Shown here: positions 1 through 6,407 of the stretch, one piece after another
Position numbering within the stretch: the stretch's first letter is position 1
How the letters are laid out: each line of letters begins with the position of its first letter
Virus record (IMG/VR): IMGVR_UViG_2737471848_000023
Coordinates: 1-6,407 of that record
Reading direction: 5' to 3' (one strand)
DNA from: a virus
Taxonomy: Duplodnaviria; Heunggongvirae; Uroviricota; Caudoviricetes
Length of the DNA stretch: 6,407 bases
Translations under genes and position numbers: made by a program
Notes under the pieces: generated by a model
Database searches by the model: none
Seen by the model: the letters and a program-made list of their open reading frames with translations, nothing else
What the model was told of the DNA's origin: nothing

Positions 1-153
1 GACGGATAACCACATCGTCGCCGTTCCGTCATCGGCCTGGCTGCACGGCAGGGGGATAGCCATACCCGCCATCGCCATTTGTGTACCCTTGCTGGTGGTC
101 TTTAACTGTGGGTCAGCCACCAGCCGCCCGTAAGCGGCTATCTGTGCTGTCAT
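1..153 (-). CDS. SSB-like OB-fold protein, N-terminal 51 codons only (gene continues beyond window start)
   Basis: ATG at 153..151 preceded by GGAGAGGTG; open to position 1 with no stop. Hand translation MTAQIAAYGRLVADPQLKTTSKGTQMAMAGMAI...TATMWLSV fits the N-terminal pattern of SSB-type OB folds (hydrophobic-G-R/N-L-x-x-D-P-x-L-R/K...T..G). Start overlaps the upstream stop as ATGA. Not in the ORF track because it is truncated. Confidence 0.5.
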   Translation of the reverse strand, partial: MTAQIAAYGRLVADPQLKTTSKGTQMAMAGMAIPLPCSQADDGTATMWLSV

Positions 154-464
154 GATTTCACCTCTCCGGTTTTAACGTTGATGGTTGTTACCTGTTCCGC
201 TTCGGCAATCTCCCGTTCTGTCAGCGTGGCAAAGTTTGCAGCTGCCGTTGTCATGAATGCGCTTATCAGGTCGGGATGTGCTTTCGCGTATCCTTCCCCC
301 GCATGGCGGTCTATCGTTCTGATTGCCACCTTTAAGGTATGCTCAGTCATGTCTAACGCTTTATATTTTGGCTCTGTTCTGTCTCTGCGAATTTTGGTCA
401 TTTGTCGCCCCTGATTCATGTTTTCGGCTGGCATGTTTGTTAAGTGATTTTGATGTATGCGCAT
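150..464 (-). CDS. hypothetical protein (104 aa)
   Basis: ORF from track; ATG at 464 preceded by GAGGGGGTG about 8 nt upstream; stop TGA at 152..150 overlaps next start (ATGA). No motif I recognise. Internal ATGs at 434, 419 and 401 are alternative starts. Confidence 0.55.
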   Translation of the reverse strand: MRIHQNHLTNMPAENMNQGRQMTKIRRDRTEPKYKALDMTEHTLKVAIRTIDRHAGEGYAKAHPDLISAFMTTAAANFATLTEREIAEAEQVTTINVKTGEVKS

Positions 465-510
465 TTATTTTCACCCCCTCGTTTAAAAAGTTTTTAGTTG
501 TGCCTCCCCC

Positions 511-736
511 CCCTCTACCCATCTACCCGAATGCTCATCATGTCAGTAATGGCGAGGCTTTCAGCGGGTAGATAGCTTTTGGGGCTCCTCTACCTGCCGT
601 CTACCCTGCTACCTGAAACTGATAAAATCAGGTAGAAGAGGTAGAGAGCTTTTATTAGCCTTCTACCTGGCCCTCTACCCACTTATCATGTTGAATAATA
701 TGTATTTATTTCATTCGGGTAGATGGGGTAGAGGGC
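511..736. repeat. iteron array, candidate replication origin
   Basis: At least 11 copies of the 6-bp core TCTACC / GGTAGA in both orientations: forward at 514, 522, 589, 600, 662, 674 (plus GCTACC at 608), reverse at 567, 631, 640, 718, 727. Adjacent same-orientation copies are 8-12 bp apart. An AT-rich segment (681..716) lies inside the array. Sits immediately 3' of the primase/helicase gene. Confidence 0.6.
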
Positions 737-748
737 TTTTACAAAAAA

Positions 749-2503
749 TTATAAAAACGCGTCGCAATCGTCTGTTGTAATTGCGTTGGTCTGCGTTACT
801 CCCTTAACTTTTCGCGTAATATATTCATGCCCGTAAACTTTCGCCGCTGGCTTCATGGCCTTGCTGAACTCAGCCACGTTTAGCGGTTTGCTCCTGCCTG
901 CGTATGCCATAAACGCCAGATAGACGCGGTAAAGGCTGTTCCTGGTCGTGTACTTCACTGAATCACCACCGCCACCCATCATCAGGCCGCGCGCTTCCTC
1001 CAGAAAATTCAGGAACTGGCAAAACTCAATAACCGGATCCGTCTGTTGCTTTATTGCCAGTGCTTCATCACCGTCACGCTGTTCCAGTAGTAAAGCCCTC
1101 GCCTTTTCAGGGTCGGTAAAGTTCGCCAGCAAGCGGCGGATAATCACAGGGATTTCAGCCGCGACCTTCTCCGGCAAATCCTTGTCCTTTTCTGCCTCGC
1201 TAACGATATTGTCAAAGCGAAAAATAACCCGACGACGTGCCACGCCTCCGGCCCGTTCGGTGAATATCATCGGGTTGTTGTTGGTCGCCAGCACCACCGC
1301 CCTGATTACCGCCGTGAAACGCTTTTCATATTTCGGGTTAATTTCCACGGGGTCGCCGCCCGTGATTTTCTTGATGCCCGTTCCTTCGCCTGTATATTTC
1401 GGCTGGTCAGCCAGGACGATAAGACGACTCCCGACAACCTGCGCGCGCCCTCCTGCATCATCGAGTGATGTCATCTCCGCGCTTACGGTGTTCTGTTTCC
1501 CTGCCAGAAGGCTGGCTATGTGTGTGAATGTACTTTTACCGCTCCCGCCGTCTCCGGTGGCCTCAATAAACATCTGCCAGTCGTACCGGTTCGCCATAAT
1601 CATGTACAGCGCGGCACATATACGCATCATCTTGCGCGGGTCTTTTCCGGCTGCGTGCTCAAGCCATTTATGAAAGTTTGGCGCGTTGTCGCGAATGTTC
1701 TCCCCTGGTGCTGGTGGCGTGTACTCAATGCCGTTGTGCGTGGTGATCCAGTTCTCCGGCGTGTGCGGGGAAAATTCCCCCGTTTTCAGGTCAAGCGCAC
1801 CATTGGCGAACGGCAGCAAATCGCCGGACGGCTCCCCCATTGGTTCGGCAATAACTTTTAACGCTTCAACGGCGTTATTGATCACGCGTTTGCTGAAAGT
1901 GGCCCTGTGCTCTGAATAGATCGCCACCATTTCGCGGCTAAGTTCCATTGTGCTGACCGGACACCATACCCCGCCGCGCCATACGTGAACGATTTCACTT
2001 TCCGGATGCACACAAACGCCATCAAATCGACCAGCAAGCATCTGTGCGCGTTCACTGTCCGCCATCTGCGAAAGTTGCGCCTTTTGCTTTACCGGAAGCT
2101 CAACGACCAGACCTTCAGAAAGATTCTGGCGCTCACGGGCCAGATATTCGCGCCAGTTCTCCACCTTCTGACCGTGCATTCCTTCGGGGTAAAATTTTGC
2201 ATCCTGTACGCCTGCCGCCGCCAGCTTCTGACCAATCTTTTTGGTCTCCACCAAGTCCAGTTCTCCTGCCTGGTACAGCCTTACGCGTTTTTTTCCATCA
2301 GGAACAATTTGCAGTGCATAAAGTTCGGCAAGCTGATTTGGCCCAAGCCACACAGGAGGCACATTATCGCCGGATGCGGGGCCGTCCTGCTCCTGCCACT
2401 GTTTTGCATGTGCCCACGCATCACTACCCGCGAAAATAATCACCTCTGTGTCTTTGTGTTTTATTCCGCGTGGCTGTTTTTTTACGTTCGGTGCCAGTTT
2501 CAT
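749..2503 (-). CDS. replication protein: primase/helicase with P-loop NTPase domain (584 aa)
   Basis: Long ORF with AGGGG 7 nt before the ATG at 2503. Walker A GDGGSGKST at about aa 317-325 (nt about 1529..1555) and Walker B-like LIVLAD at about aa 361-366, consistent with the SF3/P4-alpha/D5 family of phage-plasmid primase-helicases. N-terminal roughly 300 aa is a separate domain. Start overlaps the upstream stop (ATGA at 2503..2500). Confidence 0.9.
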   Translation of the reverse strand: MKLAPNVKKQPRGIKHKDTEVIIFAGSDAWAHAKQWQEQDGPASGDNVPPVWLGPNQLAELYALQIVPDGKKRVRLYQAGELDLVETKKIGQKLAAAGVQDAKFYPEGMHGQKVENWREYLARERQNLSEGLVVELPVKQKAQLSQMADSERAQMLAGRFDGVCVHPESEIVHVWRGGVWCPVSTMELSREMVAIYSEHRATFSKRVINNAVEALKVIAEPMGEPSGDLLPFANGALDLKTGEFSPHTPENWITTHNGIEYTPPAPGENIRDNAPNFHKWLEHAAGKDPRKMMRICAALYMIMANRYDWQMFIEATGDGGSGKSTFTHIASLLAGKQNTVSAEMTSLDDAGGRAQVVGSRLIVLADQPKYTGEGTGIKKITGGDPVEINPKYEKRFTAVIRAVVLATNNNPMIFTERAGGVARRRVIFRFDNIVSEAEKDKDLPEKVAAEIPVIIRRLLANFTDPEKARALLLEQRDGDEALAIKQQTDPVIEFCQFLNFLEEARGLMMGGGGDSVKYTTRNSLYRVYLAFMAYAGRSKPLNVAEFSKAMKPAAKVYGHEYITRKVKGVTQTNAITTDDCDAFL

Positions 2504-2799
2504 TTTTTACCCCTGAATACGTTAAGCATCTTTTTTATTTCCTGAATATTGGCGCGTGCTTTCTCCCTGCTGGTTGGCTTACTGCGGGGCGCTGCCTGTA
2601 CCAGAGAAAAATCACGCCGGAACTGATAAACAGGCATCACGCAATCATATTCGTAACCTTCACGGCGGTAGGTTACGCGCCGTTCTTCCACGCCCTTAAT
2701 CATTACCGTGCCGCCGTACTGGTCGCGGTAAATATCACCGCGCGTAAATTTAGGGTGAGTGTTGCCACTGGCAGTTAAGCCAGAATATTTAAGTTTCAT
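2500..2799 (-). CDS. hypothetical small protein (99 aa)
   Basis: ORF from track; GGAG about 10 nt upstream of ATG at 2799; stop overlaps primase start. Protein is basic and protein-like in composition. No family assigned. Confidence 0.7.
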   Translation of the reverse strand: MKLKYSGLTASGNTHPKFTRGDIYRDQYGGTVMIKGVEERRVTYRREGYEYDCVMPVYQFRRDFSLVQAAPRSKPTSREKARANIQEIKKMLNVFRGKK

Positions 2800-2804
2800 T
2801 ATTT

Positions 2805-3038
2805 TTATTCTCCGGTGTGCTGTTCTTTATATCTGTCGTGCAATAGATCTATTTCTTGCAGTTCCATTATTACAGGCTCAAGAAGCGTTATTAATGCCGT
2901 GGCAATTCTTGATTTTTGTTTGTCGCGTTCATTGTCGCCAAGTGTTTCAAGCCATATGCGAAATATTTCCATCATGTTTTCACTGTGAGAAAGTGCAAGA
3001 AATGCGCGGTCTATTGTTTGGTGGTAAATATCACGCAT
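2805..3038 (-). CDS. hypothetical small protein (77 aa)
   Basis: ORF from track; GAGGA 9 nt upstream of ATG at 3038; 8-nt overlap (ATGCGTGA) with the upstream gene stop. Acidic, predicted helical. Confidence 0.65.
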   Translation of the reverse strand: MRDIYHQTIDRAFLALSHSENMMEIFRIWLETLGDNERDKQKSRIATALITLLEPVIMELQEIDLLHDRYKEQHTGE

Positions 3039-3264
3039 GGCTTACATCCTCAGGAAATTTTCTTCTATAACGCGCCTCTGCCACATATTCCGCATAATCG
3101 GCGGCGATATTCAGTACATCAAGCCCCGTTGATTTATATTCTCTCGTGGAAAGTAAGAAAAAAGCCGCTCTAATAAGCTCTGGCATTGACGAAAGCGCAT
3201 CAGCCGCATCATCAGGAACGCCGGAAAATTCCTGTTTCAGGGAATTAAAACGATCATCACGCAT
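3031..3264 (-). CDS. hypothetical small protein (77 aa; start trimmed from track ORF 3031..3285)
   Basis: Internal ATG at 3264 is preceded by AGGGGGG about 6 nt upstream and lies 4 nt after the upstream gene stop (3257..3259). The track start at 3285 has no RBS and would overlap the upstream gene by 29 nt. Confidence 0.6.
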   Translation of the reverse strand: MRDDRFNSLKQEFSGVPDDAADALSSMPELIRAAFFLLSTREYKSTGLDVLNIAADYAEYVAEARYRRKFPEDVSHA

Positions 3265-3622
3265 GTTTACCCCCCTGAATGACATGATAACCGCAACTGG
3301 TCAGCAACTCGATAAATTCCGGCAGTGTGCCGAAACAGCAATCATCACGCAGCCGTTCGCAGGATACCTCGACGCCGTTTTCGTAGTGACTCACCATACA
3401 TCCGGTAAAATGCAGATCATCATCGTGATGGCTCGTTGACGGCTTAATCAGTCGCGCACGTTCCGCCAGTTCCAGCAATGCTTCAACGCTTCCGGCAATT
3501 GCACCATCCGGCAGGTGATAATTACGCACTATGCGCCCGTTCTCCACATTGACCAGCAACTGCCCGGTAAATTTCTCGTCAAACTGAATGCTGTTAAGGT
3601 CAGAAATTGACAGGTTATGCAT
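3257..3622 (-). CDS. hypothetical Cys/His-rich protein (121 aa; start trimmed from track ORF 3257..3640)
   Basis: ATG at 3622 is preceded by AGGAGG (minus strand reads ATGTGCAGGAGGTGCACC ATG). Begins MHNLSISDL. Five Cys (positions 75, 88, 95, 96, 110) and several His in the C-terminal half suggest possible metal binding. 8-nt overlap (ATGCATAA) with the upstream gene. Confidence 0.65.
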   Translation of the reverse strand: MHNLSISDLNSIQFDEKFTGQLLVNVENGRIVRNYHLPDGAIAGSVEALLELAERARLIKPSTSHHDDDLHFTGCMVSHYENGVEVSCERLRDDCCFGTLPEFIELLTSCGYHVIQGGKHA

Positions 3623-3839
3623 GGTGCACCTCCTGCACATCAGCCATGATAATTTTTCCGGCCTTATCCAGTGCCTGATCGGCTTTTAGCTGCACAAATG
3701 CTAAATAATGGAAGATGCATTCTGATTCTCTGGCTGCGTGTTTATGCGCCCTGTCAGCAATAACAGAAATATCAATCAGCGCGTGCATCAGTGTAGTGAG
3801 TGCGGCGGCGGTTGCGTCCGGTGTGGTTTTATTGTGCAT
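3615..3839 (-). CDS. hypothetical small protein (74 aa)
   Basis: ORF from track; AGGGGGAA 5 nt upstream of ATG at 3839; 11-nt overlap with the upstream gene; stop overlaps next start. Confidence 0.6.
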   Translation of the reverse strand: MHNKTTPDATAAALTTLMHALIDISVIADRAHKHAARESECIFHYLAFVQLKADQALDKAGKIIMADVQEVHHA

Positions 3840-4035
3840 AGGTTTCCCCCTGACGAATACGGGCAGCGAATACCATCACGCAGCCAGCCGGAGATTGCTG
3901 GCGTGCTTCCTGTTCGCTGGTGGCCTCAATGGTAATCACGCGCGGTTGTGCCGTGCTCAGGGCGATAAAACGCCAGATGTATTTATTCAGGTTGTGCGAG
4001 TCCCGCCCTTGCGGGTGTGTGGTATGATTTCTCAT
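3829..4035 (-). CDS. hypothetical small protein (68 aa), first gene of the leftward operon; tentatively Icd-like
   Basis: C-terminal part of track ORF 3829..4623. ATG at 4035 with GAGG about 7 nt upstream (GATTATCGAGGCAGCT ATG). Sequence MRNHTTHPQGRDSHNLNKYIWRFIALSTAQPRVITIEATSEQEARQQ... The Icd-like resemblance is from memory only and unverified. Confidence 0.5.
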   Translation of the reverse strand: MRNHTTHPQGRDSHNLNKYIWRFIALSTAQPRVITIEATSEQEARQQSPAGCVMVFAARIRQGETYAQ

Positions 4036-4132
4036 AGCTGCCTCGATAATCTTGCTATCGTTGGTGGTTAGAAGCCCTGCGAGTGGTAACGACACTTGCG
4101 GGGCTTTGCATTTATGCACCTTGATAACCTCA

Positions 4133-4168
4133 AGGTGTGGCCCACTATATTCTTTAGGTGTGGCCCAC
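4133..4168. promoter_or_regulatory. two perfect 13-bp direct repeats AGGTGTGGCCCAC, each containing the palindrome GTGGnCCAC; candidate operator
   Basis: Exact copies at 4133..4145 and 4156..4168, 23 bp start to start (about two helical turns). They lie between the divergent RHH gene and the leftward operon and overlap the predicted -10 and spacer/-35 of the leftward promoter. Confidence 0.55.
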
Positions 4169-4173
4169 GTCAA
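4144..4173 (-). promoter_or_regulatory. candidate sigma70 promoter for the leftward small-ORF/primase operon
   Basis: On the minus strand: -35 TTGACG (4173..4168), 18-bp spacer, -10 TATAGT (4149..4144). Predicted start near 4137 gives an about 100-nt leader before the ATG at 4035. Prediction by eye only. Confidence 0.4.
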
Positions 4174-4175
4174 GA

Positions 4176-4204
4176 GTTTTATTTGTGCTTTTTCTGTGTA
4201 TACT
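4176..4204 (+). promoter_or_regulatory. candidate promoter for the RHH gene
   Basis: -10 TATACT at 4199..4204 immediately preceded by TG; the -35 region (about 4176..4181) is a poor match, so this may depend on an activator or be mis-assigned. Back to back with the leftward promoter. Confidence 0.3.
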
Positions 4205-4234
4205 GTCCCCCACCAATCCAACAGAGGAATAGAA

Positions 4235-4414
4235 ATGGCAACGGGTACAACAAACGCAAAATCACAAGCTCTAAAGGCTCGTGTACCACACGAAATAGTA
4301 AACGAGATGGAATTAGTGAAAGAATCAGGCGAAAGCACATCACAATTCATCATTGCGTCAATGCAAGGCGAGATCAAACGCCGCCAGCGCCGCAAGGCCA
4401 AAGAGCAGGAATAG
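4235..4414 (+). CDS. small ribbon-helix-helix (CopG/Arc-like) DNA-binding protein (59 aa)
   Basis: ATG at 4235 with GAGGA 6 nt upstream; stop TAG at 4412..4414. Sequence MATGTTNAKSQALKARVPHEIVNEMELVKESGESTSQFIIASMQGEIKRRQRRKAKEQE has the RHH pattern: a short beta strand (KARVP), helix, G-x-S/T turn (SGESTSQ), second helix, basic tail. The only plus-strand gene in the window. Confidence 0.6.
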   Translation: MATGTTNAKSQALKARVPHEIVNEMELVKESGESTSQFIIASMQGEIKRRQRRKAKEQE

Positions 4415-4502
4415 CCCACCAGCAAGCCAGCACACTGAGCACATTGCCCACCAGACAGCAAATCGCTATGATGTTCGGGCTTATGTTTAGTGTTTTCCCA
4501 TT

Positions 4503-4530
4503 GGCGACCGCCACAGGTCGCCTTTGTTTT
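4503..4530 (+). terminator. intrinsic terminator (plus-strand orientation)
   Basis: Perfect 7-bp GC-rich stem GGCGACC (4503..4509) / GGTCGCC (4516..4522) with 6-nt loop, followed by TTTGTTTT (4523..4530). On the minus strand the hairpin is followed by AATGGGAAAACA, so it is not obviously a terminator for alpA. Confidence 0.6.
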
Positions 4531-4549
4531 ATGTGTCATATGCTCCCCT

Positions 4550-4759
4550 TTACGCTGCCTTACCTGCATTAATACGATCCCTGCTTTTAACCCATTCCAT
4601 AACCTCAGACTTAACCCAGCCAACAGAACGACCGCCGAGACTGATACGTGAGGGGAAGCGGCCCTGCTTTTCCATCTCGTAACGAGTTGTGCGGCAAACG
4701 CCTGTTAGCTCTCTGCATTCTTTTTCGCGGATTACACGATCTTCATTTATTTCGCGCAT
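4550..4759 (-). CDS. alpA: AlpA-family transcriptional regulator (69 aa)
   Basis: ORF from track; AGGA 6 nt upstream of ATG at 4759. Sequence VIREKECRELTGVCRTTRYEMEKQGRFPSRISLGGRSVGWVKSEVMEWVKSR matches the AlpA pattern (..TG.sr.T.Y......FP....LG.RsVGW...Ev.eWv..R). Lies directly downstream of int on the same strand. Confidence 0.9.
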   Translation of the reverse strand: MREINEDRVIREKECRELTGVCRTTRYEMEKQGRFPSRISLGGRSVGWVKSEVMEWVKSRDRINAGKAA

Positions 4760-5088
4760 AAAAAGTCCTACATAAAATTACGTATAGAAATTTTTGTTTC
4801 GCTGTGGATATACGGAAAGATATTACTTCTTAGCTTTTCTTACCTCTTAAATTGAATACGTAACCTTTCTGAACTTTATGTTCGTCAAAGTTCGCTAGAG
4901 TTTGCTGCTGTTCATAAAATCGTGTCACGAGTTTTTAAGCGACGCAACAAAAAATGTCGTCATTTGGTATTACACTTAAATTATCTCATTAAAAACAAAT
5001 AGATAAACCATCAGGTGTTGGAACAATCAAGAAACAGAGAATAAGGATTCAGGAGAGTGAATTTCAATTTTTTCGATGATTGACAAAT

Positions 5089-5162
5089 AAAAAAACGACG
5101 AACTTTGGTCGAACTTCGACGATTTTTTTAAGACGGCTATTTTCCCGAAGAAAAACAGCCGT
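5089..5162. terminator. hairpins downstream of int stop; candidate int terminator
   Basis: Hairpin 5133..5162 (stem ACGGCT/AGCCGT plus inner TTTTC/GAAAA). Second imperfect hairpin 5096..5121 is flanked by A7 (5089..5095) and T7 (5123..5129), so on the minus strand it is followed by a U7 run. The stem has one mismatch, so the call is tentative. Confidence 0.35.
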
Positions 5163-5168
5163 AATTTG

Positions 5169-6407
5169 TCAAGAATTTTGGGAGTAAATTCGCGGGGTCA
5201 TAACAACGATTTTTTCATCATTGTTCTGGAGAAGCTCGAGACGCTCACCCCATAGATTAAGAGCGTCACGTTTTGCATCAAGATAACGGGAGTGATTATA
5301 GACTCGTTGCATTCCTGGCAACTGGTGCGCGGTTAGCTGCTCCACTACATGAGGATCAACGCCTAAATCGTTCAGCATCGTTGTAAACGTGTGCCGGATG
5401 TCGTGCAACGTCCATGGGGCTTGATTAATGCGTCTGTGTGCCGTTCTTCCGTACTCTGATACGGATGATTGCCCTTTCAGTTCTCCGAGCAATAATCCCG
5501 TGTGCCTGTTCTGCTCCACCAGCTTCATGACAAACGGCAAGATCGCTTCCGGTATTGGCCTGAATATTGCTACCTTCGTTTTGCTGTGTTCTTTCGGCAC
5601 GGTCCAGAGCATTTCTTTAAAATCCCATTCCTGGACCTCAGAGCGTCTTAGCTCAGTGGTACGACATCCGAAGACAATCAGGAGGCGAATCAGGGCGCTG
5701 TAGTACGGTGGGTAAATTTTTTCATCAAGGGCGCGTAGTAATTCCCCAAGCTCCTTGTTTGTTAGTACGCGCTCGCTTATTTCTGCTTTTTTCCCAACAT
5801 CACCGACAACCATATCATCGAGAACGTTGGTAATTGCGTAGCGTCGTTTTCGGCAGTACTTAAGCGCCTGTTTGCACACCTGTAGCAAAAATCCGGCTGA
5901 TACCGGATTACGCTTAGCAAGCTGGTCAAAACAGGCCAGCCAGTGGCGTAGCTCGCATTTTTCCAGTGGCATAGCGCCAATCTGGCTAATTATGTGTTTA
6001 TTGATCCGGCTTTTCAGTGATTCGTAGTCAGTGCGCTTTTCCTTTGCGTACGATTCAAGCCAGTAAGTGAGAGCTTCCTTAACCGTCACGGGGGCTAAAG
6101 CGTCCTGTACAGCATGATTAAGTTCATAGCGCGGATTTTTCCCCTCAGCCAGCCAGGCGCGACACTGTGCCGCTTTTTCCCTGGCAGCTTTCAGGCTCAG
6201 ATCGGGATAATTGCCCAGCCTCAGACGTTCCGGTGATATCTGCCTACCAGTTCCGGCCCTGTAAGTGAAATACCAGGTTAACAGGCCATTGGTTGAATGC
6301 CTTACGCTAAGGTTGCCACCATCATTAAAAAAGGTGCTTTTTGTGGTTGGTGATCCGCTTAATTTTCGTAAAAGAGTGTCGCTAAGTCTATGAATTGCCC
6401 TGCTCAT
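5169..6407 (-). CDS. int: tyrosine site-specific integrase (412 aa)
   Basis: Full ORF with ATG at the last 3 nt of the window. N-terminal arm-type domain (NDGGNLSVRHSTNGLLTWYFTYR...RLRLGNYPDLSLKAARE). C-terminal catalytic region with HDIRHTFTTML (H-x-x-R) and the tyrosine region YNHSRY. Overall layout matches P4/CP4-type integrases. Confidence 0.95.
   Translation of the reverse strand: MSRAIHRLSDTLLRKLSGSPTTKSTFFNDGGNLSVRHSTNGLLTWYFTYRAGTGRQISPERLRLGNYPDLSLKAAREKAAQCRAWLAEGKNPRYELNHAVQDALAPVTVKEALTYWLESYAKEKRTDYESLKSRINKHIISQIGAMPLEKCELRHWLACFDQLAKRNPVSAGFLLQVCKQALKYCRKRRYAITNVLDDMVVGDVGKKAEISERVLTNKELGELLRALDEKIYPPYYSALIRLLIVFGCRTTELRRSEVQEWDFKEMLWTVPKEHSKTKVAIFRPIPEAILPFVMKLVEQNRHTGLLLGELKGQSSVSEYGRTAHRRINQAPWTLHDIRHTFTTMLNDLGVDPHVVEQLTAHQLPGMQRVYNHSRYLDAKRDALNLWGERLELLQNNDEKIVVMTPRIYSQNS

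What the first reader, a model, noticed from the sequence alone, without database searches (positions are those of the whole stretch)
1..464. SSB-like OB-fold gene translationally coupled to an unknown gene just past the origin
The truncated ORF at 153..1 begins with a strongly SSB-like N-terminus and is coupled by an ATGA overlap to a 104-aa protein of unknown function. An element-encoded SSB next to the origin suggests a self-contained replication module. The 104-aa partner is uncharacterised.
Basis: partly seen in the sequence, partly recalled or inferred. Interest (0 to 1): 0.4.

Follow-up and report, generated by a model that had tools for sequence, protein, structure and literature searches.

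The report
Satellite island's SSB and small partner
The window ends inside a genuine single-stranded-DNA-binding protein gene that follows a small uncharacterised helical protein just after the replication origin of a known type of E. coli phage-satellite island, an arrangement already present in the prototype island and in many E. coli genomes, so it is ordinary except that the small partner's function is still unknown.

Summary
The minus strand 153..1 encodes the first 51 residues of an SSB. Its ATG overlaps, as ATGA at 153..150, the stop of an ORF at 464..150. That ORF starts 50 nt from an iteron origin at 514-732. A 96.6%-identical E. coli locus shows the full 140-aa protein. It passes the curated Pfam SSB and TIGR00621 cut-offs and ends in ...DNIPF, the SSB C-terminal tip.

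The window is an EcCICFT073-type Gram-negative phage-inducible chromosomal island: int, alpA, small genes, DUF4222, D5_N/DUF5906 primase, ori, partner, ssb. CFT073 itself carries the same partner-ATGA-ssb pair. Published work already places SSB with primase and ori in these islands and shows that pri-rep plus ori alone replicate a plasmid. The ssb is optional: it was present in 43 of 60 sampled E. coli genomes.

The partner belongs to phrog_1231, a widespread family with no Pfam or PDB match. It is 83 or 104 aa; the start is unresolved. It is confidently predicted as a helical hairpin with a conserved tip, IDxxFGxGYAKxHPEL. In 9 of 17 non-enterobacterial contexts it lies within three genes of a primase, spanning five Pfam families, and never next to an SSB. 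I infer a replication accessory; this is not shown. Interest is low.

The parts
1..153 (-). 5' end of ssb: the first 51 codons, truncated by the window edge
   Evidence: Translation. PHROG 44 SSB, E 1.3e-11. 47/51 identical to a full-length 140-aa SSB in L001 that passes the Pfam and TIGR00621 cut-offs and ends in DNIPF. The Trp54 equivalent (W48) is visible in the fragment.
150..153 (-). ATGA overlap: stop of the partner ORF and start of ssb
   Evidence: Read directly from the sequence. Conserved in L001 and L013.
161..167 (-). Shine-Dalgarno GGAGAGG for ssb, inside the 3' end of the partner ORF
   Evidence: Sequence, with 7 nt spacing to the ATG. Function is inferred.
150..401 (-). Partner gene, short form (83 aa). 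It belongs to the phrog_1231 family and is predicted as a helical hairpin.
   Evidence: phrog_1231, E 4e-52, covering aa 22-103. RefSeq annotates 83 aa in L001. 738 representative relatives at E<=1e-3. AF2 pLDDT 90.5, helices 11-34, 38-41 and 43-81. Synonymous changes exceed non-synonymous ones in the C-terminal half.
402..464 (-). Possible 21-codon N-terminal extension of the partner, giving the 104-aa form
   Evidence: ORF list. ATG 464 follows an invariant AGGGGGT block by 8 nt. It coincides with the annotated start of the CFT073 and Shigella alleles. The 21 residues are not conserved in the family.
473..500 (-). Invariant block AAAACTTTTTAAACGAGGGGGT between the iterons and the ORF. It is a Shine-Dalgarno and/or an origin-flanking cis element.
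   Evidence: Identical in 5 of 5 divergent islands. Role is inferred.
514..732 (.). Replication origin: 11 TCTACC/GGTAGA iterons in oppositely oriented pairs, with an AT-rich core at 685-714
   Evidence: 11 of 11 window copies lie here against 1.5 expected. Repeat families. GC 0.17 at 685-714. Same layout as the published E. coli PICI origins (PMC6092414).
749..2503 (-). pri-rep: a 584-aa primase-helicase, the initiator that uses the origin
   Evidence: Pfam D5_N 1e-14, DUF5906 5e-10, Pox_D5. PHROG 864 DNA primase, E 5e-172.
2500..2799 (-). DUF4222 small protein, overlapping the primase start by 4 nt
   Evidence: Pfam DUF4222, 1.5e-24. ORF coordinates.
4550..4759 (-). AlpA-family regulator
   Evidence: Pfam Phage_AlpA, 7.9e-18.
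5169..6407 (-). Tyrosine integrase of the island
   Evidence: Pfam Phage_integrase and Arm-DNA-bind_3.

Best explanation
**What the window is.** The window is the left two-thirds of an EcCICFT073-type Gram-negative phage-inducible chromosomal island (PICI). One long minus-strand operon runs int - alpA - small genes - DUF4222 - pri-rep - ori - partner - ssb.

**What is shown.**
- The truncated gene is a bona fide bacterial-type SSB. Its relatives have an OB fold, keep the equivalents of Trp54, Phe60 and Trp88, have a short linker, and end in a D(D/N)IPF tip.
- It follows the small gene with an ATGA junction and has its own Shine-Dalgarno.
- The small gene belongs to a widespread uncharacterised family (phrog_1231) predicted as a helical hairpin.

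**What is inferred.**
- After helper-phage induction the operon is read through the origin, since no promoter or terminator was found in between.
- Pri-Rep opens the AT-rich core between the iterons.
- The island's own SSB coats the exposed ssDNA. Through its conserved tip it recruits host SSB-client proteins. This boosts replication when helper and satellite both replicate, but it is not required.
- The partner protein is most likely an accessory of the primase-helicase/origin module, for example modulating the initiator or bridging it to host factors. It is probably not a specific partner of SSB. It is kept in islands that lack ssb, and in distant bacteria it sits beside primases of five different families and never beside an SSB.
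For: - **SSB identity:**
- **Island identity and synteny with the prototype EcCICFT073:**. c1499/c1500 are the capsid and decoration genes in PMC6092414.
- **Origin:**, and PMC6092414 Fig. 2 legend.
- **pri-rep plus ori are sufficient for replication:** PMC6092414.
- **SSB already grouped with Primase, DUF5906 and mapped origins:** PMC10111431.
- **ssb is optional:** 43 of 60 sampled genomes carry it under the 3' end of the partner and 17 do not. The O157 island L002 has other genes there.
- **Partner family:**
- **Primase neighbourhood of distant relatives:** DUF5906 (L014, L022, L030, L032, and L026 below threshold), Zn_ribbon_DnaG/Toprim (L009, L018), Zn_Ribbon_Prim+DUF3987 (L020), DUF927 (L004, L029), RepB_primase (L032)..
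- **No SSB in any distant locus:**
- **No promoter or terminator in 1-1000:**
Against: - No experiment in the literature I could search addresses either gene. The lambda-interference screen of EcCICFT073 started at c1499 and did not include them.
- The window holds only 51 codons of ssb. The full length, OB fold and tip are inferred from 92-97% identical relatives.
- His55 of E. coli SSB is Leu here, so the oligomeric state is unknown.
- 8 of 17 distant contexts of the partner family are not next to a primase. These include prophage ends, a position upstream of a portal gene, and a position between CoA-transferase genes.
- Fold searches gave only generic helical hairpins. The replication-accessory role therefore rests on gene neighbourhood alone.
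Confidence: 0.6

Rival explanations
1. The partner is not a replication protein. It is the first gene of the island's late (packaging, interference or regulatory) zone, for example a small regulator or a helper-phage-directed factor. Its position next to ssb is incidental.
For: - In PICIs the region after the origin usually carries packaging and interference genes (PMC6739421).
- In L002 it is followed by terS-like and capsid genes.
- Family members also occur in phages just upstream of a portal gene (L023/24) and at prophage ends (L015, L016/17).
- One member is fused to a MUG113/T5orf172 domain typical of Bro-type phage regulators.
Against: In 9 of 17 distant contexts it lies within three genes of a primase, often in small integrase islands with no late genes visible in the fetched flanks. 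Several of these have overlapping stop and start codons with the primase or its neighbours. There is no sequence similarity to Rpp structures or anything else in the PDB.
Confidence: 0.25
2. The island's SSB serves a purpose other than the island's own replication. Candidates include titrating or hijacking host SSB-client proteins through its DNIPF tip, interfering with helper or host DNA metabolism, or protecting or recombining ssDNA after transfer, as proposed for plasmid leading-region SSBs (the plasmid comparison is my own background knowledge).
For: - pri-rep plus ori replicate without it (PMC6092414).
- It is dispensable in about 28% of sampled islands and decayed to a remnant in L003.
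- The tip is conserved while the linker is short and divergent.
Against: It sits directly after the origin in the same operon as the initiator. The literature groups it with replication genes. It has no hit to defence-system models. Nothing here tests interference.
Confidence: 0.12
3. The truncated ORF is another OB-fold protein such as PriB rather than SSB, or one of the two ORFs is not a real gene.
For: The 51-aa fragment alone is below the Pfam SSB threshold. The partner has no Pfam family.
Against: - Full-length relatives pass two curated SSB thresholds. They match 26 solved SSB structures by sequence and carry the SSB C-terminal tip that PriB lacks.
- The partner has 738 representative relatives, a pLDDT 90.5 model and synonymous-biased divergence.
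Confidence: 0.03

Closest known systems
EcCICFT073, the prototype Gram-negative PICI of E. coli CFT073 (Fillol-Salom et al. 2018, PMC6092414)
   Same: Same gene order: int, HTH/AlpA, small genes, DUF4222, P4-family primase, iteron origin, partner homolog (85 aa), ssb (136 aa) with an ATGA overlap. In relatives this is followed by capsid-like and decoration genes.
   Different: Different integrase and integration site; the best matches to the window's int lie next to cspD/clpS, as in O157. The N-terminal allele of the partner differs and there is a 34-nt indel at its start. The best whole-window matches reach 93.8% identity over 92% of the window or 96.6% over 84%. CFT073 has a PerC gene after ssb; the window ends before that point.
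Bacterial homotetrameric SSB (E. coli Ssb; Pfam PF00436 / TIGR00621)
   Same: N-terminal OB fold, equivalents of Trp54, Phe60 and Trp88, and a C-terminal D(D/N)IPF tip.
   Different: Only 27-29% identical to E. coli Ssb. 136-140 aa with a much shorter linker. His55 is replaced by Leu. Encoded on a mobile island and optional there.
phrog_1231 (PHROGs v4, unknown function)
   Same: The partner matches the whole profile at E 4e-52. All 67 sampled distant relatives match it too.
   Different: The family has no described function, no Pfam model and no solved structure. The enterobacterial members carry a basic N-terminal tail and a conserved C-terminal extension (..EAEQVTTINVKTGE..) that distant members lack.
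Satellite phage P4 replication region (alpha primase-helicase, ori/crr, Cnr)
   Same: An integrase-AlpA/Vis-primase satellite with an iteron origin and a small protein encoded beside the initiator gene. That Cnr regulates alpha is my own background knowledge.
   Different: The partner shows no similarity to P4 Cnr/ORF106 (hhalign probability 0.1%). P4 has no ssb. The PICI authors argue the two element types evolved independently (PMC6092414).

Membership tests
SSB (PF00436 / TIGR00621) | OB-fold domain scoring above the curated family threshold | tested here: inconclusive
   The window fragment alone scores 14.4 bits against a cut-off of 26, but PHROG 44 gives E 1.3e-11. The 92%-identical full-length relative scores 60.8 bits (cut-off 26) and 63 bits (cut-off 53.95), so it passes. 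For this window the result is limited by truncation.
SSB (PF00436 / TIGR00621) | Acidic/hydrophobic C-terminal tip (DDDIPF-like) that binds client proteins | not testable with these tools
   The C-terminus lies outside the window. Relatives end in GDNIPF (L001) and GDDIPF (CFT073).
SSB (PF00436 / TIGR00621) | Aromatic ssDNA-stacking residues (E. coli Trp40, Trp54, Phe60, Trp88) | tested here: met
   The Trp54 equivalent is present in the window fragment. The Phe60 and Trp88 equivalents are present in relatives. Trp40 has no equivalent.
SSB (PF00436 / TIGR00621) | ssDNA binding and tetramer formation | not testable with these tools
   Needs protein biochemistry. His55, important for the E. coli tetramer (my own background knowledge), is Leu here.
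Gram-negative PICI (Fillol-Salom 2018 criteria) | Integrase, AlpA, pri-rep and an origin downstream of pri-rep, in one orientation | tested here: met
   Pfam hits and coordinates. Same order as EcCICFT073.
Gram-negative PICI (Fillol-Salom 2018 criteria) | [quoted passage not shown] | tested here: met
   TCTACC pairs in both orientations at 514-732 and an AT-rich core at 685-714. Description in PMC6092414.
Gram-negative PICI (Fillol-Salom 2018 criteria) | Helper-phage-dependent induction, packaging and transfer | not testable with these tools
   Experimental property. Shown for EcCICFT073 only (PMC6092414).
phrog_1231 | Full-length match to the family profile | tested here: met
   E 4.1e-52, residues 22-103 on profile positions 1-82 of 83.
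Rpp (redirecting phage packaging; PDB 6HLK/6HN7) | Sequence similarity to solved Rpp/TerS-like DNA-binding domain proteins | tested here: not met
   No PDB sequence hit better than E 2.7. The profile search also found nothing. In EcCICFT073 Rpp is c1503, several genes further on.
P4 Cnr (ORF106) | Sequence or profile similarity to P4 Cnr | tested here: not met
   hhalign probability 0.1%. The DUF4222 protein in the Cnr-like position upstream of the primase also shows no similarity.

The most novel reading that the evidence does not exclude
phrog_1231 proteins, including the partner ORF here, are a general and so far unrecognised accessory subunit of mobile-element primase-helicases. Under this reading the conserved hairpin tip (IDxxFGxGYAKxHPEL) docks on something all these initiators share: a host replisome component, or the ssDNA/SSB interface. 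That would explain why the gene travels with five unrelated primase families, and why enterobacterial PICIs placed an ssb right behind it.
Probability: 0.3. Interest if true: 0.5.

Novelty: already known. Interest (0 to 1): 0.2.

Why it matters
As stated, the finding adds little. An island-encoded SSB beside the PICI origin is annotated in many RefSeq E. coli genomes (43 of 60 sampled), sits in the prototype EcCICFT073, and is mentioned in the satellite literature.

The open question is the small partner. It is one of the most conserved genes of the enterobacterial PICI replication zone. It belongs to a family with hundreds of diverse relatives and has no assigned function. Here it shows a repeated neighbourhood with primases of five families. 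If it turns out to be a common adaptor of satellite initiators, it would help explain how satellites replicate without a full replisome of their own. No experiment on either gene was found in the searchable literature.

Tried and rejected
- **Rpp identity for the partner.** No PDB sequence or profile match. Rpp is c1503, further downstream.
- **P4 Cnr analogy.** No similarity for the partner or for the DUF4222 protein.
- **Pfam on 67 distant relatives and on longer fused members.** Nothing informative except one MUG113/T5orf172 fusion.
- **Defence-system models (PADLOC).** No hits for the partner, the SSB or the other small proteins.
- **Rfam.** No RNA family anywhere in the window.
- **An SSB-tip-like tail as a family feature.** Only 1 of 252 distant members ends in EDLPF, so I dropped this idea.
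- **Using the published lambda-interference screen as negative evidence.** I first assumed it covered these two genes. The plasmid list shows it began at c1499, so they were not tested.
- **Start of the partner at Met22.** I first favoured this from the protein alignment. The DNA alignment shows that the upstream ATG/Shine-Dalgarno site is the conserved one across alleles. I now leave the start open.
- **Phage collection.** No match to window 1-800.

Full report
**1. What is in the sequence**

On the minus strand, 153..1 is an open frame that runs off the window. It encodes MTAQIAAYGRLVADPQLKTTSKGTQMAMAGMAIPLPCSQADDGTATMWLSV. Its ATG (153..151) overlaps the TGA (152..150) of an ORF listed as 464..150, 104 aa. 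A GGAGAGG Shine-Dalgarno lies at 167..161, inside the end of the upstream ORF.

Upstream of the ORF lies a dense iteron field. All 11 copies of TCTACC in the 6.4-kb window fall in 514-732. Only 1.5 are expected, and 0 of 200 shuffles reach 11. The copies are arranged as oppositely oriented pairs around an AT-rich core at 685-714 with GC 0.17.

The rest of the window, all on the minus strand, encodes:
- a D5_N/DUF5906/Pox_D5 primase-helicase (2503..749);
- a DUF4222 protein overlapping its start;
- several small unknowns;
- an AlpA regulator;
- a tyrosine integrase.

**2. The truncated gene is an SSB**

The 51-aa fragment alone is below the Pfam SSB threshold (14.4 bits against 26). It matches PHROG 44, 'single strand DNA binding protein', at E 1.3e-11.

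Window 1-800 has megablast matches in 1671 of 5426 complete E. coli genomes, and 369 of them cover at least 80% of it. The best is 96.6% identical, and RefSeq annotates 'single-stranded DNA-binding protein' under the match.

In the best locus (L001) the gene is 140 aa and 47/51 identical to the window fragment. It ends ...NDDPYGDNIPF. It passes both curated thresholds: Pfam SSB at 60.8 bits (cut-off 26) and TIGR00621 at 63 bits (cut-off 53.95). It also matches 26 distinct solved SSB sequences.

Aligned with the chromosomal E. coli Ssb it is 27-29% identical. It keeps the equivalents of Trp54, Phe60 and Trp88 and the D(D/N)IPF tip. It has a much shorter linker and Leu in place of His55. The window-versus-CFT073 comparison of the 51 codons shows 17 synonymous and 12 non-synonymous codon differences, with a third-position excess. 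PriB or another OB-fold family is excluded as far as sequence can tell.

**3. What the element is**

The CFT073 locus (L013) between roxA and phoQ has the same order: integrase, HTH, small genes, DUF4222, P4-family primase, gap, an 85-aa hypothetical, a 136-aa SSB with a 4-nt overlap, PerC, a 68-aa hypothetical, major capsid, head decoration.

The capsid and decoration genes are c1499 and c1500 of EcCICFT073 in Fillol-Salom et al. 2018 (PMC6092414). The module in this finding is therefore part of the prototype Gram-negative PICI.

[quoted passage not shown] It also shows that the cloned pri-rep-ori segment alone maintains a plasmid in DH5alpha. [quoted passage not shown]

The window itself is a mosaic relative. 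The best whole-window matches reach 93.8% identity over 92% of the window or 96.6% over 84%.

**4. The ssb is optional; the partner is not tied to it**

I took an evenly spread sample of 60 of the 1580 genomes that match the partner gene. In 43 an SSB is annotated under its 3' end. In 17 it is not, and in nearly all of those the match breaks off 12-21 nt before the partner's stop.

In an O157:H7 island with a similar integrase (94.0% identity over 80% of the window), the partner is followed by two tiny ORFs, a terS-like gene and a capsid gene. In a Shigella flexneri island only a remnant of ssb is left.

ATGA-type overlaps occur between most neighbouring genes of this operon, so the coupling is a general property of the operon. 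No sigma-70-like promoter or intrinsic terminator was found in 1-1000. This fits read-through from pri-rep across the origin, though that is an inference.

**5. The partner protein**

It has no Pfam, NCBIfam, PADLOC or PDB sequence match. It matches phrog_1231 (unknown function) at E 4e-52.

A word-indexed search found 158 close relatives, all Escherichia, Shigella or Citrobacter 'hypothetical proteins'. An exhaustive profile search of 1.84 billion representatives found 738 relatives at E<=1e-3. They are mostly 65-145 aa and share a core A(I/V)xxIDxxFGxGYAKxHPEL(I/V)AAFMxTAAxDF. None of 67 sampled has an informative Pfam hit, and all 67 hit phrog_1231.

With that deeper alignment AlphaFold2 gives a confident model (pLDDT 90.5). 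It is a long helical hairpin with helices at 11-34, 38-41 and 43-81. The nearly invariant residues I30, D31, G37, Y38, A39, H42, P43 and L45 sit at the hairpin tip.

Fold searches return nothing informative. In E. coli alleles the C-terminal half is nearly invariant, with synonymous changes exceeding non-synonymous ones. The N-terminal, basic part is allelic.

**6. Start codon**

RefSeq and the PHROG profile start at Met22 (ATG 401, 83 aa), which has an AGGGG Shine-Dalgarno 6 nt upstream.

A DNA alignment of five divergent islands points the other way. The block AAAACTTTTTAAACGAGGGGGT is invariant. The ATG 8 nt after it (window 464) is the only possible start, and the annotated one, in the CFT073 and Shigella alleles. 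Those alleles lack the 34-nt segment that holds ATG 401.

The 21 extra residues are not conserved in the family. I leave the start open. The conserved core is the same either way.

**7. Gene neighbourhood of distant relatives**

I examined 17 non-enterobacterial contexts. In 9 the gene lies within three genes of a primase or primase-helicase, usually in a small integrase (and often AlpA) island and often with overlapping stop and start codons:
- DUF5906 or D5_N: L014, L022, L030, L032, and L026 below threshold;
- Zn_ribbon_DnaG/Toprim: L009 and L018/19;
- Zn_Ribbon_Prim+DUF3987: L020/21;
- DUF927: L004, L029;
- RepB_primase: L032.

The other contexts are prophage ends (L015, L016/17), a phage position just upstream of a portal gene (L023/24), a toxin-antitoxin-rich short contig (L005), a position next to an autotransporter (L008), a position between CoA-transferase subunit genes (L006/7/10), and two uninformative ones.

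None of the distant loci encodes an SSB detectable with the island SSB as query. The partner's recurrent companion is therefore a primase, not an SSB. That is the basis for proposing a replication-accessory role, and it is the only basis.

**8. What is not known**

I found no experiment on either gene. I had assumed that the lambda-interference screen of genes 'after the ori' (PMC6739421) covered them. The plasmid and primer tables show the series starts at c1499. The P4 Cnr analogy fails at the sequence level. No paper mentions phrog_1231.

**9. Verdict**

The arrangement is a standard, already annotated part of a well-studied satellite family. The SSB is an optional accessory there, because the minimal replicon is pri-rep plus ori.

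The only open point of some interest is the function of the small helical partner. My best guess, at roughly one chance in three to one in two, is an accessory of the primase-helicase/origin module.

Interest 0.2; novelty: already known.

Noticed in passing
window 473-500 (minus strand); alignment A4: A block, AAAACTTTTTAAACGAGGGGGT, between the last iteron and the partner ORF is invariant in five islands whose flanking sequences and partner alleles differ. It may be more than a Shine-Dalgarno, for example an origin-flanking or regulatory site.
   Followed up: partly
window 402-435 versus L013/L003 (alignment A4): A 34-nt indel separates two allele types of the partner gene. Alleles without the segment start only at the upstream ATG (MRTSGKL.. 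and MHTSGKF..). Alleles with it, including the window, have two candidate starts.
   Followed up: yes
L006 5986-6249, L007 5986-6249, L010 about 6001-6183: In three Neomegalonema MAGs a phrog_1231 relative sits between the A and B subunit genes of a CoA-transferase, far from any visible mobile-element gene.
   Followed up: partly
P0198 and P0199 (distant phrog_1231 relatives): One 149-aa member ends in ...YPEDLPF, which resembles an SSB C-terminal tip; this is 1 of 252 members. Another member is fused to an N-terminal MUG113/T5orf172 domain.
   Followed up: partly
L001 12749-14504; L003 6624-6785: Signs of decay in relatives. In L001 the primase is annotated as frameshifted while the partner and ssb are intact. 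The Shigella flexneri island keeps only a remnant of ssb.
   Followed up: no
window 3031-3285, 3257-3640, 3615-3839 (minus strand): Three consecutive small proteins (84, 127 and 74 aa) each match different parts of phrog_2512. This suggests mosaic or duplicated small genes in the zone between alpA and the primase. The 74-aa one has a weak Plasmid_RAQPRD hit.
   Followed up: no
window 3829-4623 (minus strand): A 264-aa TTG-start ORF overlaps the 3' end of alpA by 74 nt. It has no Pfam scan and no PADLOC hit. Whether it is a real gene, and where it starts, was not examined.
   Followed up: no
window 447-470 and 688-711: The AT-rich stretch around the upstream candidate start (ATG 464) is 71% identical to the AT-rich core of the origin (repeat family D5). 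This may be chance.
   Followed up: no
L013 8335-8583 (CFT073); L001 11109-11312: What follows ssb differs between relatives. CFT073 has a PerC-family regulator and then a 68-aa phrog_3255 protein. L001 goes straight to the 68-aa protein and the capsid gene. The window ends before this point.
   Followed up: no

What the first reader, a model, noticed from the sequence alone, without database searches (positions are those of the whole stretch)
503..748. Bi-orientation iteron array with an AT-rich core immediately 3' of the primase gene
Eleven or more TCTACC/GGTAGA cores are arranged in alternating same-orientation clusters at about helical-turn spacing around a 36-bp AT-rich segment (681..716). 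Reverse-orientation clusters are each followed by GCTTTT. This is the classic layout of an iteron origin bound by the adjacent initiator, as in P4 ori/crr and PICI origins, but the core sequence differs from the P4 iteron as I recall it, implying its own initiator specificity.
Basis: partly seen in the sequence, partly recalled or inferred. Interest (0 to 1): 0.5.

Follow-up and report, generated by a model that had tools for sequence, protein, structure and literature searches.

The report
Replication origin of an E. coli phage satellite
The repeat array is real and is almost certainly the replication origin of a phage-inducible chromosomal island, but this origin type was described in 2018 and a close relative was tested then, so it is an ordinary example.

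Summary
Eleven exact TCTACC/GGTAGA hexamers plus one GCTACC variant all lie at 514-732 and nowhere else in the window (1.5 expected by chance). They form six clusters of alternating orientation with 8-12 bp spacing. An 81% AT segment at 681-716 lies between the two clusters nearest the gene.

The neighbouring 584-aa protein is 93% identical to Pri-Rep of the E. coli island EcCICFT073. That island's downstream region corresponds to window ~440-745 and carries the same hexamer. Its deletion impaired plasmid maintenance in a published test (Fillol-Salom 2018). The protein's C-terminus matches the solved origin-binding domain of phage P4 alpha (1KA8).

Across about 90 relatives, every initiator at 69% identity or more carries 9-12 TCTACC downstream. 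More distant relatives carry TGTTCAC (the P4 type), GGTGTTCAT or GGTATACA at the same place. The repeat type follows the C-terminal domain, not the rest of the protein.

The array is the positional counterpart of P4 crr, but it is the only repeat cluster in the island.

Verdict: correct, already known in kind, low interest. Two side leads remain: candidate residues that set repeat specificity, and a conserved box that is not an iteron.

The parts
749..2503 (-). Pri-Rep initiator/helicase, 584 aa. Domains: N-terminal domain of unknown function (aa 1-150), D5_N (153-282), SF3 helicase with Walker A GDGGSGKST (about 286-440), and a C-terminal winged-helix origin-binding domain (488-576).
   Evidence: Pfam D5_N 1e-14, DUF5906 5e-10, Pox_D5 3.5e-4. 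TIGR01613. PDB 7OLA and 1KA8. 93.0% identical to EcCICFT073 Pri-Rep.
776..1042 (-). Coding region for the origin-binding domain (aa 488-576), the inferred reader of the iterons.
   Evidence: phmmer hit to P4 alpha OBD 1KA8, E 8e-6. This is the domain whose divergence tracks iteron type.
718..732 (-). Iteron pair F (GGTAGA at 718 and 727). On the gene strand these are the first two forward iterons after the stop codon. Followed by GCTTTT.
680..717 (.). AT-rich spacer (81% AT over 681-716) between convergent iteron pairs. Inferred DNA-unwinding element.
   Evidence: dG -37.0 against a mean of -49.4, second least stable distinct 36-mer in the window. A spacer of about 35-40 bp holds the same position in CFT073, Serratia, Morganella and P4 crr.
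662..679 (+). Iteron pair E (TCTACC at 662 and 674).
631..645 (-). Iteron pair D (GGTAGA at 631 and 640, followed by GCTTTT).
589..613 (+). Iteron triplet C (TCTACC at 589 and 600; variant GCTACC at 608).
567..572 (-). Single iteron B (GGTAGA, followed by TAGCTTTT).
544..564 (.). Conserved box that is not an iteron, CAGTAATGGCGAGGCTTTCAG, in the spacer of the last module. Function unknown.
   Evidence: Nearly invariant in the alignments. CATTACTG is present in 60 of 66 TCTACC-type origins and in two TGTTCAC-type origins.
514..527 (+). Iteron pair A (TCTACC at 514 and 522), preceded by a run of eight C at 505-512.
481..495 (.). Conserved GTTTAAAAAGTTTTT motif (AAAACTTTTT on the gene strand) just beyond the last iteron pair. 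It marks the distal edge of the conserved origin.
   Evidence: Invariant in the E. coli alignment. Present in 65 of 66 TCTACC-type origins, in Morganella and in both P4 crr repeats.
150..464 (-). First gene downstream of the origin (PHROG 1231, unknown function). ATG at 464 with the Shine-Dalgarno sequence GAGGGGG.
   Evidence: Followed by ssb in related islands.

Best explanation
The array at about 481-748 is the vegetative replication origin of an E. coli phage-inducible chromosomal island (PICI). It has the same type as the EcCICFT073 origin.

The neighbouring 584-aa Pri-Rep protein is a self-loading SF3 helicase that also acts as initiator. Its C-terminal winged-helix domain reads the roughly 10-bp iteron (S)CCnTCTACCY. 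Protomers occupy the iterons, which are arranged as three convergent modules. Those bound on the pair of inverted iteron doublets (662-679 and 718-732) flank the 38-bp AT-rich spacer. They melt it and thread the helicase onto single strands. The host replisome then copies the excised circle.

Shown here: the repeats, their conservation, and their exclusivity to this spot. Also shown: the homology of the protein to a tested initiator and to a solved origin-binding domain, and the co-variation of iteron type with that domain. Shown in the literature for a 93%-identical homologue: the gene plus this downstream region maintain a plasmid, and deleting the region impairs that. Inferred by analogy with SaPI Rep and P4 alpha: direct binding, melting at the AT-rich spacer, and hexamer loading.
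For: Repeats are clustered and exclusive: 11 of 11 hexamers lie within 219 bp, with 1.5 expected.

TCTACC is the top strand-collapsed 6-mer (9-12 copies) downstream of the gene in all 8 E. coli/Shigella genomic loci. The same holds in all 64 viral-contig relatives at 69% protein identity or more. This is despite origin DNA identities as low as 62% between sub-groups.

There is one cluster per island. In the three islands counted, no second cluster was seen, only a single stray hexamer each in RM12581 and CFT073.

The initiator is 93.0% identical to EcCICFT073 Pri-Rep. The published pri-ori and pri-delta-ori constructs differ by exactly the region homologous to window ~440-745. I mapped the primers. 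The text and legends are, and the primer table, all from PMC6092414.

The C-terminus matches the P4 alpha OBD 1KA8, and the helicase matches SaPI5 PriRep 7OLA.

Iteron type follows the OBD. L072/L074 (TCTACC) and L078 (TGTTCAC) share a 93-96% identical N-domain but only 33% in the OBD. The L078 OBD is 76% identical to that of Serratia, which is also TGTTCAC. L080-type (GGTGTTCAT) and L084-type (GGTATACA) proteins have only three fixed differences. Two of them, aa 559 and 562, lie in the OBD, and the third is the C-terminal residue.

The layout, stop codon then two forward iterons, an AT-rich spacer of about 36-40 bp, then reverse iterons, is shared with CFT073, Serratia, Morganella and P4 crr. 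It also matches the SaPI ori rule described in PMC9371898: 6-12 iterons immediately 3' of rep, with at least two on each side of an AT-rich region pointing in opposite directions.

There are no DnaA, IHF or GATC motifs, which fits a host-initiator-independent origin.
Against: No experiment exists on this exact sequence. Binding, melting and the start site are inferred.

The AT-rich spacer is only the second least stable segment of the window, and it is eccentric within the array.

In P4, the positionally equivalent site (crr) is an accessory cis site, not the start site.

An alignment-based conservation test was weak: iteron columns 0.79 against 0.67 for other columns, and 602 of 10000 random placements matched the observed value. 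This is partly because indels misaligned one iteron.

The relatives are phylogenetically non-independent.
Confidence: 0.9

Rival explanations
1. The array is a crr-like accessory site. The initiator binds it and it is needed in cis (for looping, copy control or handcuffing), but replication actually starts elsewhere, as in phage P4.
For: It occupies exactly the position of P4 crr, immediately 3' of the alpha-type gene. It shares the pattern of forward and reverse iterons around a spacer, followed by the AAAACTTTTT motif.
Against: No second iteron cluster exists in the window or in the three whole islands examined. In EcCICFT073, the gene plus this one downstream region sufficed for plasmid maintenance (PMC6092414).
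Confidence: 0.05
2. The inverted repeats encode a structured RNA or attenuator in the pri-rep transcript. This would control read-through into the downstream genes.
For: The 251-nt transcript folds at -105 kcal/mol with z = -6.8. RNAalifold reports 14 pairs with changes on both sides. There are weak miRNA-hairpin hits in Rfam.
Against: The 'compensatory' changes are concerted changes of the iteron flank. They occur in direct as well as inverted copies: C at -2 against T at -2, by lineage. The number and orientation of copies per module vary among relatives, for example two forward and one reverse against two forward and two reverse, which breaks the pairing while keeping the motif. No terminator-like site was found. 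The Rfam hits fall below the gathering score. More distant relatives replace the motif as a whole.
Confidence: 0.03
3. The array is mainly a transcriptional operator bound by Pri-Rep or another island protein. It would regulate the downstream morphogenesis/interference operon and would not be an origin.
For: It lies between two co-directional genes, 40 bp upstream of a strong ribosome-binding site. Iteron-binding initiators often also autoregulate (established knowledge of iteron plasmids).
Against: No sigma-70-like promoter was found in 300-900. The homologous region is required for replication in EcCICFT073. A regulatory role could coexist with origin function but does not replace it.
Confidence: 0.04
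4. The array is a packaging (cos/pac) site or an integrase arm-site cluster.
For: Both kinds of site consist of short repeated protein-binding motifs in mixed orientation.
Against: There is no cosN (GGGCGGCGACCT) in the window. The two functional cos sites of EcCICFT073 map 3.3-4 kb downstream of its origin (PMC6092414 supplementary figure S5). The array is 4.4 kb from int and is not at an island end.
Confidence: 0.01

Closest known systems
EcCICFT073 pri-rep/ori replicon (Gram-negative PICI origins; Fillol-Salom et al. 2018, ISME J, PMC6092414)
   Same: Same position, immediately 3' of pri-rep. Same TCTACC hexamer with 11 copies. Same three-module convergent layout with an AT-rich spacer next to the gene. 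The initiator is 93% identical. The island context is the same: int, an AlpA-like regulator, an Icd-like gene, DUF4222, pri-rep, ori, a small ORF and ssb.
   Different: Origin DNA is only 66.5-73% identical. Cluster D has 2 rather than 3 copies, and cluster E has 2 rather than 1. The iteron flank is C at -2 rather than T at -2. The closest genomic match (RM12581) sits at a different attachment site (clpS/cspD) and carries a protease-capsid fusion gene and no cosN.
Phage P4 crr and ori with alpha protein (NC_001609 annotation; OBD structure 1KA8)
   Same: An alpha-type SF3 helicase with a homologous C-terminal origin-binding domain. An iteron cluster lies immediately 3' of the gene, with two forward iterons, a spacer of about 35 bp and two reverse iterons, then an AAAACTTTTT motif.
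   Different: The iteron is TGTTCACC, not TCTACC. The OBD is only about 30% identical. P4 needs two separated sites (ori at 9.1-9.8 kb and crr at 4.3-4.6 kb), whereas this island has one. P4 alpha has an N-terminal zinc-finger/Toprim primase region that is absent here.
SaPI origins and Rep/PriRep self-loading helicases (PMC9371898)
   Same: Short 5-6 nt iterons, 6-12 copies, immediately downstream of rep. An AT-rich region is flanked by at least two iterons on each side in opposite orientation. An SF3 helicase with a C-terminal winged-helix domain binds the iterons without ATP. The helicase core is homologous (7OLA, E 4.5e-15).
   Different: Different host phylum. No detectable sequence similarity in the origin. 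Here the AT-rich spacer is short (38 bp) and eccentric, with two further iteron modules beyond it.
Iteron plasmid origins (F, R6K, pPS10, RK2)
   Same: Initiator-binding repeats next to an AT-rich unwinding element.
   Different: Those iterons are 17-22 bp and are tandem in one orientation. They work with DnaA boxes and the host DnaB/DnaC. Here the repeats have a 6-10 bp core in both orientations, there is no DnaA box, and the initiator is itself the helicase.

Membership tests
Gram-negative PICI origin (EcCICFT073 type) | Origin lies immediately 3' of the pri-rep gene. | tested here: met
   The stop codon is at 749-751 and the first iteron at 727-732.
Gram-negative PICI origin (EcCICFT073 type) | Sets of iterons flank an AT-rich region. 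| tested here: met
   Pairs at 662/674 (+) and 718/727 (-) flank an 81% AT spacer.
Gram-negative PICI origin (EcCICFT073 type) | Initiator is homologous to a validated PICI Pri-Rep. | tested here: met
   93.0% identity over 584 aa to the CFT073 protein.
Gram-negative PICI origin (EcCICFT073 type) | Origin DNA is homologous to the tested EcCICFT073 ori fragment. | tested here: met
   66.5-73% identity over about 290 nt, with the same hexamer and module order. The fragment limits come from the published primers.
Gram-negative PICI origin (EcCICFT073 type) | PICI gene context: int and an AlpA-type activator, all transcribed one way, with no phage structural set. | tested here: met
   int at 5169-6407. 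An AlpA-like gene at 4550-4759 (PHROG 2790 and 66). All on the minus strand. The full island context comes from L001.
Gram-negative PICI origin (EcCICFT073 type) | Supports Pri-Rep-dependent autonomous replication. | not testable with these tools
   Shown only for the CFT073 homologue (PMC6092414).
Phage P4 ori/crr | Type 1 iteron TGTTCACC. | tested here: not met
   No TGTTCA in 465-748, and no TCTACC in P4.
Phage P4 ori/crr | Two separated cis sites (ori and crr), both carrying iterons. | tested here: not met
   A single cluster in the window and in the three whole islands.
Phage P4 ori/crr | Alpha-type initiator with a C-terminal origin-binding winged-helix domain. | tested here: met
   1KA8 hit at E 8e-6 over aa 488-576, with about 30% identity.
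Phage P4 ori/crr | N-terminal zinc-finger/Toprim primase domain in the initiator. | tested here: not met
   The region is absent. The 150-aa N-domain has no Pfam, NCBIfam or PDB match and does not align with the Toprim E and DxD motifs.
SaPI-type origin | 6-12 short iterons 3' of rep, with at least two on each side of an AT-rich region in opposite orientation. | tested here: met
   12 copies. Two on each side of 680-717, convergent on the gene strand. Rule as stated in PMC9371898.
Classical iteron plasmid origin | Tandem 17-22 bp direct repeats plus DnaA boxes. | tested here: not met
   The repeats are short and lie in both orientations. There is no DnaA box with one mismatch or fewer.

The most novel reading that the evidence does not exclude
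The P4-alpha/PICI Pri-Rep family carries exchangeable cassettes of origin-binding domain plus iteron. Specificity would be set by a few residues in the segment aligned to window TRKVKGVTQTN.

Two natural near-isogenic initiator groups differ at only three fixed positions. Two of these (aa 559 and 562) lie in that segment. Their origins have switched from GGTGTTCAT to GGTATACA. Within the TCTACC class, the -2 flank (C against T) also tracks OBD residues (A..S against N..G).

In addition, a conserved 21-bp box that is not an iteron (544-564) is shared by origins of different iteron specificity. This would mark a second, unidentified factor or a priming site.
Probability: 0.35. Interest if true: 0.4.

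Novelty: already known. Interest (0 to 1): 0.2.

Why it matters
As an origin it adds little. It is one more copy of a replicon type found in about 10% of complete E. coli genomes (544 of 5426), and a near-identical relative has already been tested.

Its practical value is for annotation. The intergenic region 481-748 can be labelled rep_origin, and the 'DNA primase family protein' can be labelled a Pri-Rep initiator/helicase.

The comparative by-product may be more useful. It is a set of natural initiator/iteron pairs: TCTACC, TGTTCAC, GGTGTTCAT and GGTATACA. Domain swaps and a two-residue switch among them point to the specificity determinants of this winged-helix family. They could guide orthogonal replicon design, or predict which co-resident satellites cross-activate each other.

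Tried and rejected
1. The Rfam scan gave only sub-threshold miRNA-hairpin hits at 656-737, caused by the inverted iterons. Rejected.

2. The promoter/terminator scan of 300-900 found nothing.

3. The column-wise conservation test on a global alignment of 8 origins was weak. Permutation gave 602 of 10000, because indels misaligned iteron A and because cluster E differs between sub-groups. I replaced it with alignment-free k-mer counts.

4. The genome-contig scan with the single protein returned only 3 loci. The viral-contig scan with an alignment was far more informative.

5. Two 30-50 kb fetches of CFT073 missed the island. It was found on the third try.

6. A single-sequence AlphaFold model of the 584-aa protein was unusable (pLDDT 38.7). 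No fold search was run on it.

7. A profile search of the N-terminal domain against PDB sequences gave only non-significant hits (Cas2, E 0.1).

8. Literature searches for P4 crr and alpha returned nothing useful. P4 facts rest on the GenBank annotation and on memory.

9. The homologous-protein search returned only relatives at 95% identity or more. It gave no help with diversity.

10. DnaA, IHF and GATC motif scans were negative.

Full report
**Observation**

The window carries 11 exact TCTACC/GGTAGA hexamers. All lie between 514 and 732, and none lies in the remaining 6.2 kb. Shuffles predict 1.5, and none of 200 reaches 11. A twelfth copy, GCTACC, sits at 608.

On the plus strand the copies form six clusters of alternating orientation:
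- 514 and 522 (+)
- 567 (-)
- 589, 600 and 608 (+)
- 631 and 640 (-)
- 662 and 674 (+)
- 718 and 727 (-)

Spacing within clusters is 8-12 bp.

Segment 681-716 is 81% A+T. It is the second least stable distinct 36-mer of the window, at dG -37.0 against a mean of -49.4 (sd 3.9). The three minus-orientation clusters are each followed by nnGCTTTT.

All genes in the window are on the minus strand. The 584-aa gene (749-2503) ends 16 nt before the first iteron. With flanks included, the repeat is about 10 bp, (S)CCnTCTACCY.

The AT-rich segment is eccentric: it lies between the two clusters nearest the gene. The conserved region also runs further, to about 481.

**What the element is**

The array and its flanks are 100% identical to a chromosomal island of E. 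coli O145:H28 RM12581/RM13514, located between clpS and cspD. That island carries:
- an integrase
- a helix-turn-helix regulator
- an Icd-like gene and DUF4222
- the 'DNA primase family protein'
- a small ORF and ssb
- a protease-capsid fusion gene

In the window, 4550-4759 encodes an AlpA/excisionase-type regulator (PHROG 2790). This is the gene layout of Gram-negative phage-inducible chromosomal islands (PICIs), as described by Fillol-Salom et al. 2018 (PMC6092414).

That paper states that the region immediately 3' of the replication initiator gene is the origin. [quoted passage not shown] It reports that an EcCICFT073 pri-ori plasmid is maintained at the restrictive temperature. A rep mutant is not, and deleting the ori significantly reduces colony numbers.

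**Link to the tested origin**

I located EcCICFT073 in the CFT073 chromosome (L009). I then mapped the published primers. The delta-ori construct ends at the pri stop codon. The ori-containing construct extends about 300 nt further, into the start of the next ORF. That segment corresponds to window ~440-745.

The CFT073 Pri-Rep is 93.0% identical to the window protein. Its origin carries 11 TCTACC copies in the same module order. The origin DNA overall is only 66.5-73% identical. The finding is thus a diverged copy of an origin that has been tested experimentally.

**The initiator**

Pfam finds D5_N, DUF5906 (SF3 helicase P-loop) and Pox_D5. Against solved structures:
- aa 195-432 match the SaPI5 PriRep helicase (7OLA, E 4.5e-15)
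- aa 488-576 match the P4 alpha origin-binding domain (1KA8, E 8e-6)

For SaPI Reps, the literature describes a self-loading SF3 helicase. Its C-terminal winged-helix domain recognises 5-6 nt iterons. Six to twelve iterons lie directly downstream of rep, with at least two on each side of an AT-rich region in opposite orientation. Binding and melting need no ATP (PMC9371898). The window array meets that description.

**Comparative test of specificity**

TCTACC is the most frequent strand-collapsed 6-mer (9-12 copies) in the 330 nt downstream of the gene in two sets of relatives. The first is all eight E. coli/Shigella genomic loci. The second is all 64 viral-contig relatives whose protein is 69-97% identical.

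Relatives at 51-55% identity carry a different repeat at the same place and in the same arrangement of both orientations:
- ACTGTTCAC in Serratia aquatilis and in L078/79. This is the P4 type 1 iteron, TGTTCACC in the P4 GenBank record.
- GGTGTTCAT in Morganella and the L080 group.
- GGTATACA in the L084 group.

Domain-wise identities show that the repeat type follows the C-terminal domain. L072/L074 (TCTACC) and L078 (TGTTCAC) share a 93-96% identical N-domain but only 33% in the OBD. The L078 OBD is 76% identical to the Serratia one, which has the same iteron.

The L080 and L084 groups have only three fixed differences. Two are aa 559 and 562 in the OBD, and the third is the last residue. 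Yet their iterons differ at two core positions.

Within the TCTACC class, the base at -2 (C or T) changes in a concerted way in direct and inverted copies alike. It tracks OBD residues, with one exception among 69 loci.

These relatives are not phylogenetically independent. Even so, the pattern of domain swaps is what an initiator/iteron recognition pair predicts.

**Relation to P4**

Viewed on the gene strand, the window, CFT073, Serratia, Morganella and P4 crr share one plan:
- the stop codon
- two forward iterons
- an AT-rich spacer of 35-40 bp
- reverse iterons
- further convergent modules
- a final reverse pair followed by AAAACTTTTT

The array is thus the positional and architectural counterpart of P4 crr, which lies immediately 3' of alpha. 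P4 also has a separate ori 4.5 kb away. The PICI islands have no second cluster of hexamers. In EcCICFT073 the single site sufficed for maintenance. I therefore place the array as a single-site origin of the PICI type, related to P4 crr but not a member of the P4 ori/crr system. The iteron differs, there is no second site, and there is no alpha-type primase domain.

**Rival readings**

*Structured RNA.* The transcript of the array folds strongly (z = -6.8), and RNAalifold reports two-sided changes. These are explained by concerted change of the repeat flank in all copies, direct ones included. Copy number and orientation per module also vary among relatives in ways that break pairing. There is no terminator or promoter consensus, no real Rfam match, and no cosN. 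There are no DnaA, IHF or GATC motifs either.

*Integrase arm sites.* This is excluded by the position of the array, 4.4 kb from int.

*Operator.* A regulatory role in addition to origin function cannot be excluded.

**What remains uncertain**

Binding, melting and the start point have not been measured for this sequence.

The 'primase' label is unsupported. The N-terminal 150 aa match no Pfam, NCBIfam or PDB sequence. They do not align with the zinc-finger or the Toprim E and DxD motifs of P4 alpha. The single-sequence structure model was unusable.

Two conserved elements that are not iterons are unexplained: the box at 544-564 and the motif at 481-495.

**Verdict**

The feature belongs to a published, experimentally anchored kind and is common: 544 of 5426 complete E. 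coli genomes, with up to four copies per genome. I rate it as already known, with interest 0.2.

The only parts with some novelty are comparative. They are the apparent exchange of OBD and iteron as a unit, the candidate specificity residues, and the conserved box.

Noticed in passing
window 544-564: A 21-bp box that is not an iteron, CAGTAATGGCGAGGCTTTCAG, lies in the spacer of the distal module. It is more conserved than the iteron flanks. CATTACTG is present in 60 of 66 TCTACC-type origins and in two TGTTCAC-type origins (L078/79). It is absent from L072-75, L080-93, Serratia, Morganella and P4 crr. Function unknown.
   Followed up: partly
window 481-495: The motif GTTTAAAAAGTTTTT (AAAACTTTTT on the gene strand) lies just beyond the last iteron pair. 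It is conserved in 65 of 66 TCTACC-type origins, in Morganella and in both 120-bp repeats of P4 crr.
   Followed up: partly
window 2054-2503 (aa 1-150 of the 584-aa protein): The N-terminal domain has no Pfam, NCBIfam or PDB sequence match (PHROG 2850, unknown function). It lacks the zinc-finger and the Toprim E/DxD motifs of P4 alpha. It is also the most variable part among E. coli relatives (60-80% identity). The 'primase' annotation rests on the helicase-associated TIGR01613 region only.
   Followed up: partly
L080-L093 (viral contigs), proteins of 587 aa and the 330 nt downstream: Two near-isogenic initiator groups have only three fixed differences: aa 559 (T against A/N), aa 562 (V against M) and the last residue. 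Their origins carry GGTGTTCAT in one group and GGTATACA in the other, at the same positions. This looks like a natural specificity switch.
   Followed up: partly
window 776-1042 (OBD) and the iteron flanks at 512-734: Within the TCTACC class, the base two positions 5' of the hexamer is C in lineages whose OBD reads NVA[ED]FSKAM. It is T in lineages whose OBD reads VN[DE]FGKAM. There is one exception (L027) among 69 loci. The change is concerted across direct and inverted copies.
   Followed up: partly
L072-L075, L078, L079 (330 nt downstream of the gene): The origin modules are in a permuted order relative to the gene. The module carrying AAAACTTTTT comes first, and the AT-rich module lies about 200 nt from the stop codon. 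L072-75 are TCTACC-type, and L078/79 are TGTTCAC-type with a nearly identical N-domain. This suggests recombination within the gene.
   Followed up: no
window 505-512: A run of eight C directly abuts the first iteron. Its length and sequence vary among relatives (CCCC, CACC and others).
   Followed up: no
window 150-464: The start of the first gene after the origin is ambiguous. ATG 464 has a strong, conserved Shine-Dalgarno sequence (GAGGGGG) and equals the annotated start in CFT073. RefSeq starts the RM12581 gene at the position equivalent to 401, and PHROG 1231 matches only aa 22-103.
   Followed up: no
E. coli genome collection; L001: Origins of this type occur in 544 of 5426 complete E. 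coli genomes, with up to four per genome. Co-resident islands would then share one iteron specificity. The RM12581 island that matches the window best has an ssb pseudogene, a ClpP-protease/capsid fusion gene and no cosN, unlike EcCICFT073.
   Followed up: no
49 distinct TCTACC-type origins: The start-to-start spacing of adjacent same-orientation iterons is 8, 9, 11 or 12 bp (46, 110, 74 and 14 cases). It is never 10.
   Followed up: no

What the first reader, a model, noticed from the sequence alone, without database searches (positions are those of the whole stretch)
2500..4035. Operon of six small overlapping ORFs of unknown function upstream of the primase
Six ORFs (68, 74, 121, 77, 77 and 99 aa) are packed with overlapping or near-abutting junctions (ATGA at 2503..2500; 8-nt ATGCGTGA and ATGCATAA overlaps; 11-nt overlap at 3829..3839), each with its own Shine-Dalgarno sequence. 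This implies coupled translation from one transcript. None carries a motif I can assign. In satellites this position typically holds helper-exploitation or host-takeover functions, so these are the best candidates for undescribed activities.
Basis: partly seen in the sequence, partly recalled or inferred. Interest (0 to 1): 0.6.

Follow-up and report, generated by a model that had tools for sequence, protein, structure and literature searches.

The report
Early operon of a phage satellite
The six small overlapping genes are real and form the early operon of a known kind of E. coli phage satellite (a PICI): the first and last genes belong to families with a characterised member (a cell-division inhibitor and the regulator RgdR), and the four in between are shuffled cargo of unknown function.

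Summary
Six minus-strand ORFs (68, 74, 121, 77, 77 and 99 aa) tile 2500-4035 with overlaps of 11, 8, 8 and 8 nt, a 5-nt gap, and a 4-nt overlap into the primase gene. Each has a Shine-Dalgarno sequence.

The window is the int-alpA-...-primase-ori-ssb part of an Escherichia-type phage-inducible chromosomal island (PICI or cf-PICI). Part of this module occurs in 1835 of 5426 complete E. coli genomes.

- ORF1 is an Icd-like protein, in the same family as P1 Icd (an FtsZ inhibitor) and P4 Kil.
- ORF6 is 93% identical to RgdR (ECs1581), a characterised regulator already reported in all E. coli PICIs analysed.
- ORFs 2-5 remain unassigned. They are narrow enterobacterial families, mostly acidic, and highly mosaic.

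The layout parallels the P4 left operon, but the cargo is not homologous: ORF2 is not related to P4 epsilon.

New observations made here:
- The C4/isrK immunity RNAs of P4 are absent. A divergent ylcI gene takes their place, and its sequence type tracks island-specific operator repeats at the operon promoter.
- The RgdR stop overlaps the replicase start in 77 of 77 islands.
- A variable poly-G tract fuses or separates ORF4 and the ORF before it.

Verdict: a new member of a known kind, of moderate to low interest.

The parts
4144..4173 (-). Sigma-70-like promoter of the operon (-35 TTGACG at 4173..4168, 18-nt spacer, -10 TATAGT at 4149..4144)
   Evidence: Best promoter-like site in the window, 10 of 12 matches. 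The -35 is conserved in 8 aligned islands. The transcription start has not been mapped.
4135..4168 (.). Two candidate operator sites of the form GTG-N5-CAC (4135-4145 and 4158-4168), 23 bp apart. One lies in the promoter spacer and the other just after the -10.
   Evidence: 22-nt direct repeat. The N5 core co-varies between the two copies within each island and maps one-to-one onto the YlcI sequence type but not the AlpA type. Binding has not been tested.
4036..4140 (-). Structured 5' leader. It holds a GC-rich hairpin with compensatory changes and a hairpin that pairs the ORF1 Shine-Dalgarno with the invariant stretch CTTCTAACCACCAACGATAG (4055-4074).
   Evidence: MFE -36 kcal/mol, z -3.66, 0 of 200 shuffles fold as well. 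RNAalifold finds 5 pairs with changes on both sides. The hairpin is retained with a different stem in Serratia. No complementary partner was found in the window.
3829..4035 (-). ORF1, 68 aa, an Icd-like protein (predicted FtsZ-directed cell-division inhibitor)
   Evidence: NF033153 at 69.8 bits against a cut-off of 25. 38% identity to P1 Icd residues 11-49. P1 Icd and the P4 Kil region hit the same model. 50% identity to Sakai ECs1577.
3615..3839 (-). ORF2, 74 aa, unknown function (phrog_5146). It occupies the position of P4 epsilon but is not homologous to it.
   Evidence: Homologues at 46-55% identity occur in other islands. Natural ORF2-ORF4 fusions exist.
3257..3622 (-). ORF3, 121 aa, acidic, an internal tandem duplication of a beta-hairpin-beta-alpha unit. 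Function unknown (phrog_340).
3270..3275 (-). Poly-G tract (G6 here) just upstream of the ORF4 start. Its length decides whether ORF3 and ORF4 are fused or separate.
   Evidence: Across 62 islands the tract is G6 to G10. 7 islands have a fused ORF and 55 have separate ORFs. 196-aa ORF3-ORF4 and 154/155-aa ORF2-ORF4 fusion proteins are in the databases.
3031..3264 (-). ORF4, 77 aa, acidic, unknown function (phrog_24341 and the C-terminal half of phrog_2512)
   Evidence: PGAP labels the homologue a frameshifted pseudogene in L001 and L002. It is intact in L013 and L009.
2805..3038 (-). ORF5, 77 aa, acidic, unknown function (phrog_2196). A distant positional homologue of Sakai ECs1580 and of Ant_12 in phage record vB_KppS-Ant.
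   Evidence: 525 protein clusters, and those listed that carry a name are called hypothetical or prophage protein. 31% identity to ECs1580. 30% identity to Ant_12. No match in the phage collection.
2500..2799 (-). ORF6, 99 aa, basic (pI 10.1): an RgdR orthologue (DUF4222) with RGD at residues 20-22 and K35
   Evidence: PF13973, E 1.5e-24. 92.9% identity to ECs1581. AF2 core pLDDT about 89, a Tudor/KOW-like barrel plus a basic helix. A 4-nt overlap with the replicase start in 77 of 77 loci.
749..2503 (-). Primase/helicase (pri-rep), 584 aa, the last gene of the coupled block
   Evidence: D5_N, DUF5906, Pox_D5 and TIGR01613 matches. 40% identity to P4 alpha over 434 aa.
4235..4414 (+). Divergent ylcI/ynfO-family gene, 59 aa: candidate repressor of the operon promoter
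   Evidence: NF041551, E 3e-18. A terminator-like hairpin lies at 4503-4522. Its type tracks the operator type. Residues 12-14 are hypervariable. The ribbon-helix-helix fold was not confirmed.
4550..4759 (-). alpA, the activator of the PICI cycle
   Evidence: PF05930, E 8e-18. 41% identity to P4 Vis. Its role is taken from PMC6092414.

Best explanation
The six ORFs are the variable early operon of an Escherichia-type phage-inducible chromosomal island (PICI or cf-PICI). It lies between the integration module (int, alpA) and the replication module (pri-rep, ori, ssb).

Shown: the genes are real, co-oriented and joined by start/stop overlaps that run into the primase gene. ORF1 is a member of the Icd-like family, which includes P1 Icd (an FtsZ-binding division inhibitor) and P4 Kil. 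ORF6 is an orthologue of RgdR. ORFs 2-5 belong to narrow families without assignment and are exchanged between islands as cassettes at stereotyped junctions.

Inferred mechanism: the helper phage raises alpA expression. The operon is then transcribed from the promoter at 4173..4144, which in the quiescent state is probably closed by the divergently encoded YlcI protein bound at the two GTG-N5-CAC sites. One mRNA with a structured leader is translated by coupling, so that all products appear together with the replicase. ORF1 arrests host division. The small acidic proteins from ORFs 3-5, and the near-neutral ORF2 product, most likely act by binding host or helper proteins. RgdR, a Tudor-like barrel with a basic helix, is made alongside the replicase and acts on DNA or RNA polymerase. 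Its effect on LEE and motility would be a side effect of that activity.
For: - Context: int, alpA, D5/P4-type primase, iteron ori and ssb are in the window. The same order continues into perC and capsid/portal/terminase genes in E. coli relatives. The module is present in 1835 of 5426 E. coli genomes.
- Coupling: overlaps and Shine-Dalgarno sites are conserved in 8 other islands. There is no minus-strand terminator-like site inside the block.
- ORF1: and the Icd-FtsZ paper PMC11897509.
- ORF6. RgdR function comes from PMC3378721, and its presence in all E. coli PICIs analysed from PMC6092414.
- AlpA as activator of PICI genes and unidirectional transcription: PMC6092414.
- P4 parallel: vis, kil (Icd-like), epsilon, orf151, orf106 and alpha, with 8-nt overlaps.
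- Cassette mosaicism.
- YlcI and operators.
- RgdR-replicase overlap in 77 of 77 loci.
- RgdR fold.
Against: - No transcript data: the promoter, the single mRNA and the coupling are all inferred from sequence.
- ORFs 2-5 have no Pfam, NCBIfam, PADLOC or PDB assignment. Their protein-binding role is a guess from size, charge and position.
- ORF4 is frameshifted in some close relatives, and many truncated chimeras exist, so part of the cargo may be dispensable.
- ORF5 shows mostly non-synonymous differences in the few comparisons available.
- The ribbon-helix-helix fold of YlcI got no sequence-level support, and its linkage to the operators could reflect adjacency alone.
Confidence: 0.75

Rival explanations
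1. ORFs 2-5 are dedicated helper-exploitation factors, such as anti-repressors that derepress a helper prophage as P4 epsilon does, or inhibitors of helper reproduction.
For: ORF2 follows the Icd-like gene across the same type of overlap as epsilon follows kil in P4: ATGCACAATAA in the window against GTGCGTAATAA in P4. The proteins are small and mostly acidic. Cassette turnover fits an arms race with diverse helpers.
Against: ORF2 has no detectable similarity to epsilon (z about 0) and no hit to the epsilon family PF25738, which P4 epsilon itself hits at E 9e-51. No PADLOC hit. The published cf-PICI work read here places the characterised packaging functions downstream of the primase and says nothing about these ORFs. 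No phenotype is known.
Confidence: 0.25
2. ORFs 2-5 and RgdR are accessory replication proteins, such as an ori-binding factor, a loader or a primase partner, that serve the downstream replicase.
For: They are co-translated with the replicase. The RgdR stop overlaps the replicase start in 77 of 77 loci whatever the replicase type. All the replicase types share the N-terminal MK(L/S)APN domain. RgdR binds DNA non-specifically (PMC3378721).
Against: For EcCICFT073, the cloned rep gene plus ori was reported to suffice for autonomous plasmid replication (PMC6092414). ORFs 2-5 are present or absent in different islands that carry the same replicase. The Serratia, Morganella and vB_KppS-Ant islands lack DUF4222.
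Confidence: 0.15
3. The middle ORFs are largely neutral, decaying cargo. They would be remnants of recombination that stay open only because they lie inside a coupled operon.
For: ORF4 is frameshifted in L001 and L002. There are many deletion variants and chimeras. Only 133 of 1835 E. coli genomes with a match keep at least 80% of the block. ORF5 differences are mostly non-synonymous in a small sample.
Against: dN/dS is 0.07-0.1 for ORF2 and ORF3. ORF3, ORF4 and ORF5 have full-length homologues at 25-42% identity. Shine-Dalgarno sites and overlaps are conserved at every junction. ORF5 is found in 525 clusters at a constant 77 aa.
Confidence: 0.15

Closest known systems
Gram-negative PICIs and capsid-forming PICIs (EcCICFT073, EcCIEDL933 / CP-933C / Sakai Sp7)
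   Same: The gene order int, alpA, small ORFs, rgdR, pri-rep, iteron ori, ssb, perC and then (in relatives) capsid, portal and terminase genes. ORF6 is 93% identical to Sp7 RgdR. ORF1 is 50% identical to ECs1577 and ORF5 31% to ECs1580. The insertion site of the closest relatives is between cspD and clpS.
   Different: The middle cargo differs: Sp7 has ECs1578 and ECs1579, while the window has ORFs 2-4. The C-terminal part of the replicase is unrelated, with only the first 227 aa alike at 60% identity. The window ends at ssb, so whether this copy has a capsid module is unknown.
Satellite P4 left operon (vis, eta/kil, epsilon, orf151, orf106, alpha)
   Same: An AlpA/Vis-type regulator comes first, then an Icd-like gene opens a block of small overlapping genes that runs into a P4-family primase. 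The 8-nt and 11-nt junction style is the same. alpA is 41% identical to vis, and the primase 40% identical to alpha.
   Different: P4 controls the block with the isrK/seqA and C4/CI RNAs, which are detected in P4 and in a Morganella element but not in the window. The window has a divergent ylcI gene and protein-type operator repeats instead. Epsilon, orf151 and orf106 have no homologues among ORFs 2-6.
Phage P1 immI operon (c4, icd, ant1/ant2)
   Same: A small Icd-family gene is the first, translationally coupled gene of an operon whose downstream genes change the state of the element. P1 Icd residues 12-51, the region reported to be sufficient for FtsZ inhibition, are the part that matches the family model and ORF1.
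   Different: There is no C4 RNA and no ant homologue. ORF1 is only 38% identical to P1 Icd over 42 aa.
RgdR (ECs1581) of EHEC O157:H7
   Same: 99 aa, DUF4222, RGD at residues 20-22, Q27, K35 and R61 all conserved. 92.9% identity. The same position directly upstream of the island replicase.
   Different: ORF6 has A10 and R45, as in the CFT073 and ED1a variants. Its regulatory activity is untested. The host of the window may lack LEE.

Membership tests
Gram-negative PICI / cf-PICI | Tyrosine integrase at one end, followed by an AlpA-family regulator in the same orientation | tested here: met
   int at 6407..5169 and alpA at 4759..4550, PF05930 E 8e-18.
Gram-negative PICI / cf-PICI | A pri-rep gene followed immediately by an iteron-rich origin | tested here: met
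   D5_N, DUF5906 and TIGR01613 matches. Repeated TCTACC-type motifs in both orientations over 503-744, around an AT-rich centre.
Gram-negative PICI / cf-PICI | Size of about 10-20 kb with a packaging or capsid module downstream of the replication genes | not testable with these tools
   The window ends at the start of ssb. Relatives L002, L003 and L015 carry capsid, portal and terminase genes. IMG/VR relatives are mostly on 8-20 kb contigs.
Gram-negative PICI / cf-PICI | Induction and transfer depend on a helper phage | not testable with these tools
   Needs an experiment. Published for EcCICFT073 and EcCIEDL933.
Icd-like cell-division inhibitor (NCBIfam NF033153) | Score above the curated cut-off on the family model | tested here: met
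   ORF1 scores 69.8 bits against a cut-off of 25, over residues 19-62. P1 Icd scores 52.6 bits over residues 12-51, and the P4 Kil region 73.9 bits.
Icd-like cell-division inhibitor (NCBIfam NF033153) | Binds FtsZ and blocks Z-ring formation | not testable with these tools
   Shown only for P1 Icd (PMC11897509).
RgdR / DUF4222 | PF13973 domain, about 99 aa, RGD tripeptide at residues 20-22 | tested here: met
   PF13973 at 85.7 bits against a cut-off of 27. 92.9% identity to ECs1581. R20-G21-D22 and K35 are present.
RgdR / DUF4222 | Activates LEE1 and represses motility | not testable with these tools
   Published for ECs1581 and C1493. The ED1a variant with C20 is inactive.
P4 epsilon helper-derepression protein (PF25738) | Sequence membership of the Derepression family | tested here: not met
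   ORF2 has no PF25738 hit at E <= 0.1, while P4 epsilon hits at E 9e-51. The pairwise alignment z-score is about 0.
C4/CI antisense-RNA immunity (Rfam RF01695 with isrK RF01394) | C4- and isrK-type RNA genes upstream of the Icd-like gene | tested here: not met
   No hit in the window at the gathering threshold or at E <= 1. Positive controls: P4 scores 74.9 and 60.8 bits, and Morganella L007 84 and 72.9 bits.
Ribbon-helix-helix repressor (for YlcI) | Ribbon-helix-helix fold, with a base-reading N-terminal strand | tested here: inconclusive
   The sequence pattern and hypervariable residues 12-14 fit. The PDB profile search and the Pfam scans give nothing significant.
AbrB/MraZ swapped-hairpin fold (for ORF3) | Structural match to AbrB-type domains | tested here: not met

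The most novel reading that the evidence does not exclude
The operon may be governed by a protein-based immunity module that has not been described for Gram-negative PICIs. The 59-aa YlcI-family protein encoded divergently at 4235-4414 would bind the two island-specific GTG-N5-CAC sites over the operon promoter. It would then be the missing master repressor, a functional analogue of SaPI Stl and of the P4 CI RNA, with different islands carrying different immunity types. Within the operon, RgdR would be a Tudor-fold factor obligatorily co-translated with the replicase, possibly contacting RNA polymerase as the UvrD, PcrA and CarD Tudor domains do. ORFs 2-5 would be swappable host- or helper-binding cassettes whose fusion state is toggled by a hypermutable poly-G tract.
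Probability: 0.35. Interest if true: 0.6.

Novelty: new member of a known kind. Interest (0 to 1): 0.36.

Why it matters
PICIs are abundant in E. coli: part of this module is in about a third of complete genomes. They move virulence regulators such as RgdR and PerC between strains.

The early operon is the least studied part of these elements. The PICI and cf-PICI papers read here do not discuss the small ORFs. One notes only a variable gene of unknown function downstream of alpA.

Showing that two of the six genes belong to families with a characterised member narrows the true unknowns to four narrow families. This removes most of the apparent novelty.

The comparative results give testable leads on two open points:
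- What keeps Gram-negative PICIs silent. [quoted passage not shown]
- What RgdR does for the island itself, as opposed to its effect on LEE.

Tried and rejected
- ORF2 as a homologue of P4 epsilon. Rejected: alignment z about 0 and no PF25738 hit. Only the junction DNA is alike.
- ORF3 as a zinc-binding protein (5 Cys, 8 His). Rejected: the cysteines are not conserved in homologues at 25-41% identity.
- P4 orf151 as a cryptic DUF4222 protein. No Pfam support.
- A C4/CI-type antisense RNA or an internal pairing partner for the invariant leader. None found.
- Defence-system membership. No PADLOC hit for any small ORF.
- Sequence search of ORFs 2-5 against solved structures. Nothing significant.
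- Pfam scans of distant homologues of ORFs 3-5. Nothing.
- A combined structure prediction of the natural ORF3-ORF4 fusion. Abandoned because MAFFT misaligned the short ORF4 homologues.
- A Foldseek search against afdb50. The library was not available.
- The genome-contig scan with the primase. It returned only 3 loci.
- The 264-aa ORF at 4623..3829, in frame with ORF1. Judged spurious, because it is the antisense of ylcI and has a Cys-rich, nonsense-like sequence.
- The weak Plasmid_RAQPRD hit of ORF2. Below the curated cut-off and ignored.

Full report
**1. The observation**

The window carries, on the minus strand, the following genes:
- int (6407..5169) and alpA (4759..4550)
- six small ORFs: ORF1 4035..3829 (68 aa), ORF2 3839..3615 (74 aa), ORF3 3622..3257 (121 aa), ORF4 3264..3031 (77 aa), ORF5 3038..2805 (77 aa), ORF6 2799..2500 (99 aa)
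- a primase/helicase gene (2503..749), a 104-aa ORF (464..150) and the start of an ssb gene

Every start has a G-rich Shine-Dalgarno sequence.

ORFs of at least 60 aa cover 99.3% of the region on one strand. The maximum in 500 shuffles is 63%. No terminator-like site lies on that strand inside the block.

dN/dS against orthologues is 0.07-0.4 for ORFs 1, 2, 3 and 6, although the counts are small. ORF5 has too few substitutions in my sample to judge. Its coding status rests on homologues at about 30% identity and on 525 protein clusters of a constant 77 aa.

**2. What the element is**

The family scans give these assignments:
- alpA: PF05930
- the replicase: a P4/D5-type primase-helicase
- ORF1: NCBIfam NF033153, "host cell division inhibitor Icd-like" (69.8 bits, cut-off 25)
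- ORF6: DUF4222 (PF13973, E 1.5e-24)
- a 59-aa gene on the opposite strand (4235-4414): YlcI/YnfO family

The DNA matches 1891 of 5426 complete E. coli genomes. The best match is 93.8% identical, in O145:H28 RM12581.

In annotated relatives the same gene order continues into ssb, perC and a complete capsid, protease, portal, connector, HNH and terminase module, inserted between cspD and clpS. This is the architecture of the capsid-forming PICIs described for EcCIEDL933 and of Gram-negative PICIs in general.

Downstream of the primase gene, 503-744 holds many TCTACC-type motifs in both orientations around an AT-rich centre. This is the expected origin position.

**3. ORF6 is RgdR**

Sakai prophage-like element Sp7 is the Sakai counterpart of CP-933C/OI-51 and has a cf-PICI gene order. 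It has the layout: small ORFs, ECs1581, primase.

ORF6 is 92.9% identical to ECs1581 over all 99 residues. ECs1581 is RgdR. It activates LEE1 and type III secretion, represses motility and binds DNA without specificity. Residue 20 of its RGD motif and K35 matter for activity (PMC3378721). ORF6 keeps R20-G21-D22, Q27, K35 and R61.

[quoted passage not shown] This ORF is therefore not unknown.

An AlphaFold model has a core pLDDT of about 89. It shows a five-stranded small barrel followed by a basic helix.

Such scores are common for small barrels, so this is a lead and not an assignment.

In all 77 loci I hold that contain DUF4222, its stop codon overlaps the replicase start by 4 nt (ATGA in 39, GTGA in 38). 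The replicases range from 452 to 710 aa and are variously annotated as primase, RepA helicase or DUF927 protein.

**4. ORF1 is Icd-like**

P1 Icd hits the same model over residues 12-51. That is the segment reported to suffice for FtsZ-directed division arrest (PMC11897509). ORF1 aligns to P1 Icd residues 11-49 at 38% identity.

The last 65 codons of the ORF annotated "cI" in P4 also hit the model (E 8e-21). The literature describes P4 Kil as a truncated form of Eta that kills cells (PMC10111431). That Kil is 65 codons long is my recollection, not something I checked.

An Icd-like gene also opens the pre-primase block in a Serratia island, a Morganella P4-like element and the 16.5-kb record vB_KppS-Ant.

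**5. ORFs 2-5**

None has a Pfam, NCBIfam or PADLOC assignment or a solved relative by sequence. The same holds for their distant homologues. Each falls in a PHROG of unknown function.

ORF3 has 70 homologue clusters, with source names in E. coli, Salmonella and E. albertii. An exhaustive search with a natural ORF3-ORF4 fusion found only 42 hits in 1.84 billion representatives.

ORFs 3-5 are acidic (pI 4.8-5.2), while ORF1 and ORF6 are basic.

The cargo is mosaic. Only 133 of 1835 E. coli genomes with a match keep at least 80% of the block. Sampled islands have between one and six ORFs between the Icd-like gene and rgdR.

Chimeric proteins are common. They include ORF1 joined to the ORF3 N-terminal part, the ORF3 N-terminal part joined to an ORF2-like sequence, AntA joined to the ORF3 C-terminal part, DUF4222 joined to ORF3, and ORF4 joined to ORF5.

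The junctions are stereotyped. The last codons of each gene (...RQGG or ...QEV...) contain the Shine-Dalgarno sequence of the next, followed by ATG and a stop 1-8 nt later. Different cassettes follow the same end of the Icd-like gene, "cgtattcgtcagggg".

**6. The P4 parallel**

The P4 left operon reads vis, eta/kil, epsilon, orf151, orf106, alpha, with 8-nt overlaps. alpA is 41% identical to vis, and the primase is 40% identical to alpha.

ORF2 sits where epsilon sits, across a similar overlap. It is not related to epsilon, however (z about 0; no PF25738 hit). The resemblance is therefore architectural only.

**7. Control region (outside the given coordinates, but it bears on how the operon works)**

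The best promoter-like site in the window lies between ylcI and ORF1: TTGACG, 18 nt, TATAGT, at 4173..4144. Two copies of a 22-nt repeat overlap it.

Aligned over eight islands, the -35 is conserved. The repeats resolve into two GTG-N5-CAC sites whose N5 core differs between islands but agrees between the two copies within an island, in direct or inverted orientation.

In the sample there are nine operator types with a detectable ylcI, and each pairs with one YlcI sequence type. AlpA types are shuffled against them. For example, twelve islands of one operator/YlcI type carry four unrelated AlpA variants.

YlcI variants differ most at residues 12-14, between the invariant K9-S10 and R16. This stretch is followed by P18, a helix, a G-E-S-T turn and a second helix. 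That is the pattern of a ribbon-helix-helix protein. Neither a PDB profile search nor Pfam confirms the fold, and ylcI lies next to the sites, so linkage alone could produce the association.

Rfam finds the C4/CI and isrK RNAs upstream of the Icd-like gene in P4 and in the Morganella element. It finds none in the window or in the Serratia island, which have ylcI instead.

The leader from about 4140 to 4036 folds strongly (z -3.66). It has a GC hairpin with compensatory changes and a hairpin that pairs the ORF1 Shine-Dalgarno with an invariant stretch.

The literature I could search names no repressor for Gram-negative PICIs and has nothing functional on YlcI/YnfO.

**8. Poly-G tract**

A G run precedes the ORF4 start. 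It is G6 in the window (3270-3275). Across 62 islands it is G6, G7, G8 or G10. Depending on its length, ORF4 is fused in frame to the preceding ORF (ORF3 or ORF2; 7 loci) or separate from it (55 loci), with the upstream stop 5 nt either side of the ATG.

Fusion proteins of 196 and 154/155 aa are well represented in protein databases. Homopolymer sequencing errors cannot be excluded for some records.

**9. Mechanism and verdict**

The best-supported reading is a helper-triggered, AlpA-dependent early operon that is translated by coupling. Its predicted parts are:
- a division inhibitor first
- exchangeable small proteins of unknown targets in the middle
- RgdR tied to the replicase at the end
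- a probable YlcI repressor at the promoter

What is shown: gene reality, family membership of ORF1 and ORF6, synteny, junction conservation, mosaicism, and the association between operator type and YlcI type.

What is inferred: the promoter, the single transcript, the YlcI repression, the targets of ORFs 2-5, and any contact between RgdR and RNA polymerase.

The finding is a new mosaic member of a known kind of element. Its first and last genes belong to families with a characterised member, so the interest is moderate to low. The control module and the RgdR coupling are the parts most worth an experiment.

Noticed in passing
window 4124-4173 and 4235-4414: Two GTG-N5-CAC repeats overlap the operon promoter. 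Their cores co-vary within each island and map one-to-one onto the sequence type of the divergent YlcI-family protein, but not onto AlpA types. This makes YlcI a candidate protein repressor for Gram-negative PICIs, for which none is described in the papers I could search.
   Followed up: yes
window 3270-3275 (minus-strand G6): The length-variable poly-G tract (G6 to G10 across 62 islands) before the ORF4 start fuses ORF4 to the preceding ORF or separates it, and every tract length seen leaves ORF4 expressible as a fusion or as a separate ORF. A +1 slip on the G6 allele would recreate the 196-aa fusion protein, but this is speculative.
   Followed up: yes
window 4036-4140 (minus strand): The 5' leader of the operon is strongly structured (z -3.66). 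It has a covarying GC hairpin and a hairpin that sequesters the ORF1 Shine-Dalgarno against the invariant stretch CTTCTAACCACCAACGATAG. No antisense partner was found in the window.
   Followed up: partly
window 503-744: The probable replication origin: many TCTACC-type motifs in both orientations, a perfect 16-nt inverted repeat (518-533 and 712-727) and an AT-rich centre. Rfam gives only sub-threshold 'miRNA precursor' hits there, which reflect the long hairpin.
   Followed up: partly
window 749-2503, compared with L003, L008, L009 and L011: Replicases of different types (D5/P4 primase, RepA helicase, DUF927; 452-710 aa) all begin with the same N-terminal domain (MK[LS]APN...; 60% identity over the first 227 aa to Sakai ECs1582), and RgdR always precedes them. 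The domain has no Pfam match in residues 1-150.
   Followed up: partly
window 3829-4623 (minus strand): A 264-aa ORF in frame with ORF1 runs antisense through ylcI. PGAP annotates similar stretches in relatives as partial 'Icd-like' pseudogenes. It looks like an artefact of the ylcI antisense frame, or possibly a remnant of a P4 eta-like gene.
   Followed up: partly
window 4503-4522 and 4550: The hairpin after ylcI has a T-run only on the plus strand. alpA transcripts may therefore read through, antisense to ylcI, into the operon. That would be a possible switch, but it is untested.
   Followed up: no
window 150-464 and 1-152: A conserved 104-aa ORF of unknown function (phrog_1231; 90% identity to Sakai ECs1586) overlaps the start of an ssb gene that is cut off by the window end.
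   Followed up: no
window 4760-5168: A 409-nt AT-rich non-coding gap lies between int and alpA. It is presumably the alpA promoter region. The Rfam int-alpA RNA found in the Morganella locus L007 is not detected here.
   Followed up: no
L015 (LR881103.1, vB_KppS-Ant): This 16.5-kb record, deposited as an induced prophage, has the gene order int, regulator, Icd-like, small ORFs, primase, capsid, portal. It therefore looks like a packaged cf-PICI rather than a phage.
   Followed up: partly

What the first reader, a model, noticed from the sequence alone, without database searches (positions are those of the whole stretch)
749..2503. Compact primase/helicase, shorter than P4 alpha
The 584-aa protein has a central SF3-type P-loop (Walker A at about aa 317, Walker B at about aa 361), leaving about 300 aa N-terminal and about 200 aa C-terminal. 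P4 alpha is substantially longer (about 777 aa, from memory). The N-terminal domain may be a divergent primase or toprim-like module, and the C-terminal region is the likely iteron-binding domain.
Basis: partly seen in the sequence, partly recalled or inferred. Interest (0 to 1): 0.4.

Follow-up and report, generated by a model that had tools for sequence, protein, structure and literature searches.

The report
Satellite replication helicase lacking a primase
This gene is the already-studied replication initiator of a common E. coli phage-satellite island: an origin-binding ring helicase related to phage P4's alpha protein, in which the primase part is replaced by a small domain of unknown function, so its usual label 'DNA primase' is not supported by its sequence.

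Summary
It is 93% identical to Pri-Rep (c1495) of the E. coli satellite EcCICFT073, whose pri-rep plus ori segment is published as a working replicon.

- **Relation to P4 alpha:** residues 141-573 align with P4 alpha 324-756 at 40% identity. This covers the D5_N collar, the SF3 ATPase and the C-terminal origin-binding domain solved as 1KA8.
- **Origin:** twelve RGGTAGA iterons around an AT-rich core lie at 514-732, just 3' of the gene.
- **Missing primase:** P4 alpha's zinc ribbon and Toprim primase (its first 323 aa) are absent. They are replaced by a ~130-aa domain with no Pfam or NCBIfam family.
- **The N-domain fold:** a confident model gives a four-stranded alpha/beta fold. Its best structural neighbours are DnaG-type Toprim domains, but only weakly, and no sequence homology is detectable. 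Where Toprim has Glu and DxD, this domain has near-invariant Ala-Gly, and it has no cysteine.
- **A shuffled module:** the same head domain is fused to four different replicative ATPases in enterobacterial satellites, each with its own iterons.
- **No primase elsewhere:** none is recognisable in the whole element.

Verdict: a known gene. The helicase and origin-binding reading is supported; the primase reading is not.

The parts
749..2503 (-). pri-rep gene, 584 aa: replication initiator and SF3 helicase of an EcCICFT073-type satellite (PICI)
   Evidence: ORF. 93% identical to CFT073 c1495 / WP_000761835.1. phrog_864, E 5e-172. 40% identical to P4 alpha 324-756.
2114..2503 (-). N-terminal domain, aa 1-130: uncharacterised alpha/beta module that occupies the position of the primase. 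Weakly Toprim-like in fold, without the Toprim catalytic residues.
1658..2047 (-). D5_N domain, aa 153-282: the N-terminal collar tier of the helicase ring
   Evidence: Pfam PF08706, E 1e-14. Aligns with P4 alpha 336-467. The equivalent region forms the N-tier of the SaPI5 PriRep5 hexamer (PMC9371898).
1253..1558 (-). SF3 ATPase core, aa 316-417. Walker A GDGGSGKS is at 1532-1555 and Walker B LIVLAD at 1406-1423. Motif C (VVLATNN, aa 403-409) lies within this span; the RRR arginine finger (aa 423-425) lies just beyond it.
   Evidence: Pfam DUF5906, E 5e-10. TIGR01613, 109.5 bits against a cut-off of 108.7. PDB 7OLA (SaPI5 PriRep5), E 4.5e-15, over aa 195-432. Motifs translated. G317, G322, K323, S324, N409, R423 and R424 are invariant in alignment A4.
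776..1045 (-). C-terminal origin-binding (winged-helix) domain, aa 487-576
   Evidence: PDB 1KA8, the P4 origin-binding domain, E 8e-6 over aa 488-576. Pfam Pox_D5, E 3.5e-4. Continuous alignment with P4 alpha up to residue 756. Translation checked.
514..732 (.). Replication origin: 12 copies of RGGTAGA (11 GGTAGA plus 1 GGTAGC) in both orientations, arranged in sets around an AT-rich core at 680-712 (80% A+T)
   Evidence: All 11 GGTAGA in the window lie here; 1.45 are expected by chance and 0 of 200 shuffles reach 11. Positions and AT profile. The iteron cores are conserved with CFT073 while the spacers diverge. The layout matches the published Gram-negative PICI origin (PMC6092414).

Best explanation
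The gene encodes the Pri-Rep replication initiator of an EcCICFT073-type phage satellite (PICI) integrated between cspD and clpS.

Shown or strongly inferred from homology:
- The C-terminal winged-helix domain reads the RGGTAGA iterons that lie directly 3' of the gene.
- The D5_N collar and SF3 ATPase assemble into a self-loading hexameric helicase that melts the AT-rich core and unwinds the island. P4 alpha and SaPI5 PriRep5 work this way.

Inferred:
- The protein is not a primase of any recognised type. The DnaG-type primase of P4 alpha has been replaced by a ~130-aa alpha/beta head domain. That domain may be a degenerate Toprim but lacks the metal-binding Glu/DxD residues and the zinc ribbon.
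- Primers therefore most likely come from the host (DnaG, possibly through a host primosome assembled on the unwound origin).
- The head domain most likely acts as a non-catalytic adaptor or regulatory module that does not depend on origin sequence.
For: - **Identity and published function.** The protein is 93% identical to EcCICFT073 c1495, and the origin is conserved. In the paper, pri-rep plus ori maintains a plasmid in DH5alpha without a helper phage, and deleting pri-rep lowers island transfer about 100-fold (PMC6092414).
- **Helicase and origin-binding part.** E 4e-111 and 40% identity to P4 alpha 324-756. PDB hits to 7OLA and 1KA8. Walker A and B confirmed. Iterons far above chance.
- **No primase.** P4 alpha's Zn_Ribbon_Prim (aa 30-66) and Toprim (aa 210-299) have no counterpart. 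The N-domain matches no family, no PDB sequence and no Toprim profile. It has A25-G26 and A79-G80 at the strand ends and no Cys.
- **No primase elsewhere in the element.** No gene of the complete ~10-kb element carries a primase Pfam family. The same holds for the sister elements.
- **The head domain does not depend on origin specificity.** It is fused to D5_N/SF3, DUF927, AAA_25 and VapE-like bodies. These sit in the same int-alpA-rep slot. Different iterons follow two of them, the VapE-like and AAA_25 types: AGGTGTCAT and AAAGTGAGG.
Against: - No biochemistry exists for this protein's N-domain.
- Three acidic residues (E20, D46, E115) are nearly invariant, so an unconventional active site cannot be excluded.
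- In all three structure searches, DnaG-type primases are at or near the top among annotated matches. A derived but still active Toprim is therefore conceivable.
- The assignment of A25-G26 and A79-G80 to the Toprim catalytic positions rests on secondary-structure correspondence, not on a residue-level superposition.
- Host DnaG involvement is an inference from absence, not an observation.
- The full-length model was too poor to use (pLDDT 59).
Confidence: 0.6

Rival explanations
1. The N-terminal domain is an active, minimal or non-canonical primase. The protein would then be a true bifunctional primase-helicase, as its name says, using a compact Toprim-derived fold with a rearranged acidic site (for example E20, D46, E115).
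Confidence: 0.15
2. The N-terminal domain has nothing to do with priming. It is a regulatory or helper-phage interaction module, for example autoinhibition, sensing of the helper, or interference with or aid to helper replication, grafted onto whatever replicative ATPase the satellite carries.
For: It is a portable head on four unrelated ATPase bodies, found in the satellite loci examined here. It evolves faster than the rest of the gene (omega about 0.3 against 0.05) and has a separate history (dS 0.48-0.57 against 0.16-0.23). That pattern is typical of interaction surfaces in conflict. A related PICI is reported to aid helper-phage replication, although the paper attributes this to alpA_1, not to the primase gene (PMC11773190).
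Against: Pri-rep plus ori replicates without any helper phage, so no helper factor is required for the basic function. No interaction data exist. An omega of 0.3 still indicates purifying selection.
Confidence: 0.2
3. The protein is only an origin-binding initiator that recruits the host DnaB helicase. Its P-loop would serve loading rather than fork unwinding.
For: There is no direct helicase assay for this protein. E. coli DnaG normally needs DnaB (general knowledge).
Against: All SF3 motifs are intact and conserved. The close relative P4 alpha is described as the prototype of the phage replicative SF3 helicases (PMC4889955), and the structural homologue PriRep5 unwinds DNA in vitro (PMC9371898).
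Confidence: 0.05

Closest known systems
Pri-Rep (c1495, WP_000761835.1) of the E. coli phage-inducible chromosomal island EcCICFT073
   Same: Same length (584 aa) and 93% identity. Same operon: DUF4222, pri-rep, ori, small ORF, ssb. Same GGTAGA iteron cores. Its pri-rep plus ori is a published autonomous replicon (PMC6092414).
   Different: The N-domain is a different allele: 77% identity against 98% for the rest of the protein, with two- to three-fold higher dS. The island sits at a different site (cspD-clpS rather than ycfD-phoQ) and has a different late region, a ClpP-protease/capsid fusion.
Phage P4 gp-alpha (777 aa), a DnaG-type primase + D5-family SF3 helicase + winged-helix origin-binding domain
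   Same: Collar, ATPase and origin-binding domain are collinear and 40% identical (alpha 324-756). The origin-binding domain matches 1KA8. Both replicons are iteron-based.
   Different: Alpha's first 323 aa (zinc ribbon, EGYATA/Toprim primase) are replaced by an unrelated ~130-aa domain. The iteron sequence differs: RGGTAGA here, against P4's annotated 8-bp type 1 repeats. The origin lies immediately 3' of the gene, rather than split into ori and crr.
SaPI5 PriRep5 (PDB 7OLA), a staphylococcal self-loading SF3 helicase
   Same: Sequence match over aa 195-432 (E 4.5e-15). It has three tiers: collar, ATPase, and a C-terminal domain required for ori binding (PMC9371898). The origin lies directly downstream of the gene.
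   Different: PriRep5 is a 790-residue protein whose residues 1-322, the 'Pri' part of its name, were too flexible to resolve. The Gram-negative protein has only the 130-aa head. Identity outside the ATPase is low.
DnaG-type Toprim domains (Aquifex and Bacillus DnaG, T7 gp4 primase fragment, Twinkle)
   Different: The scores are in the grey zone and no sequence signal exists. The catalytic Glu and DxD are replaced by Ala-Gly. There is no zinc-binding domain and no flanking subdomains of the RNA-polymerase core.

Membership tests
D5 / P4-alpha family of SF3 replicative helicases | SF3 P-loop ATPase with Walker A, Walker B, motif C and an arginine finger | tested here: met
   GDGGSGKS at aa 317-324 and LIVLAD at 361-366. 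VVLATNN at 403-409 and RRR at 423-425 are read from the sequence and invariant in alignment A4. DUF5906, E 5e-10. TIGR01613, 109.5 bits against a cut-off of 108.7.
D5 / P4-alpha family of SF3 replicative helicases | D5_N collar domain directly N-terminal to the ATPase | tested here: met
   PF08706, E 1e-14, aa 153-282. Collinear with P4 alpha.
D5 / P4-alpha family of SF3 replicative helicases | ATP-dependent DNA unwinding as a hexamer | not testable with these tools
   Inferred from P4 alpha and PriRep5 (PMC4889955, PMC9371898). The full-length model was too poor to use.
P4-alpha-type bifunctional primase-helicase | N-terminal zinc ribbon (PF08273) | tested here: not met
   Present in P4 alpha at aa 30-66. 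Absent here. There is no Cys in aa 1-130.
P4-alpha-type bifunctional primase-helicase | Toprim domain with an EGYATA-type Glu and a DxD motif | tested here: not met
   No Toprim family hit, even at E<=10, in 23 family members. hhalign probability 0.2-1.5%. Near-invariant A25-G26 and A79-G80 occupy the strand ends.
Toprim fold superfamily (N-domain only) | Four-stranded parallel beta-alpha fold superposable on Toprim | tested here: inconclusive
P4 origin-binding winged-helix domain (Pox_D5 / 1KA8) | Sequence homology of the C-terminal ~90 aa | tested here: met
   1KA8, E 8e-6, aa 488-576. PF03288, 21.4 bits, exactly at the cut-off. Contiguous with the 40%-identity alignment to alpha.
P4 origin-binding winged-helix domain (Pox_D5 / 1KA8) | Specific binding to the cognate iterons | not testable with these tools
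   An iteron cluster is present directly downstream. Binding itself was not assayed.
Gram-negative PICI replicon (Fillol-Salom et al. 2018) | A unidirectional int, alpA, pri-rep gene order, with the ori immediately 3' of rep made of iteron sets flanking an AT-rich region | tested here: met
   int at 5169-6407, alpA at 4550-4759 and pri-rep at 749-2503, all on the minus strand. Iterons at 514-732 around the 80% A+T core at 680-712. Criteria are taken from PMC6092414.
Gram-negative PICI replicon (Fillol-Salom et al. 2018) | Helper-phage-dependent induction and packaging | not testable with these tools
   Shown for the 93%-identical EcCICFT073 system, not for this allele (PMC6092414).

The most novel reading that the evidence does not exclude
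The ~130-aa head is a previously undescribed, catalytically dead descendant of a Toprim primase. Enterobacterial satellites would keep it and shuffle it among four different replicative helicases because it recruits the host priming machinery (DnaG, or a DnaB-DnaG primosome or SSB) to a foreign helicase. That would make it a portable 'primase-adaptor' module. The 'Pri' of Gram-negative PICIs would then not be a primase at all.
Probability: 0.25. Interest if true: 0.6.

Novelty: already known. Interest (0 to 1): 0.3.

Why it matters
This gene is annotated as 'DNA primase' in the public databases, and all the satellite papers read here call it the PICI 'primase' (pri) or 'DNA primase/helicase'. 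The name traces to TIGR01613, 'P4-family primase, C-terminal domain'. That model in fact covers the helicase.

If the protein has no primase activity, three things follow. Replication of these very common E. coli and Shigella satellites depends on host priming. The conserved head domain becomes a concrete candidate for the link between a foreign SF3 helicase and the bacterial replisome. And profile sets that detect satellites by a 'primase' component are really detecting helicases.

The practical result is a re-annotation and a small, testable question. It is not a new system.

Tried and rejected
- **Family scans of the N-domain.** Pfam and NCBIfam scans of the N-domain, and Pfam scans of all 23 aligned family members at E<=10, gave nothing recurrent.
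- **Profile search of the N-domain against all PDB sequences.** Only chance hits appeared (Cas2, E 0.15).
- **hhalign of the N-domain profile.** Against full P4 alpha the probability was 1.5%, on a region outside the Toprim. Against a purpose-built profile of P4-alpha-type Toprim domains the probability was 0.2%. MAFFT and inspection by eye suggest a collinear alignment: IFAGSDAW with IAEGYATA, RLYQAG with IVLAADRD, ENW with GDW. I do not rely on it, because the profile test fails.
- **Foldseek against AFDB50.** The library was unavailable.
- **Full-length AlphaFold model.** The 8-sequence alignment was too shallow (pLDDT 59, pTM 0.40), so the model was not used.
- **DUF4222 as an obligate partner of the N-domain.** Rejected. 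It precedes the D5-type and AAA_25-type genes but not the VapE-type or the Klebsiella satellite gene.
- **Rfam scan of the window.** Only a chance miRNA-family hit inside the palindromic origin.
- **Promoter and terminator scan of the origin region.** Nothing found.
- **A first guess at the CFT073 coordinates** landed in a lambdoid prophage.

Full report
**Observation.** The minus-strand ORF at 749-2503 encodes 584 aa starting with ATG. P4 alpha is indeed 777 aa. Pfam finds D5_N (aa 153-282, E 1e-14), the SF3 P-loop family DUF5906 (316-417, E 5e-10) and Pox_D5 (487-575, E 3.5e-4). NCBIfam finds TIGR01613, 'phage/plasmid primase, P4 family', just above its cut-off, over aa 229-495. That span is the helicase part, not a primase.

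**What the element is.** The window carries, all on the minus strand:
- a tyrosine integrase (5169-6407);
- AlpA (4550-4759);
- several small ORFs;
- a DUF4222 gene whose stop overlaps the start of the gene of interest;
- the gene itself;
- a small ORF (150-464);
- the start of an ssb gene.

A YlcI/YnfO gene lies on the opposite strand. Sequence matching the window is found in 1891 of 5426 complete E. coli genomes, and the exact protein is on record in 377 blocks of public assemblies. In those genomes the island is about 10 kb and sits between cspD and clpS. It ends with a ClpP-protease/major-capsid fusion gene.

The protein is 93% identical to c1495 of E. coli CFT073. That gene is the 'pri' or Pri-Rep gene of the phage-inducible chromosomal island EcCICFT073 (supplement of PMC6092414; coordinates confirmed). 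For that island it was shown that pri-rep plus the downstream ori maintains a plasmid in DH5alpha without a helper phage. Deleting pri-rep lowers island transfer about a hundred-fold (PMC6092414). So the gene itself is already known and functionally characterised as a replicon.

**The C-terminal three quarters.** BLASTP against P4 alpha aligns aa 141-573 with alpha 324-756 at 40% identity, E 4e-111, with two gaps. Searching PDB sequences finds SaPI5 PriRep5 (7OLA) over aa 195-432 (E 4.5e-15). It also finds the crystal structure of the P4 origin-binding domain (1KA8) over aa 488-576 (E 8e-6). The PriRep5 paper describes a three-tier hexamer of N-terminal collar, SF3 ATPase and C-terminal domain. 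The C-terminal domain is required for ori binding and for ATPase activity (PMC9371898). A survey of viral replication proteins describes P4 alpha as a DnaG-type primase fused to a D5-family SF3 helicase, with a C-terminal winged-helix origin-binding domain (PMC4889955).

**The origin.** All eleven GGTAGA hexamers in the window fall within 514-732, immediately 3' of the stop codon. Chance would give 1.45, and none of 200 shuffles reaches eleven. With one GGTAGC variant there are twelve RGGTAGA units in both orientations, grouped in sets around a 33-bp core of 80% A+T at 680-712. The iteron cores are invariant between this window, CFT073 and strain RM12581, while the spacers differ in CFT073. 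[quoted passage not shown]

**The N-terminus: no recognisable primase.** P4 alpha owes its primase activity to a zinc ribbon (aa 30-66) and a Toprim domain (aa 210-299). Neither has a counterpart here. Residues 153-282 are the helicase collar, so only aa 1-130 remain as a candidate.
- This segment matches no Pfam or NCBIfam family.
- Its one PHROG match is to a family of unknown function (phrog_2850).
- A full HMMER scan of 1.84 billion cluster representatives finds only 79 clusters. In nearly all of them the match starts at or near the protein's own N-terminus.
- None of 23 aligned members hits any Toprim family, even at E<=10.
- A profile of the family finds nothing among PDB sequences.
- hhalign against P4 alpha, or against a profile of P4-alpha-type Toprim domains, gives probabilities of 1.5% and 0.2%.
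- The segment contains no cysteine, so it has no zinc-binding module.

**Fold of the N-domain.** AlphaFold2 with the 23-sequence alignment gives a confident model (pLDDT 89.2, pTM 0.83). It has four strands and helices in beta-alpha order: b1 20-25, a1 29-43, b2 51-53, a2 55-59, b3 73-78, a3 84-96, b4 101-105, a4 118-129.

**Comparative context.** The same head domain is fused to four different replicative ATPase bodies:
- D5_N/SF3/Pox_D5, as here;
- DUF927;
- AAA_25;
- VapE-like.

The VapE-type and AAA_25-type genes sit in the same int-alpA-...-rep slot of enterobacterial satellite-like islands. Each is followed by its own iteron cluster, AGGTGTCAT and AAAGTGAGG respectively. The head is therefore independent of origin specificity and of the type of motor. 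No gene in any of these islands, or in the complete island that carries this exact protein, has a primase Pfam family.

Within the close E. coli alleles the head also behaves as a separate module. It is 77% identical to the CFT073 allele, against 98% for the rest of the protein. Its dS is 0.48-0.57 against 0.16-0.23, and its omega is about 0.3 against 0.05.

**Mechanism.**
- *Shown by homology and by the published work on the 93%-identical protein:* the protein binds the iterons next to its own gene through its C-terminal domain, assembles as an SF3 ring helicase and drives autonomous replication of the island.
- *Inferred:* it is not itself a primase. Primers come from the host, either DnaG or a host primosome assembled on the unwound, SSB-coated origin; the island brings its own SSB. 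The head domain is a non-catalytic adaptor or regulatory module.

I put about 0.6 on this package. The helicase and origin part is close to certain; the statements about the head domain are much less so. The rivals are a cryptic non-canonical primase (0.15), a role unrelated to priming such as helper-phage interaction or regulation (0.2), and a loader-only role for the ATPase (0.05).

**Novelty and verdict.** The gene is an ortholog of a characterised PICI replication protein, so the finding is already known as an object. What the satellite papers I could search do not state is that the 'primase' of Gram-negative PICIs has no recognisable primase domain. Nor do they note that its place is taken by an orphan head domain shared across four helicase families. 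That is a useful annotation correction and a small testable question. Interest is 0.3.

Noticed in passing
window 2114-2503 (-) compared with 749-2113 (-): The N-domain is a mosaic segment of the gene. It is 77% identical to the CFT073 and RM12581 alleles, against 98% for the rest of the protein. Its dS is 0.48-0.57 against 0.16-0.23, and its dN/dS is about 0.3 against about 0.05. This suggests recombinational exchange of the head domain and weaker constraint on it.
   Followed up: partly
window 4124-4173 (-): A promoter-like site, TTGACG-18-TATAGT (10 of 12 matches), is overlapped by two direct copies of GTGGGCCACACCT. The repeats are conserved in EcCICFT073 (L004:3720-3755). This is a candidate operator and promoter for the icd-to-pri-rep operon.
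   Followed up: partly
L007:8990-9295 and L009:8412-8730: Sister satellites carry the same N-domain on a VapE-like body or an AAA_25 body. Each has its own iteron cluster directly downstream of the gene: AGGTGTCAT and AAAGTGAGG respectively.
   Followed up: partly
window 2500-2799 (-): The DUF4222 gene overlaps the pri-rep start codon (ATGA), which suggests translational coupling. A DUF4222 gene also precedes the AAA_25-type N-domain gene in L009. It does not precede the VapE-type gene or the Klebsiella satellite gene.
   Followed up: yes
window 1-153 (-) and 150-464 (-): An ssb gene starts at 153, overlapping (ATGA) the stop of the phrog_1231 ORF, and runs off the window start. The island therefore brings its own SSB next to the origin. 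In strain RM12581 this ssb is a pseudogene with an internal stop.
   Followed up: no
window 3829-4623 (-): The 264-aa TTG ORF is probably not a gene. It spans the position of the annotated Icd-like gene (3829 to about 4035) and the region of the opposite-strand YlcI/YnfO gene (aa 70-111 of ORF 4052-4414 +).
   Followed up: partly
window 749-2503; NCBIfam TIGR01613: The 'DNA primase' product name given to this protein family appears to come from TIGR01613, 'primase, P4 family, C-terminal'. That model matches aa 229-495, the helicase region. The label is transitive, not evidence of primase activity.
   Followed up: yes
L005:5995-8130 (Klebsiella phage P12620-1, PQ569648.1): A 106-kb record deposited as a phage genome contains an N-domain/DUF927 fusion protein of 711 aa in an otherwise unannotated region. 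It may be a satellite co-assembled with, or inserted in, the phage record.
   Followed up: no
window 656-737 (+): The only Rfam match at E<=0.1 is a plant miRNA family (E 0.031, below gathering score) inside the palindromic origin. This is a chance hit. No C4 or IsrK-type immunity RNA was detected, although such RNAs are reported for some Gram-negative PICIs.
   Followed up: yes

What the first reader, a model, noticed from the sequence alone, without database searches (positions are those of the whole stretch)
4117..4414. RHH protein with twin palindrome-containing direct repeats over divergent promoters: candidate protein-based switch for the replication operon
A 59-aa RHH protein is encoded divergently from the small-ORF/primase operon. 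Two perfect 13-bp direct repeats (AGGTGTGGCCCAC at 4133..4145 and 4156..4168), each containing GTGGnCCAC, overlap the -10 and spacer of the best leftward promoter candidate. RHH proteins typically bind tandem repeats as dimers of dimers, so this looks like a repressor-operator pair. P4 immunity is RNA-based and Gram-negative PICIs are described as AlpA-activated, so a dedicated RHH repressor here would be a distinct regulatory design.
Basis: partly seen in the sequence, partly recalled or inferred. Interest (0 to 1): 0.7.

Follow-up and report, generated by a model that had tools for sequence, protein, structure and literature searches.

The report
Overlooked RHH repressor-operator module in PICI
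A tiny DNA-binding protein and three matching binding sites sit over the back-to-back promoters of an E. coli phage-satellite island, and comparison of about 165 related islands indicates it is a so far undescribed repressor controlling the island's replication genes.

Summary
AGGTGTGGCCCAC occurs exactly at 4133-4145 and 4156-4168, over the only good leftward sigma-70 promoter (TTGACG-18-TATAGT). A 59-aa gene (4235-4414, +) lies divergent from the Icd-like/DUF4222/primase operon.

The window is an EcCICFT073-type Gram-negative PICI, and EcCICFT073 itself carries the same gene and the same sites.

Across 165 related loci the real unit is an 11-bp site, GTG-N5-CAC. Each locus has three copies:
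- O1 over the leftward start site.
- O2 in the leftward spacer, next to the -35.
- O3 over the conserved -10 of the small gene's own promoter.

N5 is shared within a locus but falls into about 14 groups among loci. It tracks residues 12 and 14 of the protein (R16 is invariant). It does not track the flanking Icd-like or AlpA genes, which recombine freely.

Best reading: an autoregulated RHH repressor of the PICI early/replication promoter, with immunity-like specificity types. No held paper describes it. Binding and repression are inferred, not shown.

The parts
4235..4414 (+). 59-aa YlcI/YnfO-family gene, predicted ribbon-helix-helix DNA-binding protein (MATGTTNAKSQALKARVPHEIVNEMELVKESGESTSQFIIASMQGEIKRRQRRKAKEQE)
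4135..4145 (+). Operator O1, GTGTGGCCCAC. It overlaps the last 2 bp of the leftward -10 and the expected leftward start site.
   Evidence: An O1 with 0-1 mismatch to O2 is present in every specificity class, 22-26 or 35-36 bp from O2, direct or inverted.
4158..4168 (+). Operator O2, GTGTGGCCCAC, in the spacer of the leftward promoter and abutting its -35.
   Evidence: Its position is fixed at -77 from the ATG in the related loci, followed by the conserved GTCAAG, which is the -35 on the other strand.
4203..4213 (+). Operator O3, CTGTCCCCCAC. This is a degenerate copy overlapping the -10 and start site of the RHH gene's own promoter.
   Evidence: Position fixed at -32 from the ATG in the related loci. 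It carries the locus-specific N5. The variant CTGTCCCCCAC is found in 27 of 36 loci of this class, and CTGTGGCCCAC in 7.
4144..4173 (-). Leftward promoter P-left for the Icd-like ... primase operon: -35 TTGACG 4173-4168, 18-nt spacer, -10 TATAGT 4149-4144.
   Evidence: It is the only minus-strand promoter-like site in 3800-4800, with 10 of 12 matches. The -35 is nearly invariant across 96 distinct upstream sequences. The start site is not mapped.
4199..4204 (+). -10 hexamer TATACT of the rightward promoter P-right of the RHH gene. The -35 is poor, and a T-rich tract lies upstream.
   Evidence: GTGTATACTG is the best conserved non-operator block in the intergenic region. The consensus scan did not call it because the -35 is weak. 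This part is inferred.
4503..4532 (+). Intrinsic terminator of the RHH gene: GGCGACC-GCCACA-GGTCGCC followed by TTTGTTTTAT. It has no U-tract in the opposite direction.
   Evidence: and the sequence.
4065..4109 (-). Conserved hairpin HP2 in the 5' leader of the leftward operon, followed by the invariant UCUNACCA.
   Evidence: Covariance model R1 hits the same position in all 53 loci of the high-stringency search (E up to 1e-4), with the window at 28.5 bits. Of 13 pairs, 9 show changes on both sides. The covariation score is 0.26 against 0.086 in shuffles (0 of 500 as high) and at most 0.113 when slid.
4117..4137 (-). Leader hairpin HP1 (CACCUUGA-GGUUA-UCAAGGUG) at the 5' end of the predicted leftward transcript. 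It overlaps O1 by 3 nt.
   Evidence: The fold of 4138-4030 gives MFE -36 kcal/mol and z = -4.1. Comparable hairpins are seen in many relatives.
3829..4035 (-). First gene of the regulated operon: a 68-aa Icd-like protein. It is followed by small ORFs, DUF4222 (2500-2799) and a D5/P4-type primase (749-2503).
   Evidence: NF033153 69.8 bits. Pfam DUF4222, D5_N and DUF5906. phrog_864 primase.
4550..4759 (-). alpA (AlpA-family regulator), convergent with the RHH gene and co-directional with the replication operon. The integrase lies at 5169-6407 (-).
   Evidence: Pfam Phage_AlpA E 7.9e-18. An AlpA homologue lies convergent and 3' of the RHH gene in 103 of 165 loci, and no other arrangement was seen.

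Best explanation
The 59-aa protein is a ribbon-helix-helix dimer. It recognises 11-bp sites of the form GTG-N5-CAC.

Proposed recognition: the invariant R16 of each strand of the two-stranded beta-ribbon reads the invariant outer GTG and CAC. The hypervariable residues 12 and 14 read the locus-specific N5.

Proposed regulation: occupancy of O2 (in the spacer, touching the -35) and O1 (over the -10 edge and start site) excludes RNA polymerase from P-left. This keeps the Icd-like/small-ORF/DUF4222/primase operon of the PICI silent. Occupancy of the weaker O3, over the -10 and start of its own promoter, gives negative autoregulation.

The many N5/beta-strand specificity types behave like phage immunity types, so each PICI lineage controls only itself.

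What is shown here:
- the sites and their fixed promoter positions;
- their co-variation with residues 12 and 14;
- their independence from the flanking genes;
- family membership.

What is inferred:
- the RHH dimer fold;
- actual binding;
- the sign of regulation;
- that this is the maintenance repressor, relieved after helper-phage-dependent alpA expression.
For: Sites and promoter overlap are established.

Three sites per locus lie at fixed positions. O2 is at -77 and O3 at -32 from the ATG, and O1 is 22-36 bp further on. N5 is shared within a locus and differs between loci. There are 22 beta-strand motifs and 21 N5 variants, forming about 14 groups, among 165 loci, 77 distinct proteins and 108 distinct upstream sequences.

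Columns 12 and 14 predict the operator class best (uncertainty coefficients 0.68 and 0.72). Other columns of equal entropy predict it less well (0.32-0.52). R16 is invariant.

hhalign puts residues 12, 14 and 16 on Arc Q9, N11 and R13.

Controls:
- An Icd-like protein at least 88% identical to the window's occurs with 9 operator groups.
- AlpA at least 88% identical occurs with 4 groups.
- Within the QALKARVP class the operator is constant, while the Icd-like protein ranges over 44-100% identity and AlpA over 37-100%.

The sites occur nowhere else in the whole island or in EcCICFT073.

Against: There is no experiment: binding, repression and start sites are all unmeasured.

The fold evidence is weak:
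- Foldseek and PDB sequence searches found nothing.
- No Pfam RHH model reaches its threshold.
- The AF2 monomer models the N-terminal segment as short helices rather than a strand.
- A dimer could not be modelled.

The operators and the beta-strand codons are only 65-140 bp apart, so part of the co-variation could be linkage.

The O1-O2 spacings (22-26 or 35-36 bp) are not integral helical turns.

P-right has a poor -35 and was not called by the scan.

Published data show that AlpA is needed to activate the downstream genes. P-left may therefore not be the main route of expression.
Confidence: 0.72

Rival explanations
1. The protein does bind these operators, but it is not the maintenance repressor. 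It would be a transient feedback regulator (Cro- or Arc-like) made after induction to shut the early operon down. Alternatively it modulates rather than blocks transcription, and the island is kept quiet simply by lack of AlpA.
For: AlpA is genetically required, and when over-expressed it is sufficient for EcCICFT073 induction. The RHH gene is convergent with alpA in 103 of 165 loci. O3 is systematically weaker than O1 and O2 in several classes, as at promoters that must stay partly on.
Against: The gene has its own conserved promoter pointing away from the early operon, so it can be expressed while that operon is off. The immunity-like diversification into about 14 specificity groups is what is expected of a repressor that must discriminate between co-resident elements.
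Confidence: 0.17
2. The GTG-N5-CAC sites are bound by another factor (AlpA, the Icd-like protein annotated 'transcriptional repressor' in PHROGs, integrase, or a host protein). The small ORF merely hitch-hikes next to them.
For: phrog_6196 and phrog_1743 label the Icd-like family 'transcriptional repressor'. The sites and the ORF are physically linked.
Against: The same Icd-like protein pairs with 9 operator groups and the same AlpA with 4, so neither can determine N5. A host factor cannot explain locus-specific N5. The best predictors of N5 are residues 12 and 14 of the small protein, alternating with the invariant R16.
Confidence: 0.05
3. The RHH is the antitoxin-like partner of the Icd-like putative cell-division inhibitor, forming a toxin-antitoxin-type addiction pair.
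Against: The genes are divergent, not co-transcribed. There is no co-variation between the two proteins, since one Icd-like protein occurs with 9 RHH specificity groups. The RHH has no extra C-terminal toxin-binding domain, only an invariant basic tail.
Confidence: 0.04
4. The repeats are a chance duplication or replication iterons with no regulatory role.
For: Short repeats can arise by slippage. The 13-mer search with 3 mismatches allowed is not enriched in the window as a whole.
Against: The sites are conserved at fixed promoter positions in 165 loci, with concerted change of all three copies. A separate iteron field lies downstream of the primase at about 503-744.
Confidence: 0.01

Closest known systems
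P22 immI Arc and Mnt (ribbon-helix-helix repressors at the divergent Pant/Pmnt promoters)
   Different: There is no detectable family-level homology: hhalign probability is 14%, and Pfam Arc is not hit. Here there are three separate 11-bp sites rather than one 21-bp operator bound by a tetramer. The host element is a satellite, not a phage, and the regulated genes are replication genes, not an antirepressor.
Stl/Rpr master repressors of SaPIs and other Gram-positive PICIs
   Same: The element type and logic are the same: a repressor gene transcribed divergently from the excision/replication operon, proposed to keep the island quiescent until a helper phage acts.
   Different: Stl/Rpr are larger helix-turn-helix proteins encoded on the int side. 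Here the protein is a 59-aa RHH, int and alpA are co-directional with the replication operon, and the repressor gene is convergent with alpA. An anti-repressor mechanism is unknown here.
EcCICFT073, the prototype Gram-negative PICI (AlpA-activated)
   Same: The gene order is identical: int, alpA, YlcI/YnfO gene, Icd-like, small ORFs, DUF4222, primase. The protein is nearly identical (3 differences) and O1, O2 and O3 are identical.
   Different: Published descriptions name only AlpA as regulator and call a global repressor 'unclear'. EcCICFT073 also has an extra 57-aa gene downstream of the RHH gene that is absent from the window.
YlcI/YnfO family (NCBIfam NF041551; E. coli K-12 DLP12 ylcI, Qin ynfO)
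   Same: The protein passes the family HMM at 65.5 bits against a cutoff of 30. K-12 YlcI shows the same R-x-P, helix, G-x-x-x-F-S, helix pattern.
   Different: K-12 ylcI lies beside cos and nohD in a lambdoid prophage, not in a satellite switch region. Pfam DUF3950 is not hit by the window protein. No function is known for the family.
P4 / P1 RNA immunity (CI and C4 RNAs upstream of kil or icd)
   Same: An early promoter is followed by a structured, conserved leader RNA and then an Icd-like gene.
   Different: Rfam C4 and isrK give no match in the window, even at E up to 1. No sid/delta/psu genes are annotated in the full island. Control here appears protein-based, with an extra leader hairpin of unknown role.

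Membership tests
YlcI/YnfO family (NCBIfam NF041551) | Score above the curated cutoff of the family HMM | tested here: met
   65.5 bits against a cutoff of 30, covering residues 9-50 and the whole 42-position model. PGAP gives the same name to the near-identical genes in E. coli 2011C-4251 and CFT073.
Ribbon-helix-helix (MetJ/Arc/CopG) superfamily | Beta-strand, helix A, G-x-S/T turn, helix B topology | tested here: inconclusive
Ribbon-helix-helix (MetJ/Arc/CopG) superfamily | Significant match to an RHH sequence profile | tested here: not met
   No Pfam family reaches its threshold. There are only weak hits to CB_ParB_C (11 of 46 members, best E 0.0045) and PSK_trans_fac (3 of 46). A PDB profile search finds none. 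hhalign to Arc gives P 0.002 and probability 14%.
Ribbon-helix-helix (MetJ/Arc/CopG) superfamily | Obligate dimer forming a two-stranded antiparallel ribbon | not testable with these tools
No multimer predictor is available.
Ribbon-helix-helix (MetJ/Arc/CopG) superfamily | Alternate beta-strand residues determine operator specificity; binding to repeated sites | tested here: met
   This is indirect evidence. Residues 12 and 14 best predict the operator N5 (U 0.68 and 0.72) and R16 is invariant. There are three repeated sites per locus. Physical binding is not tested.
Gram-negative PICI (EcCICFT073 type) | int, alpA and a pri-rep type primase co-directional in an island of about 10-15 kb at a chromosomal att site, without a full phage gene set | tested here: met
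   int 5169-6407, alpA 4550-4759, primase 749-2503. A near-identical island of about 10 kb lies between clpS and cspD and carries SSB, a protease/capsid fusion and PerC. The order is the same in EcCICFT073. Helper-phage induction is not testable here.
P4-like satellite | sid, delta, psu and epsilon genes, and CI/C4-type immunity RNA | tested here: not met
   None of these is annotated in the complete island. Rfam C4 and isrK give no match at E up to 1. tblastn of the RHH protein against 50,697 phage records finds nothing.
Type II toxin-antitoxin RHH antitoxin | Co-transcribed cognate toxin and a co-evolving protein-protein interface | tested here: not met
   The orientation to the Icd-like gene is divergent. 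One Icd-like protein is combined with 9 RHH specificity groups.
SaPI/PICI Stl-Rpr master repressors | HTH repressor homologous to Stl/Rpr and inactivated by a helper-phage protein | tested here: not met
   There is no HTH or any Stl-like Pfam, NCBIfam or PHROG hit. Helper interaction is not testable. The resemblance is functional and positional only.

The most novel reading that the evidence does not exclude
The YlcI-like RHH is the missing master repressor of Gram-negative PICIs. It would hold the replication operon off in the absence of a helper, and it would exist in 14 or more hetero-immune specificity types that let several PICIs co-reside. Induction would work by overriding it. One route is alpA-driven transcription, which is convergent with and antisense to the repressor gene and runs across O3-O1. 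Another is a helper-encoded anti-repressor that targets the invariant EIKRRQR tail. The conserved leader hairpin would add a second, RNA-level checkpoint.
Probability: 0.4. Interest if true: 0.8.

Novelty: new member of a known kind. Interest (0 to 1): 0.64.

Why it matters
Gram-negative PICIs are widespread satellites in Enterobacterales that spread virulence and defence genes. Part of this 1-kb region matches 1474 of 5426 complete E. coli genomes.

Their published regulatory model has only an activator, AlpA. The original paper states that a global repressor is unclear, and later work repeats the AlpA-only model.

A conserved, autoregulated RHH repressor with readable specificity residues and matching operators would do four things:
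- It would complete the switch.
- It would explain how islands stay silent and distinguish self from co-resident relatives.
- It would assign a function to the uncharacterised YlcI/YnfO family.
- It would provide a natural set of about 14 orthogonal repressor/operator pairs of 59 aa and 11 bp, useful for synthetic biology and for engineering PICI-based delivery vehicles.

It is directly testable in the existing EcCICFT073 system, which carries the identical module.

Tried and rejected
Own error: (protein 1 only), 13, 15 and 16 used 4237 as the start and so translated the wrong frame. Those results are void. This wasted one homologue search, the single representative-library job and one genome scan. 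They were repeated correctly where possible.

Searches that found nothing:
- Rfam on the whole window at E up to 1 gave only two spurious miRNA-like hits on the iteron hairpin, and no C4 or isrK.
- No tRNA was found.
- Pfam on the correct protein gave nothing.
- A PDB sequence-profile search gave nothing at E up to 10.
- Foldseek against the PDB gave nothing.
- tblastn against 50,697 phage genomes gave nothing.

Hypotheses rejected:
- The GCCCACCAG repeats 3' of the gene (4411-4427 and 4443-4459) are not extra operators. No class-specific core recurs downstream in other classes.
- There are no operators upstream of alpA or elsewhere in the island.
- The Icd-like protein or AlpA as the site-binding factor.
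- A toxin-antitoxin pairing.
- MAFFT plus RNAalifold on raw leader sequences misaligned the hairpin, so I replaced this with a covariance-model alignment.

Literature: searches for YlcI/YnfO, PICI plus RHH, and a PICI master repressor found no functional description. The repressor reported in EcCIMP1 is an unrelated PerC-like protein.

Full report
OBSERVATION. They extend to a 22-nt unit at 82% identity. The small ORF is real but runs 4235-4414. I first used 4237 by mistake, which voids the protein-1 rows and all. The only minus-strand sigma-70-like site in 3800-4800 is TTGACG (4173-4168), 18 nt, TATAGT (4149-4144), 10 of 12 matches. One repeat therefore fills the spacer up to the -35. The other overlaps the edge of the -10 and the expected start site.

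CONTEXT. The window reads, on the minus strand:
- integrase (5169-6407);
- AlpA (4550-4759);
- an Icd-like protein (3829-4035);
- four small ORFs;
- DUF4222 (2500-2799);
- a D5/P4-type primase (749-2503).

Only the 59-aa gene is on the plus strand. A 98.8% identical stretch lies in E. coli 2011C-4251, in an island of about 10 kb between clpS and cspD. That island also encodes SSB, a protease/capsid fusion and PerC. The prototype Gram-negative PICI, EcCICFT073, has the same order. Its 59-aa protein differs at 3 residues, and its O1, O2 and O3 are identical. The window is therefore an EcCICFT073-type PICI, not a P4-like element. No sid/delta/psu genes are annotated, and there is no C4 or isrK RNA match.

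COMPARATIVE ANATOMY. I collected 10 loci from genomes of other Enterobacterales, 80 from metagenomes and 80 from IMG/VR. In the 165 loci where the ORF could be parsed, the intergenic region has a fixed plan:
- An 11-bp site GTG-N5-CAC at -77 from the ATG (O2), followed by the near-invariant GTCAAG, which is the leftward -35 on the other strand.
- A T-rich tract.
- The conserved block GTGTATACTG, containing the rightward -10 TATACT.
- Overlapping that block, a second site (C/G)TG-N5-CAC at -32 (O3).
- A third site (O1) with 0-1 mismatch to O2, lying 22-26 or 35-36 bp beyond O2, in direct or inverted orientation.

In the window these are O1 4135-4145, O2 4158-4168 and O3 4203-4213. O3 reads CTGTCCCCCAC, a degenerate form found in 27 of 36 loci of this class. 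The general feature is the outer GTG...CAC.

CO-VARIATION. N5 is the same at the sites of one locus but differs between loci, and it tracks residues 11-18 of the protein:

| Residues 11-18 | N5 |
|---|---|
| QALKARVP, QSLKSRVP | TGGCC, TGGTC |
| QSVTARIA | TCTTA |
| KKLEARVP | TCAGC |
| QMTTVRIP | AAATA |
| QLFTVRVP | ATACA |
| LQVSVRLP | AACAC |
| QQLNARFP | AATCG |
| QKISVRIP | ACGGA |
| QQKTARIP | ACTTG |
| QK(L/V)Q(A/T)RAP | GA-N-TC |
| QKMSARVP | GCACC |
| QTIAARVP | TTGAA |
| QQIVSRVP | AATGC |
| KR(I/F)D(A/V)RVP | T(G/C)GGA |

Over 77 distinct proteins, columns 12 and 14 predict the operator class best (0.68 and 0.72). R16 is invariant. Columns of similar entropy elsewhere (27, 31, 58) predict less well, at 0.32-0.52. 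This i, i+2, i+4 pattern is the signature of an RHH recognition strand.

Linkage is the obvious confounder, so I tested the neighbours. An Icd-like protein at least 88% identical to the window's is found with 9 operator groups. An AlpA at least 88% identical is found with 4. Within the QALKARVP class the operator is constant, while the Icd-like protein varies over 44-100% identity and AlpA over 37-100%. Recombination therefore shuffles both flanks, but in this sample it never separates the operators from the recognition strand. The sites occur nowhere else in the island.

MECHANISM. Shown here: the site positions, concerted change of the sites, protein-site co-variation, and independence from the neighbouring genes. 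Inferred: RHH dimers occupy O2 and O1 and occlude P-left, silencing the Icd-like ... primase operon, while the weaker O3 gives negative autoregulation of P-right. The diversification into about 14 groups resembles phage immunity types. It argues for a repressor that must act only on its own element.

How repression is lifted is unknown. alpA is convergent with the RHH gene in 103 of 165 loci, and no other arrangement was seen. The terminator between them has a U-tract only in the RHH direction. alpA transcription, which published work shows to be helper-induced and required for induction, could therefore run antisense through the repressor gene and across the operators. Against this, a terminator-like hairpin lies on the minus strand at 4283-4263. 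That idea is speculation.

LEADER RNA. The predicted leftward 5' leader (4137-4036) folds into three hairpins, with z = -4.1. The middle one (4065-4109, followed by the invariant UCUNACCA) is found by a covariance model at the same place in all 53 loci of the high-stringency search. 9 of its 13 pairs change on both sides. Its covariation score is 0.26, against 0.086 in shuffles (0 of 500 as high) and at most 0.113 when slid. Its role is unknown. It is not a C4 or isrK match and lacks a U-tract.

LITERATURE. Fillol-Salom et al. 2018 (PMC6092414) state that a global repressor in Gram-negative PICIs is unclear and that AlpA is an activator. The cf-PICI preprint repeats the AlpA-only model. A 2026 survey lists YlcI/YnfO merely as a 'prophage-associated protein'. 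The EcCIMP1 'repressor' is an unrelated PerC-like protein. No held paper links PICIs to an RHH regulator. The library is incomplete, so prior description elsewhere cannot be excluded.

VERDICT. As a mechanism it is an ordinary kind of module, an RHH repressor with operators over promoters. As biology it is an apparently unrecognised and well-defined component of a much-studied satellite family, and it is directly testable in EcCICFT073.

Scores:
- Confidence that the protein binds these sites and represses P-left with autoregulation: 0.72.
- Interest: 0.64.

Noticed in passing
window 503-744: A dense field of CTCTACC/GGTAGAG iterons lies between the primase stop and the next gene. At least 10 copies occur in both orientations, flanking AT-rich stretches. 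It includes the long hairpin at 656-737 that Rfam mis-scores as a miRNA. This is probably the PICI replication origin.
   Followed up: partly
window 4065-4109 (-), and the same position in all 53 loci of the high-stringency search (E up to 1e-4): A conserved hairpin sits in the 5' leader of the leftward operon, followed by the invariant UCUNACCA. 9 of its 13 pairs show compensatory changes. Its function is unknown, and it does not match Rfam C4 or isrK.
   Followed up: yes
window 4117-4137 (-) and 4044-4060 (-): Two further leader hairpins. One is at the very 5' end and overlaps O1 by 3 nt. The other lies just upstream of the Shine-Dalgarno sequence of the Icd-like gene. The whole leader folds with z = -4.1.
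   Followed up: partly
window 4203-4213, and the O3 sites of relatives: The autoregulatory site O3 is systematically degenerate in several classes. In this class it reads CTGTCCCCCAC in 27 of 36 loci. In the QQKTARIP class O3 has AACGC where O2 has ACTTG. This suggests deliberately weaker self-repression.
   Followed up: partly
window 4281-4291 and 4263-4283 (-): A GTG-N5-CAC-like sequence (GTGTGGTACAC on the minus strand, 2 mismatches to the operator) lies inside the codons for R-V-P-H-E of the RHH gene. A terminator-like hairpin on the minus strand overlaps it. This may be coincidence arising from the conserved codons.
   Followed up: no
window 4411-4427 and 4443-4459: A 17-nt direct repeat (ATAGCCCACCAGCAAGC and ATTGCCCACCAGACAGC) lies in the 3' untranslated region of the RHH gene and shares GCCCAC with the operator. 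No equivalent class-specific motif is seen downstream in other classes, so it is probably not an operator. A promoter-like site, TTGCCC-17-TATGAT (4444-4472), overlaps it.
   Followed up: yes
L125 2078-2364 (also L135 and L137); L013 10243-10416: Some relatives carry a second small RHH-like ORF (59 aa, MSTHKNERRGNPPFQFRLDPDLREKMEKAQ...) between the first RHH gene and alpA, with a second copy of the leader hairpin next to it. EcCICFT073 instead has an extra 57-aa basic protein gene downstream of its RHH gene. The window has neither.
   Followed up: partly
Icd-like genes of the related loci (for example L038 and L135): The Icd-like first gene is highly mosaic. The same 68-aa protein sits next to 9 operator classes, and in some loci it is fused or extended to about 180 aa. 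The boundary between the leader and the operators looks like a recombination hot spot.
   Followed up: partly
L174 8252-8446 (E. coli K-12 DLP12 ylcI): The K-12 family member YlcI (64 aa, with the same R-x-P ... G-x-x-x-F-S pattern) lies next to the lambdoid cos site and divergent from nohD (terminase small subunit). That is a quite different context from the PICI switch.
   Followed up: partly

What the first reader, a model, noticed from the sequence alone, without database searches (positions are those of the whole stretch)
4036..4137. Structured leader of about 100 nt between the leftward promoter and the first ORF
The predicted start sits at a perfect 8-bp inverted repeat CACCTTGA-N5-TCAAGGTG (4117..4137) that also overlaps repeat 1. 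Further in, a 9-bp stem (4072..4080 with 4098..4106, one mismatch) encloses a 17-nt loop. A long structured leader before a replication operon could act in RNA-level control (attenuation, processing or stability), which would parallel the RNA-based immunity of P4. The inverted repeat could instead be a DNA site for a dimeric protein.
Basis: partly seen in the sequence, partly recalled or inferred. Interest (0 to 1): 0.4.

Follow-up and report, generated by a model that had tools for sequence, protein, structure and literature searches.

The report
Antisense RNA gene facing island promoter
The hairpins seen in the 100-nt leader are real and conserved, but they are built to fold on the opposite strand, so they most likely belong to a small, undescribed antisense RNA that covers the ribosome-binding site of the first gene of a phage-satellite replication operon.

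Summary
Both inverted repeats exist. The inner one is longer than reported: 14-nt arms at 4072-4085/4093-4106 with a 7-nt loop. A conserved sigma-70-like promoter (-10 at 4144-4149) predicts a leader of about 100 nt before an Icd-like ORF, in an E. coli PICI/P4-like satellite.

Comparison of more than 300 related loci shows hairpins with compensatory changes upstream of every icd-like gene. The pairing is strongly strand-biased. There are 61 G·U cells on the window + strand and none of the reverse kind. The + strand fold is more stable in 77 of 77 variants.

With a conserved -10 hexamer (TGgTATGAT, 4020-4028) and a U-rich tail, this predicts an RNA of about 80 nt (about 4034-4116, +). It has two stem-loops, is convergent with the leftward promoter, and is complementary to the icd Shine-Dalgarno and AUG.

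It matches no Rfam family. P4 carries a C4/CI RNA in the equivalent position. The neighbouring repeats are operators of a divergently encoded Arc-like ribbon-helix-helix (RHH) protein. The layout resembles P22 sar with Arc/Mnt, or plasmid countertranscripts with CopG/CopB.

Transcription and function are inferred, not shown. The 5' repeat (4117-4137) remains ambiguous.

The parts
4034..4116 (+). Predicted small antisense RNA of about 80 nt, convergent with the leftward promoter and complementary to the icd-like Shine-Dalgarno, AUG and most of the leader. The ends are inferred.
   Evidence: MFE -39.4 kcal/mol, z = -6.05, MFE frequency 0.61. The complementary sense segment gives -20.7 kcal/mol, z = -2.3. 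The covariance model hit covers window 4033-4120 on the + strand at 82.8 bits.
4020..4028 (+). Putative extended -10 (TGgTATGAT) of the antisense RNA. It lies inside codons 3-5 of the icd-like ORF. No good -35 is present.
   Evidence: A TAnnnT hexamer (TATGAT, TATGCT, TAGACT, TATAAT or TATAGT) lies exactly 4 or 10 nt 5' of the anti-ATG in 41 of 41 distinct contexts. TGn is always present in this type.
4035..4070 (+). Stem-loop 1 of the antisense RNA. Lower stem 4035-4042/4063-4070 with three G·U pairs; it contains the anti-SD CCTC at 4041-4044. Upper stem 4044-4048/4056-4060. The 7-nt apical loop at 4049-4055 is hypervariable.
   Evidence: The upper stem has 3 of 5 pairs with double changes and is 100% paired. 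The lower stem shows G·U to U-A and U·G to U-A changes in L179 and L197. Loop diversity is 0.33, against about 0 in the flanks, with 12 alleles.
4071..4107 (+). It forms 15 bp with three G·U pairs around loop 4086-4092. It is terminator-like only on this strand.
   Evidence: Six of 13 pairs show double changes and 97.9% of cells are paired. Unrelated sequences keep the hairpin, for example L231, L185 and L215. The antisense hairpin is more stable in 31 of 32 variants.
4105..4116 (+). U-rich tail TTTGCATTTATG following stem-loop 2. This is the probable 3' end region.
   Evidence: A G(C/T)N0-2 T3-6 tail is present in nearly all variants. A home-made terminator score gives +5.6 for the window, an antisense mean of -3 (26 of 63 above 0), and a sense mean of -40 (0 of 63 above 0).
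4036..4138 (-). Leader of the leftward operon, with a predicted start near 4136-4138. It would be the target of the antisense RNA and contains the imperfect mirror-image stem-loops.
4117..4137 (-). Perfect 8-bp inverted repeat at the predicted 5' end of the leader. It is either a 5'-terminal hairpin of the mRNA or an extra inverted operator end.
   Evidence: In other immunity types the CACCTT/AAGGTG arms are kept with arm-to-arm spacers of 8-11 nt that vary in sequence. One type has a different-sequence hairpin at the same place, and a few have none. There is no strand bias.
4144..4173 (-). Leftward promoter: -35 TTGACG at 4173-4168 and -10 TATAGT at 4149-4144.
   Evidence: It is conserved in related loci.
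4133..4168 (.). Two operator repeats GGTGTGGCCCAC, at 4133-4144 and 4157-4168, overlapping the start site/-10 and the -35 of the leftward promoter. A third, degenerate copy lies near 4205-4216.
   Evidence: The repeat sequence changes together with the divergent small protein and not with AlpA.
4235..4414 (+). Divergent 59-aa YlcI/YnfO-family gene, the probable ribbon-helix-helix repressor of the module.
   Evidence: NCBIfam NF041551, E 3e-18. The family profile's best PDB hit is the P22 Arc repressor (E 0.01), followed by CopG, HicB and MazE RHH domains.
3829..4035 (-). Icd-like ORF of 68 aa, first gene of the leftward operon. Shine-Dalgarno GAGG at 4044-4041. Its stop overlaps the start of the next ORF.
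   Evidence: NCBIfam NF033153, E 1.5e-19.

Best explanation
The window is the regulatory end of an E. coli phage satellite of the PICI / capsid-forming PICI type. It carries int, alpA, a divergent RHH repressor gene, and a leftward operon running from an icd-like gene to a D5-type primase and an iteron origin.

The conserved hairpins in the leader region belong to a small RNA of about 80 nt transcribed from the + strand. Its -10 element lies inside the first codons of the icd-like gene. The RNA runs towards the leftward promoter and ends at a hairpin followed by a U-rich tail.

Because it is encoded opposite the leader, it is fully complementary to the icd-like Shine-Dalgarno, start codon and upstream leader. 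The mechanism below is inferred:
- The RNA pairs with leftward transcripts, probably starting through its two apical loops.
- Pairing blocks translation of the Icd-like protein.
- Overlapping ORFs (translational coupling) and Rho polarity extend the block to the downstream replication genes.
- The face-to-face promoters, about 100 bp apart, add transcriptional interference.
- Together with the RHH repressor and its operators, this gives two-layer control. It keeps a potentially toxic division inhibitor and satellite replication off until the leftward promoter is strongly induced.

Shown here: the structure, its strand, its conservation, its position and the conserved -10-like hexamer. Inferred: that the RNA is made, where it ends, and what it does.
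For: 1. Covariation. On 30 diverse sequences the + strand structure has 98.5% of cells paired and 9 of 18 pairs with double changes. No shuffle of 500 reached the observed values, and slid controls gave 35-53% paired.
2. Strand bias. There are 61 G·U cells on the + strand and 0 cells that would be G·U on the leader strand. G·U occurs at 12 of the 18 pair positions. The + strand fold is more stable in 31 of 32 hairpin variants. It is also more stable in 77 of 77 whole-RNA variants, by a mean of 11.7 kcal/mol, with 383 against 53 G·U pairs.
3. Universality. A covariance model hits the strand opposite icd, ending at the icd ATG, in 97 of 98 further loci at 39-101 bits. It also hits E. coli Nissle at 90 bits, but not P4.
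4. Sequence-independent structure. Unrelated stem sequences keep the hairpin in L231, L185 and L215.
5. Promoter. A -10-like hexamer sits at a fixed 4 or 10 nt from the anti-ATG in 41 of 41 contexts. Amino-acid-changing variants keep or improve it: His to Tyr gives TATAAT, and His to Ser gives TAGACT.
6. Terminator asymmetry. The hairpin plus tail scores as terminator-like only on the + strand.
7. Conserved motif explained. The leader motif CUAACCACC becomes the 3' arm of stem-loop 1, pairing with the anti-SD/anti-AUG segment.
8. Context. P4 has its C4/CI RNA directly upstream of an Icd-like domain ORF, so RNA control at this position has precedent.
Against: - No transcript, start site or 3' end has been observed; everything is comparative.
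- The promoter has no convincing -35. In the second leader type it also lacks the TG extension.
- The -10 lies in coding sequence, so part of its conservation could be due to the protein.
- The U tract is interrupted and my terminator score is only borderline: mean -3, with 26 of 63 above 0. The RNA may read through.
- Many sequences are related or recombinant, so cell counts overstate the number of independent events.
- The leader strand is A/C-rich, which by itself favours A·C over G·U mismatches on that strand.
Confidence: 0.6

Rival explanations
1. The hairpins act in the leader itself. A structured 5' UTR would control attenuation, processing or stability of the leftward transcript, perhaps as the target of AlpA-type antitermination or as a processed P4 CI-like RNA.
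For: The leader strand still folds better than shuffles, z = -3.4. A small hairpin abuts or encloses the Shine-Dalgarno in all types. Most immunity types have a hairpin at the very 5' end of the leader. AlpA homologues can be antiterminators that act on leader terminators (PMC7969949).
Against: All 61 wobble cells become A·C mismatches on this strand and none favours it. The leader strand is less stable in 77 of 77 variants. No U tract follows the stem, and the terminator score is below zero in 63 of 63 variants. There is no C4, isrK, c4-a1b1 or any other Rfam match, while P4 as a positive control is found.
Confidence: 0.12
2. The + strand structures are not a discrete small RNA. They are part of a longer rightward transcript from the promoter inside icd that reads through the hairpin, collides with the leftward promoter, and may continue into the RHH repressor gene. 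This would resemble an establishment promoter like lambda P_RE, or the face-to-face promoters of phage 186.
For: The terminator is only borderline. The proximal promoter of the RHH gene has a conserved -10 (TATACT, 4199-4204) but no recognisable -35 and was not called by the scan. The promoters are face to face about 100 bp apart.
Against: The hairpin plus U-rich tail is kept in almost all variants. The two-stem-loop unit is compact and starts right at the predicted 5' end. A read-through transcript would have to cross two repressor operators and the leftward promoter.
Confidence: 0.15
3. The inverted repeats are DNA sites, palindromic binding sites for the RHH repressor, AlpA or a replication protein, with no RNA role.
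For: The arms of the 5' repeat (CACCTT/AAGGTG) are the constant end of the operator repeats. In several immunity types the 5' hairpin is simply the palindromic operator.
Against: For the two inner hairpins, pairing is maintained through G·T combinations and through complete sequence replacement. This makes sense for RNA but not for a protein-recognised DNA palindrome. The distance between the arms of the 5' repeat varies from 8 to 11 nt between types, which is awkward for a fixed dimer site.
Confidence: 0.05

Closest known systems
P22 immI: sar antisense RNA with the Arc/Mnt ribbon-helix-helix repressors (own knowledge: Liao et al. and Wu et al., Genes Dev 1987)
   Same: A small RNA of about 70-80 nt is transcribed convergently to an early promoter and is complementary to the ribosome-binding site of a downstream gene. 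The module's promoter is also controlled by small RHH repressors bound to repeated operators. The best PDB hit of the repressor profile here is Arc itself.
   Different: There is no sequence or structure match to any Rfam model at E up to 10 across all 4227 families. By recollection, Rfam includes a sar family; this was not checked. The target here is an icd-like ORF heading a replication operon of a satellite, not the antirepressor gene ant. There are two stem-loops with hypervariable loops.
Plasmid countertranscript copy control (own knowledge): R1 CopA/CopT with CopB and the tap leader peptide; pMV158 RNAII with CopG
   Same: An antisense RNA with stem-loops covers the leader and translation initiation region of a small first ORF, to which the replication gene is translationally coupled. 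A small transcriptional repressor (CopG is an RHH protein) acts on the same promoter. Apical loops determine specificity.
   Different: The element is an integrated phage satellite and not a plasmid. The first ORF is an Icd-like domain protein. There is no match to CopA-like or ctRNA Rfam models. A role in copy-number control has not been shown.
C4 / CI / CA immunity RNAs of P1, P7, P4 and N15 (Rfam RF01695, clan CL00128)
   Same: The genomic position is the same: a regulatory RNA just upstream of an Icd-like ORF at the head of an early operon. P4 has C4 at 8420-8507 followed by an ORF with the Icd-like domain. The presumed logic is also shared: block icd translation, then polarity on downstream genes.
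   Different: Those RNAs are encoded on the same strand as the operon. They are cut out of the leader and act through short loops on separate target sites (a1b1/a2b2, seqA/seqC). Here there is no C4, isrK or c4-a1b1 match, and the structure is on the opposite strand.
Type I toxin-antitoxin pairs with 5'-overlapping antitoxin RNA, such as symE/SymR (own knowledge)
   Same: A small, potentially toxic protein has its Shine-Dalgarno and AUG covered by a cis-encoded antisense RNA. P1 Icd blocks FtsZ (PMC11897509, abstract listed).
   Different: The ORF is the first gene of a long coupled operon under a repressor and is not a stand-alone addiction module. The protein is hydrophilic with no membrane segment visible in the sequence. 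Toxicity of this homologue is untested.

Membership tests
C4/CI antisense RNA family (Rfam RF01695; P1 c4, P4 CI) | Match to the C4 covariance model | tested here: not met
   No hit at E up to 1 in the whole window, at E up to 10 in 3990-4240, or at gathering score in 11 related loci. The positive control P4 scores 74.9 bits.
C4/CI antisense RNA family (Rfam RF01695; P1 c4, P4 CI) | RNA encoded on the same strand as the operon it controls and excised from its leader | tested here: not met
   The conserved structure is selected on the opposite strand: 61 G·U against 0, and 77 of 77 variants more stable.
C4/CI antisense RNA family (Rfam RF01695; P1 c4, P4 CI) | Separate short target sites (a1b1/a2b2, seqA/seqC; Rfam c4-a1b1, isrK) | tested here: not met
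   No isrK or c4-a1b1 match. Both are found in P4.
C4/CI antisense RNA family (Rfam RF01695; P1 c4, P4 CI) | Lies immediately upstream of an Icd-like ORF | tested here: met
   NF033153 matches the window ORF at E 1.5e-19 and the P4 ORF at E 7.8e-21.
Cis-encoded antisense small RNA covering a translation start (P22 sar / plasmid countertranscript type) | Conserved stem-loop structure on the strand opposite the target, supported by covariation | tested here: met
Cis-encoded antisense small RNA covering a translation start (P22 sar / plasmid countertranscript type) | Own promoter on the opposite strand just inside or downstream of the target start | tested here: inconclusive
   A conserved -10-like hexamer is present in 41 of 41 contexts, with a TG extension in this type. 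The -35 is weak or absent, and there are no transcript data.
Cis-encoded antisense small RNA covering a translation start (P22 sar / plasmid countertranscript type) | Intrinsic terminator defining a short RNA | tested here: inconclusive
   A G+C-rich hairpin plus an interrupted U tract is present. The home-made score is +5.6 for the window but averages -3 over variants. The generic scan did not call it.
Cis-encoded antisense small RNA covering a translation start (P22 sar / plasmid countertranscript type) | Complementarity to the Shine-Dalgarno and start codon of the regulated gene | tested here: met
   The predicted RNA at 4034-4116 includes the complement of GAGG (4041-4044) and of the first two bases of the ATG (4034-4035). 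The covariance-model hit starts at 4033.
Cis-encoded antisense small RNA covering a translation start (P22 sar / plasmid countertranscript type) | The RNA is made and represses the target | not testable with these tools
   This needs Northern blot, RACE or dRNA-seq, and reporter fusions.
Leader intrinsic terminator bypassed by an AlpA-type antiterminator (P. aeruginosa alpB type) | Hairpin followed by a U tract on the leader strand, between the promoter and the first gene | tested here: not met
   The sense-strand terminator score is below zero in 63 of 63 variants (mean -40), and the tail is UUCUAACCACC.
Leader intrinsic terminator bypassed by an AlpA-type antiterminator (P. aeruginosa alpB type) | AlpA binding element between -35 and -10 that tracks the AlpA variant | tested here: not met
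   The repeat between -35 and -10 varies with the RHH protein. Identical AlpA proteins occur with different repeats.
Ribbon-helix-helix repressor/operator module (context of the finding) | Small protein with an RHH fold and repeated operators that change together with it | tested here: met
   In the 47 protein/repeat combinations tabulated, the repeat sequence changes together with the protein variant. Homology to RHH proteins is weak but consistent: Arc at E 0.01, plus CopG, HicB and MazE, and Pfam Arc, RHH_1 and RHH_5 for some members. The fold itself was not modelled.

The most novel reading that the evidence does not exclude
The two apical loops of the antisense RNA are specificity determinants under diversifying selection. 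Related satellites in one cell would then fall into RNA-defined immunity or incompatibility groups, analogous to plasmid countertranscript groups and to P1/P7 c4 heteroimmunity. This RNA layer would recombine independently of the protein repressor/operator layer. It would mean that many enterobacterial PICIs or capsid-forming PICIs use an undescribed two-key (RHH plus antisense RNA) immunity system in the place where P4 uses CI RNA.
Probability: 0.25. Interest if true: 0.65.

Novelty: new member of a known kind. Interest (0 to 1): 0.45.

Why it matters
Gram-negative PICIs are described as controlled by the activator AlpA, with no known repressor or RNA layer (PMC6092414). This window and its relatives show a conserved immunity-type module at the head of the replication operon. 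The module has an Arc-like repressor with variable operators and, very probably, a convergent antisense RNA over the first gene's translation start.

The RNA region occurs in 1407 of 5426 complete E. coli genomes, with up to six copies per genome, and in several other enterobacterial genera. It is absent from Rfam.

If the RNA is real, it gives a testable explanation for three things: how these satellites stay silent, how a division-inhibitor homologue is kept off, and why co-resident islands differ in short loop sequences. It would also show that the position occupied by C4/CI RNA in P1 and P4 has been filled by a different kind of RNA regulator.

Tried and rejected
- **Rfam.** Scans of the whole window, of the 251-nt region at E up to 10, and of 11 related loci gave only spurious microRNA, pseudoknot or lncRNA hits.
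- **Literature.** A full-text search for the conserved sequence motifs found nothing. Searches on PICI, AlpA, Icd and antisense RNA found no description of this element.
- **C4/CI-like processed leader RNA.** Rejected on model score and on strand.
- **AlpA-type antitermination over a leader terminator.** Rejected because there is no sense-strand terminator and the repeats do not track AlpA.
- **Internal pairing between the two apical loops, in the a'/a2 manner.** Rejected because loop alleles assort independently.
- **rrn/lambda boxA-like or tRNA/RNase P-like reading of CUAACCACC.** The resemblance is superficial on reading the sequence. The motif is better explained as the 3' arm of stem-loop 1.
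- **A second antisense promoter at GATAAT 4044-4049.** It is not conserved among loop alleles.
- **YUNR U-turn motif in the loops.** It is not consistently present, by reading the alleles.
- **Do co-resident islands carry different loops?** Only four same-genome pairs were available. All differ, but that is expected by chance with about 25 types, so the test is uninformative.
- **Other.** tblastn of the Icd-like protein against phage records found only one satellite-like record. Sequence-only searches of the single RHH protein against Pfam and PDB found nothing; only the family profile did.

Full report
**Context.** The window is one end of an integrative element.
- It carries a tyrosine integrase (5169-6407, -) and an AlpA-family gene (4550-4759, -).
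- A 59-aa YlcI/YnfO-family gene lies on the + strand (4235-4414).
- A leftward operon starts with a 68-aa Icd-like ORF (3829-4035). It continues through small overlapping ORFs and a DUF4222 protein to a D5-type primase (749-2503).
- An iteron-rich region follows the primase.

A 98% identical E. coli relative continues into SSB and a prohead protease/capsid fusion gene and sits next to cspD. The element is therefore a phage satellite of the PICI / capsid-forming PICI type.

**Checking the observation.** Both inverted repeats are present.
- The outer one, 4117-4124/4130-4137, is a perfect 8 bp repeat.
- A sigma-70-like promoter (TTGACG-18-TATAGT, 4173-4144, minus strand) is the best site in the region. 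It is conserved in 46 promoter variants of related loci.
- The promoter predicts a start near 4136-4138 and a leader of about 100 nt.
- The leader strand folds better than shuffles, z = -3.4. The complementary strand folds far better: -49.3 against -35.3 kcal/mol, z = -6.25.

The reason for the difference is visible in the sequence. The two mismatches of the inner stem are C·A and A·C on the leader strand, but U·G and G·U on the + strand.

**Comparative evidence.** I collected 11 loci from other species, 160 close relatives from viral and metagenome contigs, and 160 more using two divergent Icd-like proteins as queries.

Every locus has a hairpin upstream of the icd-like gene, followed by YCUNACCA and then a small hairpin at the Shine-Dalgarno. 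There are about 30 hairpin variants with clear compensatory changes.

On an alignment of 30 diverse sequences read on the + strand, RNAalifold predicts two helices totalling 18 pairs.
- 98.5% of cells are paired.
- 9 pairs show changes on both sides.
- No shuffle of 500 reached the observed values.
- Slid controls gave 35-53% paired.

A covariance model built from this alignment hits the strand opposite icd, ending at the icd start codon, in 97 of 98 further loci. It also hits E. coli Nissle, but not P4. Some hits have entirely different stem sequences that still pair, such as L231, L185 and L215.

**Which strand.** This is the decisive point.
- In the 18 pairs over 30 sequences there are 462 Watson-Crick cells and 61 G·U cells on the + strand. 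No cell would be G·U on the leader strand.
- G·U appears at 12 of the 18 pair positions.
- The + strand hairpin is more stable in 31 of 32 variants of the inner stem.
- The whole + strand RNA is more stable in 77 of 77 distinct sequences, by a mean of 11.7 kcal/mol, with 383 against 53 G·U pairs in the minimum-energy folds.

A DNA palindrome for a protein would not tolerate G·T. A leader-strand RNA structure would show the opposite bias.

The conserved leader motif CUAACCACC also finds an explanation. On the + strand it is GGUGGUUAG, the 3' arm of a longer first stem whose 5' arm is the complement of the Shine-Dalgarno-to-AUG segment. That stem also shows wobble-to-Watson-Crick changes in L179 and L197.

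**Ends of the RNA.**
- *5' side.* All 41 distinct contexts have a TAnnnT hexamer exactly 4 or 10 nt before the anti-ATG. The hexamers are TATGAT (19), TATGCT (9), TAGACT (8), TATAAT (4) and TATAGT (1).
- *5' side, this leader type.* The hexamer is always preceded by TGn; in the window this is TGgTATGAT at 4020-4028.
- *5' side, coding context.* The hexamer lies in the poorly conserved N-terminal codons outside the Icd domain. Amino-acid replacements keep or improve it.
- *5' side, weakness.* There is no good -35.
- *3' side.* The second hairpin is followed in nearly all variants by G(C/U), then a run of three to six U.
- *3' side, score.* With my own implementation of a hairpin-plus-tail score, the + strand is borderline terminator-like. 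The window scores +5.6, the mean is -3, and 26 of 63 variants are above zero. The leader strand never is: mean -40, 0 of 63 above zero.

The RNA predicted from these ends, 4034-4116, folds into exactly the two conserved stem-loops. It gives -39.4 kcal/mol, z = -6.05, and the minimum-energy structure holds 61% of the ensemble. The complementary leader segment gives -20.7 kcal/mol, z = -2.3.

**Variation.** Among 153 close relatives the 7-nt apical loop of the first stem (4049-4055) has 12 alleles and a mean diversity of 0.33. The 16 nt before it and the stem after it are invariant, and third codon positions of icd average 0.10. The apical part of the second stem is also highly variable. Loop alleles of the two stems assort independently. 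This fits loops that define pairing specificity, but it could also reflect relaxed constraint.

**The surrounding module.** The 12-nt repeats at 4133-4144 and 4157-4168 overlap the start/-10 and the -35 of the leftward promoter.
- In related loci the repeat sequence changes together with the variant of the divergent small protein, mainly in its N-terminal strand region.
- Identical AlpA proteins occur with different repeats.
- A profile of these small proteins finds the P22 Arc repressor as best solved structure (E 0.01), then CopG, HicB and MazE ribbon-helix-helix domains. Some members match Pfam Arc or RHH models.

The repeats are therefore most likely operators of an RHH repressor.

**The 5' inverted repeat (4117-4137).** Its arms, CACCTT and AAGGTG, are the constant end of the operators. 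They are kept in several immunity types with arm-to-arm spacers of 8-11 nt.
- One type has a different-sequence hairpin at the same place.
- Some types have the palindromic operator itself there, and a few have nothing.
- There is no strand bias.

It may be a 5'-terminal stabilising hairpin of the leftward mRNA or an extra operator element. I cannot decide between them.

**Mechanism (inferred).** A constitutive small RNA convergent with the leftward promoter would pair with the leader and occlude the icd-like Shine-Dalgarno and AUG. The leftward ORFs overlap one another, and the leader is C-rich and G-poor. Blocking icd translation should therefore also reduce the downstream replication genes through loss of translational coupling and Rho polarity. 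Face-to-face promoters about 100 bp apart add interference. With the RHH repressor this gives two layers of silencing.

**Comparison with known systems.** P4 carries C4/CI RNA (74.9 bits) and its seqA-type targets directly upstream of an ORF whose C-terminal half is an Icd-like domain. The position is thus homologous to the P4/P1 immunity RNA position. However, nothing in the window or in 11 relatives matches C4, isrK, c4-a1b1 or any other Rfam family, and the strand is opposite.

By architecture the closest systems are:
- P22 sar with Arc/Mnt;
- plasmid countertranscripts with CopB/CopG and a coupled leader ORF.

This comparison rests on my own knowledge of those systems. The published descriptions of Gram-negative PICIs that I read mention AlpA as activator and no repressor or RNA of this kind. 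One paper notes C4/isrK hits in some PICIs.

**Verdict.** It is probably wrong on strand and mode. The element is best described as a new, widespread family of cis-antisense RNA, present in 26% of complete E. coli genomes. It belongs to a well-known mechanistic class and is supported by strong comparative evidence but no transcript data.

Noticed in passing
window 503-736: A dense array of TCTACC(C/T)/GGTAGA iterons in both orientations, at least a dozen copies and several long inverted pairs, lies just downstream of the primase gene. It is presumably the satellite origin. The large inverted repeat at 656-737 caused spurious microRNA hits in Rfam.
   Followed up: partly
window 4030-4032 (codon 2 of the icd-like ORF): The second codon is unusually variable among close relatives (AGA 120, TTA 25, CGA 5, CTA 2, ATA 1), while neighbouring codons are invariant. 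It lies between the putative antisense -10 and its start site.
   Followed up: partly
window 4003-4016: A conserved G+C-rich inverted repeat, CCCGC-N4-GCGGG, lies inside icd codons 7-12, just upstream (on the + strand) of the putative antisense -10. It is present in all leaders of this type. Its function is unknown.
   Followed up: no
window 4503-4531 (+ strand): A terminator-like hairpin, GGCGACC-N6-GGTCGCC followed by TTTGTTTTAT, lies about 90 nt downstream of the RHH gene stop (4414) and just before the convergent alpA gene (4550-4759).
   Followed up: no
window 4760-5168: A non-coding gap of about 400 nt between alpA and int contains a promoter-like site (5067-5038, minus strand) and a short terminator-like hairpin (5108-5120, + strand). 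It may be the helper-responsive alpA control region described for PICIs.
   Followed up: no
related loci, e.g. L057, L022, L025: Some immunity types encode the RHH protein with a C-terminal extension of about 40 aa (…EGSGENPLVSSLDALA…REELQRRK). Other loci carry a different RHH family at the same place (…MRI.PELKEQF…RRGIEPKG). The repressor gene is therefore a swappable cassette.
   Followed up: partly
L002 2333-2698 (Escherichia ruysiae): The icd-like ORF is 121 aa. It has the N-terminus of the second leader type, fused through an insert of about 55 aa to an Icd domain of the window type. It looks like a recombinant or a partial duplication.
   Followed up: no
L334 4409-4888 (E. coli Nissle): RefSeq annotates a partial Icd-like pseudogene between the RHH gene and alpA, overlapping the 3' part of the longer RHH gene. 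This may be an annotation artefact or a remnant of a second module.
   Followed up: no
window 2500-4035 (- strand): Most consecutive leftward ORFs overlap: 3829-3839, 3615-3640, 3257-3285, 3031-3038 and 2500-2503. The exception is a 5-nt gap between the ORFs ending at 2805 and starting at 2799. This suggests a chain of translational coupling from icd to the primase.
   Followed up: no
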